Shown here piece after piece: positions 1 through 64,000 of a stretch of DNA of 64,000 nt. The DNA comes from a virus. Taxonomy: Duplodnaviria > Caudoviricetes. Under the pieces are notes generated by a model that worked only from the letters and a program-made list of their open reading frames with translations, ran no database searches and was not told the origin of the DNA. Both the position numbers and the translations under genes were made by a program. How positions within the stretch are numbered: the first letter of the stretch is position 1; every line of letters begins with the position of its first letter. The stretch spans positions 1 to 64,000 of the IMG/VR virus record IMGVR_UViG_2903468256_000002. One strand, given 5' to 3'.

Positions 1-1026
1 TCAAAGTGTGTCGGCCTCCATCTGGTCGATCGCCTTCTTCAGCGACTTCAGGCTGTTGTGGGAATAGCGACGGGTCATCGAGTCCGTCTTATGTCCCATC
101 AGATCCTGGGTCGTTTTGTCTGCCACACCGGACTGAAGCAGCCAGCTGGCGAACGTATGGCGCAGATCGTGAATGTGAAGCTTTGGCATGCCCGCGCGCT
201 TGCGGATGCCCAACCACCTCTTCGCAAAGCTGTATTGTGGTTTACCCTCCTCTTCTCCAATGAACACATATCCCTTCCGCTGGTCCTTCGGTGTGTGTGC
301 GAGTGTGTCGCGCACCTCCTGACGGAGCGGTATTCGCCTGGGGCTGCTGTTTTTCACGCGCTCGCCGTCCAGTTGTATCGCGGTCAGCTTGGGGTTTATC
401 TCGCTCCACTCAAGCTTCATGATCTCCTGGTGCCGCATACCGGTCCAGACGGCCAGGGTGACGAATAGGCGTTGCTCCTGGTTCGTGCAGGCCGCCAGCA
501 GCTTCTCGTAATGGTGACGCTGCAGATAGACCTCGCGCCTCGTGGCGTCGGGAATGTCGCCCTTGTCGACCTCCTTCACCGCGTTGTAGGTCACACCGCA
601 GTCTAGTCTCCTTTTGGCAAACGTCAGCAGCAGGCTCAGGAAGGCAAGGTCGCGCCGAAGCTGGACCGTCTTACCCGTCTTGAGCTTCTCCTTGATATAG
701 GTCTTCACCTTCGCTTCATCTAGTACACGCAGAGTGATATCGCCCAGCACCTCGACGACGTTGGTCAAACTCGTCGTGTAGTGGCGCTTGGTGTTCTTCG
801 AATATGGCCGGCGCCGGGGGTGCGCAAAGAGCAGCTCCGTCGCCTTGATGAGGGTGATATCGCCGTCCAGGATGAGCGCGGCGTTCAGTTCTTGTTCAAG
901 CCGATCTGCCTCCGCTTGAGCAGCCTTTGGACATTTAAGCCCAGTGGATTTTCTGACGGTGTCGTCCCCGACGCGGAGACGGGCTTGGTAGATCGTTGAT
1001 CCTTCTCGTAGGTAGATATCGGCCAT
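1..1026 (-). CDS. int: Tyrosine recombinase / phage integrase (341 aa)
   Basis: Catalytic motifs TGMRHQE (R), HDLRH (HxxR), LMGH (H), RRYSH (Y); start MADIYLR follows an AGGAAGG SD. Confidence 0.95.
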   Translation of the reverse strand: MADIYLREGSTIYQARLRVGDDTVRKSTGLKCPKAAQAEADRLEQELNAALILDGDITLIKATELLFAHPRRRPYSKNTKRHYTTSLTNVVEVLGDITLRVLDEAKVKTYIKEKLKTGKTVQLRRDLAFLSLLLTFAKRRLDCGVTYNAVKEVDKGDIPDATRREVYLQRHHYEKLLAACTNQEQRLFVTLAVWTGMRHQEIMKLEWSEINPKLTAIQLDGERVKNSSPRRIPLRQEVRDTLAHTPKDQRKGYVFIGEEEGKPQYSFAKRWLGIRKRAGMPKLHIHDLRHTFASWLLQSGVADKTTQDLMGHKTDSMTRRYSHNSLKSLKKAIDQMEADTL

Positions 1027-1217
1027 TGATGGACCTTCCTCTGTTGTTGAGAAACATCCATGGTGTTCAGCCAACCCTCGACTTCTGTCAAGCGAAAGCG
1101 GAATTGCCTCCCAATTCGTGCGGCGCCAGGGATCATGCCCCGGGCCGCCCAATACCGGATTGTTCTGTCGGACACGCTCAACGCGTCCGCCAGCTGCTTG
1201 GCTGATATCCAAAGCAC
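885..1217 (-). CDS. xis: Excisionase-like winged HTH protein
   Basis: ISAKQLADALSVSDRTIRYWAARGMIPGAARIGRQFRF is a MerR/Xis-type HTH; directly upstream of and overlapping int. Confidence 0.8.
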   Translation of the reverse strand: MLWISAKQLADALSVSDRTIRYWAARGMIPGAARIGRQFRFRLTEVEGWLNTMDVSQQQRKVHQWPISTYEKDQRSTKPVSASGTTPSENPLGLNVQRLLKRRQIGLNKN

Positions 1218-1327
1218 GATTTCCGCCCACCAAACCTTTGAATGCTTGTTTTATGGGCAGGTCTGTACCGGATTGGGACACCCTAGCACAAGAGGAAAAA
1301 TCACTTTTCGTAACAGAAAATTAACAT

Positions 1328-1564
1328 TTAATGATGGGATTTATTAAACCTCGCTAATATTCGAAGTACGTCCTCATTCACGGGGTACCGAAGTTTCTCC
1401 AAGAGTTTGACGCCATCCCTGATGACTTTGAACGATGGGGACAGAGCAAACATGTCCTCATCGTCGTAATGAAGGTCGAGCTCTGTTGCGAGCTCCAGCA
1501 GGAGGTTGTTGATCGTCTCCTTATCTGCTTCCGTGATCTGATCTTTTTCCGGCATGTCCAGCAA
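1328..1564 (-). CDS. Hypothetical acidic protein
   Basis: Protein-like 78-aa ORF co-oriented with neighbours. Confidence 0.6.
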   Translation of the reverse strand: MLDMPEKDQITEADKETINNLLLELATELDLHYDDEDMFALSPSFKVIRDGVKLLEKLRYPVNEDVLRILARFNKSHH

Positions 1565-2264
1565 TTTCGTCCACCCGTTTCTTTTTCGTACCGTGGGCGG
1601 GGAAGCCTACTATCACTCCCTTTCGTTCTCCATCGGCACATACGCCACACTGTGTACAACTAACGTCGGTATAGGTCGCGGGGCAGACAGCAATTTTCCT
1701 ACCTTTTGGAGTGTAGTTAGCTAAGTCTTTTGCCCTACGGCGGTATTCACTCAGGCTTTCATCTTTTCTTCTTCCGTATTCGGAATTCAATACTACCGCT
1801 ACTGGTAGACCCAGGTCGGCCAGGTTGTCTGCCTTCTCGATGCTGTCGGCAGAGAGGTTGATGTTCAATCCTTCAGCTGCGGCCTCTCTAATAATTGCGA
1901 TATTATCAAGGCTCGGTGGCTTATGGGTGAAGATAATCGCTCGCTTTCCCTTGCTTGCCTTTGCAATTTTTAAAACGCCGGCGCGATCGATTGTGTCTTT
2001 CTCCCCAGGCAGATCCCCAGCCTGTCCGTAACGCCAGATAGCGCCACGATTGAGTTTCCGGATCGGCTGAAGAGCCTCATCCAAGCCCGAGCCTCGCTCT
2101 CCCGAGGTGACCATGTCCCAGTGCAGCTTCAGCGGCCCGGTCATTGCGTAGCAGCCGCCCTTCTTCAGGGGACAGCTGTCGGGGCAGGTCTCACGGGAGC
2201 TCGTCATCACGGGCATGGGACCAGTCTTCACGTTCCGCGAGACGGGGGTCGTATGATAGTTCAT
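1521..2264 (-). CDS. Cys-rich phage protein (Gp88/DUF7227-like, possible Fe-S / radical-SAM-like)
   Basis: TCPDSCPLKKGGCYA motif, GQAGDLP, C-terminal CPA...CTQCGVC. Confidence 0.65.
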   Translation of the reverse strand: MNYHTTPVSRNVKTGPMPVMTSSRETCPDSCPLKKGGCYAMTGPLKLHWDMVTSGERGSGLDEALQPIRKLNRGAIWRYGQAGDLPGEKDTIDRAGVLKIAKASKGKRAIIFTHKPPSLDNIAIIREAAAEGLNINLSADSIEKADNLADLGLPVAVVLNSEYGRRKDESLSEYRRRAKDLANYTPKGRKIAVCPATYTDVSCTQCGVCADGERKGVIVGFPAHGTKKKRVDEIAGHAGKRSDHGSR

Positions 2265-2281
2265 CTTTTCCTCGCAAAGAA

Positions 2282-2307
2282 AAAGGGCGCCCCGAGGGAC
2301 GCCCTTT
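2282..2307 (-). terminator. Intrinsic terminator after rIIB
   Basis: AAAGGGCG-loop-CGCCCTTT stem followed by a U-tract on the - strand. Confidence 0.8.
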
Positions 2308-2335
2308 GTTCAGACTGGTTGTTGGATGGTGTTGG

Positions 2336-3193
2336 CTAGTTCAGCAGCCTCTTGGTCCAGGCCTTGACGGCGCCGAAGATGCTGGTGAAGGTGGCCACGG
2401 TGTCCTCGGGGGTTGGCCCTCCGTAACCGTCGTAGAACCAGCCCTCGTCGTCATCGTAGGCTGTCGAGTAGACCGGCGCGGGGAAGGCGTGCTTCGCCTC
2501 ATCCTCGGGGATCTCGTCGACGATCATGTATCGACAGGCCCGACCCTTGCCGGTGTATGAAGACTGGAAACCGACGACATCCGCCGGGTTGATCTTGAGC
2601 ACGACGACGCGCCCTGTGTTGCCGTGGTATTGAGGCAGGTAGTCCCACGAGCAGAAGTGCAGGCCGGCGGAGCAGACACGCGCCTTGTCGTGGTCATATT
2701 CAGTCAGGAAGATCGTCGTCCCGACCGCGTTTATGGTGCTGTGGTCGTAGAACGACGTATAGTCGTCATCGACCTTCTTGTAGGCCAGGAAGTAGCCATC
2801 AGGTGTGATCGGCATGCCCCCACGTTCGAGCCAGTCGAACAGCTCGTCCCTGACATTGGGGTCGGGGTTGAGCTGCAGCCGCTTGAAGAAGTTGATCCAC
2901 GGCGTGGCCGGCTGACCTCGACGCACCAGGTCGATGATCCGCATCGTGAGGAAGTTGTTGATCGGCCGGTCATTGTAGGTCATGCCATCCGGGCCGACCT
3001 TGACCAGTTCGTCTTCGTAGCCGAGGTGTCGGCGGAGGGCGGCGGCCAGGTCGAATAGGTCTTCGCCAACCTCCGTGCCTTCGCGGAGCCGCTGCTTGAT
3101 CGTGGCGAAGTTCGGATGGCTGCTGTCGATGGTCTTCAGATCTCCGCCAATGAAGGCGGAGATCGTGTTCCCAGAAATGACGTGCGGGATCAT
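2336..3193 (-). CDS. rIIB: rIIB-like protein
   Basis: LFDWLERGGMPITPDGYFLAYKKV, CSAGLHFCSWDYL and VVLKINPADVV motifs; follows rIIA. Confidence 0.9.
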   Translation of the reverse strand: MIPHVISGNTISAFIGGDLKTIDSSHPNFATIKQRLREGTEVGEDLFDLAAALRRHLGYEDELVKVGPDGMTYNDRPINNFLTMRIIDLVRRGQPATPWINFFKRLQLNPDPNVRDELFDWLERGGMPITPDGYFLAYKKVDDDYTSFYDHSTINAVGTTIFLTEYDHDKARVCSAGLHFCSWDYLPQYHGNTGRVVVLKINPADVVGFQSSYTGKGRACRYMIVDEIPEDEAKHAFPAPVYSTAYDDDEGWFYDGYGGPTPEDTVATFTSIFGAVKAWTKRLLN

Positions 3194-3199
3194 CAGTGA

Positions 3200-5197
3200 T
3201 TACCTCGTGATCAGTTTGAGATAGTGGGTCAGGTGCTCATTGTTGTCGCAGAGCACCTTGAGCAGGGGGTAGGCGCTGGTCAGCTTGGTGAACTTCTCGT
3301 GGAAGTCCGTCTTCAGCGCCGGCAGGGTCTTGCCGGTCACTTCGGTCCACAGCTGCTGACGAAGGACATCCTCGTAGCTGTTCGACGGCATGTTGATGGC
3401 CTTCTGGAGAAGGTCGCGCAGCCGCTTCGGCAGGAGTTCCAGCTTGTCCTTGAGCACGTTGACCAGGCGCTGGTTGCGGAACGCCGTGACGTCCGACTTC
3501 ACGGCATACGCCCTGGCATTGAAACCGGCGGCGGTGTCGCGGAGCAGATCGTCGAGGTGAACCCAACCCGGCCGGTCCTTCGGCAGGTCGCGCTGGTTCT
3601 TCATCAGGACGATGATCTCGGTGTCGACGCCTATATTACGGAGCCGCTTGGTGTAGCGGTCTCTCACCGTGTCGAACTCCAGCACCGTGCCGAAGACGTC
3701 GTAGTGGGCGCCCTCGGAGTAGACGTAGATCGCCTTCTCCGGCTCCAGGATGATGCTCCGGTTCTGATCGAAGCGACGGATGTCCTGCTTGGTCAGGGCG
3801 ACCCGGTACCTCGTGACGCGGGGCAGCTTCAGCCGTTCAATCTTGTTGAGATCGACGACGTCCTCGACGCCGAAGTACTCGACGATCCACTCCTTCTTGG
3901 AGGCCTTCACCCACAGGATGTCGGCGTCCTCGTTCTCCTGGCGGAACATCCTGATGCGATCGGCCGGAAAGCGACAGTCGTCAGCCTGCCAGACGATGAC
4001 GTAGGATTTGAGATCCTCCGGCGTGATCGTCGGGACATCGGCGTAGTGGCGGCGCTGGCCGGTTGGTTGACGGGGCGGCGAGAACTTAATGTCGTCCCAA
4101 GCTTCGAGCACCGCAGCGCGACCGGCGTTGATAAAGCCGAACTTGGTGCGCAGCTGACGCTGGCCACGCCATTTCGGTTCCTTGAGCATGGCCTTGCCGA
4201 GCCTGCCGCTCAACTCACGATACCGAACGCAGGCATCGAGATAGTTGTCCGGTTCGTCGAGCGCAGCCTGGAGCTCGGTCCTGATGTCCTGGCGCACCTT
4301 CTGCCAGATCATCCGCAGATTATCCTTCGTCACCTCGTCGTAGCCAAGCTGCTCGCGAGAGGTGGACACGCTGGCCGTGCCGATCGGCACGTCGATGATG
4401 ATCGGGATCTGGCGTTCGCCGTTGTCGTCCACGGAGACCAGCTGCTCAATGTCCAGCGGGTAGAGCACGCAGCCCTGACGGATATGGGGCCGGTTGATGT
4501 GTCTCGAGTTGACGATGCGATAGTCGGTACCCTCCATGAGGGTCGTGACGCCGGCCGGCGCCCAGTGGTCATTGAGCACGTTCGGCATCGGGTCGAAGCC
4601 GATCATCACCTTCTCGATGGCGGTGTGGAAACGGTCGATGTCGCCCTGCTGGACAGGGAACTTGATCATCACACCACCAGGCTCATTGCTCTCGCCCTCG
4701 GCGGCCAGGCTCACGGTCGGCATGCCAGTGGCGTCCAGGAAACAGATGTATTCCCGCTTGTACGAGCCGTCGAAGCAGGTGATCGTGTACTGCTTGGTGT
4801 AGGCGAAGGCCGACTTCATGCCGAGACCGAGCATGCCGACCTGGTCGTTGTTGTCGCGTTTGTCCGAGCCGAACAGCGTCGTGGCGCGCTGCATCACATC
4901 CTCGTGGCTCATGCCGGGGCCGAAGTCCCTGACCATGAAGTACGGGCTGAAGATCGACGGAGCCATCAGGAGGAAAGGCACGTCGTCCTTGCCGACCATG
5001 CGGTGGGCATCATAGGCATTGGTGGCGTATTCACGTACCGGCGCCAGGATTTTGTCCGAGTAGATGCCGTCGATGACGGCGTGAAAAGCGAAGGCGTTCA
5101 TTTCGAAGCCAAAAGAGCGGGCCTCGGTGACACCGGCGGTGTGGAAGTCTTCGGCGCGGGCCGTGTTGAGCATTTTCATGGTCTTGTCCTTGTGCAT
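3200..5197 (-). CDS. rIIA: rIIA-like protein with N-terminal GHKL/HATPase domain
   Basis: IYSDKILAPVREYATNAYDAH, VRDFGPGM, FGSDK, GMLGLGMKSAFAYT; paired with rIIB. Confidence 0.9.
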   Translation of the reverse strand: MHKDKTMKMLNTARAEDFHTAGVTEARSFGFEMNAFAFHAVIDGIYSDKILAPVREYATNAYDAHRMVGKDDVPFLLMAPSIFSPYFMVRDFGPGMSHEDVMQRATTLFGSDKRDNNDQVGMLGLGMKSAFAYTKQYTITCFDGSYKREYICFLDATGMPTVSLAAEGESNEPGGVMIKFPVQQGDIDRFHTAIEKVMIGFDPMPNVLNDHWAPAGVTTLMEGTDYRIVNSRHINRPHIRQGCVLYPLDIEQLVSVDDNGERQIPIIIDVPIGTASVSTSREQLGYDEVTKDNLRMIWQKVRQDIRTELQAALDEPDNYLDACVRYRELSGRLGKAMLKEPKWRGQRQLRTKFGFINAGRAAVLEAWDDIKFSPPRQPTGQRRHYADVPTITPEDLKSYVIVWQADDCRFPADRIRMFRQENEDADILWVKASKKEWIVEYFGVEDVVDLNKIERLKLPRVTRYRVALTKQDIRRFDQNRSIILEPEKAIYVYSEGAHYDVFGTVLEFDTVRDRYTKRLRNIGVDTEIIVLMKNQRDLPKDRPGWVHLDDLLRDTAAGFNARAYAVKSDVTAFRNQRLVNVLKDKLELLPKRLRDLLQKAINMPSNSYEDVLRQQLWTEVTGKTLPALKTDFHEKFTKLTSAYPLLKVLCDNNEHLTHYLKLITR

Positions 5198-5260
5198 GGC
5201 TTCGCCGTTGCCCCGGATGATCCGAGGCGGGAAGAAGCGATTGAGAAGGGATGTTGGTGT

Positions 5261-5491
5261 TTAGGCCGCCATGGGCAGCGGACGGAGGACGCGGAGCTGA
5301 AGCTCGGCCGCCTGGTAGTTGTCGTGCTGGCCGATGACGCGGCCTGTCGGGCTTGTGACCCAGTACTTGTCCCACCCTCGTTCGAAGGGCAGCTTCATAT
5401 TGGCGACGTCTGCGCGGGTCAGCACGTCGCCGGTGGTCGGTTCATAGACTTTGATCTGCAAGGAGTGTCTCCATTTGCTTGCGCTTTCCAT
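5261..5491 (-). CDS. Hypothetical protein (start uncertain)
   Basis: ORF fills the gap in the - strand operon. Confidence 0.45.
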   Translation of the reverse strand: MESASKWRHSLQIKVYEPTTGDVLTRADVANMKLPFERGWDKYWVTSPTGRVIGQHDNYQAAELQLRVLRPLPMAA

Positions 5492-5747
5492 CCAGGACCC
5501 GTGCTACGGGCTGGCCCTTGACGAGCACGAGTTCGGTAAATCCGACCTGGATGATTTCGATGGGTTCGCTGTTGAGTTCGAGGGCTTCGAGCCCTGCCGC
5601 GGTGATGTCTTTGCGGCCAAGATGCCAAGCGTCGGTTGTCCACCCCTTCATCCAAAGGGACTTCAGGGTGTTGTACTCGCCGCCGCTGGGGTAGAGGCGG
5701 TCGGTCAGGAGCCCTCGGATGAGCATCTCTTTCTGCTTTGGTGTCAT
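5442..5747 (-). CDS. Hypothetical protein
   Basis: 101 aa, SD-like AGAAGG upstream, GC3-rich codons. Confidence 0.7.
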   Translation of the reverse strand: MTPKQKEMLIRGLLTDRLYPSGGEYNTLKSLWMKGWTTDAWHLGRKDITAAGLEALELNSEPIEIIQVGFTELVLVKGQPVARVLDGKRKQMETLLADQSL

Positions 5748-5771
5748 GTGAAATGGACCTTCTTGTTGGTG

Positions 5772-5960
5772 TCACTGGGCGGTGATATTCTCCACCTCCC
5801 GTTCACAGACCACGAGACCGTAGTTCTCCAGCTCCTCGAATTTCTTCGCCTGAACGAAGGCCTCGCCGGCAGCTTCGCGGGGATCTTCGTCGGACTCGAC
5901 GTCGATGGTGAAGCTGTGTATGACGGTCTCGACAATCGTGACGTCGTATTTCTTGGACAT
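5772..5960 (-). CDS. DpnD/PcfM-like small protein
   Basis: KKYDVTIVETVIHSFTIDVES pattern. Confidence 0.55.
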   Translation of the reverse strand: MSKKYDVTIVETVIHSFTIDVESDEDPREAAGEAFVQAKKFEELENYGLVVCEREVENITAQ

Positions 5961-5971
5961 GGAGTTTCCCT

Positions 5972-6199
5972 ATGGCAAAGCAGCAGGACATTGATCTGAC
6001 GGACAAGAGCATGGACGAGCTCGAAGCCATCCACGAAGCCGTGATGCAGGCGAAGGAAGCCCGGGCGATCGAGTTCCAGAATGAACTGATCCGCCAGTAC
6101 CAGGAGCTTAAGGTGAAGATGGTGAAGGCCGGGGTGGTCAAGGAAGACCAGCTGCCGAACCTCAAGATCCGGGGCTGGACTCGGAAGAGACCAAACTGA
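5972..6199 (+). CDS. Small coiled-coil protein resembling an H-NS/HvrA N-terminal oligomerisation domain
   Basis: IDLTDKSMDELEAIHEAVMQAKEAR; GGAG SD; strong GC3 bias; counter-oriented moron. Confidence 0.6.
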   Translation: MAKQQDIDLTDKSMDELEAIHEAVMQAKEARAIEFQNELIRQYQELKVKMVKAGVVKEDQLPNLKIRGWTRKRPN

Positions 6200-6530
6200 C
6201 GTCGTCCATGTTGACGTCGTTCCTCTTGGTCCAGTCGCGGACCAGGAACATAGGCACGCAGTCCGGAACTTCGATCCGATTGCGCTCGATGACCTCGGGC
6301 TCCACGACCTGGGGCTCGAGCACGGCGCCAGCCGGCGCAATTTCCTCCGGGGCCGTGAGCTCCGGGTCTTTCTTCAGGCCCATTAGACCATTCAGCAGCG
6401 CTGCCAGCTCCTCCCGCGTGTCGATGCGGATGGTGGCGAGCGCCGCTGGCTTCAGGCCGAGCTGGCGCCGGTGGGCGTCAGCGTCGTTCTTCATCGGGAA
6501 CCAGCCGCGCTCGACGTTGTAAACAATCAT
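6162..6530 (-). CDS. Hypothetical phage protein
   Basis: Overlap-coupled early ORF. Confidence 0.7.
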   Translation of the reverse strand: MIVYNVERGWFPMKNDADAHRRQLGLKPAALATIRIDTREELAALLNGLMGLKKDPELTAPEEIAPAGAVLEPQVVEPEVIERNRIEVPDCVPMFLVRDWTKRNDVNMDDVSLVSSESSPGS

Positions 6531-6745
6531 TTCATCAACTCCACGGCGGAGCTGACGTCCACAAGATCGAGGATGGCGCGGTCGATCCGCCGGCGGGCTG
6601 TGTCGATGTCCTCGACGTCTTCCAGTTCCCTCATGATAAAGAGGAACAGCGTGTCGCCCACCAGGTCGACCTGGGTCATGTCCTCGACGTGGGCATGGTC
6701 GCCGTTCGAGAACGCCTTTGCGGCGGCTTTTTGGTAGGGGTTCAT
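6527..6745 (-). CDS. Hypothetical phage protein
   Basis: ATGA-coupled ORF. Confidence 0.7.
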   Translation of the reverse strand: MNPYQKAAAKAFSNGDHAHVEDMTQVDLVGDTLFLFIMRELEDVEDIDTARRRIDRAILDLVDVSSAVELMK

Positions 6746-7251
6746 TTCACCAGCTCCTTGGCCTCGCTGACCAGTTTCATGAAGGCGCCGTACTCTTCGC
6801 AGAGACGTTCGTCGCTCATGTCTGACAGCATTTCGTCGACATCGTCGTAGGTGACGCCGTCGTCTCGGGCCACGCCGTCCTCATCCTTGAGGGCTTCGAA
6901 GTCCTCCTCCGGCGTGGTCAGGCGGGCCATCTGCTCGACGAATTTCTCCATCCGCTCGTACCGGTCGGTGTCGTAGTTCAGGGGTTTCTCGCCGCGGTCG
7001 TCGCTGTCGACGAGAATGCCGGTTTTGGTGATCCGGAGATTGACCGGCTCGTCGTGGTCGGGGTCGTAGGCATGGACGACGAGGTGCCCGTCGCTGATCT
7101 CGATCCAGACCTCGCGCTTGGTGCCATCCGGGCACTTCGCCTCGATGTCGATCCGAGGCATGGACGACTTGATGTTGACCTCCCAGAGCCGGCGGTCAGC
7201 CTCTTCACCATCCGCGATCTTCCAGTCCTGCATGTTCAAACGGACGTGCAT
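6742..7251 (-). CDS. Hypothetical acidic protein
   Basis: 169-aa coupled ORF. Confidence 0.7.
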   Translation of the reverse strand: MHVRLNMQDWKIADGEEADRRLWEVNIKSSMPRIDIEAKCPDGTKREVWIEISDGHLVVHAYDPDHDEPVNLRITKTGILVDSDDRGEKPLNYDTDRYERMEKFVEQMARLTTPEEDFEALKDEDGVARDDGVTYDDVDEMLSDMSDERLCEEYGAFMKLVSEAKELVK

Positions 7252-7460
7252 GTTCCTGCCTCAATGATTGTGGTGTTGTCGTCGAGCGTGACAGCGTCGA
7301 TCGTGACCTTGTCGATCAGGTCAGCGACCTTCGCGTGGGTGATCAGTTCGTAGACATGCTCGGCGATCACCTCGGGGGTAATGGGGCCGGCGTAGATGCC
7401 GACCGTGATGAAGCAGCTCATGTCGACTTTGAGCCGGACGTTGACGTCGTCGATGCCCAT
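7236..7460 (-). CDS. Hypothetical protein (start MGIDDV)
   Basis: In-operon ORF. Confidence 0.6.
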   Translation of the reverse strand: MGIDDVNVRLKVDMSCFITVGIYAGPITPEVIAEHVYELITHAKVADLIDKVTIDAVTLDDNTTIIEAGTCTSV

Positions 7461-7461
7461 G

Positions 7462-7608
7462 TCAGAACCCGTGCGGCGACACGTAGCTGCTGCAGAGCAA
7501 CTCCTGGTCCATGGCATAGCCGCAGTTGTTGGCGTAGTCCCGGTTGGCAGGCGCAGTTGCAGAGCACCCGGCGCAGATCAGCGCCGTGATCAAGATCACG
7601 ATTTTCAT
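7462..7608 (-). CDS. Small putative lipoprotein (48 aa)
   Basis: MKIVILITALICAG|C signal peptide with lipobox; AAGGA SD. Confidence 0.7.
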   Translation of the reverse strand: MKIVILITALICAGCSATAPANRDYANNCGYAMDQELLCSSYVSPHGF

Positions 7609-7639
7609 GTTGGTTTCCTTGTTGGGGTAGGGTTGTGGA

Positions 7640-8299
7640 TCAGCGGATCCGGGTGAGGTCGTACTTCTCGGCGTAGCGGTCGACCACGGTCTCCGGATCA
7701 TCGTCGAAGCTGTACCAGGTGGTCAGGAACTCCTCCTTCTCCTGGCCGGAGTCCTCCACGGTGATGCCGTAGGATCGCTTCATGAGCCAGTCGCAGGATC
7801 GGAAGAACTCCTCCTTTGCGGACTTGTCGCTCAGGATCTCACGCTTCGCCATGATGGGGTCGCGAGACGTCTCTCGTGGCTTCAGGGTGCTGACGATCGC
7901 GGGCACGATCTCCCAGTCATAGGCGCCGCTCGACCGGTACCATTCGGGCAGCAGCTCGTAGACCTGGAGCACGAACTTGCCGATTGTGATGCTCTCGTGC
8001 CGGAGCTCGGCCGAGCCGACGCCCTCCCGGTATTCGAGCCAGGCCTTGTCGGCCTTGCCCCGCTTCGGGACGACGGTGATCTCGTTGAGCCACTCCCAGA
8101 CGCAGAGCGCCGCCTCCATCTCCAGGTGGCTGTAGGCCTCGGAGATCTCCACTGACATGTTCTGCCGATACACGTGGGCGCCGCTCTCGAGTAGCTCGTT
8201 GGCTACCTTCTTTGCAGCATCGTCGGTGGCGACCAGGTCCCGGACGATGCCAGGGATGTGGTCATGCTCGCCTTCGATGTAGAAGAGGTCAATTTTCAT
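7640..8299 (-). CDS. Hypothetical protein
   Basis: 219-aa early ORF. Confidence 0.75.
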   Translation of the reverse strand: MKIDLFYIEGEHDHIPGIVRDLVATDDAAKKVANELLESGAHVYRQNMSVEISEAYSHLEMEAALCVWEWLNEITVVPKRGKADKAWLEYREGVGSAELRHESITIGKFVLQVYELLPEWYRSSGAYDWEIVPAIVSTLKPRETSRDPIMAKREILSDKSAKEEFFRSCDWLMKRSYGITVEDSGQEKEEFLTTWYSFDDDPETVVDRYAEKYDLTRIR

Positions 8300-8694
8300 T
8301 CTGTCTCAGGCTCCGATCTGGTGAGCAGCAGGGTGACGGCGCGCGTCAGGTACTGGCAGTCCTTGACCTTCAGCTCCTTGCCGGTGACACGGCGCATCAG
8401 GTCTTCGACCGTGTTCACGATCTCGATCCGGCGGAGGTCGCGGTCGTGATACCAAGGCGCGACTTCGCGTGGCTCGGCGTCGTCGTCGATCAGCTGGCAT
8501 TGCAGCCACTCGCCGCCGTTCTCGTCTACGAAGACGACCTGGCCGGCCGCGGTGACGGTCTCCTGACCGTCATAATTATGCTGCGTGCCGGTGCCGTCGA
8601 AATCGTAGCTGCCGTCTTCGTTGAAGATGACCCCGCAGGTGCCGGGGGTCGTTTCGAGCGTGCCGACAATTTCTGTTCCGTCAGGCGCTTTCAT
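8296..8694 (-). CDS. Hypothetical protein
   Basis: 132-aa coupled ORF. Confidence 0.7.
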   Translation of the reverse strand: MKAPDGTEIVGTLETTPGTCGVIFNEDGSYDFDGTGTQHNYDGQETVTAAGQVVFVDENGGEWLQCQLIDDDAEPREVAPWYHDRDLRRIEIVNTVEDLMRRVTGKELKVKDCQYLTRAVTLLLTRSEPETE

Positions 8695-8896
8695 AGGTCA
8701 CCTCAAATGGTTCGGCGTTCATGAAGATGGTGGAGAACTCGCGCGCCTCCTTTTCCTGGACCTCGAACTGTTCGGCGAGGTGCGGGTGCTTCCACTCGCG
8801 AAGCTGGAACGCGTTCAGTTTGAACTTGTCGGCGGCGGCATCGCAGATGTTGGACAGCGACTGGAGGTCGCTGTCGGTGAAGTGGCGGGTGGTCAT
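8681..8896 (-). CDS. Hypothetical protein
   Basis: 71-aa coupled ORF. Confidence 0.65.
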   Translation of the reverse strand: MTTRHFTDSDLQSLSNICDAAADKFKLNAFQLREWKHPHLAEQFEVQEKEAREFSTIFMNAEPFEVTYESA

Positions 8897-9321
8897 TCAA
8901 CCACCTCCATCACGAGGGACCAGTCGGCCTCGCCGGTCTTGGCGAGGTGGCGCAGGACCTTGGCGGCCTGCCTGGGCGTGACCTTGTACCAGTCGACGTA
9001 GTCGGCCACCATGCTGGAATTCATTGGCTCGAACAGCGCCAACCGGGTGGCGGCGTCGAGGTTGAGAAGGTCGCCGGCGAATTCTTCGTACCACCCGATC
9101 TCTCTGGTGCTCCGGGGGGTGCTGCGGATCTCGCCATTCTCGCCGAGGACGAGACACGCCCAGCCGGCGATGCACGCCGTGCTGTTGCACTGGAAGCCGA
9201 CGTTCGTGCTTTCCCCCGGGTCCTTCCTTCCCATGTAGCTTCCCATGTTGAAGCCACGTTGGTGCTTGCTCGGGATGTTTTCGAGGAAGGCGGCCAGGTT
9301 GTTGATGGCGTCGATGTTCAT
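8893..9321 (-). CDS. Hypothetical phage protein
   Basis: FNM...TACIAGWA motif typical of a phage family; coupled ORF. Confidence 0.7.
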   Translation of the reverse strand: MNIDAINNLAAFLENIPSKHQRGFNMGSYMGRKDPGESTNVGFQCNSTACIAGWACLVLGENGEIRSTPRSTREIGWYEEFAGDLLNLDAATRLALFEPMNSSMVADYVDWYKVTPRQAAKVLRHLAKTGEADWSLVMEVVE

Positions 9322-9332
9322 GCGCGGGTCTC

Positions 9333-9614
9333 CTAAACTTCCACCACCGTGATGGCGGCGATTTCGTTGATGTCGAGGATGGGTGTGTCCTGGCCGCCGA
9401 TAGCGTCGAGCATCAGCACGCCGTCGTCGGCGTAGATCTCGGGCAGGCCGTCGTAGCGTTGCCCGTTTTTCATCAGGACGTGGAAATGGTAGCCGCCGAG
9501 AGCCTCACAGATGTCGGCACCTACGGCGAAGGCGGCGCGGATCACTGGCGTCGGTGGAATAGGCTTGTGAGCCATTTCAACTTCTCCTTCAGGTTGTGCC
9601 AGATGATTGGCCAC
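9333..9614 (-). CDS. Hypothetical protein (possible Sm-like beta fold)
   Basis: In-operon ORF. Confidence 0.55.
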   Translation of the reverse strand: MANHLAQPEGEVEMAHKPIPPTPVIRAAFAVGADICEALGGYHFHVLMKNGQRYDGLPEIYADDGVLMLDAIGGQDTPILDINEIAAITVVEV

Positions 9615-9844
9615 AGAGGGATGTCGAGCACCGTCTCGTCAGCCGAGTGGGTGTCGAGATCGCCGCAGAATTTCTGGATGTGCTCCCAGGGGTCTTCCAG
9701 GAACTGCTCGAAGGTGATCAGGTCGCTGTTGTCAGCAACCACTTCGTCGAAGAGGTAGCGATAGAGCTCGGTCTCCGTCGCAAAAGCGAAGGACTGGGTG
9801 CCGTTGCGATCATCAATCGCCAGGGTCTGGACGGTGATCTTCAT
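9542..9844 (-). CDS. Hypothetical acidic protein
   Basis: In-operon ORF. Confidence 0.65.
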   Translation of the reverse strand: MKITVQTLAIDDRNGTQSFAFATETELYRYLFDEVVADNSDLITFEQFLEDPWEHIQKFCGDLDTHSADETVLDIPLWPIIWHNLKEKLKWLTSLFHRRQ

Positions 9845-10140
9845 GCCACCACCAGCTGGTTCGTGAGTTCGTTGTCGGAATGATCCGAGACCACGTCCTC
9901 ATCGTTGCCGTGGATCAGCAGGACGGAGCCGATCTTGGTTTTGTCCTGGCGCCGGAAAACCAGCTGGGTCTCGTCGGTGGCGGCGATCTCGGCGGTGATC
10001 TTCTCGTAGTCGCCGGACCTCTTGAGGGCCCATTCCTCGCCGTCGTAGACGGAGACGACGTAGCCCAGGCCCAGGGCTTTCTTGATCAGGGCGCCAACGA
10101 TCTTGGCCTCGGTCGGCCGCATGTAGCTGGGGAATGCCAT
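9841..10140 (-). CDS. Hypothetical phage protein
   Basis: 99-aa coupled ORF. Confidence 0.7.
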   Translation of the reverse strand: MAFPSYMRPTEAKIVGALIKKALGLGYVVSVYDGEEWALKRSGDYEKITAEIAATDETQLVFRRQDKTKIGSVLLIHGNDEDVVSDHSDNELTNQLVVA

Positions 10141-10337
10141 TAATCTCTCCTTCGGTTACATTCGGCGCCGTATTCTTTCCAGCGCGGCAGGACGTACTGG
10201 GCGGCCAACAGGCGGTCGTTCTCGTCCTGTGTGTTGCCCCAGGCATGAATGGAAAGGGCCCGCACCATGTTCTGGAGCGGGCCCTTGGTGTTGTTGATGC
10301 CGAGGATCTCGACGGCTCTATCCATTGTCATGATCAT
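10140..10337 (-). CDS. Hypothetical protein (65 aa)
   Basis: GGAGG SD upstream of MIMTMD. Confidence 0.6.
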   Translation of the reverse strand: MIMTMDRAVEILGINNTKGPLQNMVRALSIHAWGNTQDENDRLLAAQYVLPRWKEYGAECNRRRD

Positions 10338-10677
10338 CGAAATCCTCCTTGGTGACGTAGCGGGCCAGGCGGAGTCGGCCTCGATCATCGAACCGGAGGA
10401 AGAAACCGGCGTTGGACAGCTCGACTTGCATGTCGTTGATGGCGCGGATCTGCTGGACCGCTCGGCCAGGCAAGGATTGGCGCCGGGATTGGCCACGGAG
10501 GTTTTCCTGCACCTCCTGGATCTCGCGCCACGTCTTGACGCCGGCATGGCGCCACGTCATGACCTGGGGCTTGGTCAGGGCCATGAACTGGTCCAGTGTG
10601 GTAATGTTGTAGGCGTCGAGCCTGTTTGCGGCGCGGATGCTCAGTTCGAGGTCGGCGATCTCGGGGGAGTTCGGCAT
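10318..10677 (-). CDS. RNA polymerase alpha-subunit C-terminal domain-like protein
   Basis: IADLELSIRAANRLDAYNITTLDQFMALTKPQVMTWRHAGVKTWREI aligns by eye to the alpha-CTD consensus; GGAG SD before MPNSPE. Confidence 0.8.
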   Translation of the reverse strand: MPNSPEIADLELSIRAANRLDAYNITTLDQFMALTKPQVMTWRHAGVKTWREIQEVQENLRGQSRRQSLPGRAVQQIRAINDMQVELSNAGFFLRFDDRGRLRLARYVTKEDFDDHDNG

Positions 10678-10862
10678 GCAATGCTCCAGATGGTGTGCCA
10701 CCAGCGGCGCCGGCGGGGTTGCCTAAATTTCAGGTTGTGGGCGTCCAAAAGCTTCTGGATCTTGGCGTCGGCGGTTCGCACCTCACCTTCGGTGAAGCCC
10801 CGCGCGGTGGTCACCTCGGAGAGCCTCACGATCTTCAGCATCGCTTTGTGGCGGGGGTTCAC
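10641..10862 (-). CDS. DUF2786-like small protein
   Basis: KIVRLSE...FTEGEVRTADAKIQKLLDAHNL. Confidence 0.5.
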   Translation of the reverse strand: MNPRHKAMLKIVRLSEVTTARGFTEGEVRTADAKIQKLLDAHNLKFRQPRRRRWWHTIWSIACRTPPRSPTSN

Positions 10863-11053
10863 AGTTCGTGGACCTCCTTCATGAGGGCGAGGTAGCGCGC
10901 GGGGCGCGGGTGGATGTTGAAGCGCTCGGCGATCGCCGGCCCGTCGCAGTCGTAGAGACGTGCGACAACGCTGGTCTCGCCCTTTTCACAGGGCTGGTCG
11001 TGGCAGAGGACCCAGTGGCTGTAGCGCTTGCCCCAGATGGCGCGGAGCTTCAT
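10859..11053 (-). CDS. Hypothetical protein
   Basis: Coupled ORF. Confidence 0.6.
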   Translation of the reverse strand: MKLRAIWGKRYSHWVLCHDQPCEKGETSVVARLYDCDGPAIAERFNIHPRPARYLALMKEVHEL

Positions 11054-11229
11054 CTGAGCATTTCTTCGAGCAGCGCGGCGCGCATGTCATCGCAACTGCG
11101 CTCGAGCTGCTCCAGGAACTCGAACTGGTCCGAGCGGGTTGTGTCGGGGCGGAAGACGATGCGGACCTTGCCAAGGTCGCGCTGCCATCCCAAACTTTCG
11201 AGTGGCGTGCCTGCGATGAGGACTTTCAT
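11050..11229 (-). CDS. Hypothetical protein (59 aa)
   Basis: AGGAGA SD before MKVLIAG. Confidence 0.6.
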   Translation of the reverse strand: MKVLIAGTPLESLGWQRDLGKVRIVFRPDTTRSDQFEFLEQLERSCDDMRAALLEEMLR

Positions 11230-11232
11230 TCT

Positions 11233-11850
11233 GTGTCTCCTGAGCGATTGAATTTCATCAAGCCCACGAAACCGTTGCTCGTGCGGGAGCCGCCAGTCAG
11301 CGACGACTGGCTGCACGAGATCAAATACGATGGCTTCCGGGTTCAGCTGATCCTGGATTGGGCGGGTGCTCGTGCCTTCACCAGGAACGAGCATGATTGG
11401 TCGAGGCGCTTCTGGCCTGTGATTGACGCGGCCGAAAAGCTACCGGCCAAGTCTTTCATCCTGGACGGAGAGATGATCGCCCCGGAGCCCGATGGGCGGC
11501 CGAACTTCCTCCAGATGCACTCCCGCATGACTTGGAATGCCGAATTGCTCGCCTATGTCGCCTTCGACATCCTGTACCTGGACGGGGAAGACCTGCGTGC
11601 CTTGCCGCTGATCGAGCGTAAGGCCAAGCTCTGGGAGCTGGTGAAGCCCGCGACGGGTATCATCCAGTATTCGGCCCATGTGGAGGGTGGCGGCGCCGAG
11701 TTTTACGAGGCCGCCCAGAAGATGGGCTTGGAAGGGATTGTCTCAAAGCGCCGGCACAGCTCCTATAAGAGCGGGGCGACCGACGCGTGGGTCAAGACGA
11801 AGTCGCCGAACTATCTCCGGCGAGAGCGGAAGCTCCGGCGAGTCGCCTAG
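11233..11850 (+). CDS. ATP-dependent DNA ligase, adenylation domain only (LigD/LigC-type)
   Basis: HEIKYDGFR (motif I), ILDGEM (III), YVAFDILY (IIIa), EGIVSK (IV), WVKTK (V); no OB domain; GTG start inferred. Confidence 0.85.
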   Translation: MSPERLNFIKPTKPLLVREPPVSDDWLHEIKYDGFRVQLILDWAGARAFTRNEHDWSRRFWPVIDAAEKLPAKSFILDGEMIAPEPDGRPNFLQMHSRMTWNAELLAYVAFDILYLDGEDLRALPLIERKAKLWELVKPATGIIQYSAHVEGGGAEFYEAAQKMGLEGIVSKRRHSSYKSGATDAWVKTKSPNYLRRERKLRRVA

Positions 11851-11977
11851 CTGCGCGGGCGGCTTCCTTGGCGCCGGTGACGCCGCGGTAGTCCTTCTTC
11901 CCGCGCTTGATCAGCTCCTTGCCGATGTTCTTGTTCGTGACTGGCTTGCAGCGCTGGTATTGGTGACGGATGCTCAT
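11792..11977 (-). CDS. Small basic hypothetical protein
   Basis: Coupled to upstream ORF; converges on the ligase 3' end. Confidence 0.45.
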   Translation of the reverse strand: MSIRHQYQRCKPVTNKNIGKELIKRGKKDYRGVTGAKEAARAARRLAGASALAGDSSATSS

Positions 11978-12189
11978 TTGGGATACTCCGGGTGATAGAT
12001 GTAGAGGATGCCGCTGGTCTCGAAGCCCCTGACGCCGACCCGGTTCCATTTGCAGAGCAGGCGCAGGAAGCCGAGCTCGCCACAGGAGCCGATACGGTGG
12101 AACACGTCGGCGTCCTCGATCTCGACGGTCTCCTTGTGGGCGAGCCTGGAGGCCTTGAAGGTCCAGCGGGTGTAGGTGTGGACGGTCAT
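11974..12189 (-). CDS. Hypothetical protein
   Basis: Coupled ORF. Confidence 0.6.
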   Translation of the reverse strand: MTVHTYTRWTFKASRLAHKETVEIEDADVFHRIGSCGELGFLRLLCKWNRVGVRGFETSGILYIYHPEYPK

Positions 12190-12473
12190 GCCGGCTCCTC
12201 TATGATACGGGCATTCACGAAGGCATCAGGGTGGGGCTTGATCATCCAGGGGTAACAGCTTGCCGGCCCCCAATTCGGCGAGTACCGGATGCCGAGGTCG
12301 GCCAGCATCCAGCTTCGGGTTTTGAAGTGGGAGACCCGGCAAACGGTACAGTGCTCGGAGCGCGTCGGGCCGTAGTTGAACCATCCTCCGTGGATAGTAC
12401 GCTCCACGACCACACGGTCGCCGACCTCATACTCGTACCCTTCGGAGCCGTCGCTCCAGCGATGGATGATCAC
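12186..12473 (-). CDS. Hypothetical protein (SH3-like beta barrel possible)
   Basis: Coupled ORF; YEVGDRVVV motif. Confidence 0.6.
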   Translation of the reverse strand: MIIHRWSDGSEGYEYEVGDRVVVERTIHGGWFNYGPTRSEHCTVCRVSHFKTRSWMLADLGIRYSPNWGPASCYPWMIKPHPDAFVNARIIEEPA

Positions 12474-12703
12474 AGCCGCATCTCCCGCACGAGGTTCTGG
12501 TTCTGGCGATGGAACCAGACGGCCAGCTTCTTGGCGGAGTCGATCGCTGCCCTGGGCCAGTCGAGGGCACGGTCGGTGATCAGCTTCTCGATCTCGGCGT
12601 CATCCGTGCCGACATGCTGGCGACCGACCAGCCACCGTACCGACTGGATGGGCACGCGGGGGTGGACGCGGTGGCGCTTGCCATCGAGCGTGAAAGACTT
12701 CAT
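12470..12703 (-). CDS. Hypothetical protein
   Basis: AGGAGG SD. Confidence 0.7.
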   Translation of the reverse strand: MKSFTLDGKRHRVHPRVPIQSVRWLVGRQHVGTDDAEIEKLITDRALDWPRAAIDSAKKLAVWFHRQNQNLVREMRL

Positions 12704-12729
12704 ATTGCCCTCCTGATAGGAATTTATTC

Positions 12730-12930
12730 ATGCGTGTCAGCCCACCCACGATCGAAGAGTTTGCGTTCCACGTTGAGGTGTGGAGTCCCGATGATCAGCG
12801 GGTGGATGAGACGATGGCGGTGGCGAAGAATATCCGCGTGGCGCGGGCGGCCTACGATGAGACGCTGGCCGTGAGAGAGGGCCGGATCGTGAAACTACGA
12901 CACGGCGCTCGGATCATTCTGCCGGACTAG
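12730..12930 (+). CDS. Small rhizobial-type hypothetical protein (moron)
   Basis: FHVEVWSPDD...ARAAYDETLAVREGRIVKLRHGARII pattern; counter-oriented. Confidence 0.6.
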   Translation: MRVSPPTIEEFAFHVEVWSPDDQRVDETMAVAKNIRVARAAYDETLAVREGRIVKLRHGARIILPD

Positions 12931-13219
12931 ATGGCCAGGTGCGGTCGAGGAAGGCATTCCATGCCTCCTTGGTGAAGGCCATCTGCGAGGCTTCGAAGTG
13001 CGCGCCGGTCTCGACCGACACGAACGTGCCCCGCTCAGTCGGGTGAGCGGTGACGATGTGGTAGTTGTCCTGTCCGTTGGAGCCGACCATCTGCCAGCGC
13101 TTTGCACGCTCGACGTTGTCCTTGGTGTAGGGGTCGAGATGGACGGGGCAGCATTTCTTGAAGCCGTAGACGGCCAGGCAGTAGTAGCGAGCCGGGTTGG
13201 TCATGTCGGCTCCCAGCAT
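12914..13219 (-). CDS. Hypothetical protein
   Basis: In-operon ORF. Confidence 0.6.
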   Translation of the reverse strand: MLGADMTNPARYYCLAVYGFKKCCPVHLDPYTKDNVERAKRWQMVGSNGQDNYHIVTAHPTERGTFVSVETGAHFEASQMAFTKEAWNAFLDRTWPSSPAE

Positions 13220-13443
13220 TTGGTGATGGCTTCCCAGATCACGGCGTCGTAGCGGTCGTAGCTCGCGGGGTACGTCCCGCCGTTGCCAGCCAGCTCGCTG
13301 ATCATCTCGACGGTGTTGTCGAACTCGCCGGCCTCGTTCTCGTGCTCGTGGAGCTCGTCCCAGAAATCGGCCATGGCGGCGGCGGCGACCTTGGCCTTCT
13401 TGACCAGGCGGTTCTTCTGGTCATCGTTTATGTGCTCGGTCAC
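13201..13443 (-). CDS. Hypothetical acidic protein
   Basis: Coupled ORF. Confidence 0.65.
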   Translation of the reverse strand: MTEHINDDQKNRLVKKAKVAAAAMADFWDELHEHENEAGEFDNTVEMISELAGNGGTYPASYDRYDAVIWEAITKCWEPT

Positions 13444-13810
13444 GGGTCATTTCCTCGTACATGTTGCGGGTGTGGCCGTTCATCTCTTCGTGCGTCAGGT
13501 TGTGATCGACCCGGATGCAGAGAGGGTGGGCGCCGGAGTAGCGATTGATGGCGATCGCGTCGTCGGCGCAGTAGTAGCCGTAGGTGCCGCGGTTGTAGAA
13601 AACGGCATGCGATTGGCTGCACGCCGTCCGGTTGCAGATCCCGCCGAAGACCGACCCCTTGTGACCGGCGTGGTTCGGGTATTTCTGCGGGTGTGGAGGC
13701 ACCTTGACCTCGAAGTGAGGCAGTTTCGGCTCGGGAGGCGGTGCCCAACGCGCGTGAGGGGCGACATGGCGCAGCCGGCGCGAGAGGTCTTTCGAATAGC
13801 TCATGGTCAC
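13421..13810 (-). CDS. Cys-containing hypothetical phage protein
   Basis: GICNRTAC...YNRGTYGYYC motif (possible Zn site). Confidence 0.65.
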   Translation of the reverse strand: MTMSYSKDLSRRLRHVAPHARWAPPPEPKLPHFEVKVPPHPQKYPNHAGHKGSVFGGICNRTACSQSHAVFYNRGTYGYYCADDAIAINRYSGAHPLCIRVDHNLTHEEMNGHTRNMYEEMTRDRAHKR

Positions 13811-14133
13811 GCCGCCTCCCGGATGATCGCCGTCTCGCTCATTTTGAAATACATGACGGCGAGCTGGCGGTAGTGCTGGTTGGTAATGTCAGCGATCCGC
13901 TCCATTTCCTCGGCGGTCGCGATGATCTGCACCGGGATGACCCGGTCCTGGTAGAGAACGGCGGTCGCGGGATCGACCCACTGGCCCTTGCCCGGGGGCA
14001 GGATGGTGAGGCCGCCGGTGATCGAGCGGACTCGACGATCCCACTCACGATGGTGGCGGGTCCGGACGGGCTTGCCGTCGTTGTAGTTGCACGGCACGAG
14101 GATCTGCCAAAGGCACTTCAGAGCATCGGCCAT
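13807..14133 (-). CDS. Hypothetical protein (PII/DUF3574-like ferredoxin fold possible)
   Basis: ITGGLTILPPGKGQW...QLAVMYF. Confidence 0.6.
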   Translation of the reverse strand: MADALKCLWQILVPCNYNDGKPVRTRHHREWDRRVRSITGGLTILPPGKGQWVDPATAVLYQDRVIPVQIIATAEEMERIADITNQHYRQLAVMYFKMSETAIIREAA

Positions 14134-14444
14134 TGGAACTCCTCGTTCAGTTCTCGCCCATCAGGGCTGCATTCGCTGATGATGGCCTCGAACTCCGGTT
14201 CGGATTGCTCCTTGAGGAAGTTCAGGGCCTGTTGGTGGAGACGCGAGCCGGCGTGGGCCTTGGTGTAGACGTGGTTCCAGGCCTTCATGTCGCGCATATC
14301 GCCGGTGAAGGCGTCGCTCTCATCGCAGGCCTGGAGCTGAAACGGGTGGTCGCCGTTCTCATTCAGGATTGATCCGCTGGCTTCGAAGATGTCCCAGCCT
14401 TCCGCTTGCGCGTCGAACTGGTGTTCGGGGGGCCACTCAGTCAT
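14118..14444 (-). CDS. Hypothetical protein
   Basis: Start MTEWPP coupled to upstream ORF. Confidence 0.65.
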   Translation of the reverse strand: MTEWPPEHQFDAQAEGWDIFEASGSILNENGDHPFQLQACDESDAFTGDMRDMKAWNHVYTKAHAGSRLHQQALNFLKEQSEPEFEAIISECSPDGRELNEEFQWPML

Positions 14445-15006
14445 TGAGCAACTCCCTGTATTGGCGGAGCCGATCCAGGATCTGGTCCGGCGTGAACTTC
14501 TCGTACAGGCCGTCGAGGTTCGGGGCCTGGCGCTCCTGCATGAAGGTTCGGGTAGGCTGGCCGATCGGCACGATGTCATCGTACTGGTCGAGCACGATCA
14601 CCGTGCTCTCGGCGTGCATGCGGATGGTGTGAAAATCCCTGGCCCACATCTGGTAGCTGTGGCCGGGGATGTGGAACTCACGGGTGCGCTCGAAGAGCCG
14701 AGCCTCACGCTTCCAGGTGAAGCCGTCGCCGCCGTTGAGCGGGGTGCGCCACTCGAACTCGTTGTAGACCTTCCCGTATTTGTCGTTCGGGATGTAGACC
14801 GAGTTCGACATCACGCCGGACAGCACGGTGGTCTTGAAGTGGTAGCGGTGGTCGTGCGGGTTCACCACCTCCGGCAGCTGGCTCACGTTCCCGTCGAAGA
14901 AATAGACCTTGCGGGTGTGCTCGGGCGTCCGCTTGACGCAGAGGTAGTCGAAGCCCTTGACGTGGAAGTTGCGGAACGAGTGCTGGATCATGTCGTCCAT
15001 GTTCAT
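14437..15006 (-). CDS. Cupin-like metal-binding protein
   Basis: PHDHRYHFKTTVLSG ... GHSYQMWARDFHTI (HxH...H). Confidence 0.65.
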   Translation of the reverse strand: MNMDDMIQHSFRNFHVKGFDYLCVKRTPEHTRKVYFFDGNVSQLPEVVNPHDHRYHFKTTVLSGVMSNSVYIPNDKYGKVYNEFEWRTPLNGGDGFTWKREARLFERTREFHIPGHSYQMWARDFHTIRMHAESTVIVLDQYDDIVPIGQPTRTFMQERQAPNLDGLYEKFTPDQILDRLRQYRELLND

Positions 15007-15392
15007 GCTCGGCGCTCCTTCTCGGCCCGCTGCTCGGCGAGGATCTTCTCGGCCGTTTCGACCAGATGCTTCGGCGGGTACTCGGGGGTCTGGAGCTCGA
15101 AGCCCCAGGCGGTGGCGATGGCCCTGGCAACTTTGATCTGGTCGTCGGTGAACACGCGCTCGCCGGCGTTGGCGCCGAACTGGTGCAGGTAGGTTTCGAA
15201 GTTGCCGTCATCCAGCGAATGGAGATTGCCGGCGTGGGCCGTCACGGCGACCGGCCAGGTGTCGGCCAGGCCGACGACCTTCTCGTCGGGGATGACGAGC
15301 GTGTCGCCGTTCTCGATGTCCTCCATGCACTGGGTGCAGTCGTAAGCGTCACCGGTGCTGTCGAAGAAGTGGACCTTGATGGTGTCGAACAT
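15003..15392 (-). CDS. Hypothetical phage protein
   Basis: GAGGA SD before MFDTIK. Confidence 0.7.
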   Translation of the reverse strand: MFDTIKVHFFDSTGDAYDCTQCMEDIENGDTLVIPDEKVVGLADTWPVAVTAHAGNLHSLDDGNFETYLHQFGANAGERVFTDDQIKVARAIATAWGFELQTPEYPPKHLVETAEKILAEQRAEKERRA

Positions 15393-15407
15393 GATCGTCC
15401 TCAGTTG

Positions 15408-15497
15408 GTGGGCAGGCCCCAACCATCCACGCCCTCGGTGCAGGTGCGACACCGGGCCAACATGCGTTGCCGTTAAGTGGATGGTTGGGTGACCCAC
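15408..15497 (-). promoter_or_regulatory. Structured intergenic RNA (13-bp closing stem, three-way junction)
   Basis: CCCAACCATCCAC 15418-15430 / GTGGATGGTTGGG 15477-15489 perfect inverted repeat with two inner hairpins. Confidence 0.6.
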
Positions 15498-15527
15498 AGG
15501 AGGAGAGCGGGCACCTGAAACTGGTAG

Positions 15528-15776
15528 CTAAAAGCTGTGGTCGTACTCCGTGGCGAAGTAGGTAGCGCCCTCGGGGAAGCAGCCGAAGATCAGGTCGTCG
15601 TTGGGCAACCGGAACCAGAGCCAATTCGATCGGCCATCCATAGACGTTGGGTCAGCCTTGAGGATGGTCTCGACGCTCGCGTCAGAGGCGGGCTTTGACC
15701 GCATGATGTTGTGCCTGGACTCATCCTCGAACATGCCCAGGCTCAGGTCGTGTTCAGCAGCGATGCGGGTGGTCAT
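15528..15776 (-). CDS. Hypothetical protein
   Basis: Start MTTRIA coupled to upstream ORF. Confidence 0.65.
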   Translation of the reverse strand: MTTRIAAEHDLSLGMFEDESRHNIMRSKPASDASVETILKADPTSMDGRSNWLWFRLPNDDLIFGCFPEGATYFATEYDHSF

Positions 15777-16048
15777 GCCACGTTCCTCGTCACGTCCAGC
15801 ACGACGTCGAGGTGCAGTGCCGGGAGCAGCTCGGCGTTGAGCTGCTTGAAGCGGTTGCCGTCGACCTCCTCGGAGCGCCAGATCAGGAACCTGGCGAACT
15901 GGCTGGGCCGGCAGATGATGGTCTGCTCGGTGCGGACGGCGTTGTAGGCTTCGCTGCAGGTCAGGCCGAAGGCCTTCTGCGCCGCCCTGGCGTTGGCCGC
16001 GTGGTTCTTGTCGATGTCGCTGAGGGTGAAGCGGACGCGGTCGTTCAT
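15773..16048 (-). CDS. Hypothetical protein
   Basis: AAGGAG SD; coupled. Confidence 0.7.
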   Translation of the reverse strand: MNDRVRFTLSDIDKNHAANARAAQKAFGLTCSEAYNAVRTEQTIICRPSQFARFLIWRSEEVDGNRFKQLNAELLPALHLDVVLDVTRNVA

Positions 16049-16206
16049 GCTGGCTCCTTGTAGACGGAGGGCGCCGGGACCGCGAATGGTCCTGGGCCGA
16101 TGACAATGGCGATCCCGCCGATGCCAATCTTGGTGAGGCGTGGACGTGGGTCGTCGTGGTGAAGTGGCGGGCCGATGTCGTGGACCCCGTTGCGCCAGTT
16201 CTTCAT
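16045..16206 (-). CDS. 53-aa small protein missed by the ORF track (MKNWRNGVHDIGPP...VYKEPA)
   Basis: ATGA overlaps with both neighbours. Confidence 0.55.
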   Translation of the reverse strand: MKNWRNGVHDIGPPLHHDDPRPRLTKIGIGGIAIVIGPGPFAVPAPSVYKEPA

Positions 16207-16553
16207 GGGGCGGGGATCTCCAGACCGAACTTCTGGCCGAAGGTGATGAACGCCGCCTTCATCTCGTCCGGATGGACGTTGTTGTCGTGGCAGGCCTGCA
16301 GCCCATTGAACTCATCGCGGGTCAGCTCTGGGACGAAGTTGAGCTCCTTGAACCAGTCGTACCCAAGGACGCCGGCGACGAAGTCGTCCATCTTGGGGAC
16401 GTACTGGTCGTCCGGGATCAGGTGGCCGATCGCGCATTTGTGGTTGTTGGCACCCCGGTACGCGCACATGAACGCCTCCCTGTCGTAGGACTGGCGCCAG
16501 CCCTGGGCCTGGAGACCGAGATAGATGGTGTTGAAGGTCTGCTGGGTGATCAT
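16203..16553 (-). CDS. Hypothetical phage protein
   Basis: CAYRG...KCAIGHLIPDD phage-family motif; AGGAG SD. Confidence 0.75.
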   Translation of the reverse strand: MITQQTFNTIYLGLQAQGWRQSYDREAFMCAYRGANNHKCAIGHLIPDDQYVPKMDDFVAGVLGYDWFKELNFVPELTRDEFNGLQACHDNNVHPDEMKAAFITFGQKFGLEIPAP

Positions 16554-17113
16554 GCGTAGAACTCCTGCCTGAAACGGGGTGTGATGCAGATCGGGTCGAT
16601 GATGATGGGCGTGCCTTCGTGGTCGCGCATCACATTGCCGGCGTGGATGTCCGACACGAACCGATAGTCGACGAGCTGCTCGACCGCCTTGCGGTAGCGG
16701 GCGGTCGGCCTGCCGCCATCGTGGATGGTTCCGCCCGAGACCTTGCGGAGCGTGGCCGCGATGTTCGCGGAGGTCGTGATGCGCTCGGCCCTCGGGACCT
16801 TGGCGTACCGGCGCATGACGCACCAGAAGCTGATTTTGGCGTCGTCCCACTGCAAGGCATAGATCTTGGGGAAGAACTTGGAGCTGATCTCCTTGTCGAG
16901 CAGCTGCTGAGCGAAGAACGGGAAGCCATCGGCGAGGCCTATGCGCCCGTTGTAGTGCTTGCCGACCTTCACGACGACGTCAGGGGCGTCGGGATGGACG
17001 AAGGCCGTGGAGAAGGCTCCGCGGCCGATCTGGCGATATCCTGCCTTGCGTAGTGCGGACGCGCTGAAGCAGGCGTGGCGGCGGGCGTGGTTGATCTGGG
17101 CTTTGATGTGCAT
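16550..17113 (-). CDS. T7 gp0.7-like protein kinase (kinase domain only, 187 aa)
   Basis: IGRGAFSTAFVHPDAPDVVVKVG (Gly loop + Lys), DIHAGNVM (catalytic loop), PIIIDP. Confidence 0.85.
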   Translation of the reverse strand: MHIKAQINHARRHACFSASALRKAGYRQIGRGAFSTAFVHPDAPDVVVKVGKHYNGRIGLADGFPFFAQQLLDKEISSKFFPKIYALQWDDAKISFWCVMRRYAKVPRAERITTSANIAATLRKVSGGTIHDGGRPTARYRKAVEQLVDYRFVSDIHAGNVMRDHEGTPIIIDPICITPRFRQEFYA

Positions 17114-17136
17114 CGGTGCTCTCCGGGGCAAACAAA

Positions 17137-17162
17137 AAGGGCGTCCCGTTGGGGACGCCCTT
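17137..17162 (-). terminator. Intrinsic terminator directly upstream of the kinase gene
   Basis: AAGGGCGTCCC-GTTG-GGGACGCCCTT with U-tract on the - strand. Confidence 0.8.
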
Positions 17163-17445
17163 GGTTGCTCCTCTTCTCGCGGGAGCAGTTCGGATCTCAG
17201 GCTCACGTGGAGATCGGTGCGCAAGTTAAGGTCATTGCAGACCCGCGTTCAGCGAGAGTTGTGGACCCCACTGCGGATTGGCTTGGCCACAAGCAGTCGA
17301 TTGGTTCCACGATGTCGTGATGTAACATATGAAGTCCGGTGTGCCGTAGGCGGCCCGGATTGGGCGCAGGTATTGGATGTGGGCACTATGTGCTAGTCCG
17401 GCTGGTCTGCGGGGTGAGGTTACAACTTCATGATAGCCTCCTATG
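17137..17445 (-). ncRNA. Candidate structured ncRNA / leader with a 3-codon minigene (MKL*)
   Basis: About 300 nt with no convincing CDS; multiple nested stems; AGGAGG-N5-ATG AAG TTG TAA at 17442-17420; ends in a terminator. Confidence 0.45.
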
Positions 17446-17501
17446 TTGGCTGATCGATGATCGCCACCCTCATGCTGGGGTGCGCGCATCGGTTTCCCCG
17501 A

Positions 17502-17741
17502 TCAGCTTTGGGGTGTTGCGGCCGGAGCCGAACCTTCGTGCTGGGACATCTTGGCCTCCAGCATGTTGCGCGCAGCCTGATAGAGCGCAGCCTTGTGGCT
17601 ACGGGCCGGTGCATAGTTGAACTCGAAGCTCATATTGGAGAACGCCTTCTTCAGGGTGTGGTAGTCCTCCACGGCGACGAGCTCGGCGAACCGGGTGATG
17701 CAGTCCACGAGGACTGCGGCCTTGGCGTTGATGTCAGCCAT
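17502..17741 (-). CDS. Hypothetical protein
   Basis: GGAGG SD; 79 aa. Confidence 0.65.
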   Translation of the reverse strand: MADINAKAAVLVDCITRFAELVAVEDYHTLKKAFSNMSFEFNYAPARSHKAALYQAARNMLEAKMSQHEGSAPAATPQS

Positions 17742-18054
17742 TGCTGGTTTCCCTCCAGATGTGAGCCACCATCTTGGCGGCGTTGGTGTCCTGGAGATCG
17801 CTGAACGCGCACCAGTAGTCGGCGCCGACCTTGAGGTAGGTGGCGGAAATGTCGTCGGTCAGGCGCTCCCACATCCTGAAGCCGCCCGGGCAATAGATGG
17901 GTGGCAGCAGGTTGAGGAACTCCTCGTAGATAGGGAGATCGATCTGCCAGAACTTTCCCAGCATCCAGCGCGCGGGCTGGCCCTCACGTGTCCACCGATT
18001 GAGGTTCACGAAGTGGAGCGTGCGGTCGCCTTTGGCTGAGGGGAGTTGCAGCAT
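17734..18054 (-). CDS. DUF1419-like protein
   Basis: WQIDLPIYEEFLNLLPP...FRMWERLTDDISATY...AFSDL pattern. Confidence 0.55.
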   Translation of the reverse strand: MLQLPSAKGDRTLHFVNLNRWTREGQPARWMLGKFWQIDLPIYEEFLNLLPPIYCPGGFRMWERLTDDISATYLKVGADYWCAFSDLQDTNAAKMVAHIWRETSNG

Positions 18055-18185
18055 ATGTTGACCCTTTCACGATTTTCGAGAAACCAGACGCAGGCCCGGA
18101 GGTTGTTGTCGACGAAGTCCCGGTCGCTCTCCAGATAGTCACCCACGCCATAGAGCCGGCGCTTCTTCACCTTGGGGATACGCAT
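18006..18185 (-). CDS. Hypothetical protein
   Basis: In-operon ORF, 3' end overlaps the next gene. Confidence 0.45.
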   Translation of the reverse strand: MRIPKVKKRRLYGVGDYLESDRDFVDNNLRACVWFLENRERVNICCNSPQPKATARSTS

Positions 18186-18379
18186 GGCTGATCCCAGGAG
18201 AGGTCGAAGACGGAGACGTAATACTCGCTGCCGGGTTGGCCATCCGACCAACTGACGTAGACGCGGTTCCTGCCGGTCTTGTCCCAGCCGGTCACCGTGG
18301 CGGCTTCGCCGCGGAAGGAGGTCACGGGGTCGCCCACTTTCACCGGGCGACCATCAGGGTGGAAAAGGTGACGGTTCAT
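18167..18379 (-). CDS. Hypothetical SH3-like small protein
   Basis: PVKVGDPVTSFRGEAATVTGW...RVYVSW. Confidence 0.65.
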   Translation of the reverse strand: MNRHLFHPDGRPVKVGDPVTSFRGEAATVTGWDKTGRNRVYVSWSDGQPGSEYYVSVFDLSWDQPCVSPR

Positions 18380-18381
18380 GG

Positions 18382-18597
18382 TTAGGCCTCCGGCGGATCA
18401 TAGATTTCGAAGGGGTTGCCCTCGGCGAGGTGACCGAAGGGTGTCATCAGATATTCGTCGTCCTGGTAGCTCATCACGGTGAGCACATAGCGCGGCTCGC
18501 CCGTCTTGGAGTCCGTGCATTCGAGCAGGGCAAGCTGTCCGTCCTGGGCGGCGCGCAGGAGCGTGTCGAAGTTCTTGCGGTGGTGTTCGGGGATCAT
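18382..18597 (-). CDS. DUF6117-like protein
   Basis: NFDTLLRAAQDGQLALLEC...TGEPRYVL...TPFGHL...NPFEIYDPP. Confidence 0.7.
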   Translation of the reverse strand: MIPEHHRKNFDTLLRAAQDGQLALLECTDSKTGEPRYVLTVMSYQDDEYLMTPFGHLAEGNPFEIYDPPEA

Positions 18598-18742
18598 GGA
18601 CGTGCTCCTGTGTTGGTGGCGGCCACGCGAGGGTGATAAGGCCTCAGTCCGGAGGTCATGGGACATGGCGTGGCCGCCTGCGCCTCGCCCTGACTGGAGG
18701 GAGGGCGAGTTGCAGTTGCTGTTGCTGTTGGTCGGGGTAGGC

Positions 18743-19186
18743 CTAGGAGGTGGAGGTGGCGCGGGCGATGATCTCGGCCCGGACGTGCTCGGGGAAGATG
18801 TCCAGATCCTCGACCGTGATCTCTTGCGAGACCAGCAGTGGGACGTGCTCTTCGATGTCGATCAGCTCGCGATCGGTGAAGTCACCAGTGTCAATACGTG
18901 GGTCGCGCCATTGTGGCGGCGGGAGATCGTCATATTTGAAGGACTTCTCCACGACCACTCGCCAGTGGTGGGGCTCGATGCAGCGGGGCTCTAGGCAGGT
19001 GGGCCGGATCGATATACGTGGCTGATCCACGAGGTTCAGCAGCACACGGGCCGGGTTGCCGAAGTCACGCATGACTGGGTGACGGCCACGCATGGGGCCG
19101 TCCCAGATCAGGTGGTTACCTTCGAGGTGTGAGAGCCGAGCCACGCGGTCGGCCAGTGATGTCTTGGGGCGTGCCATGGTGCTCAT
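18743..19186 (-). CDS. Degenerate His-Me finger (HNH-like) protein
   Basis: HLIWDG...RPTCLEPRCIEPHH resembles CWxWxG...HxCxNxxCxNPxH with catalytic His/Asn replaced. Confidence 0.5.
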   Translation of the reverse strand: MSTMARPKTSLADRVARLSHLEGNHLIWDGPMRGRHPVMRDFGNPARVLLNLVDQPRISIRPTCLEPRCIEPHHWRVVVEKSFKYDDLPPPQWRDPRIDTGDFTDRELIDIEEHVPLLVSQEITVEDLDIFPEHVRAEIIARATSTS

Positions 19187-19375
19187 ATGGGTGGGAGAGA
19201 GTTAACCGAACAGTCCGGACCCCCAACTCAGTATGTCAATTTTAATATTGTACTCTGAGTACGGATTTTTTCCGCGGTCCCTAAGAGTAACTACATACTG
19301 TTCTGTTTATTCTCTCCGCATTGGGGAAAAAGGAGAGAGAAAAAAGTACTTTCTTATATGGGGAAAAGTGAATGA

Positions 19376-19402
19376 TTAGAAAGGCTTACGAAGCCTTTCT
19401 AA
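19376..19402. terminator. Perfect 12-bp hairpin (terminator or operator)
   Basis: TTAGAAAGGCTT-ACG-AAGCCTTTCTAA just downstream of a - strand gene, at the edge of an AT-rich intergenic region. Confidence 0.6.
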
Positions 19403-19414
19403 CCCAATTTCTGA

Positions 19415-19564
19415 TCAGTGCTGGGTCTCGATTGCTTCAAGCACCCTACCGGTCAGCCGGCGATCCCTGACCTCTTCGAGATAGCGAATGGCCTCAAGCC
19501 GGTTCCTCTCGATGGCCTCAAGCCGCTGCTCGACCTTGGCCGAGACATAATAGGGGTGTTGCAT
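19415..19564 (-). CDS. 49-aa basic helical protein
   Basis: GGAGA SD before MQHPYY. Confidence 0.55.
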   Translation of the reverse strand: MQHPYYVSAKVEQRLEAIERNRLEAIRYLEEVRDRRLTGRVLEAIETQH

Positions 19565-19626
19565 CTGATTTCTCCGTGAAAGTGGTTGCGAAATGCAACC
19601 GGAAAATTCATGCGAACGCACACTAC

Positions 19627-19661
19627 AAAAAGTTGGCGCGGCCCTGAATTGGCCCGCGCCA
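19627..19661 (-). terminator. Intrinsic terminator
   Basis: GGCGCGG...CCGCGCC stem followed by ACTTTTT on the - strand. Confidence 0.6.
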
Positions 19662-19662
19662 C

Positions 19663-19870
19663 CGCCTGCGCCACACCCAGGTCATGACTAGGCCCTGATT
19701 TATGCAACCAAAGGCAGCAGCAAACTCAGCAGCACGTCAGATTGGTTGTGGCGCAGGCGTTGGAAGTGGTCGTCGTCCCTCCGTCCGTGTTGATCCGTCG
19801 CTCACACTGCGCGCCCTCCCGGGCTTCCGGCACGTCCCGCTCCTCCACACGACCGTGGAGCGGCCTAAAT
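19663..19870 (-). ncRNA. Candidate structured RNA upstream of the terminator
   Basis: 13-bp inverted repeat 19663-19675 / 19747-19759 plus further hairpins; no convincing CDS. Confidence 0.4.
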
Positions 19871-19872
19871 CG

Positions 19873-20082
19873 TTATCGAACCTGCACGCAGCGGATCTCG
19901 CGCCAGCCCTTGGGCACATGCGCGCCCTGCCAGGCGGCCACGCAGTCCGACCCGGCGCCAGCCACGTACAGCTGGTCGTCGTAGGTCGTGACCTGCAGCT
20001 CGTAGTGCTCGGGCGCCGGCGGCGCAGAGAGCCAGCTGGTGAGCCAGGCGAGCGCCGAGGCGGCGATGGCGATGCGGATCAT
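19873..20082 (-). CDS. Small exported/membrane protein
   Basis: Hydrophobic N-terminus MIRIAIAASALAWLTSWL; GGGAGA SD; Cys pair. Confidence 0.65.
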   Translation of the reverse strand: MIRIAIAASALAWLTSWLSAPPAPEHYELQVTTYDDQLYVAGAGSDCVAAWQGAHVPKGWREIRCVQVR

Positions 20083-20504
20083 GACAATTCTCCCTCGAAT
20101 ACGACCTTGAGATCAGAGAGCTCGAACCCTTGGCTGCGGGCGAGCTTCTCGGCTTCCACTTCACAATGCAGAGCGCCGCCCTTCACCCGCGCCAGCGCAT
20201 GGCCTTCTTGGCGATCCATGATCACGAAGACTGTCTCCACCCCACGCTGATCCTGCGGCGTGTACAGCCGGCGGGCGTTTCGGGTGATCGGGGCCTGGCG
20301 CTGGCGCGACGGCCGAGCGCTAGGCTCGGGCACCGGTTCATGGGTGTGGACGCGCTCCTTCGAGAGCTTGTTCCAGACGCGATGCACCGGCTCGGCAAAA
20401 GAGTGCGATTGCACGAAGCCGTCCTCGCGCACCAGCACGGTCGTGGCCAGTCGGCGGCCAAGGCGGGGTTTTTGCGTCAAGTCCGGAAGGACGCGCATTC
20501 GCAC
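20079..20504 (-). CDS. Hypothetical basic protein
   Basis: AGGAGA SD, GTG start. Confidence 0.65.
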   Translation of the reverse strand: MRMRVLPDLTQKPRLGRRLATTVLVREDGFVQSHSFAEPVHRVWNKLSKERVHTHEPVPEPSARPSRQRQAPITRNARRLYTPQDQRGVETVFVIMDRQEGHALARVKGGALHCEVEAEKLARSQGFELSDLKVVFEGELS

Positions 20505-20626
20505 TCTCCTGAAAAGTTTTGGGCTGTAGTGAGCGCGCTAAAGGTTGAGCTTCGCGCACCCTATGACGCACACGCATGAGCGTGCGCAGGAGACCCGCCC
20601 CCGAGGGGGCGGGGTAGGAGGGTGGC

Positions 20627-21256
20627 TTACGCCACCTTCCTCTGGGCTTCGGCCTGTGCCCGCTGGATGTGCTCATTCAGCCATCCGGCGAACTCCATCG
20701 CCTGCTCCAGCGTCAAGGCGCTGGCAGCGTGCTTCAGCCCGACCATCGGGTCGACCGGGTTGAGTTCGGCCTCACGCTTGGCCTTTTCTTCGGCCTCCGC
20801 CTTGGCCTCTTCCTCCGCCTTGGCCTTGGCCTCCGCTTCGGGGTCCGGTTCGGCCTCCGCCTTTGGCGGCATGGTTTCGACGCTGGCGTATTTGCAGACG
20901 TCCTCATAATCCTTCATGTTCGTGACCTTGAGCGCGGTCTTGTGCGCCTCCAGCGCCTTGACCGCGAAGTCGATTGCCTCATCCAAGGCAAGCTCGACGA
21001 CGGCCTTGCGGTGCTCCGCCGGGAAGCCTTCGGAGAAGGCCTTTTCCGCGATGCGCCATGCGTTGCGGAATGTGGAAGTCTCCTTGGCCTCCTTGGCCGT
21101 GCCGAAGACCTTGTCAGCAAGGCGCTTTTTCGCACCCTTGCCGCTATCGCGGCACATCGCCAGCCAGCACACGCCGACATAGTAGGCACCATTCGTCTTG
21201 TTCTCGAGGTCGCGGATGCGTCCTGCAACGCCCGCCAGTGTGTAACCCGTTGCCAT
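20627..21256 (-). CDS. First gene of the early operon; hypothetical with Ala/Glu/Lys-rich linker
   Basis: GGAGAG SD before MATGYT; GC3-rich; AEAKAKAEEE low-complexity segment. Confidence 0.8.
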   Translation of the reverse strand: MATGYTLAGVAGRIRDLENKTNGAYYVGVCWLAMCRDSGKGAKKRLADKVFGTAKEAKETSTFRNAWRIAEKAFSEGFPAEHRKAVVELALDEAIDFAVKALEAHKTALKVTNMKDYEDVCKYASVETMPPKAEAEPDPEAEAKAKAEEEAKAEAEEKAKREAELNPVDPMVGLKHAASALTLEQAMEFAGWLNEHIQRAQAEAQRKVA

Positions 21257-21269
21257 TTCACTCTCCGTT

Positions 21270-21353
21270 TTGCTCAATCGAGCAGGTTGCCGATCAGGCG
21301 CACCCCTCCCGTCCTCGCCCCCCCTTCGGGCTTGGCGCTGCTCATTTGAGCAA
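21270..21353. promoter_or_regulatory. Paired TGCTC-N4-GAGCA palindromes that also form a 14/16 inverted repeat
   Basis: TGCTCAATCGAGCA 21271-21284 and TGCTCATTTGAGCA 21339-21352, immediately upstream of the first early RBS. Confidence 0.55.
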
Positions 21354-21459
21354 CTTCCGGTCCGGGCATGGCTCCGCCACTCCCCTCGCGAGAGGGGTTG
21401 TTGGTGGGGGAGACCCCGCCACCGGCCTAACCGGCCGATAACCAAAGATAACCCATGGG

Positions 21460-21580
21460 ATCGCAGGAACAAGCAAAGGAGTACACCATTTTTCCAGTAT
21501 TTCCAAGTGTTAGCGGCGGGAATAGTGCCACATATACTATACAAAAATTTTTGGAAATTGGACCAATATTACTCCTGAAC
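21460..21580 (-). promoter_or_regulatory. AT-rich probable early promoter region
   Basis: TATAGT/TATAT-like boxes and AAAAATTTTT tract upstream of the leftward operon; no clean -35 box. Confidence 0.35.
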
Positions 21581-21583
21581 GAA

Positions 21584-21609
21584 AAAGGGCGCCCCGAAGA
21601 GCGCCCTTT
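21584..21609 (-). terminator. Intrinsic terminator after the primase operon
   Basis: AAAGGGCGC-loop-GCGCCCTTT with U-tracts on both strands. Confidence 0.75.
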
Positions 21610-21684
21610 CTTCCGCGTCTCTTGACCAAATCCCTAGTCCCAACCCGGGAGATGGTCAAACGCGATACTATAGGAAGAGTGATT

Positions 21685-21912
21685 TTAGTGCTTTCCCTCC
21701 GGAATTTCAGGCATTCGCGCAGCCAGATCGGCGCAGGTGTCCCGCATTGCAGCCAGTGCCTGATCCACCGGCATCCTGGAAACCAGGAACTGAGCGACCG
21801 CCTGCATGGTGCAGGCGCAAATCTCCAGGTCGGGACACCCCGCCTGAGACGCGATGTCCATGTGGTCACTCACTGCATCCATCAGCAAATCGAGATCTGC
21901 CTGTTCACTCAT
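21685..21912 (-). CDS. Hypothetical protein (75 aa)
   Basis: In-operon ORF after the primase. Confidence 0.55.
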   Translation of the reverse strand: MSEQADLDLLMDAVSDHMDIASQAGCPDLEICACTMQAVAQFLVSRMPVDQALAAMRDTCADLAARMPEIPEGKH

Positions 21913-21960
21913 AGCTGATCCACTTCTCGTACTCCCACCACTCGTCAGCATCGACAGTTA

Positions 21961-24396
21961 TCACTTCATCGCCCCCACAACTGTGACGAAGTTGTACACG
22001 ATGTCGGTGCCCCCGTTCCGGATCTCGCGCAGCTGTTCGAACCTGAAGGCGCCGGCCAGCTCCTTCATCAATGCATGAAATCGCATCCGTGGCACACGCG
22101 CGACACCCCCCGCCATCGTGCAGAAAGCCCAGTATTCGTCGAAAAGGTGATCCCCCATAGTGCGGGTCTTGGAAGTGCCCTCGTGCTCGCGCTTTCCGAC
22201 TCTGAGACGAGGGCTCTGTGACAAAAAATATCGCACCGAGTTGTTCTGGTTGGCCATGTCGTCGATCGCAGTCATGTGGCTGGTCGGCAACGTGTAGTCC
22301 TTGTTGACCTTCAACCGTGACAGGCCCAGGAGCGCCCAGGCGACGATCTGCTCACGCTCGGAGGCGAGAATGATCTGATCGATGTCGATGATCTTCTTCT
22401 CGTCCGAGATCCGCCGCGGGAACTCCAGGAACAACCAGCGGCGATTGAAACCATCGGAGGTATCCTTGGTGCGGGGAGTGTGGTTCGAAGCGAACCACTG
22501 CGCCGCCCTCGGCCGGAACCTGAAGATCGGCTGGTTCTTCATCTGTGCCTCGATCTCGGCGCCCTCGATCACTTGCTTGAAGACCTCGCCGGAGATGTCG
22601 CGCTTTTCCGAGATCTCACCCGCGAAGTTGACCAGCTTGTCGGCCATCTGGGCCGGCATAAACTTGTCACCCCAATCGGTCGGCGGAACAGCCGAGTGAC
22701 ACCCGTCCGGCATCAGGCCCTTCAGGATCTCCAGAATTCTCGACTTGCCGCTGTGCGCTTGGCCGATCAGGCAGAAGGCTCGCTGGTATTTGGGGGCAAC
22801 ACCCATGAGCGTTACCGCAAGAGCCTCCTGCAAAGCCATCACCTTGTCGCCATAGTCGGCGTCTTCTCCCCAGCAATCGTCCAGCATCTGGAGGAAAAGC
22901 GGGCAGCGGCTGTCTTCCTGGTACCGATAGGGCAGCACGTAGGTGCAGCCGAACTCCGGCGAATGCTTGCGGAGCTCCAGGTCCTCGGTCAGGAAGCCGT
23001 TGGCGAAGTTCACGCCGGTCAGGGAGACAGTCTGGAGGGTCTCGGAGATCAGGCCGGCCATCAGCTTCACGATCTGCGAGATGTCGGAGTAGCGCCGGCA
23101 CACGGGCAGGTGGCCATACTCCTCCGACAGGTGCTTGATGAAGTCGTTCTGGTCGACCGTCTGCCAGGACGCGCCCTTCCACTGCCAGAACTGGCCCTGA
23201 TGGTGCTTCAGCTTGCCGAACTCCTCCATGTCCTTGATCAGGGCGCGCGCGACCTCGGAGTGGTCGGTGCCCGTGATGTCGCCGGCGCGGAGCTTCAGGA
23301 GCTCCTTGCGCAGCGTGGTCACGCTGTAGGAGCCCTTCGATGCCGAGACGATGAACTTCAGGATGCGCTCTTCGTCGAGCGCGCCGATCTCGGAGTTGCG
23401 CGCCAAGCGATCGAGCGCCACTTCCACGGCGCGAGTCCAGCCGGCAGTGTCCGGCGTAACGTGACGCTCGAACTCACTGACGAGGTGGGCAACGATCTTC
23501 TCCGGCTCCCACTGCTCATTCTCGTCGCTGATGACGAGGCCGAGCTTGGTCTTGTCTTCCTCGGTCAACCCGTCGTCCCAGCCGGTCGGCAGGGCCTTGC
23601 GCTTGTCGCCGAGCACGTCGCGCATGAGGAAGTCGACAACCTTGGTCTGCGCCTTCTCGACGGAGACAGGATCACCCGCCACCTTCTCGACATAGCCCTC
23701 GACCCAGGCCTTCATCTCACCCATGGCCTCGATCAGCGTGCGCTCGCCGCGCGTGACAGCCCGGGCCAGCAGGCCGGCATTGTAGACCAGCGCGTTGTCG
23801 CGCGCACCAGCTGGCACGAACGACGTGATCTTGGTGTTGCCCGAGCTCGAGAGCTCGAAGCCCTCGGCCTTCAGCGCCTCGCGGAGCAGGCCTTCGACAC
23901 CCTTCGGGAGCGCCGGGAGCGCGCCGATGACGTCGATCAGCTCGACGTTGGAGCTGTAGGGCTTGCCCGTGTCCGGGTGGATTGACGGAGGGAGCACGAT
24001 CTGGGTGCCCTTGGACAGGCATTCCAGCAGCATTTCACCCTTCGAGTCCTTGACGCGGAAAGTGCGCTCGCCCTCGAAGCGATAGGCGTAGACCGCACCC
24101 TTGCGGCCGACACGCCGCCACGGCGAGGCCGGCAGGAGCTGCTCTATGATGCGCTGGACACGCGGGTCGTCGCTGTCGACGTCGATCGCCACCACGCCGG
24201 ACGCGGCGCCCATGGGCAGACCGATGTTGCCGTCACCCTTCTGGCCCAGCCACTCACGCTGTTCGCGCTCGGTGGGCATACGGTCGGCGAAAACCTGCCA
24301 CGCATCGATCCAGGGGCGCTTGAAACCGACCCGCAACGGGATCGCAGGCTTGCCGAGGGCCCAATATTTCGGTGCTTCAGAGGCAAAAATACCCAT
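21961..24396 (-). CDS. Bifunctional primase-polymerase / P4-D5-type SF3 helicase
   Basis: Prim-Pol motifs (GNIGLPMG, VAIDVDSD, GTQIVLPPSIHPDTGKPY), PriCT-like GARDNAL, Walker A GQAHSGKS, FASNHTP, FNRRW. Confidence 0.9.
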   Translation of the reverse strand: MGIFASEAPKYWALGKPAIPLRVGFKRPWIDAWQVFADRMPTEREQREWLGQKGDGNIGLPMGAASGVVAIDVDSDDPRVQRIIEQLLPASPWRRVGRKGAVYAYRFEGERTFRVKDSKGEMLLECLSKGTQIVLPPSIHPDTGKPYSSNVELIDVIGALPALPKGVEGLLREALKAEGFELSSSGNTKITSFVPAGARDNALVYNAGLLARAVTRGERTLIEAMGEMKAWVEGYVEKVAGDPVSVEKAQTKVVDFLMRDVLGDKRKALPTGWDDGLTEEDKTKLGLVISDENEQWEPEKIVAHLVSEFERHVTPDTAGWTRAVEVALDRLARNSEIGALDEERILKFIVSASKGSYSVTTLRKELLKLRAGDITGTDHSEVARALIKDMEEFGKLKHHQGQFWQWKGASWQTVDQNDFIKHLSEEYGHLPVCRRYSDISQIVKLMAGLISETLQTVSLTGVNFANGFLTEDLELRKHSPEFGCTYVLPYRYQEDSRCPLFLQMLDDCWGEDADYGDKVMALQEALAVTLMGVAPKYQRAFCLIGQAHSGKSRILEILKGLMPDGCHSAVPPTDWGDKFMPAQMADKLVNFAGEISEKRDISGEVFKQVIEGAEIEAQMKNQPIFRFRPRAAQWFASNHTPRTKDTSDGFNRRWLFLEFPRRISDEKKIIDIDQIILASEREQIVAWALLGLSRLKVNKDYTLPTSHMTAIDDMANQNNSVRYFLSQSPRLRVGKREHEGTSKTRTMGDHLFDEYWAFCTMAGGVARVPRMRFHALMKELAGAFRFEQLREIRNGGTDIVYNFVTVVGAMK

Positions 24397-24854
24397 TATC
24401 CGGCCTCCTTCACGCGCTCTTTGAGGGCCTGGACCTGGTCCGCATCGCAGACTTCGGTCAGAAAACCCATGATTTTGGCCTGAAAATCGGCCATTTCGCG
24501 CATCGTCCAGACCTTTTCGCGGGCGGCGACCAGCTTCTCGATCAGGCCGGCGCGGGCCTTGGCCACCTGTAGCTTTTCGGAATGGTCGGCGTTGCCCAGG
24601 CTGGCGACGAGCGTCTTCAGGTCGGCCAGGACGGTGGTGATCTCCTGCTCGACGTAGTCAAGACGATCGGTCTCGCCTTCGAAGGTCACCGCGGCCGACT
24701 GAACAGTGCGGCCATTGAGCTCTTTCAGGAAGTCGCGCATTTCGGAAGGATAGGGGGACTGATCCAGATAGTCAGGCTGCTCGCGCAGCTGGTTCAGCAC
24801 CACCCTTAGCTGGAGGACAACAGCCTCCGGCAAGGTCGGATAGAAGTTCGACAT
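24396..24854 (-). CDS. Helical hypothetical protein, possible terminase small subunit
   Basis: All-helical 152 aa divergent from TerL; no other TerS candidate in the window. Confidence 0.35.
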   Translation of the reverse strand: MSNFYPTLPEAVVLQLRVVLNQLREQPDYLDQSPYPSEMRDFLKELNGRTVQSAAVTFEGETDRLDYVEQEITTVLADLKTLVASLGNADHSEKLQVAKARAGLIEKLVAAREKVWTMREMADFQAKIMGFLTEVCDADQVQALKERVKEAG

Positions 24855-24973
24855 GAGGTACTCCGGGTTGGGGTACCTGATGTGGGCACGAATTTCAAAA
24901 ATGCTCGGCAGATACTCTAGGGGGAACGGAAACAAAATTCGAAATTCTGGAGAACAGCGCCCACGTCGGGCGC

Positions 24974-25537
24974 ATGAAAACAAAGGATGAAATTTCCGCC
25001 AGGAGGAAGGCCTATCGTGAACGTACTCGCGAAAGGGCAGCTGCCTATACGAAGGTGTATCGGGACAGGCACAAAGAGAGAGTTAACGATCAACGAAGAG
25101 ATCACTACGCCAACAATAAGTCCTCTATTCGTGAGAAAGGCAGAGAGCGACAACGTTCGAGGTCCATCAAGCAGAGGTTTCTTGATGGAGTCAAAGCCCT
25201 CATCTACCAACAAAATCGCAGGCAAACGGACCCAAATTTCAAGATCGCCCACCGGTTACGCGTCCGCATCAATAGAGTGTTAGGTGATCAGTACACAAAC
25301 GGCTCTGCGGTTTCGGATTTAGGTTGTTCAATTCCGGAGTTCAAAGCCTACATTGAAAGCAAGTTCCTCCCAGGCATGTCATGGGAGAACTGGGCGTTCG
25401 ACACCTGGCACCTTGATCACATCAAGCCCTTGGCGTCGTTCGATCTAACCGATCAGGCGCAGTTCCTACAGGCGTGCCACTACACAAACATGCAGCCCCT
25501 GTGGGCGTTGGACAACATGAAGAAGGGCGCCCGTTGA
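24974..25537 (+). CDS. HNH endonuclease
   Basis: WHLDHIKPLASFDL...CHYTNMQPLWALDNMKKG; basic helical N-terminus; lower GC than neighbours. Confidence 0.85.
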   Translation: MKTKDEISARRKAYRERTRERAAAYTKVYRDRHKERVNDQRRDHYANNKSSIREKGRERQRSRSIKQRFLDGVKALIYQQNRRQTDPNFKIAHRLRVRINRVLGDQYTNGSAVSDLGCSIPEFKAYIESKFLPGMSWENWAFDTWHLDHIKPLASFDLTDQAQFLQACHYTNMQPLWALDNMKKGAR

Positions 25538-27276
25538 GCCTGTACGCCGATTTCCTCACCCGGCTCCAACAAAAATTCCCCGAGGACGGGGCAGAGATGT
25601 CTATGTCGGACTTCATCTGCGCGAACACCAGCCTCCGGAAGAAGCAGTTCTCGTTCAAGGGTTATGAGTTCCAGCGTCAGATAGTGGACGACCTACACCT
25701 CAACCTGTCGGTCATCAAGTGTTCGCAGGTGGGTCTGACCGAGGTCCAGATCCGAAAGTTCCTCAGCTTCCTCAAGCGCACCAACGGCATCAACGGCATC
25801 TTCTCTCTGCCGAACGATGACATGTACAAGCGCGTCTCAAAAACGCGCATCAAGCCGCTCGTCGATGACGAGCTTGTGTTCAACCAACACGATGCGTCGA
25901 AGAAACCAGCCCGGTCGATGGACCTATACCAGATCGATGACAGCTTCGGTTTCATCACCGGCGGCAAGGAAGGTGACGCCACCTCGATCAACGCTGACAT
26001 CATGTTCAACGACGAGGTCGATTTAACCGACCAGGAGATCCTTGCGCTCTACGGCTCCCGCTTGCAGGGCTCCGACATCAAGATGCGTCAGGGCTTCTCG
26101 ACTCCGACCTTTGAGGGCTACGGCATCGACAGCATGTACAAGGCGTCGGACCAGCACGAATTCCTGTGCCGGTGCGGCTGCGGCCACTGGAACCTGCCGG
26201 TCTTCAGCCCGCGTTTCGTCAGGATCCCTGGTCTCTCTGCGGATCTGAACGATCTCTCCGAAATCGACAACGATATGGCCGCGAAGTTCGATTTCGATGA
26301 CGCGTACATGATGTGCGAGCACTGTGGCCGGCGCCTCGATCTCGGTGACCCCGATCGGCGCGAGTGGGTGCCTCGACACCCCGGCCGGCTCGGCCGCGGC
26401 TACTGGGTTCGACCCTTCGCCACACCCCGCCTGAGCGTCCGATACATCGTCGAGCAGCTGCTCGACTACAAGCGCAAGAACTCAATCCGCCGCTGGTACA
26501 ACACTGTGCTCGGCGAACCCTACAACGACGCGAATGCCCGCCTCTCCATCCCGGAGATCGAGGCCGTCATGAAAGGCGAGGGAGCCGTAGATGTACCCGA
26601 TGGATCTCCAGTGGCTGTGGGTGTGGACGTCGGTCAGACCTGTCATGTTGTCGTGGCTCATCTGGGACTATCGGTACCGGTTGTTTTTGAATGGCTGCAA
26701 GTTCCCTCCGACCAACTGAAAGAGAAGCTGGCCGAGCTGCGCACGCGATACCACGTCGTCGCCGGGGGCATGGATCTTAACCCCTACGCCCCGCTCGCCA
26801 GGGAGATCCGAGACGACTCCAAGGGCATCATCATGCCCATTGAATATTCGACGAGCCTCAAGGCGGCGGCAGTGACCCTCGTCAAGGACGAGATGGACAA
26901 CATCACCCATGCTTCGTCTAACCGCACCGGCATCATCGACAAGATCGTAGGTGAGATCCGCGCCCGCCGCCTGGCGTTCGCCGGGTATGGCAACAAGAAG
27001 CTGATCATCCAGACGCACCTTCAAGACATGGTGCGCGTCGAGCTGCCCGAACAGCCCGCGAAATGGGTCAAGCTGACCGGCGACGACCACTTCTTCCACG
27101 CGCTCGGCTATCTTCTGCACTCGCTGCGGGTCCACGACTATATCGCCAGCCAGGACGAACAAGAGGAACGCCAAATGGCTATGCTCTTCGGTTTGAGCCC
27201 AACTGTGCAGCAGAATGAGGCATCACTTAATTACAGAACAAGGATCAAGACCCCATCTGTCCTGGGACTTGCATAA
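25534..27276 (+). CDS. terL: Terminase large subunit, lambda GpA-like
   Basis: IKCSQVGLTE (Walker A variant), FNDEVD (Walker B), FSTPT, CxCGC and CEHCG Zn motifs, GVDVG and DDHFFHA nuclease motifs. Confidence 0.92.
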   Translation: MSLYADFLTRLQQKFPEDGAEMSMSDFICANTSLRKKQFSFKGYEFQRQIVDDLHLNLSVIKCSQVGLTEVQIRKFLSFLKRTNGINGIFSLPNDDMYKRVSKTRIKPLVDDELVFNQHDASKKPARSMDLYQIDDSFGFITGGKEGDATSINADIMFNDEVDLTDQEILALYGSRLQGSDIKMRQGFSTPTFEGYGIDSMYKASDQHEFLCRCGCGHWNLPVFSPRFVRIPGLSADLNDLSEIDNDMAAKFDFDDAYMMCEHCGRRLDLGDPDRREWVPRHPGRLGRGYWVRPFATPRLSVRYIVEQLLDYKRKNSIRRWYNTVLGEPYNDANARLSIPEIEAVMKGEGAVDVPDGSPVAVGVDVGQTCHVVVAHLGLSVPVVFEWLQVPSDQLKEKLAELRTRYHVVAGGMDLNPYAPLAREIRDDSKGIIMPIEYSTSLKAAAVTLVKDEMDNITHASSNRTGIIDKIVGEIRARRLAFAGYGNKKLIIQTHLQDMVRVELPEQPAKWVKLTGDDHFFHALGYLLHSLRVHDYIASQDEQEERQMAMLFGLSPTVQQNEASLNYRTRIKTPSVLGLA

Positions 27277-27285
27277 GGACACGCT

Positions 27286-28731
27286 GTGGCGGCTTTTGAT
27301 TTTCTCAGCGCAATCATCCCTGCGAAAAAGAAGGCCAAAGTTGGTGGCACCGCTTCCACGCCTACTTTCAACCCGCAGCAGGTAGACCGCGTCCTCACGG
27401 TCCCGCAGTACCGGGATCACCTGACGGATCTGTTCACCTCCAGGCAGTCGGATGATAGCCGGACCCTTCTGCAATCCCTGTTCAAGTTCGATCCGGACGT
27501 CTCGGCCGCGCTGAACGCCTATCTCACGATGGCGAACACCGACTGGATCATGCTTGCGCGCGATCTTGAGGGCAACATCGACCGGGATGCGACCAAGAGC
27601 CTGATGCTGGCGATCGAGAAGATCGGCCGGCCCACCGATTACACGCTCGGCTTCCAGCTGAAGAAGAGCATGCGCTCGATCGCCGAGGAGCTGCGCTACA
27701 TGTGCCTGCTCCGCGGCGGCATCGCCGCCGAGCTGATCGTCGACAAGCAGATGCTGCCCGACCGCATTCGCAACGTCGATCTGGCCACCATCCAGTGGTA
27801 CGAAAAGAAGGCGGGCGATTACAAGCCGATCCAGAAGATCACGGGCTCGAACGACGAGATCAACCTCGACATCCCCACCTTCTTCGTATCACACTACCGC
27901 AAGGACCCGACCTCGATCTACGGCACCTCGACGTTCGTGTCGTCGATCAACACGATCGCTGCCCGTCAGCAGGTGATCAACGACCTCTACCGCATCATGC
28001 GCCTCACGGGCTTCCCCCGGATGGCTGTCGAGGTGGTCGAGGAAGTCCTGACCAAGAACGCACCCGAGAGCATCCGCTCGGACGACGTCAAGCTGCGTGA
28101 GTGGAAGGCCAATCGGCTGGGCGAAATTCGTTCGGTGATCGAGGGGCTCCGCTCCGATCAGCCGCTGATCCACTTCGACAGCGTGCAGCCGTCGATCATG
28201 AACGATACCAAGCCTGGCGCCGGCGTCGACATCACGGCGGTGATCGAGACGCTCAACGCCCAGAACCAGGCTGCGTTGAAGACCATGGCGACCGTCATCG
28301 GCCGCGGTGCCTCGGGCGTCAACACGGGCTCCGTCGAGGCGCGCATCGCTGCCATGAACGCCGACGAGCTCAACGAGCCGATCGCCGAGCTCCTGCAGAA
28401 CATTTTCTCCTTCATCCTGCATCAGACCGGCTTTCAGGGCTTCGTCGAAGTGCAGTTCCGCAAGGCCGAGCTGCGTCCCGATACGGAACTCGAGCCGCAG
28501 CTCATGCTCAAATCCAGCCGTCTGCGCCAGGATCTGTCGGACGGTCTCATCACCGACGACGAATATCACCTGTGGATGTACGGACGACTCCGGCCCGACA
28601 CCTCCCCCGAGGTAAGCGGCACCGGCTTCATGACCCCTGTCAAAACCAAGGCCGAGGAGGTCAGCCCCAACTCCGACCCCCTCGGCCGCTCCCTCGCGCC
28701 AGAGGGCGGCAAAGCGGCGAGGAGCAACTAG
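27286..28731 (+). CDS. Portal protein
   Basis: 481 aa directly after TerL; helical, with ends typical of portals. Confidence 0.8.
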   Translation: MAAFDFLSAIIPAKKKAKVGGTASTPTFNPQQVDRVLTVPQYRDHLTDLFTSRQSDDSRTLLQSLFKFDPDVSAALNAYLTMANTDWIMLARDLEGNIDRDATKSLMLAIEKIGRPTDYTLGFQLKKSMRSIAEELRYMCLLRGGIAAELIVDKQMLPDRIRNVDLATIQWYEKKAGDYKPIQKITGSNDEINLDIPTFFVSHYRKDPTSIYGTSTFVSSINTIAARQQVINDLYRIMRLTGFPRMAVEVVEEVLTKNAPESIRSDDVKLREWKANRLGEIRSVIEGLRSDQPLIHFDSVQPSIMNDTKPGAGVDITAVIETLNAQNQAALKTMATVIGRGASGVNTGSVEARIAAMNADELNEPIAELLQNIFSFILHQTGFQGFVEVQFRKAELRPDTELEPQLMLKSSRLRQDLSDGLITDDEYHLWMYGRLRPDTSPEVSGTGFMTPVKTKAEEVSPNSDPLGRSLAPEGGKAARSN

Positions 28732-28733
28732 CC

Positions 28734-29078
28734 ATGGCCCAGAACTTCCGCGGCAAGATCATTGAGGCCGGCTATCCCTGGAGCATCCGGATCCAATTCA
28801 CCAACTCGATAAATTTCCCAGTTGAGGCCACCTTCACCTCGCAGGTGCGTGAGAAACCAGAGTCGGCCCTGCCGATCATCGAGTTGACCACTGCCAACGG
28901 TGGCGTCGTCCGGCTTGATAGCGTGACGCTGGAGATACACATCCCGGAGACAAGCCCAGGTATCTGGCCGGTCGGGAAGACCGTCGTGCTCGACGTCATA
29001 CGCACCGATGGCACGCAGAACGAACATCTCGGGATCCTTCTGCAGGTCCCAGTCCGAAATCCCGTGACTAGGCTGTAA
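28734..29078 (+). CDS. Small beta-sandwich virion protein (BppU-N-like fibre adaptor)
   Basis: GYPWSIRIQF...FTSQVR...ELTTANGG...VLDVIRTD pattern; precedes the fibre. Confidence 0.5.
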   Translation: MAQNFRGKIIEAGYPWSIRIQFTNSINFPVEATFTSQVREKPESALPIIELTTANGGVVRLDSVTLEIHIPETSPGIWPVGKTVVLDVIRTDGTQNEHLGILLQVPVRNPVTRL

Positions 29079-29079
29079 C

Positions 29080-31329
29080 ATGGTAGACATGATCACAATC
29101 GAAGACGCAAGTGACGAATTGCTCCTCTTCGGCGGTCAACTTGGTGACAACATCCTCAAGATTGAGGCTATTGGCCCCAAGGGCGACGATGGCGACAAGG
29201 GCGACAAGGGCGACACCGGTAAGCAGTTGATATATGTAACTGGAGCCCCGGCGACCAACGTTGGTAATGTCGGCGACTTTGCCATCAGAAACACCGGGGA
29301 TGTCTACGAAAAAACGGCGGCAAATGTCTGGACGCTGCGCTTCAATATAAAGGGTCCGCAGGGCGACCAAGGCATCCCTGGCCCTGGGGACATGAACGCA
29401 GCTGAATACGACAGCAACAACGACGGCAAGGTCAACGCGGCGGATGTCGCTGATAGCGCGCCGTGGGACGGTATCACGGACAAGCCGGCAGCGTTCCCGC
29501 CGGAGACCCACATCCACGCTGACGCGACCGAGACCGACCCCGGCTTCATGTCGGCCGCCGACAAGACAAAGCTCGACGGCGTCAGTGCTGGCGCCACGGC
29601 AAACGCGACCGATGCCGAGCTGCGCGACCGCTCGACGCACACGGGCACCCAGAGCGCGGATACCCTGACCGATGGCGCCACCAACAAGGCATTCTTGGCC
29701 GCCGAGCGCACGAAGCTGGCAGGTATCGCCGCCGGTGCAACGGCCAATCAGACCGACGCCTATCTGCTTTCGCGCGCCAATCATACGGGAACGCAGGGGC
29801 AGAACACCGTAACCAATCTCACGACCGATCTCGCCGCCAGGCAGCTGACCTCCGAAAAGGGCCAGGCCGGCGGTTATGCCGGTCTCGACGGCACCGGCAA
29901 GGTTCCGGCCGCGCAGATGCCGTCCTATGTCGACGATGTGCTTGAATACGCAAACCTTGCTGCCTTCCCTGGCACTGGCGAAGCGGCCAAGATCTATGTG
30001 GCGCTCGACACCAATAAGACCCATCGCTGGTCGGGATCGGCCTATGTCGAGATCTCCGCATCGCCCGGTTCCACGGACGCGGTGACGGAAGGCGCTACCA
30101 ATCTGTATTTCACGGCGGCCCGTGTTCGCTCTACGCTGCTGACCAGCCTCTCGCTGCTGACGAGCACCGCGGTCATCGCCACCGACACGGTGCTCGATGC
30201 GATTGGCAAGCTTCAGGCTCAGATCACCGGCCTGGTGGCCTCTGCTATTGGCTTCACGCCGGCAAATGGAATTGGTTCGACCAATGTGCAGGCCGCCATC
30301 GCCGAGATCGCACGCAATAACCGCAACTATCTGATCAACAGCAACGGTGCGATCAACCAGCGCGGTGTTATATCGGCGAACGATGATACCTACGCCTGGG
30401 ACCGGCATTACGTTCTGACCCAAACGGGAGCGGTTGGAACTGGCTTTATAGTCGATCCGACCCCTGGCGTTCTGTGCATGATGCGCCAAACACAAGCACA
30501 GGTAGCCGCGCAACGCATGGGCATTGCCCAGATTGTCGAAAGCATCAATTGCCGAGATCTGCAAAGCAGCGTCGTCACGCTGCTGGGCAAGCTGCGTTGT
30601 TCCTCGTCGCAGGCAATTCGATATGCGGTCCTTGAATGGACCGGAGCTCGTGACGTTGTGACCTCCGATGTCGTGAATTCCTGGACAAACGGCACCTTCA
30701 CCGCCGGTCAGTTCTTCACCTCGACCACGCTCAACGTGCTTGCAGTTGGCTCGACTACGCCTACCGTGGCGACCGTTACGGACTTCGCTCTTCAGGCGAC
30801 TGTTGGAGCGTCCGCCAACAACCTGATCGTGATGATCTGGACCGAAGGCACGGCAGCGCAGGGCGTAACGCTCGACGTAGCCTGGGAGCTGGTCGACGGC
30901 ACTCGGGATGCTTCTGCCTATCCGCTTGATCAGCGAACCATCCAAGACGAAGTAACGCTCTGTCAGCGTTACTATTGCAAAAGTTTTCCCCTTAATACAG
31001 CTCCAGTCGAAGGAGTTGCCTCATCGTGGATCGCAGGATTTGCGTGGTCAGCAGCAGCCATCGGGACGCAGACAATTAGTTTTCCTGTATCGATGATCGG
31101 CATTCCGACAATAACCTTTTTTAAGCCAGCTCAGATCACCGGAACAAACAGCAAGTGGCAATGGTTCGATAGCGGACTGGGCAGCTACCAAGACAGTTCC
31201 GCGACGATTGTTTCCAGTGGCGCAATACAAAGTAACGCCAGCTTTTCTGCCAACCTTACGGTGGCGGGTGCGACGGCGAAAGGCGGCTACATTGTGCAAG
31301 GCAATTGGACTGCGGAGGCCGAACTGTGA
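29080..31329 (+). CDS. Fibre protein with collagen-like repeats and a C-terminal carbohydrate-binding-like domain
   Basis: GPKGDDGDKGDKGDTG, GPQGDQGIPGPG; YVDDVLEY..FP.TGE..KIYVA motif; NYLINS...CQRYY domain. Confidence 0.8.
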   Translation: MVDMITIEDASDELLLFGGQLGDNILKIEAIGPKGDDGDKGDKGDTGKQLIYVTGAPATNVGNVGDFAIRNTGDVYEKTAANVWTLRFNIKGPQGDQGIPGPGDMNAAEYDSNNDGKVNAADVADSAPWDGITDKPAAFPPETHIHADATETDPGFMSAADKTKLDGVSAGATANATDAELRDRSTHTGTQSADTLTDGATNKAFLAAERTKLAGIAAGATANQTDAYLLSRANHTGTQGQNTVTNLTTDLAARQLTSEKGQAGGYAGLDGTGKVPAAQMPSYVDDVLEYANLAAFPGTGEAAKIYVALDTNKTHRWSGSAYVEISASPGSTDAVTEGATNLYFTAARVRSTLLTSLSLLTSTAVIATDTVLDAIGKLQAQITGLVASAIGFTPANGIGSTNVQAAIAEIARNNRNYLINSNGAINQRGVISANDDTYAWDRHYVLTQTGAVGTGFIVDPTPGVLCMMRQTQAQVAAQRMGIAQIVESINCRDLQSSVVTLLGKLRCSSSQAIRYAVLEWTGARDVVTSDVVNSWTNGTFTAGQFFTSTTLNVLAVGSTTPTVATVTDFALQATVGASANNLIVMIWTEGTAAQGVTLDVAWELVDGTRDASAYPLDQRTIQDEVTLCQRYYCKSFPLNTAPVEGVASSWIAGFAWSAAAIGTQTISFPVSMIGIPTITFFKPAQITGTNSKWQWFDSGLGSYQDSSATIVSSGAIQSNASFSANLTVAGATAKGGYIVQGNWTAEAEL

Positions 31330-31754
31330 TTATCACGTCAGCAAAATATGTGGGTAGCGCGATGATCGTTGCCGTTATCGACGGTCAGGAGAAGAACGTT
31401 CCCGACGATCTTAGAAACATGCATCGTCAAGCAATCGAAGCCTGGGTCGCGGCTGGCGGCGAGATCGCGCCCTATGTGGCGCCACCGCCGTCGATGGATG
31501 ACTATTCGATCGCGATACAGCTTCATCTCGACGCTACGGCGGCAACCCGCCAATATGACAGCATTCAGACGGCTGTCACCTATCGCGGTGACAGCAACCC
31601 GGTCTTTGCTGCCGAAGCTGACGCGCTGTTCGCCTGGCGGTCCAGCGTCTGGACATATGCAACTGAGGAACTCGCCAGGGTCATGGCCGGCGAGCGGACA
31701 CAGCCTACAGTGGTGGCGTTCATCGCCGAGCTTCCCGAGATGGTTTGGCCCTGA
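31326..31754 (+). CDS. Fibre assembly chaperone-like protein (DUF4376-like)
   Basis: Follows the fibre; HRQAIEAWVAAGGEIAPY...WRSSVW...LPEMVWP. Confidence 0.6.
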   Translation: MIITSAKYVGSAMIVAVIDGQEKNVPDDLRNMHRQAIEAWVAAGGEIAPYVAPPPSMDDYSIAIQLHLDATAATRQYDSIQTAVTYRGDSNPVFAAEADALFAWRSSVWTYATEELARVMAGERTQPTVVAFIAELPEMVWP

Positions 31755-31814
31755 TCATCACTGTGCATCATACTGCTGCACAGCAGGTTTGCGCCCTGAC
31801 CAACAAATCACGAC

Positions 31815-32966
31815 ATGCCCCCCAGCAACGTAGGGCATATTGTGAAACAAATTTCGAAGACACCGGAGATCATCGCTCGCCTGAGACAGGCGATCGGGTC
31901 ATCCGCGTCGGTCGAGAACCTTGCCGTCTTCGAAGCCATTGCCCTCAACAATCTCCCGCTGCGTAAGCGTCACCCGCTCTACAACGGTGCGGTCGCGCAA
32001 CGCTCACTTCTCCTGGAAATGGCCCTGGCGCTCGAAGCTGAGAGCCGGCCTGTCCAGATCATGCACGAAGGCAGTCTGCTGCCGATCGGCCGCGTCTTTC
32101 ATGGCCGGGTGATCGACGGTGTCGACACCGAGCTCCGCGTCCTTTTCTGGATCGACAAGGAGCACGAGGACAAGATCCGTCAGATCGACAACGGGACCAT
32201 CGATCAAGTCTCGGTCGGGATCATGCCGAAGCAGATGATCTGCTCGGCAGACGGTTTCGATTTCCTCGGCCCCGAAGCCGGCCTTGAACACCTATTCACC
32301 GGCACTACGCCCGATGGCAACACGGTCGGTGAGAACGGCGTCTACTGCAAGATGGTGGGACTCGAAGCATTCTTCGAGATCTCCCTCGTCGGACAAGGCG
32401 GCGCCCAAAACGCGCGCATCGTGAACAACGATCAAAGTCATTTCTCGCCTCACATCAAGGCACTGGCTGCGAACGTCACGCTCGATCGTCTCGCACTCAC
32501 CGCAACTGCAACCACCAGGGAAAAGCCCATCATGGACGTCAAGGAACTCCTCGCCGAACTGCGCTCCACCGAGAAGGAGAGCATGAAGGTCACCATCGAA
32601 AACGAGGCGCTGAAGGCGACGAACCTCACCCTCACCAGCGAGCGCGATGCTCTCAAGACCCAGCTCGCCGCCGCCAGCCAGACCGAGCCGGCGGTCAAGA
32701 CCGAACTGGACGAGCTGAAGACCAAGCATACGGCCACGGAAGCCAGCCTCACGGCGGCCGACACGGCTCTCCGCGACATCTGCAAGAAGGTCCTGACGGC
32801 ATCCGGCCAGGTCGCCGCTGAAGTCCCGGAGAAGCTCGAAGACGTCGTCGCCAAGATCGCCGAAACCAAGATCAACCTGGTCGCCGGTGGGACTTCCCAG
32901 GGCGCCGAGAGTGATCTCGCAGCCTCGGTGGCGCCAGCGGTCACTTCCTTCCGCACCCGCCGCTAA
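31815..32966 (+). CDS. Prohead protease with C-terminal scaffold coiled coil
   Basis: MH..LLPIGRVF, IDQVSVG (Ser), EISLVGQG; coiled-coil C-terminus; precedes decoration and capsid genes. Confidence 0.75.
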   Translation: MPPSNVGHIVKQISKTPEIIARLRQAIGSSASVENLAVFEAIALNNLPLRKRHPLYNGAVAQRSLLLEMALALEAESRPVQIMHEGSLLPIGRVFHGRVIDGVDTELRVLFWIDKEHEDKIRQIDNGTIDQVSVGIMPKQMICSADGFDFLGPEAGLEHLFTGTTPDGNTVGENGVYCKMVGLEAFFEISLVGQGGAQNARIVNNDQSHFSPHIKALAANVTLDRLALTATATTREKPIMDVKELLAELRSTEKESMKVTIENEALKATNLTLTSERDALKTQLAAASQTEPAVKTELDELKTKHTATEASLTAADTALRDICKKVLTASGQVAAEVPEKLEDVVAKIAETKINLVAGGTSQGAESDLAASVAPAVTSFRTRR

Positions 32967-32996
32967 ACCGCAACAGGAACACAGGGAAACACATCC

Positions 32997-33434
32997 ATGC
33001 CCACCTATTCTCACCAGAACGTCACGCTGCGCGGGTTCCACTGGGAAACCTCGTCGCTCACCGGCAACCTCGCCACTGGTATCACCGCAAACGACGTCGG
33101 CAAGGCCGTCTCGGTGGACCCCTCCGGCGCGAACAAGTTCAAGCTGTCGGGCGATGGCGACGTCATCGTCGGCCGTCTCGCTTCGGTCGAGGACCGCAGC
33201 GTCGAAGGCTCGCTGATCGGCGCGATCGAGTTCCAGTTCGCCAACATGCTTCCGATCAAGGCTGGCCTCGCGGCCGGTGAGATCGTGGCTATCGGGTCCA
33301 CGGTCATTGGCGCCGGGAACGGTGAAGTCAAGGCCCTTACGACCGGCAGCGGTCCCACCGTCGCCGCCCCGAACCACAACATCAACTTCGTCGCTGAAAT
33401 CATCGGCACGAACGCGGTGGTCGTGAAGATCTAA
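32997..33434 (+). CDS. Capsid decoration/cement protein
   Basis: Beta-rich 145 aa between protease and MCP; DVGKAVS..GDGDVIVGRL. Confidence 0.65.
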   Translation: MPTYSHQNVTLRGFHWETSSLTGNLATGITANDVGKAVSVDPSGANKFKLSGDGDVIVGRLASVEDRSVEGSLIGAIEFQFANMLPIKAGLAAGEIVAIGSTVIGAGNGEVKALTTGSGPTVAAPNHNINFVAEIIGTNAVVVKI

Positions 33435-33466
33435 TCGAACCCCGAACGAAACGAGGAATACCGACA

Positions 33467-34666
33467 ATGCAATACAAGCCTCTCTCTCAGGTCAAGCGTC
33501 GGGGTGTCGAAGCTCTCGCCGCCCTGCGCTCCGAAGACGCCCAGGCGTCGAAGGGTGCCGGCCAGAAGATCCTTGCCGAAGCCAAGTCCTTTGGCCTCGG
33601 CATGCGCGACTACCTCAACCTCGCGATCGACGTGCGCGGTTCCGAGGAAGCTGACAAGCGCTACCGCGACGACCGCGGATATCTCTCGGGCTACGAGGCC
33701 TCGCTGGCCTTCCTGAACCTGCCGATCCAGAACGACTTCGAGCGCGGCATCGTGCTGGAAGCTGCGTCGGACACGTTCCAGACGTTCCCCGGCGTCCGCG
33801 CCATCTTCCCGGAAGTCGTCGATGACGTCGTCCGCTGGAAGTTCCGCCAGGACAACCTGGAGACGACCTCGGCACTCGTTGGTTCGAGCCGTACCATGTC
33901 GGGCGTCGAGCTGATCTCGACGGTCGTGGATGACAAAGCTGACGACTACCAGGTCGTGTCGGCCGTGGCCGAGCTCGGTCGCTTCCCGGTCAAGACGATC
34001 CGTCTGTCCGAGCAGTCGGTCAAGTTCTACAAGCACGGCGGTGGCTACCGCTTCTCGTACGAGTTCGACCGTCGCGCCAGCATCGAGACGCTGGTGCCCT
34101 ACGTCAACCGTATGGACCGTGAGAAGGAAATGTCGAAGGTCCGCGCGGCCACGCACATCCTGATCAACGGTGACGGCGTGAACCCGGCCGCTCCGGTCGT
34201 TGGCCAGAAGGACTTCGTGTCCACCGCCACCGACAAGAAGCTGAACTACGAAGCGCTGCTTCGCTGGTTCGTGGCCCGTGCCCAGGCTGGTATCCCGATC
34301 GACACCGTTGTCGGCAACTGGGACACCTACATCGACTGGCTGCTCCTGTTCGCCATCCCGGTGTCGAACAACAGCCGCACCGATGCGGAGAACCTGGCGG
34401 CTTCGGGCTATCAGATCGGCGGCGTGCCGATCCTGAAGGGCACCGTGAACTTCGCCCTGTCGTCCGCTGCCCCGGCCAAGCAGCTTGTCGGTATGTCGCG
34501 CGGCGACACGCTGGAAGAGCTGAACGAGGGCGGTTCGCAGATCGAGGAGACCGAGCGCGCGATCACCAACCAGTCGATTACGTTCACGAAGTCCGAGAAC
34601 ACCGGATACAAGCTGGCCTTCAGCGACACCCGGTCGATCTACGACTACGACAGCACGGACGACTAA
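33467..34666 (+). CDS. Major capsid protein
   Basis: 399 aa, position, strong codon bias, VAELGRFP...KFYKHGGGYRFSYE, followed by a terminator. Confidence 0.8.
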   Translation: MQYKPLSQVKRRGVEALAALRSEDAQASKGAGQKILAEAKSFGLGMRDYLNLAIDVRGSEEADKRYRDDRGYLSGYEASLAFLNLPIQNDFERGIVLEAASDTFQTFPGVRAIFPEVVDDVVRWKFRQDNLETTSALVGSSRTMSGVELISTVVDDKADDYQVVSAVAELGRFPVKTIRLSEQSVKFYKHGGGYRFSYEFDRRASIETLVPYVNRMDREKEMSKVRAATHILINGDGVNPAAPVVGQKDFVSTATDKKLNYEALLRWFVARAQAGIPIDTVVGNWDTYIDWLLLFAIPVSNNSRTDAENLAASGYQIGGVPILKGTVNFALSSAAPAKQLVGMSRGDTLEELNEGGSQIEETERAITNQSITFTKSENTGYKLAFSDTRSIYDYDSTDD

Positions 34667-34674
34667 GAGCCCCG

Positions 34675-34704
34675 AAGGCCTGTCACCGGACGGTGACAGG
34701 CCTT
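34675..34704 (+). terminator. Terminator after the major capsid gene
   Basis: AAGGCCTGTCACCG-GA-CGGTGACAGGCCTT inverted repeat. Confidence 0.8.
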
Positions 34705-34724
34705 TCCCGCGTTGAGGAAACACC

Positions 34725-35066
34725 ATGATCAAACTGCTTGCGGAAACCAAGGGCTCCTTCCAGCTCCACGACCTGGCCCACAAGGGTCAGCGAATTCACG
34801 CTCGTCGACCGAGCGTCATCGAAAACTCGCACTTCATCCAGGATCGCATCGGCCGCGGCCAGGTGCGGATCATCTCCGAGCTCAAGCCGGAGGCGGCCGA
34901 CGCTGACTTCGTCGCCTACATGAAGGAGAGCGAAGGTGATGAACAGCTGGCGATCGACGCCTTCCTGGCGGAATTCGGCGGGGAAGCCGTCGAACAGCCG
35001 ATCAAGAAGAAGCGCGGCGCCAACAAGCCGAAATCCGACGAGATGCCCAACCTGGAAGACGCCTGA
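34725..35066 (+). CDS. Hypothetical virion-associated protein
   Basis: GAGGA SD; head-tail region. Confidence 0.65.
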   Translation: MIKLLAETKGSFQLHDLAHKGQRIHARRPSVIENSHFIQDRIGRGQVRIISELKPEAADADFVAYMKESEGDEQLAIDAFLAEFGGEAVEQPIKKKRGANKPKSDEMPNLEDA

Positions 35067-35776
35067 TGCGTACCTTTGAGGCCGGCCGGGACGTCACTCT
35101 CCCGGTCAACCTTTTCTACAACGGCCAGCCTGCCGTCCCGGATGCCGGGACGGCAGTTCTGTCTGTGGCCGACCCCGGCGGCGCGGTGATCTACACCGAG
35201 GATCTGGTGACTGGTCCGACCGACGTCGTGATCCTCGTGACGATCCCTGCCGAACACAACCAGATCTCCACGTCCTTCGCCCGTCGCATCGTGAGAATTT
35301 CTGCGGCGCGCTCCGGCGTCCCCTTTGACTCCATCACCGCGTACCGGCTTGTGCCGACCATCCTCTACACCGTCCAACCCAAAGACGTTCGGTCTTTTCT
35401 GGGTGTCAACGAGAGTGAGCTGCCGGACGAGGACGTGGATCTCTCGGGCGCCCTTCTGAACCTTGAATTCTCGGTCTCGCGCACGACCCTGGCCGCCGCC
35501 CTGACATCTGGTGAAGAGGCCGAGCTGCGGGCCAACGAGGCGATCCTGTATCGTACCGTCCTGGACATCATCCCATCACTCGCCAACCGAGTGGCCATGG
35601 AAGAGACGGACGGCGCACTCAGCTTCCGCCGGAACGCCCGCAAGGACTTCTCTGAGCTGAAGGCCGCTGCGGAGAGCCGGCTGTCGGCCGCCATGGCTGT
35701 CATCAGCCCCACGATCGACCCGGGTTACGCGATCCTGATCACGACGGCCGACGCCGACCCGATCACGGGTGCATAA
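35066..35776 (+). CDS. Head-tail adaptor-like protein
   Basis: Position after MCP; coupled start. Confidence 0.55.
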   Translation: MRTFEAGRDVTLPVNLFYNGQPAVPDAGTAVLSVADPGGAVIYTEDLVTGPTDVVILVTIPAEHNQISTSFARRIVRISAARSGVPFDSITAYRLVPTILYTVQPKDVRSFLGVNESELPDEDVDLSGALLNLEFSVSRTTLAAALTSGEEAELRANEAILYRTVLDIIPSLANRVAMEETDGALSFRRNARKDFSELKAAAESRLSAAMAVISPTIDPGYAILITTADADPITGA

Positions 35777-36312
35777 TGGCCAGCCTTCACACCGCCGCCC
35801 GCCGGTTCCAGACGCTGATCTACAAGGAGAATGGCCAGCCCTTCAACGGCACCATCATGCCGGTCGACGACGGCAAGGTGCCGACCTACGACTTCTCGTC
35901 GCCCCGCCTGCTGCTTCGTACAATCGTTGATGGTGTGGTCAAGCCGCGCGACGTCATCCTGGACAGCCTGGGTCGTCGCTTCATCGTCGCCAACAATGGC
36001 TATTCGACCTACGGCGACCAGTTCAGCTGGCGCCTATTCCAGGTACTGGCCGACCTGGCCTGGAAACGAAAGGCCGGCGCGACGGACACGCTGACGGGCC
36101 TGAAGCGCGCACAGCCGTCCCAGGACCTCGGCATGATCCCTTGCACGGTCGAGATGACCGGCCGCGAGTATCCCGAGCCGGCCACCAATCTGTCGGAAGA
36201 GACCCGCCGGATCGTCACCTCGGTTCAGCTGCAGCTCGGCGATCAGGTCGACGACGCCGTCGTGCGCCGGATCGACACGGCGCTCGGGGTTACCTATGCC
36301 GAGATCCGCTAA
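35776..36312 (+). CDS. Head closure/stopper-like protein
   Basis: Position; beta-rich. Confidence 0.5.
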   Translation: MASLHTAARRFQTLIYKENGQPFNGTIMPVDDGKVPTYDFSSPRLLLRTIVDGVVKPRDVILDSLGRRFIVANNGYSTYGDQFSWRLFQVLADLAWKRKAGATDTLTGLKRAQPSQDLGMIPCTVEMTGREYPEPATNLSEETRRIVTSVQLQLGDQVDDAVVRRIDTALGVTYAEIR

Positions 36313-37276
36313 GGCCAAAATCACAGCTACCCTCACGAAGCATGGGTCGTCGGTCCCAGGCGGCACCGCCTCAGCCTCGGTCGGCCGGTCGGTGAACCAG
36401 TTCGTGACCTCCGACATGGGCAAGCTCCCCAGCATCGTCGCTGCCAATCTAGCCAGGACGATCGAGCGGTCGAACCGCACGAATTTCTTTGCCACCAAGG
36501 CCGAGACGCTGGCGAAGCGGATCTCGGACGGCATCGACGCAGAGCTCCGCAAGATCGGCCAGTTCATTAGTTCCGAGCTGATCGGCATCCATTCGGAGAC
36601 TGAGTACGGCGGCAAGACGTCACTCGAAATTGATGAGTTCGACGAGGCTGGCATCATGGTGGACTGGCGCAATCTGGCCAACATCACCCGGCGCAAGAAG
36701 ACCGCCAACAAGGACAAGTTCTTCCTGCACACCTCGGCGCTTCGCTCCGAGATCCGAGCAAAGGCCGGTCCTGGGCTGGTCAACCTGAACTCCGGTTTCA
36801 AGTCCCGAGGAGGGAGCGGAGTGGTCAGCTACGGGTGCGTGACGATCCGTCCTTCCTACTACACTGACGACACAGGCAAGCGCGTCTACAAGATCGCCGA
36901 CATCTCCATCAATCTCCTGGCCGGCGCCCCCGCCAGCGCAGCGCGCGCCGTGTTGACCCAGCAAGTGTTCAACCAGAGCCATAGCGCCGCCGGCAACATG
37001 CCGGTGTTGGCCCGCCTGATGGGTCTAAGCGAGAGCGCGATCAAGAAACTGGAGGGTGGAGTGATCGACCGCAACCGCATCAAGCGGAGAAACCGGAGTG
37101 GCTTCAAGATCGGGTCAGTGGAGAACACATTCACCGGCGATCGCATGAACTTCTACAGGCCGATGCTCGAGCCGTCCCTTGCATACTTTTTCCAGAAAAG
37201 AGTCCCAGCCGCGGTTGAGAAAGCCCTGAACCGCTATTCGATCGGCAAGATCCGTCAGTACGGAGGTAACTCGTGA
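36296..37276 (+). CDS. Neck / tail-completion-like protein
   Basis: Position; basic; C-terminal FYRPMLEPSL motif. Confidence 0.45.
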   Translation: MPRSAKAKITATLTKHGSSVPGGTASASVGRSVNQFVTSDMGKLPSIVAANLARTIERSNRTNFFATKAETLAKRISDGIDAELRKIGQFISSELIGIHSETEYGGKTSLEIDEFDEAGIMVDWRNLANITRRKKTANKDKFFLHTSALRSEIRAKAGPGLVNLNSGFKSRGGSGVVSYGCVTIRPSYYTDDTGKRVYKIADISINLLAGAPASAARAVLTQQVFNQSHSAAGNMPVLARLMGLSESAIKKLEGGVIDRNRIKRRNRSGFKIGSVENTFTGDRMNFYRPMLEPSLAYFFQKRVPAAVEKALNRYSIGKIRQYGGNS

Positions 37277-37722
37277 GCTACATGAATGTCTGGACGTCCC
37301 TGGCGGCGTACGTGAACCAGCAGATCCAGATGATCGCCGCCAACGGCATCACGCCGGCCGAGAGTATGCTGATGTTCGATTGGGAGGATCACGCCAACAT
37401 CGAAGAGGCACCGGCGAAGCACCTGATCGGTCCCGCCTCACTCGCGCTCGACGAGATCTCCAACGGGATATACAGCGCTACGTTCGTGATCGGCGTCGGC
37501 TCCTTCAGCGACGACGGTCTCTTCGTCCACCGCCGGATGGTGGACTTTCTCTTCAAGTCATTGATGTCAGGAACGCGGCTGTCGGTCTTCGACAGCCAAA
37601 CTGAGCAGGCCTACAGCTGGCTCAAGATCGTAGACGGGACGTCGGTCGCCCCGATGACCAAGGCTAACACCAGAGCCTTGCAGTTCATTCAAGCCGAGGC
37701 GTTGGTCGACCCTATGGTATAG
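37273..37722 (+). CDS. Tail terminator-like protein
   Basis: 149 aa immediately before the major tail gene. Confidence 0.55.
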   Translation: MSYMNVWTSLAAYVNQQIQMIAANGITPAESMLMFDWEDHANIEEAPAKHLIGPASLALDEISNGIYSATFVIGVGSFSDDGLFVHRRMVDFLFKSLMSGTRLSVFDSQTEQAYSWLKIVDGTSVAPMTKANTRALQFIQAEALVDPMV

Positions 37723-37880
37723 TGGGCCTGCAAGATGGCCCGGTTGGTCTCGTCTTCTTGAGCGAGAGCCGTCTCAATAAGCGTGACGATTTCAGCGGAC
37801 AAGGATCGACGGAGAAAGGTTGAACGGCGCTCCAGGAGCTCCTTCAACTCGTCGTCCACGTTTACAGTAATGCGCTTCAT
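37689..37880 (-). CDS. Arc-like ribbon-helix-helix DNA-binding protein
   Basis: MKRITVNVDDELKELLERRSTFLRRSLSAEIVTLIETAL. Confidence 0.75.
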   Translation of the reverse strand: MKRITVNVDDELKELLERRSTFLRRSLSAEIVTLIETALAQEDETNRAILQAHYTIGSTNASA

Positions 37881-37986
37881 TTTACACCATTGTGCTGCAC
37901 AGGTTCGTTGCTCATGTAGGTGGTGGTGCCCACCTAACAAGCGCGATTGAAAGATCATTCTGCGCCGATTTCAAAAGGAGCACTCC

Positions 37987-38784
37987 ATGGCCGGTAACGC
38001 CAAAACGAATAAGTTTATGCTTTCGACGGCGACCGTCATGCTTGGCGCCCTCGCTGACCTTCACAAGCTGAACCCGATGGAACATTCGATCGGCCTCGTG
38101 AAGAACTTCCAGCTGACCGGCGAAGCCGCGTACACCGAGCTGACCCAGGGCATCCGCAACGCGGTCGTCATGTCTGTCCGCACGGGCGAAGGTCTCAAGA
38201 CCTCGTGCGAGGTCTACGAGTTCACGGCGAAGAACCTCGCCTACGCCGCCGGCCTCGACGCGTCGGGCGCCACTTACGAGACCGTGGATGAACTGTCGGC
38301 TCTCAAGACCGCGACCGACGCTGATGGCGACACGCTGGTTCTGGCCACCGCGCCGACCACGCCGCTCGTCGCCGGCGACTACATCTTCGTCCAGAAGGGC
38401 CAGGACGACTATGTCCACGTCGCCAAGGTCGCTTCGTATGTCTCGACCGTCGACCCGACGATCACGCTGGCCGAGGGCTTCGAAGTCCCGACCGGCATGA
38501 CCTTCCCGGTCGGTGCCCGTATCGGCCGTCTGATGCGTGTCGACATCGGCCAGAACGTGACCCAGCCGGACCTGGCCTGCAAGGTCACCGGCATTCTGCC
38601 GAAGGACAACACACCCTTCACCATCCTTCTGCCGAAGGTGAAGGTTACCCGCGGTCTCGGCATCTCCTTCGCGTCGGACAACTTTTCGAACATGCCGTTC
38701 GAAATGCAGCCCTACGAGATGGTCACGACCGATCCCTTCTACGGGGAATACGGTCAGGGCCAGGCGGTTCTTCTGGCCCGCTAA
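37987..38784 (+). CDS. Major tail (tube) protein
   Basis: 265 aa, strong codon bias, AAGGAG SD, followed by a terminator and chaperone genes. Confidence 0.75.
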   Translation: MAGNAKTNKFMLSTATVMLGALADLHKLNPMEHSIGLVKNFQLTGEAAYTELTQGIRNAVVMSVRTGEGLKTSCEVYEFTAKNLAYAAGLDASGATYETVDELSALKTATDADGDTLVLATAPTTPLVAGDYIFVQKGQDDYVHVAKVASYVSTVDPTITLAEGFEVPTGMTFPVGARIGRLMRVDIGQNVTQPDLACKVTGILPKDNTPFTILLPKVKVTRGLGISFASDNFSNMPFEMQPYEMVTTDPFYGEYGQGQAVLLAR

Positions 38785-38807
38785 TTTCCAAAACTGCGTA
38801 GAACAAG

Positions 38808-38848
38808 ACCTCGCCCGTGACTACATCACGGGCGAGGTTTTTCTTTTC
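38808..38848 (+). terminator. Intrinsic terminator after the tail tube gene
   Basis: ACCTCGCCCGTGA-CTACA-TCACGGGCGAGGT followed by TTTTCTTTTC. Confidence 0.9.
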
Positions 38849-38860
38849 TAGGAGCACTGA

Positions 38861-39274
38861 ATGTCCGACGTACAGGACCGTATCGAGATCACACAAGACG
38901 GCGAAACACGCGAGATCTTCATGTCCTTCGGGCTGCTGAACGAGGTCACCACGTTGATGGGTGAACCGGCAACTGCTGCCAGTGTTTATTTCGCCCCCAA
39001 GCTTCGTGAGCAGGTGCTCCTTGCAGCGCTCCACAAGCGTACCAAGACGGGCAAAGTCGAGGCGCCGATTGGATCGCTCGACGATGTCGAGATCTCGATG
39101 TCTGACATGGAAGCCCTCCTGGCATGGGAGGTCGATCACGCCATCGGTTTTTTCACAAGATCTATGGATCGGGTGGTGAAGTTGAAGGGGGACCTCGAAA
39201 GTCTCAATCAGGGCGCGTCTTCACTGAATGGGTCTCCAGTCTCTCCTTCGAAGAAGCAATCATCTGGACGCTGA
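38861..39274 (+). CDS. Tail assembly chaperone (gpG-like)
   Basis: Position between tube and tape measure; AGGAG SD. Confidence 0.75.
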   Translation: MSDVQDRIEITQDGETREIFMSFGLLNEVTTLMGEPATAASVYFAPKLREQVLLAALHKRTKTGKVEAPIGSLDDVEISMSDMEALLAWEVDHAIGFFTRSMDRVVKLKGDLESLNQGASSLNGSPVSPSKKQSSGR

Positions 39275-39525
39275 AGGTGAAGCCAAGCGATCTGCGCGAG
39301 GTCTACTGGGATCACACCTACAAGGACCTCGTCACGATCGTCCGGCTGAACACGGAAGGGAAGGTAGCGGAACTCGGTCAGCACTTTGACAACCTGGCAA
39401 CGGTGGTGTCGAAGGCTCTCGGTGGCTCCGACGATGACGATGCCGATGAAGACGTCACAGTGATCGAAAGCTGGGACGACCTCGCGGCAGCATTTAGAAC
39501 GCTAGGGGGTCAAGTTGGCGCTTGA
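39148..39525 (+). CDS. Frameshift extension of the tail chaperone (gpGT-like)
   Basis: Open -1 frame without a convincing start; in-frame slippery heptamer T TTT TTC at 39148-39154. Confidence 0.55.
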   Translation, partial: FFHKIYGSGGEVEGGPRKSQSGRVFTEWVSSLSFEEAIIWTLKVKPSDLREVYWDHTYKDLVTIVRLNTEGKVAELGQHFDNLATVVSKALGGSDDDDADEDVTVIESWDDLAAAFRTLGGQVGA

Positions 39526-42500
39526 GCAGAACGATATCCGGTACGGCGTCGACATCGACCTGCAGGATAGTCTTCAAGCAATCGACAAATTCCAGGGTAA
39601 GCTGCGATCCTTCGGCGACGACCTGGCCGTCAGCGCCACCCAGGTCCAGCAGCAGATGCGCAAGGCGGCGCAGGAATACGTCTCCTACATCCGCAAGCTG
39701 GAAAGCGAGATCAACTCCCTGAAAAAGCAGGGGCAGGACACCTCCGCGCACGATGCGCGCCTGTCCCAGATCCGCAACCGTCAGCGCTCGGCGCCGGCCG
39801 CCGTAGCCGGCGACTACGCGAGAGGCTCGGAACAGTCCCAGGCTAACCGCGCTGTCTTCCAGCGCGAGATCAACGAGATGAAGTCCACCACCAACCAGTT
39901 GGTGGGCAAATACTTCGACGAGTTGAACGCCACCTACCTCAAGTCCGTCAAGCGCTCGCTCACCAATCTGCAAAGTGAGGAGACACTTCTCCGCAGTCGG
40001 ATGAACGACCGCAACTCGCGCGCGACCATGGGTGACGCCGCCTACGGCTTCATGAAGCAAGGCGAGCGCCGGAACCTCAACGGCGGCGCCAACCAGTTCC
40101 TGTCCCAGGCCGGCATCCTGAACAACTACGCCCTGGTCGGTGGTGCCTACAGCGCCGCCTTCAGCCTTGGCAACTTCATCACCAAGCTGGACGAGCAGTT
40201 CAAGCAGTTCCAGGCGATCACCGCCTCGACCAACAGCGAAATGGGGCTGATGGAAGACCGGCTCCTCTCGGTGTCGGAGAAGACCAAATTCACAGCCAAC
40301 GAGATCGCCGAAGCCGCGACCCTGATGGGTCAGGCCGGTCTGTCGGCCGGCGAGGTCTCCGCATCGATCGAGCCAGTCGCCAAGCTGGCGACCGCCGCCG
40401 GCACCGAGCTGAAGGACGCCGTCGATCTCGTCACCACCTCCCTGAACGTCTTCGGACTTCAGGCGGGCGAAGCCGGTCACCTGGCTGATGTCTACACCGC
40501 GGCCCTGAACGAGTCCAAGCTGACGCTCGACCAGCTGTCGGCCGCCATGCAGTACGCCGGCAACACGGCTGCAACCGTTGGGGTCAGCTACAACGAACTG
40601 ACCGCTGCGGTTGGTGCGCTCGCCAACGCCGGCATCCGCTCCGGCTCGACCATCGGCACCGGCCTTCGCCAGCTCCTGGTGGATCTGATCACGCCGTCCA
40701 AGAACCTGAAGGCCGAGCTTTCCCGCCTTGGCCTGTCGCTGGAAGACATCGACGTCAAGTCGCATGGCCTCTCGGGCGTCATGGAGAACCTCAAGAATGC
40801 GGGCTTCGACACCTCCAGCGCCTTCAGCGGCCTCGAGGTTCGCGCCGCCGCTGCCTACACAGCGCTCTCGAACAATCTGGACACCATGTCGGAGCTCCGG
40901 CAGTCCTTCCTTCTGACGAACGCTGCCGCCGAGGCGAACGCGACCCAGATGGAGTCGCTCACCAACACCGCCAAGAACTTCGGCTCGAACCTCGGCGCCT
41001 TGGTCTACACGGCCTTCCAGCCTTTCATCCGCACCCTCCAGAACACGGTCTCCGCCGGGGCATCGGTGCTCGCCTGGCTGCGTGAGCTTCAGCCACTGGT
41101 CCAGATCGTGGGCACGACCTTCGCCACGCTGGTTTCAGCTTCGCTCCTGGTCAAGCTGGGCAGGCTGGTCGCCGGTCTAATCGGTATCGGCACGGCGGCG
41201 ACCGGCGCGGCCGGCGCCATGGCGGCGCTCCGCGCGGCCACGTTGGGTAATCCGATCTTCCTCGGCGCCACTGCCTTGATTGTAGGTCTCCAGCTCCTGT
41301 CGACCTACGGGGACACCGTCGGACACGTGGCTTCGTCTCTCGACAAGCTCAAGACCGAGCAGAACGAATATCAGGCGTCAATCGACCAGACCAACGACCG
41401 GCTCACGAGCCTGTCCACGACCATGGACGACCTGGCCCTGAAGCAGAAGAACCTCGACAACGGCAGCGAGGTCCTGCGCAAGACCAAGATCATGGAGGTG
41501 CTGTCCACCTTCCAGGAACTGACCGGCAGTATCGACGCTTCGTCGGCCTCGGTCGCGGACCTGATCAAGGCCATGCAGACCCTCAAGGCCGAGATGATCA
41601 AGGGTCTGCCCGGACAGTTTGGCCTGCTGGTCGACAAGATTGATGAGAAGACCGGGCTGCTTCGCGAGGCCGCCTCCGATCAGGCGCGGGGCGACAGCTA
41701 CTGGACGACCTCTCTCGGCGCTTCTCGGCGCTTCGGCGTCGGCGGCGCGGTCGAGACCCGAGACATCCCCTCCTACAACGACAAGGTTGCCCAGGAGTTC
41801 GGCAAGGACATCGCTGAAGCCTTCCAGATGTCGACCAACCAGACGGATCTGGACAAGGTCGATGGACAGCGCGCCCAAGCCTTGGCGGTCATGCTTGAGC
41901 GGCTGATCCTCGGCACCGAGCGGAAGATCAAGCCTCTCGACGCGCGCAGCGGTTTCCTCGGCGTCGGCGGCGACCTGTCTGAAGACGAAAGCACACAGCT
42001 CTCCACCCTCAAGAAGAACCTCGACTTTCTGCAGTCGCTCAAGAAGGGCTTCGAGCCGATCTCCAACTACCTGGTGCAGATCCAGGCGGAGAAGGCCGAT
42101 CGCTCCGTCCAGGTTTCCAAGCAGTCCGCTGCCTCGCTCCAGAACACCGCTGGCTATCAGGCGGGCGACCGGGCGAAGACCGAGACCAAGCAGTACCTGC
42201 AGAACCAGCTCGGTGAGATCATCAGCGCCGACCTTCCGATCGAGCAGACGAAGGCCGCTTACGACGACCTGGAGACCGAGCTCAACAAGCGCATCGAGAA
42301 GATCAATGCCGATCTGAAGTCCGCGGCCGATGAGATGCGCAAGTCCGGAGAATTCAGCGAGAAGGAGATCGCGGACGCGGTTAACGGCAGCGAGCTGAAG
42401 ACCGACATCGCCGGCTTGCAGGGGGCGTTCAAGAAGGGCGCCGAGGGCTCGGTCAAGGCCTTCAAGAAGTTCCAGGCTTACATGATCGAGGAGGAACAGA

Positions 42501-44953
42501 AGAACGTCGAGAAGCAGGTCGCCGCGACAAAGAAGCAGCTCGGTGACGCTCAGAACGAACGCCAGGTCGATCTCCTGGAGAACCAGCTCTACGGCCTCGA
42601 CACCAAGCTGGCAAAGCTGGAGCAGGATGCCTTTGACGCTGATCCCGACAAGGACGTCGGTACCAATGATGCCGATCTGGAGCTGGCCAAGCGCAAGATC
42701 CGTGACGAGCAGAAGACCCGCCGTGATGACCTCGTCCAGTCGGTGATCGAGAAGCGCGCCGACCTGGCGAAAGCGGCCAACGAGACTTTCGACGACAACC
42801 TCAATGACCAGCTGAAGCGTGTTCAGGACGAGATGAAAAATCTCGCCCAGTCGATCGATAACAACTCGACCGAGGAATACATCAAGACGGTCAGGGACAA
42901 GCTGAACGAGCTCAACGAGAAGGCCAAGGCACTTGCCGGCCAGATCGCTGGTATCAACGTCGGTCAGGACTTCGGATCGTTTGCTGTGGGTGGCTTGCCG
43001 ACCGCGGGCGCCACCGACATCCAGCGCCAGATTATCGAGGCGGCCAACAAGGCCGGCATTCCCCCACAGATCGCGCTCGCTATCTCGTCCTTTGAGACGG
43101 GCGGTACCTTCGATCCGTCGTCGAAGAACCCGAACTCGTCTGCCGCCGGCCTGTTCCAGAACACGGACGACAACTGGGCGAGCCATGGGCTGCAGGCTGG
43201 TGATCGCAGCAGCATCTCCATGCAGATCTTCGCCGGTATTCAGGACATGCTGCGCACCCAAAAGGAGCTCGGGTCCACCCAGCTTTCCTTCAAGGATTAC
43301 TACGGCTCGCACCTGCTCGGCCAGGGTGGCTACGGGAAGGTGTTGGCGAACCCGAACGCCAACGCAGTCGGCCTTCTTGGATCCGAGGCCGTCGCCGCCA
43401 ACGGGGGCAACATCCAGCAGACCGCGTCCGAGTTCCTGGACATGGTCTACAAGAAGGCCGCGGTCCACCTCGAAAAGGTGAAAGGCATGGTCCAGAAGCC
43501 AATGGACGCTGCCGACGACGCCCTGACCACGCAGACCGACAATCTCACCGAGGGCGCGCGTGACGCCGTGCGCTCGGCCGGCGAGAAGATCCAGAAGAAC
43601 CAGATCAAGACGGCCACCAAGCTGCTCGACAGCCAGGCCAAGGCGATCGAGGCCCAGATCAACACCCTGATGGTCCAGTCCTCCAAGGCTCAGGACCCAC
43701 AGGCCCTCCAGTCGATCATCGATCAGGTGAAGGCGAAGTGGGCCGACATGACCGAGAAGGAGGTCGCCTCGTTCACCAAGGCCAACAAGGGCACCGATGG
43801 TTTCGATGAGCGCCTCGCTGGTCTGAAGGATCAGCTGGAAAGCGGCCTGGGTGGCAAGATCGTCACGCTGCTCGATCGCTACCAGCAGTCGATCGAGAAC
43901 ATGGAGTTCAAGCCGCTTGAGGACGCCCAGGCGAAGCTCCAGGCCGCGCAGAACCCACTGTATGCGAACAAGTTCTCCGACGTCCAGGTCCAGGGCATGC
44001 AGCATGACGTCCAGCTCCAGGAGCAGGCCGCCCAGCAGGAGCGCCTGAACCAGCTTGAGCAGCTCCACGCCTACATCCTCCAGCAGGTGTCCGCGGCCGA
44101 GCAGCAGTACGGCGCCAACAGCCAGATGGTCCAGGCCCTCAAGGAGCGCCAGTACTCGGTCGAGCAGAGCCTGACTGGCGTGCGCCGGCAGGCCACGGCT
44201 GACACCGAAGCAGCTGCCCAGGGCGAGATGACCTTGAGCCAGGCGATCGAGGCCGCCAACCGCGCCTGGATGCAGCGCAACGGCCTGATGGACGCCAATG
44301 GCAACTTCATCTCGTACGCGCAAAGGGCCGGTGAGGCTTGGGGCCAGGTGCTCGACGGTCTGACGAGCTCTATGTCCACGCTGTTCACGGATCTGGCGTC
44401 CGGCTCGATGTCGGCCGGCGAGGCCTTCAAGAAGTTCGGCCTGTCCGTCGTCCAGATGCTCATGCAGATGATCGCCAAGGCGCTCGTCTTCAACATGCTG
44501 CAAAATCTCATGGGTGGTGCAGATAGTGGCGGCGGTGGCGGCTTCCTCGGCATGTTGTTCGGTGGCGGGAACGCAACCGGCCAGTACATCGCCGGCGTCA
44601 AGCGGGCCGCCAATGGCGAGATGATCACGGGCGCGAGCACGCCGTTCCGCGATAGCCAGCTCCGCATGGTCCAGCCTGGTGAGATGATCCTGCGCACCTC
44701 CGCCGTGAACCAGATCGGCCGGGACGCCCTGGAAAAGGTCAACGCGCTCGGCAACCGCCGGATGTCCGCTGGCATGCCAACCTTGCCCGCCCAGCCCCCG
44801 GTCGATCAGCGCCCTATCAACGTCTGGGCGGTCCTGCCGGAAGAGAAGCCGCAGCTCGGGCCAGACGACGTGGTGGCCTACATCGGCGACGACATCCGCC
44901 GACGTGGCGTAACGCGCAAACTTATCCAGTCGATTGCTTCAGGGAAGATGTGA
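39515..44953 (+). CDS. Tape measure protein with internal lytic transglycosylase (SLT-like) domain
   Basis: 1812 aa helical, TP901-type repeats (TKFTANEIAEAATLMGQAG); IALAISSFETGG...SSAAGLFQ SLT motif. Confidence 0.92.
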   Translation: MALEQNDIRYGVDIDLQDSLQAIDKFQGKLRSFGDDLAVSATQVQQQMRKAAQEYVSYIRKLESEINSLKKQGQDTSAHDARLSQIRNRQRSAPAAVAGDYARGSEQSQANRAVFQREINEMKSTTNQLVGKYFDELNATYLKSVKRSLTNLQSEETLLRSRMNDRNSRATMGDAAYGFMKQGERRNLNGGANQFLSQAGILNNYALVGGAYSAAFSLGNFITKLDEQFKQFQAITASTNSEMGLMEDRLLSVSEKTKFTANEIAEAATLMGQAGLSAGEVSASIEPVAKLATAAGTELKDAVDLVTTSLNVFGLQAGEAGHLADVYTAALNESKLTLDQLSAAMQYAGNTAATVGVSYNELTAAVGALANAGIRSGSTIGTGLRQLLVDLITPSKNLKAELSRLGLSLEDIDVKSHGLSGVMENLKNAGFDTSSAFSGLEVRAAAAYTALSNNLDTMSELRQSFLLTNAAAEANATQMESLTNTAKNFGSNLGALVYTAFQPFIRTLQNTVSAGASVLAWLRELQPLVQIVGTTFATLVSASLLVKLGRLVAGLIGIGTAATGAAGAMAALRAATLGNPIFLGATALIVGLQLLSTYGDTVGHVASSLDKLKTEQNEYQASIDQTNDRLTSLSTTMDDLALKQKNLDNGSEVLRKTKIMEVLSTFQELTGSIDASSASVADLIKAMQTLKAEMIKGLPGQFGLLVDKIDEKTGLLREAASDQARGDSYWTTSLGASRRFGVGGAVETRDIPSYNDKVAQEFGKDIAEAFQMSTNQTDLDKVDGQRAQALAVMLERLILGTERKIKPLDARSGFLGVGGDLSEDESTQLSTLKKNLDFLQSLKKGFEPISNYLVQIQAEKADRSVQVSKQSAASLQNTAGYQAGDRAKTETKQYLQNQLGEIISADLPIEQTKAAYDDLETELNKRIEKINADLKSAADEMRKSGEFSEKEIADAVNGSELKTDIAGLQGAFKKGAEGSVKAFKKFQAYMIEEEQKNVEKQVAATKKQLGDAQNERQVDLLENQLYGLDTKLAKLEQDAFDADPDKDVGTNDADLELAKRKIRDEQKTRRDDLVQSVIEKRADLAKAANETFDDNLNDQLKRVQDEMKNLAQSIDNNSTEEYIKTVRDKLNELNEKAKALAGQIAGINVGQDFGSFAVGGLPTAGATDIQRQIIEAANKAGIPPQIALAISSFETGGTFDPSSKNPNSSAAGLFQNTDDNWASHGLQAGDRSSISMQIFAGIQDMLRTQKELGSTQLSFKDYYGSHLLGQGGYGKVLANPNANAVGLLGSEAVAANGGNIQQTASEFLDMVYKKAAVHLEKVKGMVQKPMDAADDALTTQTDNLTEGARDAVRSAGEKIQKNQIKTATKLLDSQAKAIEAQINTLMVQSSKAQDPQALQSIIDQVKAKWADMTEKEVASFTKANKGTDGFDERLAGLKDQLESGLGGKIVTLLDRYQQSIENMEFKPLEDAQAKLQAAQNPLYANKFSDVQVQGMQHDVQLQEQAAQQERLNQLEQLHAYILQQVSAAEQQYGANSQMVQALKERQYSVEQSLTGVRRQATADTEAAAQGEMTLSQAIEAANRAWMQRNGLMDANGNFISYAQRAGEAWGQVLDGLTSSMSTLFTDLASGSMSAGEAFKKFGLSVVQMLMQMIAKALVFNMLQNLMGGADSGGGGGFLGMLFGGGNATGQYIAGVKRAANGEMITGASTPFRDSQLRMVQPGEMILRTSAVNQIGRDALEKVNALGNRRMSAGMPTLPAQPPVDQRPINVWAVLPEEKPQLGPDDVVAYIGDDIRRRGVTRKLIQSIASGKM

Positions 44954-45336
44954 TGCAGACGTTCGACTTTCCCTTCCACCTTGTCGAGGATCAATACCCG
45001 TCGAGCTCGACCGTGATGCAGTTCGGCGGTGGCTACCAGTTCGCCACCAAGCCGAATGGTCCGGACCAGATCACTTTCAAGCTGTCCTTCAAGGCCATGT
45101 GGTTCTTCGAGCGCAGCCCTGGCGTCGTGGACCGCGATCGTGACCCGCAGATCAACATGCAGTGCATGCAGGACTTCTACGAGAACCACCGGCTCTACGA
45201 GCCCTTCTATTACTCGCACCCACGCCGTGGCCTTCTCAAGGTCCGCTTCTCGAAACCCCTCCAGATCCCCAAGGGCGTCGAGAAGGGCAACGGCCAAACC
45301 GAACAAGTCAACGTCGAATTGATCCTTCAGCCATGA
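44950..45336 (+). CDS. Minor tail protein (lambda gpM-like)
   Basis: VMQFGGGYQF..KPNGPDQITFKL..., position after the TMP. Confidence 0.75.
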   Translation: MMQTFDFPFHLVEDQYPSSSTVMQFGGGYQFATKPNGPDQITFKLSFKAMWFFERSPGVVDRDRDPQINMQCMQDFYENHRLYEPFYYSHPRRGLLKVRFSKPLQIPKGVEKGNGQTEQVNVELILQP

Positions 45337-45827
45337 CAGCAAACAAACCCATCGAGCATATGGCCGACTCCCAGAAGCTGACGGCTGACGGGAAGGTTAA
45401 CCTCTACGAAATCCAGCTGAAGACCGAGCCAGTCATCCTGCGCCTGAGCGACACCGTGACCCGCACCTGGCAGGGCCAGGTCTGGGAGATGTTCGGCGTC
45501 CAGCTGTCAGGTGAGAAGCGATCGGCTGATGATGAGGAGACCCGGCCATCGCTGCAGCTCATCAACCCCGAAGGCGTCTTCAGCACGCTCGTCCGTCAGC
45601 GTCTGCTCGACCGCGCCACCGTGATCCGCTACCGGCTCCTGCGCGAGCACTATGAAGGCGACGTGCAGATCTTCCAGCGGCGCATTTGGTACATCTCCCG
45701 TATCGCCGACGTCACTGCCGGCCAGTCGATCACCGCCGAGCTGCGCGTGATGACGGAAGGACCCAACAGCCGCATCCCGGCCCGTCAATTCATCCCACCG
45801 GAATTCCCCATGGTGAGGCTAGCCTGA
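45333..45827 (+). CDS. Minor tail protein (lambda gpL-like hub)
   Basis: VNLYEIQL...WQGQVW...RPSLQLIN...ATVIRYR; position. Confidence 0.75.
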   Translation: MTANKPIEHMADSQKLTADGKVNLYEIQLKTEPVILRLSDTVTRTWQGQVWEMFGVQLSGEKRSADDEETRPSLQLINPEGVFSTLVRQRLLDRATVIRYRLLREHYEGDVQIFQRRIWYISRIADVTAGQSITAELRVMTEGPNSRIPARQFIPPEFPMVRLA

Positions 45828-46342
45828 TGAACTATCAGCACCTTCTGGGCCGTCCATTCGTCTGGGGATCTCAGGACTGCTTTGGTCTCCTGCGCGACTT
45901 CTACCACGACATCTTCGGCATCGATCTACCCAACTTAGCCCGTCCGGAAGACTTCTACCAACGAGGTCTAAACCTGTTCGGAGAGAACTACAGGAGCATG
46001 GGCTTCAAGGAAATTCAGGTGCATCCGTCCGAGATCAAATTCGGCGATGTGGCTGTTGCTGCGATAGGCTCCACTTTTGGAAATCACTGCGGCACATTCG
46101 TTGAAAACGGGCGCATTATCCACCACCTCTACGGTGGCCTGTCACAGGTTTCACCGTTCCGGGGAATGATGAGGAACAACTGCATCGGCGTCTATCGCCA
46201 TCAGGATGTTCCCAGTGGTTTCGTCACTGCGACGGAGACACGCGATCTTCGGGACTTCCTTTCGCCGAGCAAGCAAAAGCTGTTGGATGAACTTCGAGCT
46301 GCCCATTCAGGAACTCAAGACGAAGCTGACAGACGGCCCTGA
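45827..46342 (+). CDS. NlpC/P60 tail protein (C-terminal half of lambda gpK)
   Basis: PFVWGSQDCFGLLRDFY ... NHCGTF...IIHH catalytic Cys/His. Confidence 0.85.
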   Translation: MNYQHLLGRPFVWGSQDCFGLLRDFYHDIFGIDLPNLARPEDFYQRGLNLFGENYRSMGFKEIQVHPSEIKFGDVAVAAIGSTFGNHCGTFVENGRIIHHLYGGLSQVSPFRGMMRNNCIGVYRHQDVPSGFVTATETRDLRDFLSPSKQKLLDELRAAHSGTQDEADRRP

Positions 46343-46637
46343 GCGCGTCGGCTTCGTCCTGGTGACCGGCGAGGTCGTCGAGGTTCAAAACATCTGCGTC
46401 CATTCGGACAACGGCTTTGAGGTCTCGGGCACAGACCTGGTCCAGTACCACGATCAGGTGTTCGCCTCCTGGCACACCCACCCGGAACAGAACTCCAACC
46501 TGTCGACCAACGACTGGTACGGCTTCCGCAATTATCCAGACTGGTTGCACCTCATCATCGGGACGGACGGCGTGAGCTCGTACCGGGTCGATAAGGGTCG
46601 CGTCCTCGCCGATCAGAAATGGGAAAATGAAGGTTAA
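46287..46637 (+). CDS. JAB/MPN metalloprotease (N-terminal half of lambda gpK)
   Basis: ERVGFV ... SWHTHP....LS..D JAMM motif. Confidence 0.85.
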   Translation: MNFELPIQELKTKLTDGPERVGFVLVTGEVVEVQNICVHSDNGFEVSGTDLVQYHDQVFASWHTHPEQNSNLSTNDWYGFRNYPDWLHLIIGTDGVSSYRVDKGRVLADQKWENEG

Positions 46638-47154
46638 GGTATTCCTCCACGGATACTTCTCAAAGTTCCATGAAGGCCCGATCGAGGTCGAAGCCAGCAC
46701 TGTCTCCGAAGCCGTCTCCCTTCTAACCCGTCAGCTCCCGGGCTTCCGTCCCAACGCCGTCCGTGGCCGGCACCGTATCTCCGTCGTGGGCTGTGACAAG
46801 GTGGAAGATCTCTACCGGCCGGCCAAGGATGGTGAGATCCACCTGATCCCCCAATTCGCCGGCGGTAAGAAGGGTGGCTTCCTCCAGATCCTTCTCGGTG
46901 TCGCGCTCGTCGCGGTTGGCTGGTTTGCCGGCGTTGGCTGGCTCCTCCAGGCCGGCGCGCTGGTCTTCCTTGGTGGTGTCGCCCAGTTGCTGATGCCCAC
47001 GCCTGATAGCGAGGACAATCAGAAGAAGTCCCGCTACCTCGGCGCCTCACAAAACACGGTCCAGATCGGAACACGTATCCCCATCCTGTACGGCGAAGAC
47101 CTCGTCGGCGGGCATTACCTCTCGTTCGACACCGACGCAATCGTAACAGGATAA
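46627..47154 (+). CDS. Tail assembly protein (lambda gpI-like, ubiquitin-like fold)
   Basis: VKVFLHG...VSEAVSLL...IHLIPQFAGGKKGGFLQILLGVALV...GTRIPILYG. Confidence 0.85.
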   Translation: MKVKVFLHGYFSKFHEGPIEVEASTVSEAVSLLTRQLPGFRPNAVRGRHRISVVGCDKVEDLYRPAKDGEIHLIPQFAGGKKGGFLQILLGVALVAVGWFAGVGWLLQAGALVFLGGVAQLLMPTPDSEDNQKKSRYLGASQNTVQIGTRIPILYGEDLVGGHYLSFDTDAIVTG

Positions 47155-47160
47155 CCACGC

Positions 47161-48189
47161 ATGCGACCAAACCAAGAGAAGATGATCGAAGCGTTCAGCA
47201 AGGCAGGCGGGTTCCGTCCAGCCGAGCGAATGCTGCGCAGCATGGGCTTCGACATCTCCGAGCGGACGCTACGGCGCGCGCTGGCCAACATGCCTTCAGC
47301 GACCGACGAGCCCTTCACGGTTGACGACGGCCCCGAGATCGACATCCAGGAACTGCTGGAGCGCCGGATAAAGGTCTTCGAGAAGAAGAACAAGCAGCGC
47401 GAGCACGACAAGCTGATCCCGGTCAGGATCAACATCGACGGCCCGGTCGGTCTCGGCTTCATGGGTGACCCACACATCGACAGCGACGGCTGCAACATCA
47501 AGCTGCTGCTCGAACACACCGAGATCTTCGACGGTCGCAACGAGGGCATGTTCGGCGCCTGTCTGGGCGACATGTGGAACAACTGGTCCGGCCGCCTCGC
47601 GCGCCTGTGGTCTGAGCAAACCACCGATGGCTCCGAAGCCCGCGCGCTGGTCGAATATTTCCTGAGCCGCGTTAACTGGATGTTCGTGATCTATGGCAAC
47701 CACGACCTGTGGTCTGGTCACTCGAAGATCCTCGACCAGATGCTGGCCGGCAACGCGGGCGCTGCCCGTGACTGGCGCGCACGCGTTGGCCTCCGGTTCC
47801 CCAATGGCCGCACGGCGAAGATATACGGCGCGCACGGCTTCCCCGGCAATTCGATGTACCTGAAGAACTTCGGCGCCGTGAAAAAGGCTCTCTTCGACGG
47901 CCAGCACGACATCTACGTCTCAGGCCACATCCATTCGGCCGGCTACACGCTTGGCGCGCACCCGGGCGCCGAACGCGCCTTCCACGCGGTCCAGGTCGGC
48001 ACCTACAAGGAGATCGACAGCTTCGGCGATGCGATCGGTGCGGAGAACCTCAATCTCTACACCTGTCCGGTCGCGCTGATCGACCCGTATGCCACGTCGC
48101 CCCTCAATTTCATCCGCTGGGAGTTCGATCCCGAGCAGGCAGTCGATCGTCTCGCGTGGATGCGGAAGCGTTGGTCTGAGGCTCGGTAA
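47161..48189 (+). CDS. Calcineurin-like metallophosphoesterase with N-terminal HTH
   Basis: MGDPHID, LGDMWNN, YGNHD, AHG, GHIH motifs. Confidence 0.85.
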   Translation: MRPNQEKMIEAFSKAGGFRPAERMLRSMGFDISERTLRRALANMPSATDEPFTVDDGPEIDIQELLERRIKVFEKKNKQREHDKLIPVRINIDGPVGLGFMGDPHIDSDGCNIKLLLEHTEIFDGRNEGMFGACLGDMWNNWSGRLARLWSEQTTDGSEARALVEYFLSRVNWMFVIYGNHDLWSGHSKILDQMLAGNAGAARDWRARVGLRFPNGRTAKIYGAHGFPGNSMYLKNFGAVKKALFDGQHDIYVSGHIHSAGYTLGAHPGAERAFHAVQVGTYKEIDSFGDAIGAENLNLYTCPVALIDPYATSPLNFIRWEFDPEQAVDRLAWMRKRWSEAR

Positions 48190-51100
48190 TGCAGAAGTTC
48201 GCCGGTAGTGGTTTCGGTAGCAGCGGGGGCAGCAATGACCCCGACAGCTATTTCAGCGATGATATCGTTGAATTGGTGCTGGCCATCTCTGAGGGTCAGA
48301 TCAAGGGGCTGAAGGACGGCACGGCCAAGAACTTCTACATCGGCGAAACTCCTCTTCTCAACGCCAACGGGGTGTCGAACTTTTCGGATTTCGAGCTCGA
48401 CGTAAACGTGGGTTCGCCCCAGGGTGAGCTCATCGTCTTGTCCCTGGGTGGTCAGGCCACCAGCACGACCGTCAGCAGCTCCCTGGCCCAATTCGTACCG
48501 GTCGTGCGTCAGGGCTCCCAAGTCGACATCGACTGGCTCGAGTTGCGTCTGGTCATCAATCAGCTCCTCCGCACGAATGATGATGGCGTTCGGGCGCGCG
48601 AACTTGATCTGCAGATCGAGATCAAGCCCTCCGACAGCAACACCTGGATCAGCCCTGTCCTTTATGCCGAGGTTGGAACGACGGTCGAGGCGTACGAGAA
48701 CAGCCTCAAAGTTGTCCATCGCAACGACATCCAATCAGCCGCGATCGCCGGTCGGACGCAGGTCGTGTATAACCAGGAGGCCGAACCGAACCCGACCTCC
48801 GTCGAGCGCGGCCTCGGCGCGGCTTACGGCAATCGCGTGTGGTGGATCGACACCGCCGGCGGTCAGTTCAATCCGAAGTTCTACTCGGACCAGGAGTTCT
48901 TCCTTCCTGACGGTCTTGTGCTGGACACCACGCCAGGCAAGCAGGTAGCCACGTTTGAGGACGCGAACTACATCGCGCTGGTCGACCCCTACCGGTCGGA
49001 TATCACGCGCAAGATCTATTTCTGGGCGTCCGGCACGCCTGGCACCGCCCGTTTGGGCGATCTCTGGTACACTCCGGCCTCCGGTCGCCTCCTGTGGTTC
49101 AACGGCGCCGCCTGGGTCGCTACGCTGGCCCCGCAAGGGACGTACGACCCCACCGCTGGCAACAACGTCATCTCCACGAACGGCCAGCTCCACATCTTTG
49201 AGAAGATCACCTCCAACGCTGTGAAGGAAGTGCGGATCAAGGTCGATCGGATCGGCGTTCCCTACGACATACGGATTACCAAGCAGACGACGGACAGCAG
49301 CGACCTCGAAGACGATCGCACCGACGTCTCCTGGGAGAGTTTCCAGGAGGTGAAGGCCGAGCCGATGCTGTTCCCCAATCTGGCGACCGTTCGCCTGAAG
49401 GGCCGTGCCAGCGATCAGTTCTCCAGCCTGCCGGAATTCCAGGGTGTCTACGAGGGCCGTCTGATCAAGGTCCCCTCGAACTACGACCCCGTGACCCGCA
49501 CCTTCGCCGGCCTTTGGGACGGCACCTGGAAGGTCGCCTACAGCAACAACCCGGCCTTCATCGGTTACGACCTGGTCGAGAACGACCGGTACGGCATGAG
49601 CGCTACCTATCCTGTCACGCTGGAGCCGTTCGACGTCTACGAGGCGGGGGTGTGGTGCGACCGCCGGCTCCCCACTGGCAAACCCCAGTTCACCTTCAAC
49701 AGCCTCATCAAGGAGGCCCAGTCGCCGCGGGAGCTGGCGACCTACGTCTTCGGCGTGTTCGGCGGCCGGTTCTTCGACGACGGCAATGGCTATGGGCGCC
49801 TGCGCATCGACAATGACGCTCCTGCTGTCCACCTGTTCACCAAGGAGAACGTCAAGAGCGGCACCTTCAAATACTCCTATACGGAGATTGAGAGCCGCAT
49901 CAACGACTACACGGTCTCCTTCAAGAACCCCGCGCTGTTTTATGCAGAAGACCGGCGCAGGGTTTACGACCAGCCGGCGATTGACACCTATGGCCGCGCG
50001 CCGGATGACTTTGTCGCCGTGGGTTGCAACAGCGCTGACGAGGCGGTCTATCGAGCCACCGTCAAGCTGCTGACCGACCAGACCGAGGTGGAAACAGTCA
50101 CCTTCGAAACCGCCCGCGAAGGTCTCTATCTCGAGCCCTACGAAATCATCCTGGTCGCCGACGACACGATGGACGAGATCATCACCGGCCGTATCGCCGG
50201 TACCGATGGTCCCCGCCTCATCTATCTGCGCGACAACGTCTACCTGGAAGACGGTTTCGACTATGAGATCGTCATCAACCTGAACCAATTCGAGCTCGCC
50301 ACGCTCTCGATCGACGTGATGTCCGTTGGCAGGGCCACGAAGATCCTCCAACTGGCCGAGGATCTTCCGCAGGGCATCCCGGATCAGGCCGTCTTCTCGA
50401 TTGGCTCGAACGCCAAACCGTATCGCGTGCTCGCCATTGGAGAGGGCAGCGATGGTGAGGACGGCGAGAACGTCACCATCAGTGCGCTTGAGGTGAACCG
50501 GACGAAATATGCCGACGCCGCCGATGCCCCTGGAACGGTCGTCATCGACGTTCCGCAATTCCCTACTGACCTCTCCGCGGTCTCCAACGCGCGCATCACT
50601 CCTTGGACCGAGGTCCGCAATGGTCGCCCGGTCCAGAACCTGCGTGTTGAGTGGGACCCCCATCCGAACAAATGGGTGCGGACATATTCGATCAACTCCC
50701 GCTTCAATGACGACCAGTGGCAGTTCAACGGCGAGGTGAAGAACCCACGTTTCGAACTCTTCGACGTCAAGCAGGGGCGCTACATCTTCTCGATCCAGGC
50801 ACTCGCCATGACAGGGCAGAAGTCTGTGGTCGCCTACGCAGACATCGACCTGAGCGGCGAGGTCCGCACGGTCGCCCCAGTCAAGAACCTGACCCTGGTC
50901 AACGAGACGGGCGTCGATGGGGCCCTGCATCTCTTCGACGACGTGCATGCCGATCTGCAATGGGAGCCGGGAGAGAGTGATCCTGCACTCGCCACCTATG
51001 GCGTGAAGCTGTTCAGCGACAGCGAGGAGCTTTTGCGATCAGCATCCGTTGGCGTGCCGGAGTTCACCTACACCACCGCGATGATGCGGAACGACGGTGG

Positions 51101-53126
51101 CCACCGTCAGGTGCGGGTGGAGATCACAGCCTACGATTTGTTTGGCAACCACTCGGTGCCCGTCTCGATGCTGATCAAGAACCCAGCCCCGGCGGCGCCC
51201 CTGGTCGCGGCCGACCGCGGCTTCGGTTCGGTTTCCTTCTCGTGGCCGATCTCTGGTCTCATTGACTATGTCGGCGCTCTGGTTTGGATCTCCGACCAGC
51301 CTGGGATAGTCCCTACCGCGCTCCCGCCCGACATGGATATCAACAGCAACACAGTGTCGGTGGCCGTAGAGAGCCAGGGCGTCTGCTACGCGGTGATCGC
51401 GCTCTACGACACGATGGGCAAGACCGAGCTGAATTACAGCCAGGAGGTCTTCGCCCAGTCCTACCAGACCGTGGATACGGAGCCGCCGGAAACCCCGACA
51501 GGGCTTGGACTGTCCTCGCGGATCGAGACGGTCGATGGCGTTGTGCAACGGATGATCCTGACGGCAGGCCTGGGCGCGGCGGTCGATGATGACTTTGCCT
51601 ATTTCGATTTCGAGCTCAAGCAGAACAACGGCAACTGGGTCAGCTTCACCTCCAGCACGCCGACGTTCGAATGGACCGTGCTCCCCCTGCAAACCTACAC
51701 GGTTCGTGCCTCGTCGGTCGACCAGTTCGGCAACCGCTCTGGTCATACTGCCGACCAGGCTTTGCTGACGCCTGAGTGCCCTGAGCTCGCCGACCTGATT
51801 AATTCCGGCTTGGGCGAGATCGAGGCGAACAAGATCCGGGTCTTCGGCGACACTATGGTGTCTGACTGGCGCAACCCTGGCGATCTGACCACGATCAACG
51901 GCGGGGCGGTGGGCACCGGCACGCTCACGGCCGACAAGGGCATCTTCGGCCAGCGCGGACTCCAGGTCGAGGACATCATCTTCGATTACAACAGCCCGAG
52001 CATCAACAAGGTCTCTTGGACTGCCGGCGTCGTGCGCTACACGGGCGACGACGGGAACACGGCCACGCGCAACATCGCAGCCGGCAGTGCCACCTGGACG
52101 ACCGGCACGCTCTTCATCTGCTACACGAAGGACGCCACGGAGCTCACCGCCACCACCAACCCGCTGGCGGCCTTCGATCACGACGCAATCGTCGTGGCGA
52201 CCTACAAGGGCGACAAGGCCCTGGACGGAAGCTATGGGCGCACGATCATCGACGGCGGGCAGCTGAAGACCGGGACGGTCATTGCCGACCAGGCACGGCT
52301 CAACTCGATCGACAGCGATGCCATCCAGTCGGACGCTGTGAAAGCTCGGCACATCGCCGCGGGCGAGATCACGGCCGATCACATCCAGGTCGGCACCGGC
52401 GGCAACTGGCTCGACAACGCCGATCTTAGCGCCGGTGTGACCAACTGGGTCCTGACTCGCACCGACACAGGCGTAACGGGTGCCATTCGCACCGATAGCC
52501 TTGCGCCAATCGGTGGCGCTCTGCAGATATACACCGGCGCCGCCGCCGGCGCGGCCGACTATGGATATTACATGGCGACCGGTGCATCCGGGGCGCTTAG
52601 ATACTTTCCGGTCATCGCTGGCCAGAAGTATCAGTTCTCGGTCTACACCTACTCTCTCCGAACCCAGAACTTCGGGATGATCCGCTTCTTAAATGCGGCT
52701 GGTGCTGCCCTCTTGGACAGTCCTCTGCCCAAGTTTGGTCCTGATGTTCTGGATCCCGGCTTCAACCTTGGCAACTATCATCGTCCGTTTGTCATCGCCA
52801 CCGCTCCTGCCGGCGCGGTCAAGGCGGTGATAATTATGGGATCGGATCCCAGAAGCTCCGGCACCGACTGCTATTGCTGGTTCGCGCGCCCGTTCTTTGG
52901 CGAGGCCCTTCCCCACCAGACCCAACCGTCGCCATGGAGCGTCGGCGGTGCGACCAAGATCGGCCCCGGCACGATCGAGACGGTCTCGCTGGCGGCAATC
53001 TCCGCGGTTCTTGGATCTGTCGACATCAGTGACGCCAATATTGGCACACTGCAGGTGGGTAGCGCCAACATCGCCAATCTCGCCGTCACCTCGACGAAGA
53101 CGCAGTCCCTCGAGGTGACCAGATGA
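48189..53126 (+). CDS. Central tail fibre / tip attachment protein (lambda gpJ-like)
   Basis: ISEGQIKGL, YSNNPAFIGYDL, FN3-like repeats, C-terminal beta-helix repeats. Confidence 0.9.
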   Translation: MQKFAGSGFGSSGGSNDPDSYFSDDIVELVLAISEGQIKGLKDGTAKNFYIGETPLLNANGVSNFSDFELDVNVGSPQGELIVLSLGGQATSTTVSSSLAQFVPVVRQGSQVDIDWLELRLVINQLLRTNDDGVRARELDLQIEIKPSDSNTWISPVLYAEVGTTVEAYENSLKVVHRNDIQSAAIAGRTQVVYNQEAEPNPTSVERGLGAAYGNRVWWIDTAGGQFNPKFYSDQEFFLPDGLVLDTTPGKQVATFEDANYIALVDPYRSDITRKIYFWASGTPGTARLGDLWYTPASGRLLWFNGAAWVATLAPQGTYDPTAGNNVISTNGQLHIFEKITSNAVKEVRIKVDRIGVPYDIRITKQTTDSSDLEDDRTDVSWESFQEVKAEPMLFPNLATVRLKGRASDQFSSLPEFQGVYEGRLIKVPSNYDPVTRTFAGLWDGTWKVAYSNNPAFIGYDLVENDRYGMSATYPVTLEPFDVYEAGVWCDRRLPTGKPQFTFNSLIKEAQSPRELATYVFGVFGGRFFDDGNGYGRLRIDNDAPAVHLFTKENVKSGTFKYSYTEIESRINDYTVSFKNPALFYAEDRRRVYDQPAIDTYGRAPDDFVAVGCNSADEAVYRATVKLLTDQTEVETVTFETAREGLYLEPYEIILVADDTMDEIITGRIAGTDGPRLIYLRDNVYLEDGFDYEIVINLNQFELATLSIDVMSVGRATKILQLAEDLPQGIPDQAVFSIGSNAKPYRVLAIGEGSDGEDGENVTISALEVNRTKYADAADAPGTVVIDVPQFPTDLSAVSNARITPWTEVRNGRPVQNLRVEWDPHPNKWVRTYSINSRFNDDQWQFNGEVKNPRFELFDVKQGRYIFSIQALAMTGQKSVVAYADIDLSGEVRTVAPVKNLTLVNETGVDGALHLFDDVHADLQWEPGESDPALATYGVKLFSDSEELLRSASVGVPEFTYTTAMMRNDGGHRQVRVEITAYDLFGNHSVPVSMLIKNPAPAAPLVAADRGFGSVSFSWPISGLIDYVGALVWISDQPGIVPTALPPDMDINSNTVSVAVESQGVCYAVIALYDTMGKTELNYSQEVFAQSYQTVDTEPPETPTGLGLSSRIETVDGVVQRMILTAGLGAAVDDDFAYFDFELKQNNGNWVSFTSSTPTFEWTVLPLQTYTVRASSVDQFGNRSGHTADQALLTPECPELADLINSGLGEIEANKIRVFGDTMVSDWRNPGDLTTINGGAVGTGTLTADKGIFGQRGLQVEDIIFDYNSPSINKVSWTAGVVRYTGDDGNTATRNIAAGSATWTTGTLFICYTKDATELTATTNPLAAFDHDAIVVATYKGDKALDGSYGRTIIDGGQLKTGTVIADQARLNSIDSDAIQSDAVKARHIAAGEITADHIQVGTGGNWLDNADLSAGVTNWVLTRTDTGVTGAIRTDSLAPIGGALQIYTGAAAGAADYGYYMATGASGALRYFPVIAGQKYQFSVYTYSLRTQNFGMIRFLNAAGAALLDSPLPKFGPDVLDPGFNLGNYHRPFVIATAPAGAVKAVIIMGSDPRSSGTDCYCWFARPFFGEALPHQTQPSPWSVGGATKIGPGTIETVSLAAISAVLGSVDISDANIGTLQVGSANIANLAVTSTKTQSLEVTR

Positions 53127-54070
53127 CGGCGATCAACGTCTTGGTCGGCTACAGCGAGACGCACCTGTTCGCCGACACCGGCCATTATAACCAAGCGACG
53201 AAGAAGCTCGACCACCTGGCGCCGAAGGTTTTTCCGCTCCCGAACCATCAAGCCTTGCTGGCATGGTCCGGGCCGTCCGCGTTCGGGCCTGTGCTGGCGG
53301 AACTGTGCCGGGGCTCGCCCGAACCACTCATGATTGCCTTGCCGCGGATGATCGCCGGCCTCGGCATCCTGGCCAAATTCTCCGCCATCGTGGTCGGCGC
53401 CGGCTGGGGCATCGCGGTCGAGGAAGGCGGCAAGGTCCATCACCTTGCTCCTGGTTCCGTGGTCCGATCGATCACGGCCGAAAACCAACTCGATCCCAGT
53501 GACCTGCGGGGATCTGGCGTCCGCCTCATGGAGGAGCAGCGCCAATCATCGGGCGTGGTGTTCGGCGAGTGTCAATACTGGCACCTCACGTCCCAGCAAT
53601 GCACGATGCAAGTCCTGCATGACTGGCGCGATCGGCCATCGCTAATCAGGGGAGCTTTGTCGACCGCGGCCAAAATTGCCAATCTTACGGTAGACAAGCT
53701 CAATGTCGCACCCAATGCCGTCACCAAGATTGCCACAGGCACGACAACGATCACCTCGGGCGGTGACGGCAGTTACCCCAACATCATCTGGATCATAATC
53801 AACTGCGTGTATCACGGCACGCGGGTCGACTCCTCCGGAGTGCTCAATGTTTTCACCAAACGTTCGCCCAGCAATGAAGTAGTTGGCGGTAGCTCAAAGG
53901 GCTTTAGTGGTAATGGAGATCAGCCGGCGATCGTCAAAGTAAATGCGGTCGATGTAGGTATGGCGGCAAACCAGCAGTATTCGATTTCTACAAACTTTAA
54001 CTTTTCCGGATCGAATGCCACTTGCACGATCAACTCGATCACCACCGAACTGTTTTACACGGTGAAGTGA
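53123..54070 (+). CDS. Fusion of an Ntn-hydrolase (proteasome-beta-like) domain and a J-type receptor-binding cassette
   Basis: N-terminal MTAIN...HLFADT, APKV, WSG; then AKIANLTVDKL + beta-sandwich. Confidence 0.5.
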   Translation: MTAINVLVGYSETHLFADTGHYNQATKKLDHLAPKVFPLPNHQALLAWSGPSAFGPVLAELCRGSPEPLMIALPRMIAGLGILAKFSAIVVGAGWGIAVEEGGKVHHLAPGSVVRSITAENQLDPSDLRGSGVRLMEEQRQSSGVVFGECQYWHLTSQQCTMQVLHDWRDRPSLIRGALSTAAKIANLTVDKLNVAPNAVTKIATGTTTITSGGDGSYPNIIWIIINCVYHGTRVDSSGVLNVFTKRSPSNEVVGGSSKGFSGNGDQPAIVKVNAVDVGMAANQQYSISTNFNFSGSNATCTINSITTELFYTVK

Positions 54071-54071
54071 G

Positions 54072-54506
54072 ATGGCGAAGATCGCAAACCTCGATGTCGA
54101 TACCATCAAGATCGGCAATGCCGCGCTGACTGGTGCTGGCCAGTCGAGTTTTTCCTATTTCCCGTCGACCGTGAATGCATCTATTCCGATATCGAACCCG
54201 AGTGGCAACCCGATAACCCTCTATTGGAACGCCAATGGGACATGCGCCAGTGGTGCGTCTTCCAGCCGAGACCGCACGGCATCGGTGACTTTTTCCGTCA
54301 TGCGTGGCGCTACGACGTTCTATAGCAATAGCGTAGTAAGAACGGCCATCGGGGATACTGGTGTGCAGCTGGCATGGAGTGGCGCGGTCTACGATCCCAC
54401 CCCCGGAACATCTCCTGTCTACTCCACAACAGGTGCGGCCGGTTCGACCTCTCCGGGTGTCGCGACTCTGACCGGAATGCTCATGGCCGTGTATTTCAAG
54501 AAGTAG
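54072..54506 (+). CDS. J-type C-terminal cassette protein 2
   Basis: Starts MAKIANLDVDTIKIG; Ser/Thr/Gly beta-rich; ends LMAVYFKK. Confidence 0.65.
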   Translation: MAKIANLDVDTIKIGNAALTGAGQSSFSYFPSTVNASIPISNPSGNPITLYWNANGTCASGASSSRDRTASVTFSVMRGATTFYSNSVVRTAIGDTGVQLAWSGAVYDPTPGTSPVYSTTGAAGSTSPGVATLTGMLMAVYFKK

Positions 54507-54512
54507 GGGACC

Positions 54513-54848
54513 ATGGCCAAGATCGCCGATCTGAACGTCACCACAATCACCATCAAGGATGGTTCGATCACGCAGTTCTGCGCGCCCTATAGCGGCGCCC
54601 TGGGCACTAACCGCTATATCAACGTGGTCTTCGACGCCTATTCCACGCCAGCGCTGATCTTCGCCAGGACGACGGCAGGAACAGCAAATCTCTACTACGA
54701 TCTTGGTGGACCCAACCAGGAGCTGATTTTCTCATTCGTCGACAACAAATGCGGCGTGGTGGGAGACTCCCGTCCAGCCGGGACGGCGGTCTACGCGCTA
54801 TCTGGCGGTACGGGGACGATCACTGGTGCGCTCATGAGGTATCGATGA
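54513..54848 (+). CDS. J-type C-terminal cassette protein 3
   Basis: Starts MAKIADLNVTTITIKDG; ends GALMRYR. Confidence 0.65.
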   Translation: MAKIADLNVTTITIKDGSITQFCAPYSGALGTNRYINVVFDAYSTPALIFARTTAGTANLYYDLGGPNQELIFSFVDNKCGVVGDSRPAGTAVYALSGGTGTITGALMRYR

Positions 54849-55105
54849 TGACCTATCGGATCACTTATACAAGCGGCATCGAAGTCGATGTCGAGGCGTC
54901 TCGCATCGAGGACGACGGCATCTCAACCAAACTGTTTCGCGATGACGGCTCGGTGGCGCTTTGGGTCACCGATTGCGAAATAGTTTGCTGCGCGCCGGTC
55001 GGTGATTTTGCACCTGATGTATTCGACGTTGGGGAGACGCAGCAAGGCGTCGTCCTGTTGAACGAAGCCGGTGAGGTGCTCGCCGCTTACCGAAATTATC
55101 AATGA
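54845..55105 (+). CDS. Hypothetical acidic protein
   Basis: ATGA-coupled 86 aa. Confidence 0.6.
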   Translation: MMTYRITYTSGIEVDVEASRIEDDGISTKLFRDDGSVALWVTDCEIVCCAPVGDFAPDVFDVGETQQGVVLLNEAGEVLAAYRNYQ

Positions 55106-55170
55106 AGAGGAGTTCAAAATGAGCACGATTGCCCTGCAACCTTTGACCCCATTTTTATGTTTCCTTCGAC

Positions 55171-55347
55171 ATGAAACGTAACAAGGGTATCATCGCCTAC
55201 GGCACCGACGAGGACCGCGCCAAGCTCGCGGTTCTCTCCAGCCTGTCAGGCAAAACAGCCTCCGACTGGATTGTCCAGGAGGTCCGGAAACAATACGCCG
55301 CGGCTTTCGGCGAGACACCTCCTGAGCGCATCATAGCGCAGCAGTAG
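55171..55347 (+). CDS. 58-aa RHH-like protein missed by the ORF track
   Basis: MKRNKGIIAYGTDEDRAKLAVLSSLSGKTASDWIVQEVRKQY; GC3-rich. Confidence 0.55.
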   Translation: MKRNKGIIAYGTDEDRAKLAVLSSLSGKTASDWIVQEVRKQYAAAFGETPPERIIAQQ

Positions 55348-55399
55348 CACCGAACAAAACCTTGCGTCCGGCCTTATATTGGCTGGAGGTTTTCAGGGT

Positions 55400-55750
55400 A
55401 TGTTCATGTCTTCAGAAGAGCTCAAAGGTGTTGTCGTCAACGGCAAGGTCATCTCGGCCATTGTCGGCTGCATCAGTATCATCGGTGTGCTCTTCAGCTC
55501 GGTCGGCTATGTGACCTATCAAGGCTTCGAGCTCACCCAGGCCAAGGAAGACCTTGCCAAACTGGAGACGAAAGTCGACACCCAGGTGGCCAAGCTTCAG
55601 GCCCAACTCGAGGCCTCAAATCAACAGAGCCGTCAGGACTTCAAGCAGATCCTGGACCAGGTTCAAAACCTGACCGGTGAGGTCACCAAGCTGACGATCG
55701 CGGTGGGCAACGTCCAATACAAACAGGACAACACCCCTCCCAAGCAGTGA
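55400..55750 (+). CDS. Membrane-anchored coiled-coil protein (lysis cassette region)
   Basis: One TM segment then coiled coil; GGAGG SD. Confidence 0.65.
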   Translation: MFMSSEELKGVVVNGKVISAIVGCISIIGVLFSSVGYVTYQGFELTQAKEDLAKLETKVDTQVAKLQAQLEASNQQSRQDFKQILDQVQNLTGEVTKLTIAVGNVQYKQDNTPPKQ

Positions 55751-55807
55751 TGCACAGCGCAGCACAGCTGGCCAAACACCAGCTGGCTCCGGCCCCATAT
55801 AGGGGCC

Positions 55808-56038
55808 ATGAAGACGCGACTACACCCTGACTGGAAGAAGAAGCTGCGACACGCCTGGAGCGTGCGCTTCATCGCGCTCGCTGCCGTCCTGGCGGGCATG
55901 GAGGCGATGCTCCCGTATCTGCCGGCCTTCCTGACGCTCTCACCACAGGTGATGGGCGTCCTCACGGGTCTGGTCGTGGCCGGGGCCTTCATCAGCAACG
56001 TCTTCGTCAGCCAAAAGGTTTTCCGGGATGCCGATTAA
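55808..56038 (+). CDS. Holin-like protein
   Basis: DWKKKLRHAWSVRF plus two TM helices directly before the endolysin. Confidence 0.7.
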   Translation: MKTRLHPDWKKKLRHAWSVRFIALAAVLAGMEAMLPYLPAFLTLSPQVMGVLTGLVVAGAFISNVFVSQKVFRDAD

Positions 56039-56645
56039 CAAGATCAAATCGTCCGGCCGCGCCAAGGCCGCCATCGCAGCTGTGTTGGCGATCTCCACCA
56101 TGGCCAGCGGGGTCCTGATGGCCAAGAAGCCCGGTGAGGAGCCCATGCCGGCTGCCGTCACCCTGGCGGTGGACAATGCCATCATGCCGTGGGAGGGCCT
56201 GGTGCTTGCCTCGCACTGGGACAAGTTTTCGAAGCGGTATGACATCTGCCACGGTGATACGCTGATCAACGGCAAGCCCGTGGTCCCTGGTATGCGTTTT
56301 ACCAAGGAAGAATGCTACGAGATCCTGCTCCGGCGCGTCTACAACGACTATTACAAGCCGCTGACGAAGTGCATCGCTGACTTCGACAAGAAGCCGATCA
56401 CGCTCCAGGCGATGCTGATCTCCGGCGCCTACAATTTCGGCCCGAACGGCACCGCCAAGAAGCCTGGTGTCTGTCAGTCGACGGCTGCCCGATTGACCCG
56501 CCAGGGCGACTACCACGCTGCCTGTCTGGCGATGACCGTCTACAACAAGGCCGGCGGCAAGGTCGTTAAGGGCCTCGTCAACCGCCGCGAGATGGGCGAT
56601 GCCCAGCGCATAGGTGAGGCTGAACTCTGCGTGTCGGGGCTCTGA
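56028..56645 (+). CDS. GH24 lysozyme endolysin with possible SAR anchor
   Basis: PWEG...D...DICHGDT, SGAYNFG, YNKAGGKVVKGLVNRR; weakly hydrophobic N-terminus. Confidence 0.9.
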   Translation: MPINKIKSSGRAKAAIAAVLAISTMASGVLMAKKPGEEPMPAAVTLAVDNAIMPWEGLVLASHWDKFSKRYDICHGDTLINGKPVVPGMRFTKEECYEILLRRVYNDYYKPLTKCIADFDKKPITLQAMLISGAYNFGPNGTAKKPGVCQSTAARLTRQGDYHAACLAMTVYNKAGGKVVKGLVNRREMGDAQRIGEAELCVSGL

Positions 56646-56959
56646 TGCCGACCTGGTTGTCACTCCTGCTGCTCCGCGCCGCCGTCTGTGTTGGCATCTT
56701 CCTGGTCGGCGTCGGCTACGGCTGGACGAAATTCGAGAAGGCGGCCGAGATCGCCGGACTTAAAACCCAGATCACGCAGCTGCAAACCAACATCGCGATC
56801 CTTGAGGCCGACTCCAGCCAGGCTGTGGTCGATGCCGAGAAGCTCGCCCAATACGACAAGAACACAAAGGAGCAGCGTGATGCAATCACGCCTAAGCCGC
56901 GCACTACCTGTTTTGATGGTGATGCTGCTGACCGGCTGCGCAACCTCTGGAAAGGTTGA
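56645..56959 (+). CDS. Inner-membrane spanin (Rz-like)
   Basis: N-terminal TM, coiled coil, C-terminal TCFDGDA. Confidence 0.8.
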   Translation: MPTWLSLLLLRAAVCVGIFLVGVGYGWTKFEKAAEIAGLKTQITQLQTNIAILEADSSQAVVDAEKLAQYDKNTKEQRDAITPKPRTTCFDGDAADRLRNLWKG

Positions 56960-57191
56960 GCTGCCCAACGTCCCCGAGGACATTCGTCACTGCTTCGACA
57001 AGGAGGTCGGGCCGTTCCCGGCCGGCGTGTCGATCGACGACCTGATGGTCTTCGACAAGATCGACGAGTTCATCCGCTCGGACAAGACCAAGTCGGCCTG
57101 CGGGAAGCGCCTGATCGCGATCGTGGATGCGGCCCACGATCCGAAGATCCTGGCCAAGCTGTTGCGCGAGACTCCGCCACGCACTAAATAG
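56880..57191 (+). CDS. Outer-membrane lipoprotein spanin (Rz1-like)
   Basis: LLTG|C lipobox; overlaps Rz; AAGGAG SD. Confidence 0.8.
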   Translation: MQSRLSRALPVLMVMLLTGCATSGKVELPNVPEDIRHCFDKEVGPFPAGVSIDDLMVFDKIDEFIRSDKTKSACGKRLIAIVDAAHDPKILAKLLRETPPRTK

Positions 57192-57216
57192 GTCTTCCTA
57201 TAGTATCGGGGGGCCC

Positions 57217-57510
57217 ATGAAGAAGCTTATCGTCGCAGTCGCCATTCTCGCCGCGGGCACGGGCCTCGCGTTCGCCGTCAAAGGATCTGGGCCGACCCAG
57301 CAGCAGATCGAGGATGGTATAGCCGGCACCTGGAACGTCCAGCAGGTGGCCTCGTCCTCCTGGGACGATGACAAGCTGATGGTCCTGGTCTCCTGGAAGG
57401 ATCTCACGAAGGGCAACTCGGCTGCGGACCAGCTCTGCCAGACCTTCCCCGTCAGCTCGATCGTCTGGGACGACAAGCTGGGCGAGCCTCACTCACACCA
57501 CTGCAAGTGA
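57217..57510 (+). CDS. Exported hypothetical protein
   Basis: Signal peptide MKKLIVAVAILAAGTGLAFA; Cys pair. Confidence 0.65.
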   Translation: MKKLIVAVAILAAGTGLAFAVKGSGPTQQQIEDGIAGTWNVQQVASSSWDDDKLMVLVSWKDLTKGNSAADQLCQTFPVSSIVWDDKLGEPHSHHCK

Positions 57511-57520
57511 AAAGGGCTGA

Positions 57521-57787
57521 TCAGAGAAGACTTAGCTCTGGGTCGCTCATCGTTCTACTATCAACCACTAAAACAATGGCGGGGGTTCCCCCGATTGGAT
57601 CGGCAGGCCTGAAGTAACGCTTCTTCACTGAGTGCATTTTCTGACCGGTCGAGTAGGGCGGAAGCATAATTACATCACCGATGTTGGGGATGTCTCCGAA
57701 ATCGGATGCTAGATGACTTTCACTGTAATGGAGATGGCCGTGCTCATCCTCAGTGAAAAAAGCTAGGGTGACGGGTTTGTTGGGCAT
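57521..57787 (-). CDS. Low-GC hypothetical protein (moron)
   Basis: GDIPNIGDVI...VKKRYF pattern; lower GC than flanks. Confidence 0.55.
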   Translation of the reverse strand: MPNKPVTLAFFTEDEHGHLHYSESHLASDFGDIPNIGDVIMLPPYSTGQKMHSVKKRYFRPADPIGGTPAIVLVVDSRTMSDPELSLL

Positions 57788-57847
57788 TTCTATCTGTTGC
57801 CTGTTTAGGGATTGTTTCGAGCCATACCTGCTAAACCCCCAATTGAA

Positions 57848-57869
57848 AAGGGCCGCTGACGCGGCCCTT
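57848..57869 (-). terminator. Terminator after nrdJ
   Basis: AAGGGCCGC-TGAC-GCGGCCCTT with U-tract on the - strand. Confidence 0.75.
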
Positions 57870-57876
57870 CCATTTC

Positions 57877-60288
57877 TCACTTGTTGAAGTCGACGGGACA
57901 CGCCCCGCCGGCGCAGTCGATGTGGACCTTGTCTACGTCCTCGGCCATCTGCTCGTTGATGGACGCCACGATCGCCTCGTAGCGCGCCTTGGTGAGCGGC
58001 TCCTCCGGCTGGTACTCGTAGGACAGGGTGTCGACCTGGGGCAGGACCGACACGGCGCGCACCAGATCGATGTTGCGGTCCATGACCTTCGAGTATTCCT
58101 TGAAGCTGACCTTCTTGGGATCGTATTTGAGGGTGTAGGAGACCTGGTTGCCGCCCTCGCGGCCGATCCAGAACGTCTCAAGCAGGCGGAGCCAGCGGAA
58201 CTGCTCCTCCATCGTGGCCTCGCCGGCCGTGGTGACCTCTGGCATACCCATGCTGCAGATGACCGGCGCCGTGGGGAAGCCGATGATCGTCGTACCCTTG
58301 TAGCTCTGGAGCTCGCGGGTGGGGTATCCCTTGGCGGCGTACTCGGCCACCAGCGGGTCGTCAGAGCGGAACTGCACCCAGCGGAGGTATTCCCGCAGCG
58401 GAGGCAGGTGAGCGCCCTCGGTGAGGCCAAACAGCTTGCTGGTCGTGCCGGCGGGCTTGATGGTCCTGCGCGTGTGGGGGAACGCCACGCCGAGATCCGC
58501 GCAATAGGTGCCGGCCTCTTCGTCGACGATGTTGGCCAGCTCCTTCATGCGGAGCCAAAACGGCATCGAGCGGATGCTGGGCGCCGTCATTTGGTTGCCG
58601 TTGGCATCCTGGATCTGGATGCCGTCACCATCCATGGCGATCAGATCCTTGAAGGTCAGCCCGTACCGCTTCCAGGCCCACTCCAGGATGCCCGTCAACG
58701 AGACACCGATGCGGTTCGTGCGCGTGACCTCCTGCTGGTAGATGGAGGGCATCAGGTTGGTTCGGATAAGGGCGCGGGAGATATGGCGCACCGCCTGTTC
58801 TTCCTCCCGGCTGTCGCCGGCATGGAAGAGGGCCAGGTCGCCGATCACGCAGAAGCCGCCCAGGATGAAGAGGACGATCTCACCGCAGGGGTTAACGATG
58901 AACTGATAGGGGTGATCGATGATGAGCTCGGCCAGGGCGAGCTGCATCTCGCGCATGACGTCGCCACCGAACTTGGCGAATGGGTAGACCAGATAGCGGT
59001 CGATGTCGGCCTTGTTGGCAGTGAGCTTCGAGACGTTGAGGAAGCCGGTCTCGCCAGTCTTGTCGTGGTACTGGCGGCGCTGCATCTGGGCGTTGAGGAT
59101 GTAGGCCTTCTGCTCGAGCCCGGTCAGGGCAATGCCGTTACGCAGCATGTGCCTGGCCCTGCGGAGGCACTCGTAGAACTCGTCGTCGACCGCCACGGAG
59201 TTGTTGGAGGACCAGAGGAACGAGCCGTATTGCGGGAGGCCCGCCATAGCGTCGACCTCGTCCCAGCTCCGGCCAAGGAACTCGATCGGCCGCTTCAGGT
59301 CGATGAACTCGAGGATGTCCTTGTCTTTCCAGAACTTGGTCGCTATGCGCGCAGCACGGCGGGCGCCGCCGACGAGAACGCATTCGGCCAGATAGTGGTC
59401 GGCGAACATCGCAGCCTTCCAGCTGGCTATGTTCAGGCCACGCAGGCGAGCCACATTGGCGATGGCACCCATGAGCGGGCCCGGGCCGGAGGCCGGCCGG
59501 TTCTGCATGCCCTTGATCGGCTCACCGAAGCCGCGAACCTCGGTGAAGTCGAGGATGAGGACGTGCTCGGTCAGGCCCTTGTAGGTGGCGACCTCGATCT
59601 CCTCGACGGACTTCGCCCAACCCTCACGGCTGTCGCCGACCATGTGGTAGATCGTCTTCTCGCCGGCATAGAGGTGCATGGCCTCGCGCGGGGTCATGTA
59701 GCCGGTGATCCGGCCAGAGAGGACGTCGGGGTGGGTGTTGTCGATCACGCAGACCACGCGGGGCTGCTTGGTCCAATCGACCAGCATCAGGGCGTCGTCG
59801 TAGCTCGATCCCACGCCGGAGCCCGAGAGCAGCAGCTGGAAGGTCATGGCGCGGAACATCGCGGTGGAGCAGTTGGTGAAGACCTCCATCGGGCGGTCCT
59901 TCTGCCGGATGTCGCCGTGCTGGAGATGCCGGCCGGACATCAGGATTGTTCCCTGCGCGATATGGTAGTTGAGCGGATCCAGGTCGTAGCAGTGTGGGTC
60001 GAGTGAGGCGTTGCCCTCGGCCACGCGTAGGGCGACGTCAGCCCAGGTCTCGCGCCGGGTGTCCGGCTTGCAGCCCATAAATGGTGCTTTGGGATCGTCG
60101 ACGATCTTAATCAGGGGGAAGGTAAGGCTCAACGCAGACCACCAGGCTTTGTAGTCGGGGTCTTGTGGGTTGAGGTGGGAGCTCTTCCGATCGGCAAGGC
60201 GGGCCTTGGCTTCGTCGGTGAGAATGAGACGGGCGACAGTGCGTTCTGCCACACCCTGGCCCATTCCTGGCAAGAAATCTCGGGACAT
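57877..60288 (-). CDS. nrdJ: Class II adenosylcobalamin-dependent ribonucleotide reductase
   Basis: FTNCS, VLVGGARRAA, NPCGEI, TIKPAGTTS, C-terminal DCAGGACPV. Confidence 0.92.
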   Translation of the reverse strand: MSRDFLPGMGQGVAERTVARLILTDEAKARLADRKSSHLNPQDPDYKAWWSALSLTFPLIKIVDDPKAPFMGCKPDTRRETWADVALRVAEGNASLDPHCYDLDPLNYHIAQGTILMSGRHLQHGDIRQKDRPMEVFTNCSTAMFRAMTFQLLLSGSGVGSSYDDALMLVDWTKQPRVVCVIDNTHPDVLSGRITGYMTPREAMHLYAGEKTIYHMVGDSREGWAKSVEEIEVATYKGLTEHVLILDFTEVRGFGEPIKGMQNRPASGPGPLMGAIANVARLRGLNIASWKAAMFADHYLAECVLVGGARRAARIATKFWKDKDILEFIDLKRPIEFLGRSWDEVDAMAGLPQYGSFLWSSNNSVAVDDEFYECLRRARHMLRNGIALTGLEQKAYILNAQMQRRQYHDKTGETGFLNVSKLTANKADIDRYLVYPFAKFGGDVMREMQLALAELIIDHPYQFIVNPCGEIVLFILGGFCVIGDLALFHAGDSREEEQAVRHISRALIRTNLMPSIYQQEVTRTNRIGVSLTGILEWAWKRYGLTFKDLIAMDGDGIQIQDANGNQMTAPSIRSMPFWLRMKELANIVDEEAGTYCADLGVAFPHTRRTIKPAGTTSKLFGLTEGAHLPPLREYLRWVQFRSDDPLVAEYAAKGYPTRELQSYKGTTIIGFPTAPVICSMGMPEVTTAGEATMEEQFRWLRLLETFWIGREGGNQVSYTLKYDPKKVSFKEYSKVMDRNIDLVRAVSVLPQVDTLSYEYQPEEPLTKARYEAIVASINEQMAEDVDKVHIDCAGGACPVDFNK

Positions 60289-60322
60289 AAAAAACCTCTC
60301 AGTTCGGTAGGAACTGAGAGGT
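60289..60322 (-). promoter_or_regulatory. Terminator-like hairpin sequestering the nrdJ SD
   Basis: - strand ACCTCTCAGTTC-CTACC-GAACTGAGAGG-TTTTTT-ATG. Confidence 0.6.
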
Positions 60323-60326
60323 AGGA

Positions 60327-60342
60327 AATCAAAATCTTGTAT
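60327..60342. promoter_or_regulatory. Candidate NrdR box
   Basis: - strand ATACAAGATTTTGATT matches the strongly conserved positions of acaCwAtATaTwGtgt; just upstream of nrdJ. Confidence 0.4.
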
Positions 60343-60373
60343 GTGAGTGATGCGTTTTGCTCACCCTATAGTA

Positions 60374-60943
60374 TCAGAACTTTTTGCCGTGGATGCCCTT
60401 GCGGTGTTCGACGGTGTGGTCCTTCCTGACCTTGTTGAAGGCCGTCTTCTCATGATAGGCGCCGTTCAGGTCGTAGTTCCATTTGCGAGCGTACTCCTGG
60501 ATGCGCTCCAGCGTGTTGTAGAGCTGCTCGCCAATCGCCTTCTTGATCTCGGGGAAATAATCGCCGTCGTTCGCGCAGAAATCCCCCAGCTCCGCGACCA
60601 TCTTCGAGATATCGAAGAGAGCTGCACCCTTGTTGTCAGACAACGGGTAGTCGGGGTCGTTGTTGCCCTGCCGGATGTCGTAGCCATACGCGCCGGCGAA
60701 GTCACCCAGCCGGATGACGGCGTCGACCAGCTCGACCTCGGCCGCGGGGCGATGAGGCAGCTTGTCGTCCATCAGGTTCTTGCGCTCGCCTTCCATCGCC
60801 TCGGCGATCTCGGAAACGACGAGCATCAGCAGCTCGTCCTTTTCGCGGTCAAGGCGCGCGCCGGTCTCCAGATCGTGCCACCATTTGGCGTTGTTCTGGT
60901 GGCATTCGTAGGCGAGTTGGTTGTAAGAAAGTCCGTTGATCAT
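60374..60943 (-). CDS. MazG-like NTP pyrophosphatase
   Basis: LLMLVVSEIAEAMEGERK...EVELVDAVIRLGD; HEKTAFN..RKDH. Confidence 0.8.
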   Translation of the reverse strand: MINGLSYNQLAYECHQNNAKWWHDLETGARLDREKDELLMLVVSEIAEAMEGERKNLMDDKLPHRPAAEVELVDAVIRLGDFAGAYGYDIRQGNNDPDYPLSDNKGAALFDISKMVAELGDFCANDGDYFPEIKKAIGEQLYNTLERIQEYARKWNYDLNGAYHEKTAFNKVRKDHTVEHRKGIHGKKF

Positions 60944-61137
60944 TCGAAGCCTCGTTTGATAAGCGCTGCCACCACAATGCCTGTCCAGGCACCGGCGGCG
61001 AGCGCGGGGTTCTGCATGTCGAAGGGGGAGGGAAAGGTGAGCCACAGGCCGTACGCGATGACGCCGGCCAGTGGGGGCACCACGATCATGGCGATGAGCG
61101 CCGTAATCGTGGTGAAGATCTCAACGACCTTGTTCAC
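60940..61137 (-). CDS. Small two-TM membrane protein
   Basis: Two hydrophobic segments; coupled. Confidence 0.6.
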   Translation of the reverse strand: MNKVVEIFTTITALIAMIVVPPLAGVIAYGLWLTFPSPFDMQNPALAAGAWTGIVVAALIKRGFE

Positions 61138-61727
61138 AGCGGCGGATTGTACGGCCAGGGTGGGAAGCTGCCGTCCATCGCGACGAAGCCGTCGAAGGCG
61201 ACCGAGCCCTCCACGATGGGGATCTCCGTGCCGATCGGCGCGTCGTTGACGGGCGGTTCGCCCATCAGGTTCCGCACGGTCTCTTCCGAGATCTCATCCA
61301 AGGCGATTGTGACCTTGAGCTCGTCCTGCTGGCGCTGACGGAGACGCTCCTTGTGGACCGCCTTCAGGCGCTCGACCCATTCCTCTCCCTGGTGCAGGAG
61401 ATCGGCCTCGACCGGCGAGTGCCGGCGGTTGTCGATCAGCGTGCCGTGGGCCGCTGCGTCGATCAGGATCGTGCAGCACGCCATGACGGCGCCCAGGTTC
61501 TTGACCAGGGTGTCGCGGGTCAGTTCCTCGCCGACCTTGTAGAGCTCCAGATGCCTGAGCGCTGCCTCGACATAGGTCATTGCCTCGACCTGGGTGTCGC
61601 GCCAGTTGTGGGGGTCGTACTTCAGGAGACCGTCGTAGAGGGCCTCCATGCAGGCGAGCTTGGCCGAGAGCGGGAAGTAGCCGAGCGGTGGCTTCTTGTC
61701 GCCGAAGGCTTGCTTGGGATTAGACAT
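61134..61727 (-). CDS. dATP/dGTP diphosphohydrolase (DUF5664-like)
   Basis: NPKQAFGDKKPPL...GLLKYDPHNWRD...YVEAALRHL...NLGAVMAC. Confidence 0.85.
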   Translation of the reverse strand: MSNPKQAFGDKKPPLGYFPLSAKLACMEALYDGLLKYDPHNWRDTQVEAMTYVEAALRHLELYKVGEELTRDTLVKNLGAVMACCTILIDAAAHGTLIDNRRHSPVEADLLHQGEEWVERLKAVHKERLRQRQQDELKVTIALDEISEETVRNLMGEPPVNDAPIGTEIPIVEGSVAFDGFVAMDGSFPPWPYNPPL

Positions 61728-62323
61728 CAGAGCACCTCCGCCAGAGTGTCGATCCAGGTGACCATGTCGTCCCCGATCTCGTGGGGGTTCACGACGAATG
61801 CCCTGTGGGCCCCGATCTCGTGCTTCCTGTTGTGGGGCCGTCGCAAGATGAACGTCTTGTGACCAGCGGCTTGACCGATGAGGGCGTTCTTGTAGTTGTC
61901 CTCGATCCAGATGCCAGGGCGCAGAACCTCAAGCCACTGGGACTTGGACTGGCCGAGAGGCAGGCAGATCACACGCGGAAAGACATCGCCGAAGCAGTCC
62001 CTGAGGTTCTTGACCCGGAGATCAACAATGTTTGGATCGTCCGAGCAGCTGGTGAGGACCGTCAGGGTGTGTCCCTCGTCCTTCAGTTGCCTGACCATTT
62101 CCAGAGCGTCATCGTACGGCTTCAGCTGACCGAAGGCCGGGGACGAGTTGAAGACCTCGATCAAGCGGAGCGTTGCCGCGTCTTCGATACCAATCCACTC
62201 AGCCATGGACCAATCACGCGGCCTTGGCTCGGCAGGTGCATGTCCAATCCCCACGAGGAAATCGCGGAAACCCCCGACCCAGTCGAGCAGTACGTCGTCG
62301 CAATCAAAGATGAAGTGCTTCAT
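61727..62323 (-). CDS. HAD-family 5'(3')-deoxyribonucleotidase
   Basis: FIFDCDDVLLDW (DxD), VLTS, SK, WIEDN. Confidence 0.85.
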   Translation of the reverse strand: MKHFIFDCDDVLLDWVGGFRDFLVGIGHAPAEPRPRDWSMAEWIGIEDAATLRLIEVFNSSPAFGQLKPYDDALEMVRQLKDEGHTLTVLTSCSDDPNIVDLRVKNLRDCFGDVFPRVICLPLGQSKSQWLEVLRPGIWIEDNYKNALIGQAAGHKTFILRRPHNRKHEIGAHRAFVVNPHEIGDDMVTWIDTLAEVL

Positions 62324-62327
62324 GGCA

Positions 62328-62720
62328 TTAGCTCCCATGGAAGAACCTCCGCGGCGCGGTGGGTCGACGGCGGGGGATCAGGTACTGGACGACCCAGCCC
62401 TGGTCGATCGACTGGCACATCTCGTGGGTGCCCTGATCGAACTTGTGACGGGCGTCCTTCAACACCTCGTCGAACTCTGCTGTCCATTCGGTGCCGCAAC
62501 GCTTGATCGCGACAACGTACTGGCGTGCATGGGGCCGGCCGAGCTCCTTGATGTCGTCCGGGCGCGGGCATGCAGGCGGGAGGGTGGAGATTGCTGTTGG
62601 GCCGTAGCGGGCCACCAGCGAGTGGTACGGGAGACCCAGACGACGGGCGACCATCGATAGATTGCCGCCCGTCTTCCGGATCTCCTCTTCAACTAGTCCG
62701 TCAATTAATGTTCTTTTCAT
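62328..62720 (-). CDS. Fis-type HTH protein
   Basis: EEIRKTGGNLSMVARRLGL. Confidence 0.6.
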   Translation of the reverse strand: MKRTLIDGLVEEEIRKTGGNLSMVARRLGLPYHSLVARYGPTAISTLPPACPRPDDIKELGRPHARQYVVAIKRCGTEWTAEFDEVLKDARHKFDQGTHEMCQSIDQGWVVQYLIPRRRPTAPRRFFHGS

Positions 62721-64000
62721 TTGCCTCAAGCTCAATGTAGTAATCGGCTTGAGGGTATTTGTGACTGACCAGCAAGATCTGCGAGATGCGACTTGCGAGG
62801 TACTCTAGGGTAAGAGCAGTATTGTGTGCGCGATCGGCGTCCATTGATGCGTCGATCTCGTCGCCCAGGAAGACCGAGAACACATTGTTGGTCAGAACCT
62901 GGCCGAGGCCAAGGCGGAGCGACAGGTTTGCAACCGCCTTGCCCGATCCCGAGAGTGTATTGATCGGTTGTCCGTCAACGGTGATCTCGAAATCCTCGTC
63001 CACCTCGATCACATTGCGCTGCCCGCCGGTCATCTTGGAGATGTAGTGGCTGGCGACCTTGTTCAGCGAAGGGATCAGGTGTTGTTTGACGAGCCGTCGC
63101 AGGATGGTCAACGCCTCACGTCCTTTCCGGTAGCCTTGCTCCTGCTCCTTCCTGGCTTTGATCTCCTTCTGGCGATCCTGGTAGATCTTGAGGTCGCGCT
63201 TATAGGTCGCGAGGCGGTCCTCGTAGATCTTGGCCTGCTCGTAGACCTTCTCCAGGGCCGTCAGCTGGGCTGGCACCTCGGTCAGCTCCGCCTCGCGGAC
63301 CTTGTCCTTGACGAACAGGAGGTCCTGGGCCTCCCATTCGCCCATGCGAGCCTCGTAGGTGGTAAGCTCGTGCTCGTAGGCCAAGCGGTCTCGCCAGAGG
63401 GCGTTGAGCGTCTTGCTGTCAGCCGAGACCGGCTCCACGGCCTCGAGCTCTGCACGGCGTCCCTGGGCCTCCTTGGCGGCCTGGAACTGCGCCACCTGCT
63501 GGCGCGTGTGGACGGGCTGGGGCGTGTCCTTGACGCGTTCCCAATCTTCCCTGACCTTGTCGAACGCCTGCAGCTGGCGACGGGCCACATCGACGTTGAC
63601 CATGTCGGGCTTGCCGGGGCGCTCCAGGCCCTCCAGGAGCTCTTCTGCAACGGCCAGCTTCTCGGCCACCGCGTTGACCCGTTCGGCCTCCATTGGCCAC
63701 TCGAACGAGCATGACGGGCAAGTATGCATGCCGACAGCACGAAGATCCTCGTACTGCTTCCGCAGGTGATCCCGTTTCTCGAACTGGCGAACCAGCTCGG
63801 CGTCAGCGTCGGCCTTGGCGATCTGCTCGGCTGTCATCATCGTCGGATAGCCCCGGCGGATCTTCTCGCGCAGCTCCCAGTCGTCGATACCTTCCTCGGA
63901 GAACTCCGGAGGCGGCGCGGGCAACCGCTTGAGTTCGGCCTGGGCCTGCTCGTAGGCGCAGGCCATATCCAGCTCCTGCTCGATCTCGCCGGCAGACTGG
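62701..64000 (-). CDS. SbcC/Rad50/gp46-like SMC ATPase, C-terminal part (5' end outside the window)
   Basis: CPSC Zn hook, coiled coil, LSGSGK signature, FLGDEIDASMD Walker B/D-loop, LLVSH; frame stays open to the window edge. Confidence 0.85.
   Translation of the reverse strand, partial: QSAGEIEQELDMACAYEQAQAELKRLPAPPPEFSEEGIDDWELREKIRRGYPTMMTAEQIAKADADAELVRQFEKRDHLRKQYEDLRAVGMHTCPSCSFEWPMEAERVNAVAEKLAVAEELLEGLERPGKPDMVNVDVARRQLQAFDKVREDWERVKDTPQPVHTRQQVAQFQAAKEAQGRRAELEAVEPVSADSKTLNALWRDRLAYEHELTTYEARMGEWEAQDLLFVKDKVREAELTEVPAQLTALEKVYEQAKIYEDRLATYKRDLKIYQDRQKEIKARKEQEQGYRKGREALTILRRLVKQHLIPSLNKVASHYISKMTGGQRNVIEVDEDFEITVDGQPINTLSGSGKAVANLSLRLGLGQVLTNNVFSVFLGDEIDASMDADRAHNTALTLEYLASRISQILLVSHKYPQADYYIELEANEKNIN

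Follow-up and report, generated by a model that had tools for sequence, protein, structure and literature searches.

A predicted proteasome-like N-terminal threonine hydrolase domain joined to a TNF-like knob directly behind the tail-tip gene J of a Mesorhizobium-type prophage

The DNA analysed here (the window) comprises 64,000 nucleotides, positions 1 to 64,000 of the IMG/VR record IMGVR_UViG_2903468256_000002, and stems from a Mesorhizobium-type prophage. Its tail-tip gene J (48189..53126, + strand) encodes a central tail fibre/tip attachment protein of 1645 aa, which was recognized by phrog_31 (central tail fiber J, E 3.4e-124) and by the Pfam families FNIII-A_GpJ and Phage-tail_3. Directly 3' of J, on the same strand, lies an open reading frame of 315 aa (53123..54070), which begins M-T-A-I-N-V-L and whose ATG shares the tetranucleotide ATGA with the TGA of J, i.e., the two genes overlap by 4 nt. 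Its product combines a predicted enzyme domain of proteasome-like type (N-terminal threonine), whose catalytic residues are intact, with a TNF-like receptor-binding knob. It comprises a proteasome-beta-like Ntn domain (residues 1–174, 53123..53644; delimited by AF2, Foldseek, VIA and conservation), a flexible linker with an AKIANL neck (residues 175–199, 53645..53719; delimited by pLDDT and hhalign), and a TNF/C1q-like jelly-roll knob, here also termed cassette 1 (residues 200–315 and the stop codon, 53720..54070; VIA and BFVD). Two further genes follow on the + strand: cassette 2 (54072..54506, 144 aa, starting with M-A-K-I-A-N-L; hhalign and alignment A4), which is paralogous to the Ntn protein's knob module, and cassette 3 (54513..54848, 111 aa, starting with M-A-K-I-A-D-L; alignment A5), a shorter paralogue.

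The initial annotation had described an open reading frame after J with the elements M-T-A-I-N, HLFADT, APKV, WSG and AKIANL, and all of these are present in 53123..54070, the last four at residues 14–19, 33–36, 48–50 and from 183 onwards, respectively. It had put about 180 aa ahead of AKIANL; the Ntn core itself stops near residue 174, not 180. The suggestion that the domain was fused into the tail-tip protein J had to be abandoned: the domain is encoded by a separate, translationally coupled gene and is fused to a cassette of the downstream type. A fusion with J by frameshifting was considered and rejected, since the Ntn reading frame contains a stop 30 codons upstream and all homologues begin with M-T-A. 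This stop is located at 53030–53032, and from there to 53123 neither ATG, GTG nor TTG occurs; a propeptide ahead of Thr2 is therefore impossible.

Modelling of residues 1–174 with AF2 (pLDDT 96, pTM 0.91) yielded a domain resembling a proteasome beta subunit, with the four-layer alpha-beta-beta-alpha Ntn fold of the proteasome-subunit type. A Foldseek search of the PDB produced at least 500 matches at E<=0.001, and all matches listed were 20S proteasome chains. Comparison by VIA gave a Z-score of 18.5 for 20S beta (rmsd 2.4 A, 164 residues), 15.9 for Anbu, 14.6 for HslV and 13.0 for BPH, and several amidases of the Ntn superfamily matched at Z 8–11; in the VIA superpositions Thr2 of the model coincides with the first residue of mature beta, of HslV, of Anbu and of BPH. 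The predicted structure thus agrees with the fold of proteasome-beta/HslV/Anbu type that had been proposed from the sequence. The model contains two helices between strands 5 and 6 (residues 54–64 and 69–80) and no helix after the last hairpin, i.e., the last flanking helix is missing. No match to Pfam PF00227 was obtained for the Ntn protein at E<=0.1, or across the whole provirus. The provirus likewise encodes no AAA+ partner (HslU-like, AAA_2 domain), and an HslU-like partner was therefore ruled out. Single subunits of proteasome type usually show no activity when not assembled into rings, which is a point against a peptidase. The working form of the Ntn domain described here is probably monomeric or a small oligomer and not a ring, because propeptide, AAA+ partner and last flanking helix are all missing; the missing helix together with the fusion to a knob of trimeric type would disfavour rings.

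From the specificity of methionine aminopeptidase, which removes Met before Thr and thus exposes Thr as residue 1, the Ntn protein would be expected to begin with Thr2 (codon 53126–53128) in its mature form. Position 2 is occupied by Thr (34) or Ser (8) in 42 relatives, both near and distant, Ser being the sole substitute, which is what would be expected of the nucleophile after Met that had been postulated; A3, D18, K35 and G50 are identical in all 42. Across 12 homologues M-T-A-I-N, H14, D18, K35 and G50 are unchanged, and the pattern is therefore not a chance likeness. A profile-profile alignment (E 1.7e-5, probability 55–62%) places D18 (codon 53174–53176) and K35 (codon 53225–53227) in register with D17 and K33 of HslV, and G50 opposite the second Gly of HslV; the Lys predicted near position 33 is thus the invariant K35. 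As judged from this alignment, the equivalents of Asp17 and Lys33 complete the triad. Gly45 of HslV, which corresponds to Gly47 of the proteasome (oxyanion hole), aligns with Ala47, and A, T, V, I or S are found in the relatives. The equivalent of Ser129 is doubtful; the sequence GSG at 130–132, which bears on this point, lies within helix 3 of the model, and distant relatives have not kept it. The replacement of Gly47 by Ala, Thr or Val and the doubtful Ser129 are features that count against a peptidase.

The same two features would suit a non-catalytic assembly chaperone or structural domain, in which the Ntn fold would aid trimerisation of the knob or decorate the tip, and chaperones of fibres are commonly encoded beside fibre genes. 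Such a role appears very unlikely, since the restriction of position 2 to Thr or Ser and the invariance of Asp18 and Lys35, at about 25–35% identity, argue for a retained nucleophile triad, whereas inactive proteasome alpha-type subunits lose the residues of this triad. With high probability the N-terminal 174 residues belong to the proteasome-like branch of the Ntn hydrolases and are competent for catalysis.

Residues 175–199 are disordered in the full-length model (pLDDT <60). Within this segment A183 is aligned with the second residue of the free cassettes (hhalign, A3 versus A4), every one of which begins exactly with M-A-K/N-I. The disordered linker and the correspondence of residue 183 are in favour of a peptidase; a flexible linker of 25 residues would let the fused protein work uncut, which is a point against it. 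The knob is homologous to both small downstream proteins: residues 183–315 of the Ntn protein family matched cassette 2 with an hhalign probability of 99.7% (E 8e-26), and the A2 profile matched the orthologous cassette 3 in Aliihoeflea (E 1.4e-5). A ten-strand jelly roll of TNF type was found for residues 199–315, with moderate Z-scores and with the domain not folded alone. Matches by VIA were the TNF-like lectin PLTL (Z 10.1, rmsd 2.3, 106 residues), the needle of phage Pan3 (Z 9.4), and TNF, EDA, lymphotoxin and BAFF (Z 8.5–8.8); those in BFVD were tail fibre and C1q-domain phage proteins. With the trimeric TNF/C1q-like knobs it shares the jelly roll (Z 8.5–10.1, 100–106 residues) and the position at the end of a fibre-repeat neck, and the presence of three paralogous cassettes recalls heterotrimeric C1q or lymphotoxin; it differs by having no sequence similarity to any named family. 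ESM features gave a hint of PF12421 (score 0.87–0.88). Sequence homology of the knob to the receptor-binding domain of lambda J was rejected, because hhalign against the C-terminus of lambda J gave a probability of 0.2%.

The last 20 residues of J (53064..53123, + strand; A-N-I-A-N-L-A-V-T-S-T-K...) form a conserved tail, as seen from aligned J C-termini of 7 loci; T-S is invariant, and the tail opens with the repeat unit that is common to the cassettes. J stops about 20 residues past a similar A-x-I-A-N-x-x-V/I unit. Several copies of the AKIANL-like motif are present further upstream in J, where it is the repeat unit of the fibre. The J tail keeps I-T-S-x-K at the place of the V-D-T-I-x-I that is kept in the cassettes. 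At the DNA level the motif is encoded by a repeat (D1) of 17 nt, which is imperfect (76–88% identity) and has all its copies on one strand. Switching of cassettes at the DNA level was considered and rejected, because this repeat, the only common DNA, is too short and too imperfect for homologous recombination.

The order J, Ntn (with the 4-nt overlap) and three cassettes, the fused one counted, was present at every locus checked. These were the window, L002, L006, L008, L009, L010, L011 and three JGI contigs with one common protein, a small sample of about 8 independent loci, at each of which the Ntn gene overlaps by 4 nt with the end of a J-like gene for 865–1670 aa. The Ntn domain occurs as a fusion with the first cassette or else as a separate protein, and fused and split forms have switched at least 2 times on the family tree. 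Stand-alone forms, which account for about a quarter to a third of the family clusters, have 160–187 aa and end right past the Ntn core, without a tether. A strong match to cassette 3 was found in 1 of 401 genomes of the order, the sole genome with a post-J Ntn gene, and borderline matches in two others (E 3.5e-4 and 7.2e-4); the NCBI databases contain only about 5 members of the post-J family, and a pattern scan revealed two loci only in viral contigs and zero relatives in genome contigs. When 50,697 phage genomes were searched by tblastn with the Ntn domain and with each of the two cassettes, zero matches were obtained, and nothing was found by Pfam and PHROG scans of the Ntn protein and both cassettes or by a profile search of PDB sequences; a word-indexed wider profile search reached no other families. 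Neither Pfam nor PHROG nor any phage-genome record has a name for the Ntn family.

From fold, catalytic residues, synteny, the pattern of fusion and splitting, and the homology of the cassettes we infer an enzymatic activity, its substrates and the occurrence of cleavage: the Ntn domain may be a dedicated tail-tip maturation peptidase, which would act at the junction of J and the cassettes. We would put the probability of this at roughly 45%. Owing to translational coupling the enzyme would be made in step with J and could act in the cytoplasm, between the C-terminal fibre repeats of J and the three TNF-like receptor-binding cassettes. The fused form would cut its own flexible linker just ahead of A-K-I, which would give cassette 1 an N-terminus equal to that of cassettes 2 and 3 after removal of Met; the conserved I-T-S-T-K tail of J would possibly be trimmed too, and the trimeric knob or knobs could afterwards dock onto J.

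The fused form could also be thought of as remaining uncut in the tail tip, with the knob binding a glycan or protein of the cell surface and the Ntn domain, displayed on the virion, cleaving an amide bond in a component of the host envelope, thereby providing access to a receptor or to the membrane. Phage depolymerases typically combine an enzyme with a binding domain at the tail tip, TNF-like lectins are among the structures that resemble the knob (Z 10.1, as given above), the Ntn superfamily includes amidases with non-peptide substrates, and a relative with Ser2 (P0035) at the end of a tail module is also fused to a large C-terminal domain. We nevertheless consider a displayed enzyme unlikely. 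The stand-alone forms have no tether, and this favours an enzyme acting during assembly over one anchored in the virion; the nearest structures are true proteasome beta subunits, not acylases; and the enzyme is N-terminal, beside the neck that is expected to face J, and not distal.

A different chemistry at the same junction would be that of a transpeptidase resembling connectase, which is a monomeric proteasome homologue ligating R1-(motif) to (motif)-R2, with both substrates carrying the same sequence C-terminal to the scissile bond and the free N-terminus of R2 arising by removal of Met (PMC7980362). Such an enzyme would join one of three alternative TNF-like knobs covalently to each J chain: Thr1 would attack J before its terminal A-x-I-A-N repeat, freeing a tail of about 20 residues, and an A-K-I cassette would then accept the acyl group of J at its free N-terminal Ala. 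The M-A-K/N-I cassettes superficially resemble connectase substrates in layout (a free N-terminus after Met removal and a common motif), J carries a similar unit about 20 residues from its end and comes to an end at the point at which a distal knob, attached covalently, would normally be expected, and the gene for the enzyme is located exactly between donor and acceptors. However, the common unit is the repeating fibre motif of J, whose several upstream copies leave no unique site, and it is therefore weaker as a specific recognition site of a ligase; the J tail and the cassettes, differing in I-T-S-x-K versus V-D-T-I-x-I, are therefore not equivalent ligands; and for the fused form the acyl donor would have to be the enzyme. 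The likeness to connectase, which is archaeal and methanogen-specific, consists of a proteasome-like Ntn core with N-terminal Thr/Ser and a superficially repeated donor/acceptor layout, whereas in structure connectase (Z 9.8–10.1; 9.8 over 128 residues) is a far weaker match than 20S beta (Z 18.5). The model keeps H1/H2, helices that are missing from connectase, which carries a two-helix insertion of its own (Hins1/Hins2), and the connectase motif KDPGA is absent from J and the cassettes. Ligation thus appears quite unlikely. If it did occur, the specificity of the tail tip would be assembled post-translationally from a set of cassettes, as a parallel at the protein level to tail-fibre genes that are invertible or diversity-generating, and the enzyme would be the first bacterial or viral one of connectase type and a new route to receptor-binding tips.

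Coupling of the Ntn gene to J would also fit a counter-defence peptidase, which strips off a ubiquitin-like protein that had been conjugated to the central tail fibre by a host system of Bil type. Apart from the usual K/I tail genes, Pfam and PHROG scans of the locus brought up nothing connected with ubiquitin-like conjugation, and the strict tie to three cassettes as well as the fusion to one of them would be left unexplained. To our knowledge, no proteasome-type Ntn enzyme acts as a deconjugase, and this role must be regarded as extremely improbable.

For a maturation peptidase, an analogy in function only is provided by the Peptidase S74 chaperones of fibres and spikes, which are fibre-embedded proteases that release themselves after trimerisation. 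S74 is C-terminal, with a Ser-Lys dyad and an unrelated fold, whereas the Ntn domain is N-terminal; self-release is a feature of S74 and for the Ntn protein a proposal only. With 20S beta, HslV, BPH and Anbu the domain has in common the alpha-beta-beta-alpha core and a nucleophilic Thr at the mature N-terminus, exposed in HslV by removal of Met, as would be expected here. It differs by its shorter length (174 aa), the lack of a PF00227 match, Ala in place of Gly47, the fusion to a TNF-like knob and its location inside a tail-tip module.

Fuchs, Alva and Lupas (2021, PMC8665760) described PPH, RPC and DPH as group I proteasome homologues restricted to phages and proteobacteria; these are small, propeptide-less, phage-associated and proteobacterial, and small size, absence of a propeptide and association with phages are shared by the domain described here. 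RPC (79 catalogued sequences) has a C-terminal extension of unknown fold, and Mesorhizobium is among the hosts mentioned (PMC8665760). RPC and PPH were described as being without helix H2 (PMC8665760), whereas our model places two helices, 54–64 and 69–80, between strands 5 and 6, a comparison that is based on the published description only; in addition, the post-J family has only about 5 members in NCBI, versus 79 for RPC. The RPC/PPH representatives are WP_140207863 and WP_042125023; the members of the post-J family carry other accessions, and the family may still cluster with either group. The phage proteasome homologues were catalogued in 2021 without a function, and no genomic context suggestive of one was reported for group I (PMC8665760). 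The post-J subfamily has a strict context, namely, coupling to J, three TNF-like knob genes and repeated fusion to the first knob. This makes the role of a lone proteasome-like subunit directly testable at the tail tip, with the tail of J, the linker and the N-termini of the cassettes as named candidate substrates. If the enzyme is a maturation protease, it would represent a new class of tail-assembly enzymes and might bear on the long-unexplained processing of tail proteins in other siphoviruses.

More distant relatives matched the A2 profile with E-values from 1e-5 to 3e-28. These Ser1/Thr1 proteasome-like proteins of alphaproteobacterial prophages and satellites share the M-S/T-A start, H14, D18, K35, G50, R140 and W168, and start at, or at most 4 nt from, the end of a large tail gene. 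They differ in length (205–250 aa), with a short C-terminal extension and no knob, and are found beside TMP, TerL or head genes instead of J, with no cassette array following. Distant relatives sit straight behind large tail genes, 4 of 10 after the tape measure gene, and were found in head-module contexts too (L014, L016 and L034); the family is therefore not tied to one substrate.

The window covers most of an 80.7-kb provirus with a late region of the siphovirus type, in which terminase, portal, major head and tail proteins, tape measure, L-, K- and I-like tip genes, a metallophosphoesterase and the central tail fibre gene J (48189–53126) follow each other. The ORF directly after J (53123–54070, + strand, 315 aa), whose ATG overlaps the J stop codon as ATGA, contained upon translation all residues quoted in the initial annotation, where a proteasome-like Ntn hydrolase with a threonine nucleophile was proposed. 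A stop codon is located in frame 30 codons upstream of the ATG, with no start codon between; thus, the N-terminus M-T-A-I-N is fixed and a propeptide is impossible. Neither an HslU-like AAA+ protein nor a canonical proteasome-family gene is encoded in the provirus. Between the tail genes I and J, an unusual position for an enzyme gene, lies the gene for the calcineurin-like metallophosphoesterase (47161–48189, +; 342 aa), which matched phrog_7339 ("DNA repair exonuclease") with E 1.6e-30 and Pfam Metallophos weakly. A 749-aa protein encoded between portal and head genes (29080–31329, +), with PHROG matches to tail-fibre, minor-tail, head-decoration and peptidase families, looks like a fibre-like protein inside the head module.

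The Ntn protein was recognised by neither Pfam nor PHROGs, and its family profile had no match among PDB sequences. Residues 1–182 were modelled with AlphaFold2 from a 32-sequence alignment (mean pLDDT 96.0, pTM 0.91). Foldseek yielded at least 500 PDB matches at E ≤ 0.001; those listed were 20S proteasome chains throughout, the top one among them having an E value of 2.7e-7 and a TM score of about 0.7. An independent all-against-all structural search gave a Z score of 18.5 for a 20S beta subunit (rmsd 2.4 Å, 164 residues), followed by Anbu (15.9), HslV (14.6), BPH (13.0) and connectase (9.8), with acylases and ceramidases below these proteins. The structural reading in the initial annotation is therefore right: the predicted fold is that of a proteasome-like Ntn protein. 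No helix follows the last hairpin of the domain. Since residue 2 of the model aligned with chain residue 1 of mature human beta5i, HslV, Anbu, BPH and connectase, Thr2 is at the nucleophile position.

T2, A3, I4, N5, H14, D18, K35 and G50 did not vary among the 12 closest homologues. When the set was extended to 42 sequences, including ten distant relatives from other genomes of the order Hyphomicrobiales, A3, D18, K35 and G50 were present in all 42, and position 2 was occupied by Thr (34/42) or Ser (8/42) and nothing else, so that the proposed nucleophile was conserved with serine as its sole replacement. Profile-profile comparison with 25 alphaproteobacterial HslV sequences was weak but significant (E 1.7e-5, probability 55–62%) and aligned T2, D18 and K35 with T1, D17 and K33 of HslV, in agreement with a single-sequence version. 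Some caveats attach to the active site: where the oxyanion Gly47 would be expected, the family has Ala or a different small residue, and the counterpart of Ser129 is ambiguous. The identification of the N-terminal domain as a genuine Ntn enzyme that has kept its triad is well supported; it is predicted to be active.

An exhaustive phmmer search of residues 1–182 against 1.84 billion cluster representatives found relatives in only 29 clusters, about 20 of them two-domain proteins (315–332 aa) and eight stand-alone forms (160–187 aa), whose chain ends directly behind the N-terminal domain. Named members were from Mesorhizobium, Aliihoeflea and one Rhodobiaceae MAG, all annotated as hypothetical; tblastn of 50,697 genomes of sequenced isolated phages detected none with the domain. 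Phage and proteobacterial proteasome homologues, including the groups PPH, RPC and DPH, were catalogued by Fuchs, Alva and Lupas, who assigned to RPC a C-terminal extension whose fold they gave as unknown and reported that gene neighbourhoods offered no hint of a function (PMC8665760). The feature itself is strongly supported, and the post-J family, compared with RPC by description only, is a new, context-rich form of a known, functionally blank enzyme family, for which candidate substrates are now explicit.

The full-length model is disordered at residues 175–199, a segment with the A-K-I-A-N-L neck in it, and shows, at residues 200–315, a confident all-beta domain. The latter matched the TNF-like lectin PLTL (Z 10.1, rmsd 2.3 Å, 106 residues), a cyanophage needle protein, TNF, EDA, lymphotoxin and BAFF, and, in a viral structure library, phage proteins of the tail-fibre, collagen-like and C1q-domain kinds; we therefore assign it to the TNF/C1q-type knobs, whose fold normally occurs as a trimer. 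Kinship with the receptor-binding domain of lambda J, hinted at by a language model, was not confirmed by sequence. Two small proteins encoded downstream (144 and 111 aa) are paralogues of this knob module (hhalign probability 99.7%, E 8e-26), and the alignment pairs residue 183 of the Ntn protein with free-cassette residue 2. The start of an 86-aa ORF (54845–55105, +) overlaps the stop codon of the last cassette as ATGA; this ORF, which has no family assignment, is conserved behind the cassettes of locus L006 (7745–8005) and may belong to the same module.

The module was compared in the window, six independent loci with DNA (L002, L006, L008, L009, L010, L011) and three JGI contigs with one common protein, of which the DNA was read for the short L001 only. 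At every locus the Ntn gene has a 4-nt overlap with the end of a J-like gene (865–1670 aa), in tail modules which otherwise differ (K/I-type, NlpC/P60-type or DUF6950-type). Two free cassettes come after each fused form and three after each stand-alone form, which makes three cassettes in every case. A rapidly computed maximum-likelihood tree for the Ntn domain requires five changes between the fused and split states, at least two of which are forced by well-supported branches; the fusion is thus a Rosetta-stone link that has recurred. Only one of 401 genomes of the order had the post-J type, and this genome also gave the only strong match to cassette 3; two others gave borderline cassette-3 matches. 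Exchange of cassettes at the DNA level is unlikely, since only a 17-nt imperfect repeat is shared. Where the J gene is short, the array and one to three tiny ORFs are followed by a separate gene that is side-fibre-like (L002 5758–7161; L009 9033–9875; L010 9269–10180; L011 8930–10162); it is not of the same family at each locus (Peptidase_S74 or Gp53-like_C, with no Pfam family on record for L010 and L011). In the window's prophage the lysis genes come next, without such a gene.

We infer that the enzyme functions in the tail-tip module. The best reading would be an assembly enzyme working at the junction of J and the cassettes, as suggested by strict coupling to the J gene, by repeated fusion to a cassette via a disordered linker and by the stand-alone forms, which carry no tether; it also fits that residue 183 corresponds to the first residue of the free cassettes. 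All free cassettes start with M-A-(K/N)-I-x-x-L-x-V-x-T-I-x-I and end with aromatic-x-K/R-K/R, and all J proteins share the C-terminal tail (A/T)-x-I-x-x-x-x-(I/V)-T-S-x-K-x-x-x-L-x-V, the first part of which is the repeat unit common to the cassette starts. A ligase acting there is attractive: in connectase, the single proteasome homologue with known protein ligase activity, donor and acceptor substrates carry a shared motif, and Met removal exposes the acceptor N-terminus (PMC7980362). This alternative is weakened, however, because the common motif is J's generic repeat, with several more copies further upstream in J, because the residues conserved after it differ between J tail and cassette necks, and because the structure is far nearer to 20S beta than to connectase. 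For an assembly enzyme the simplest chemistry would be hydrolysis, i.e., self-release from the fused cassette and/or trimming of the J tail. The fused forms could possibly serve as virion-borne surface enzymes; a role in counter-defence against Bil, which conjugates a ubiquitin-like protein to the central tail fibre, found no support here.

More distant Ser1/Thr1 relatives (205–250 aa), all annotated as hypothetical by NCBI, were present in seven further genomes of the 401. Four are encoded directly behind a tape-measure gene, starting at or within 4 nt of its end (L017, L018, L023 and L024, from Devosia, Aliihoeflea, Bradyrhizobium and other Hyphomicrobiales genomes), and one behind a large terminase gene; the tape measure of L018 contains a VanY peptidase domain. 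One genome of Bradyrhizobium daqingense (G042) carries three copies within about 65 kb. In an 11-kb element with integrase and AlpA, represented by the circularly permuted contigs L032 and L033, a proteasome-like domain with Ser2 is joined to a different C-terminal domain of 270 aa (L032 6304–7644), and this gene closes the tail module after the tape measure and Tail_completion_gp17.
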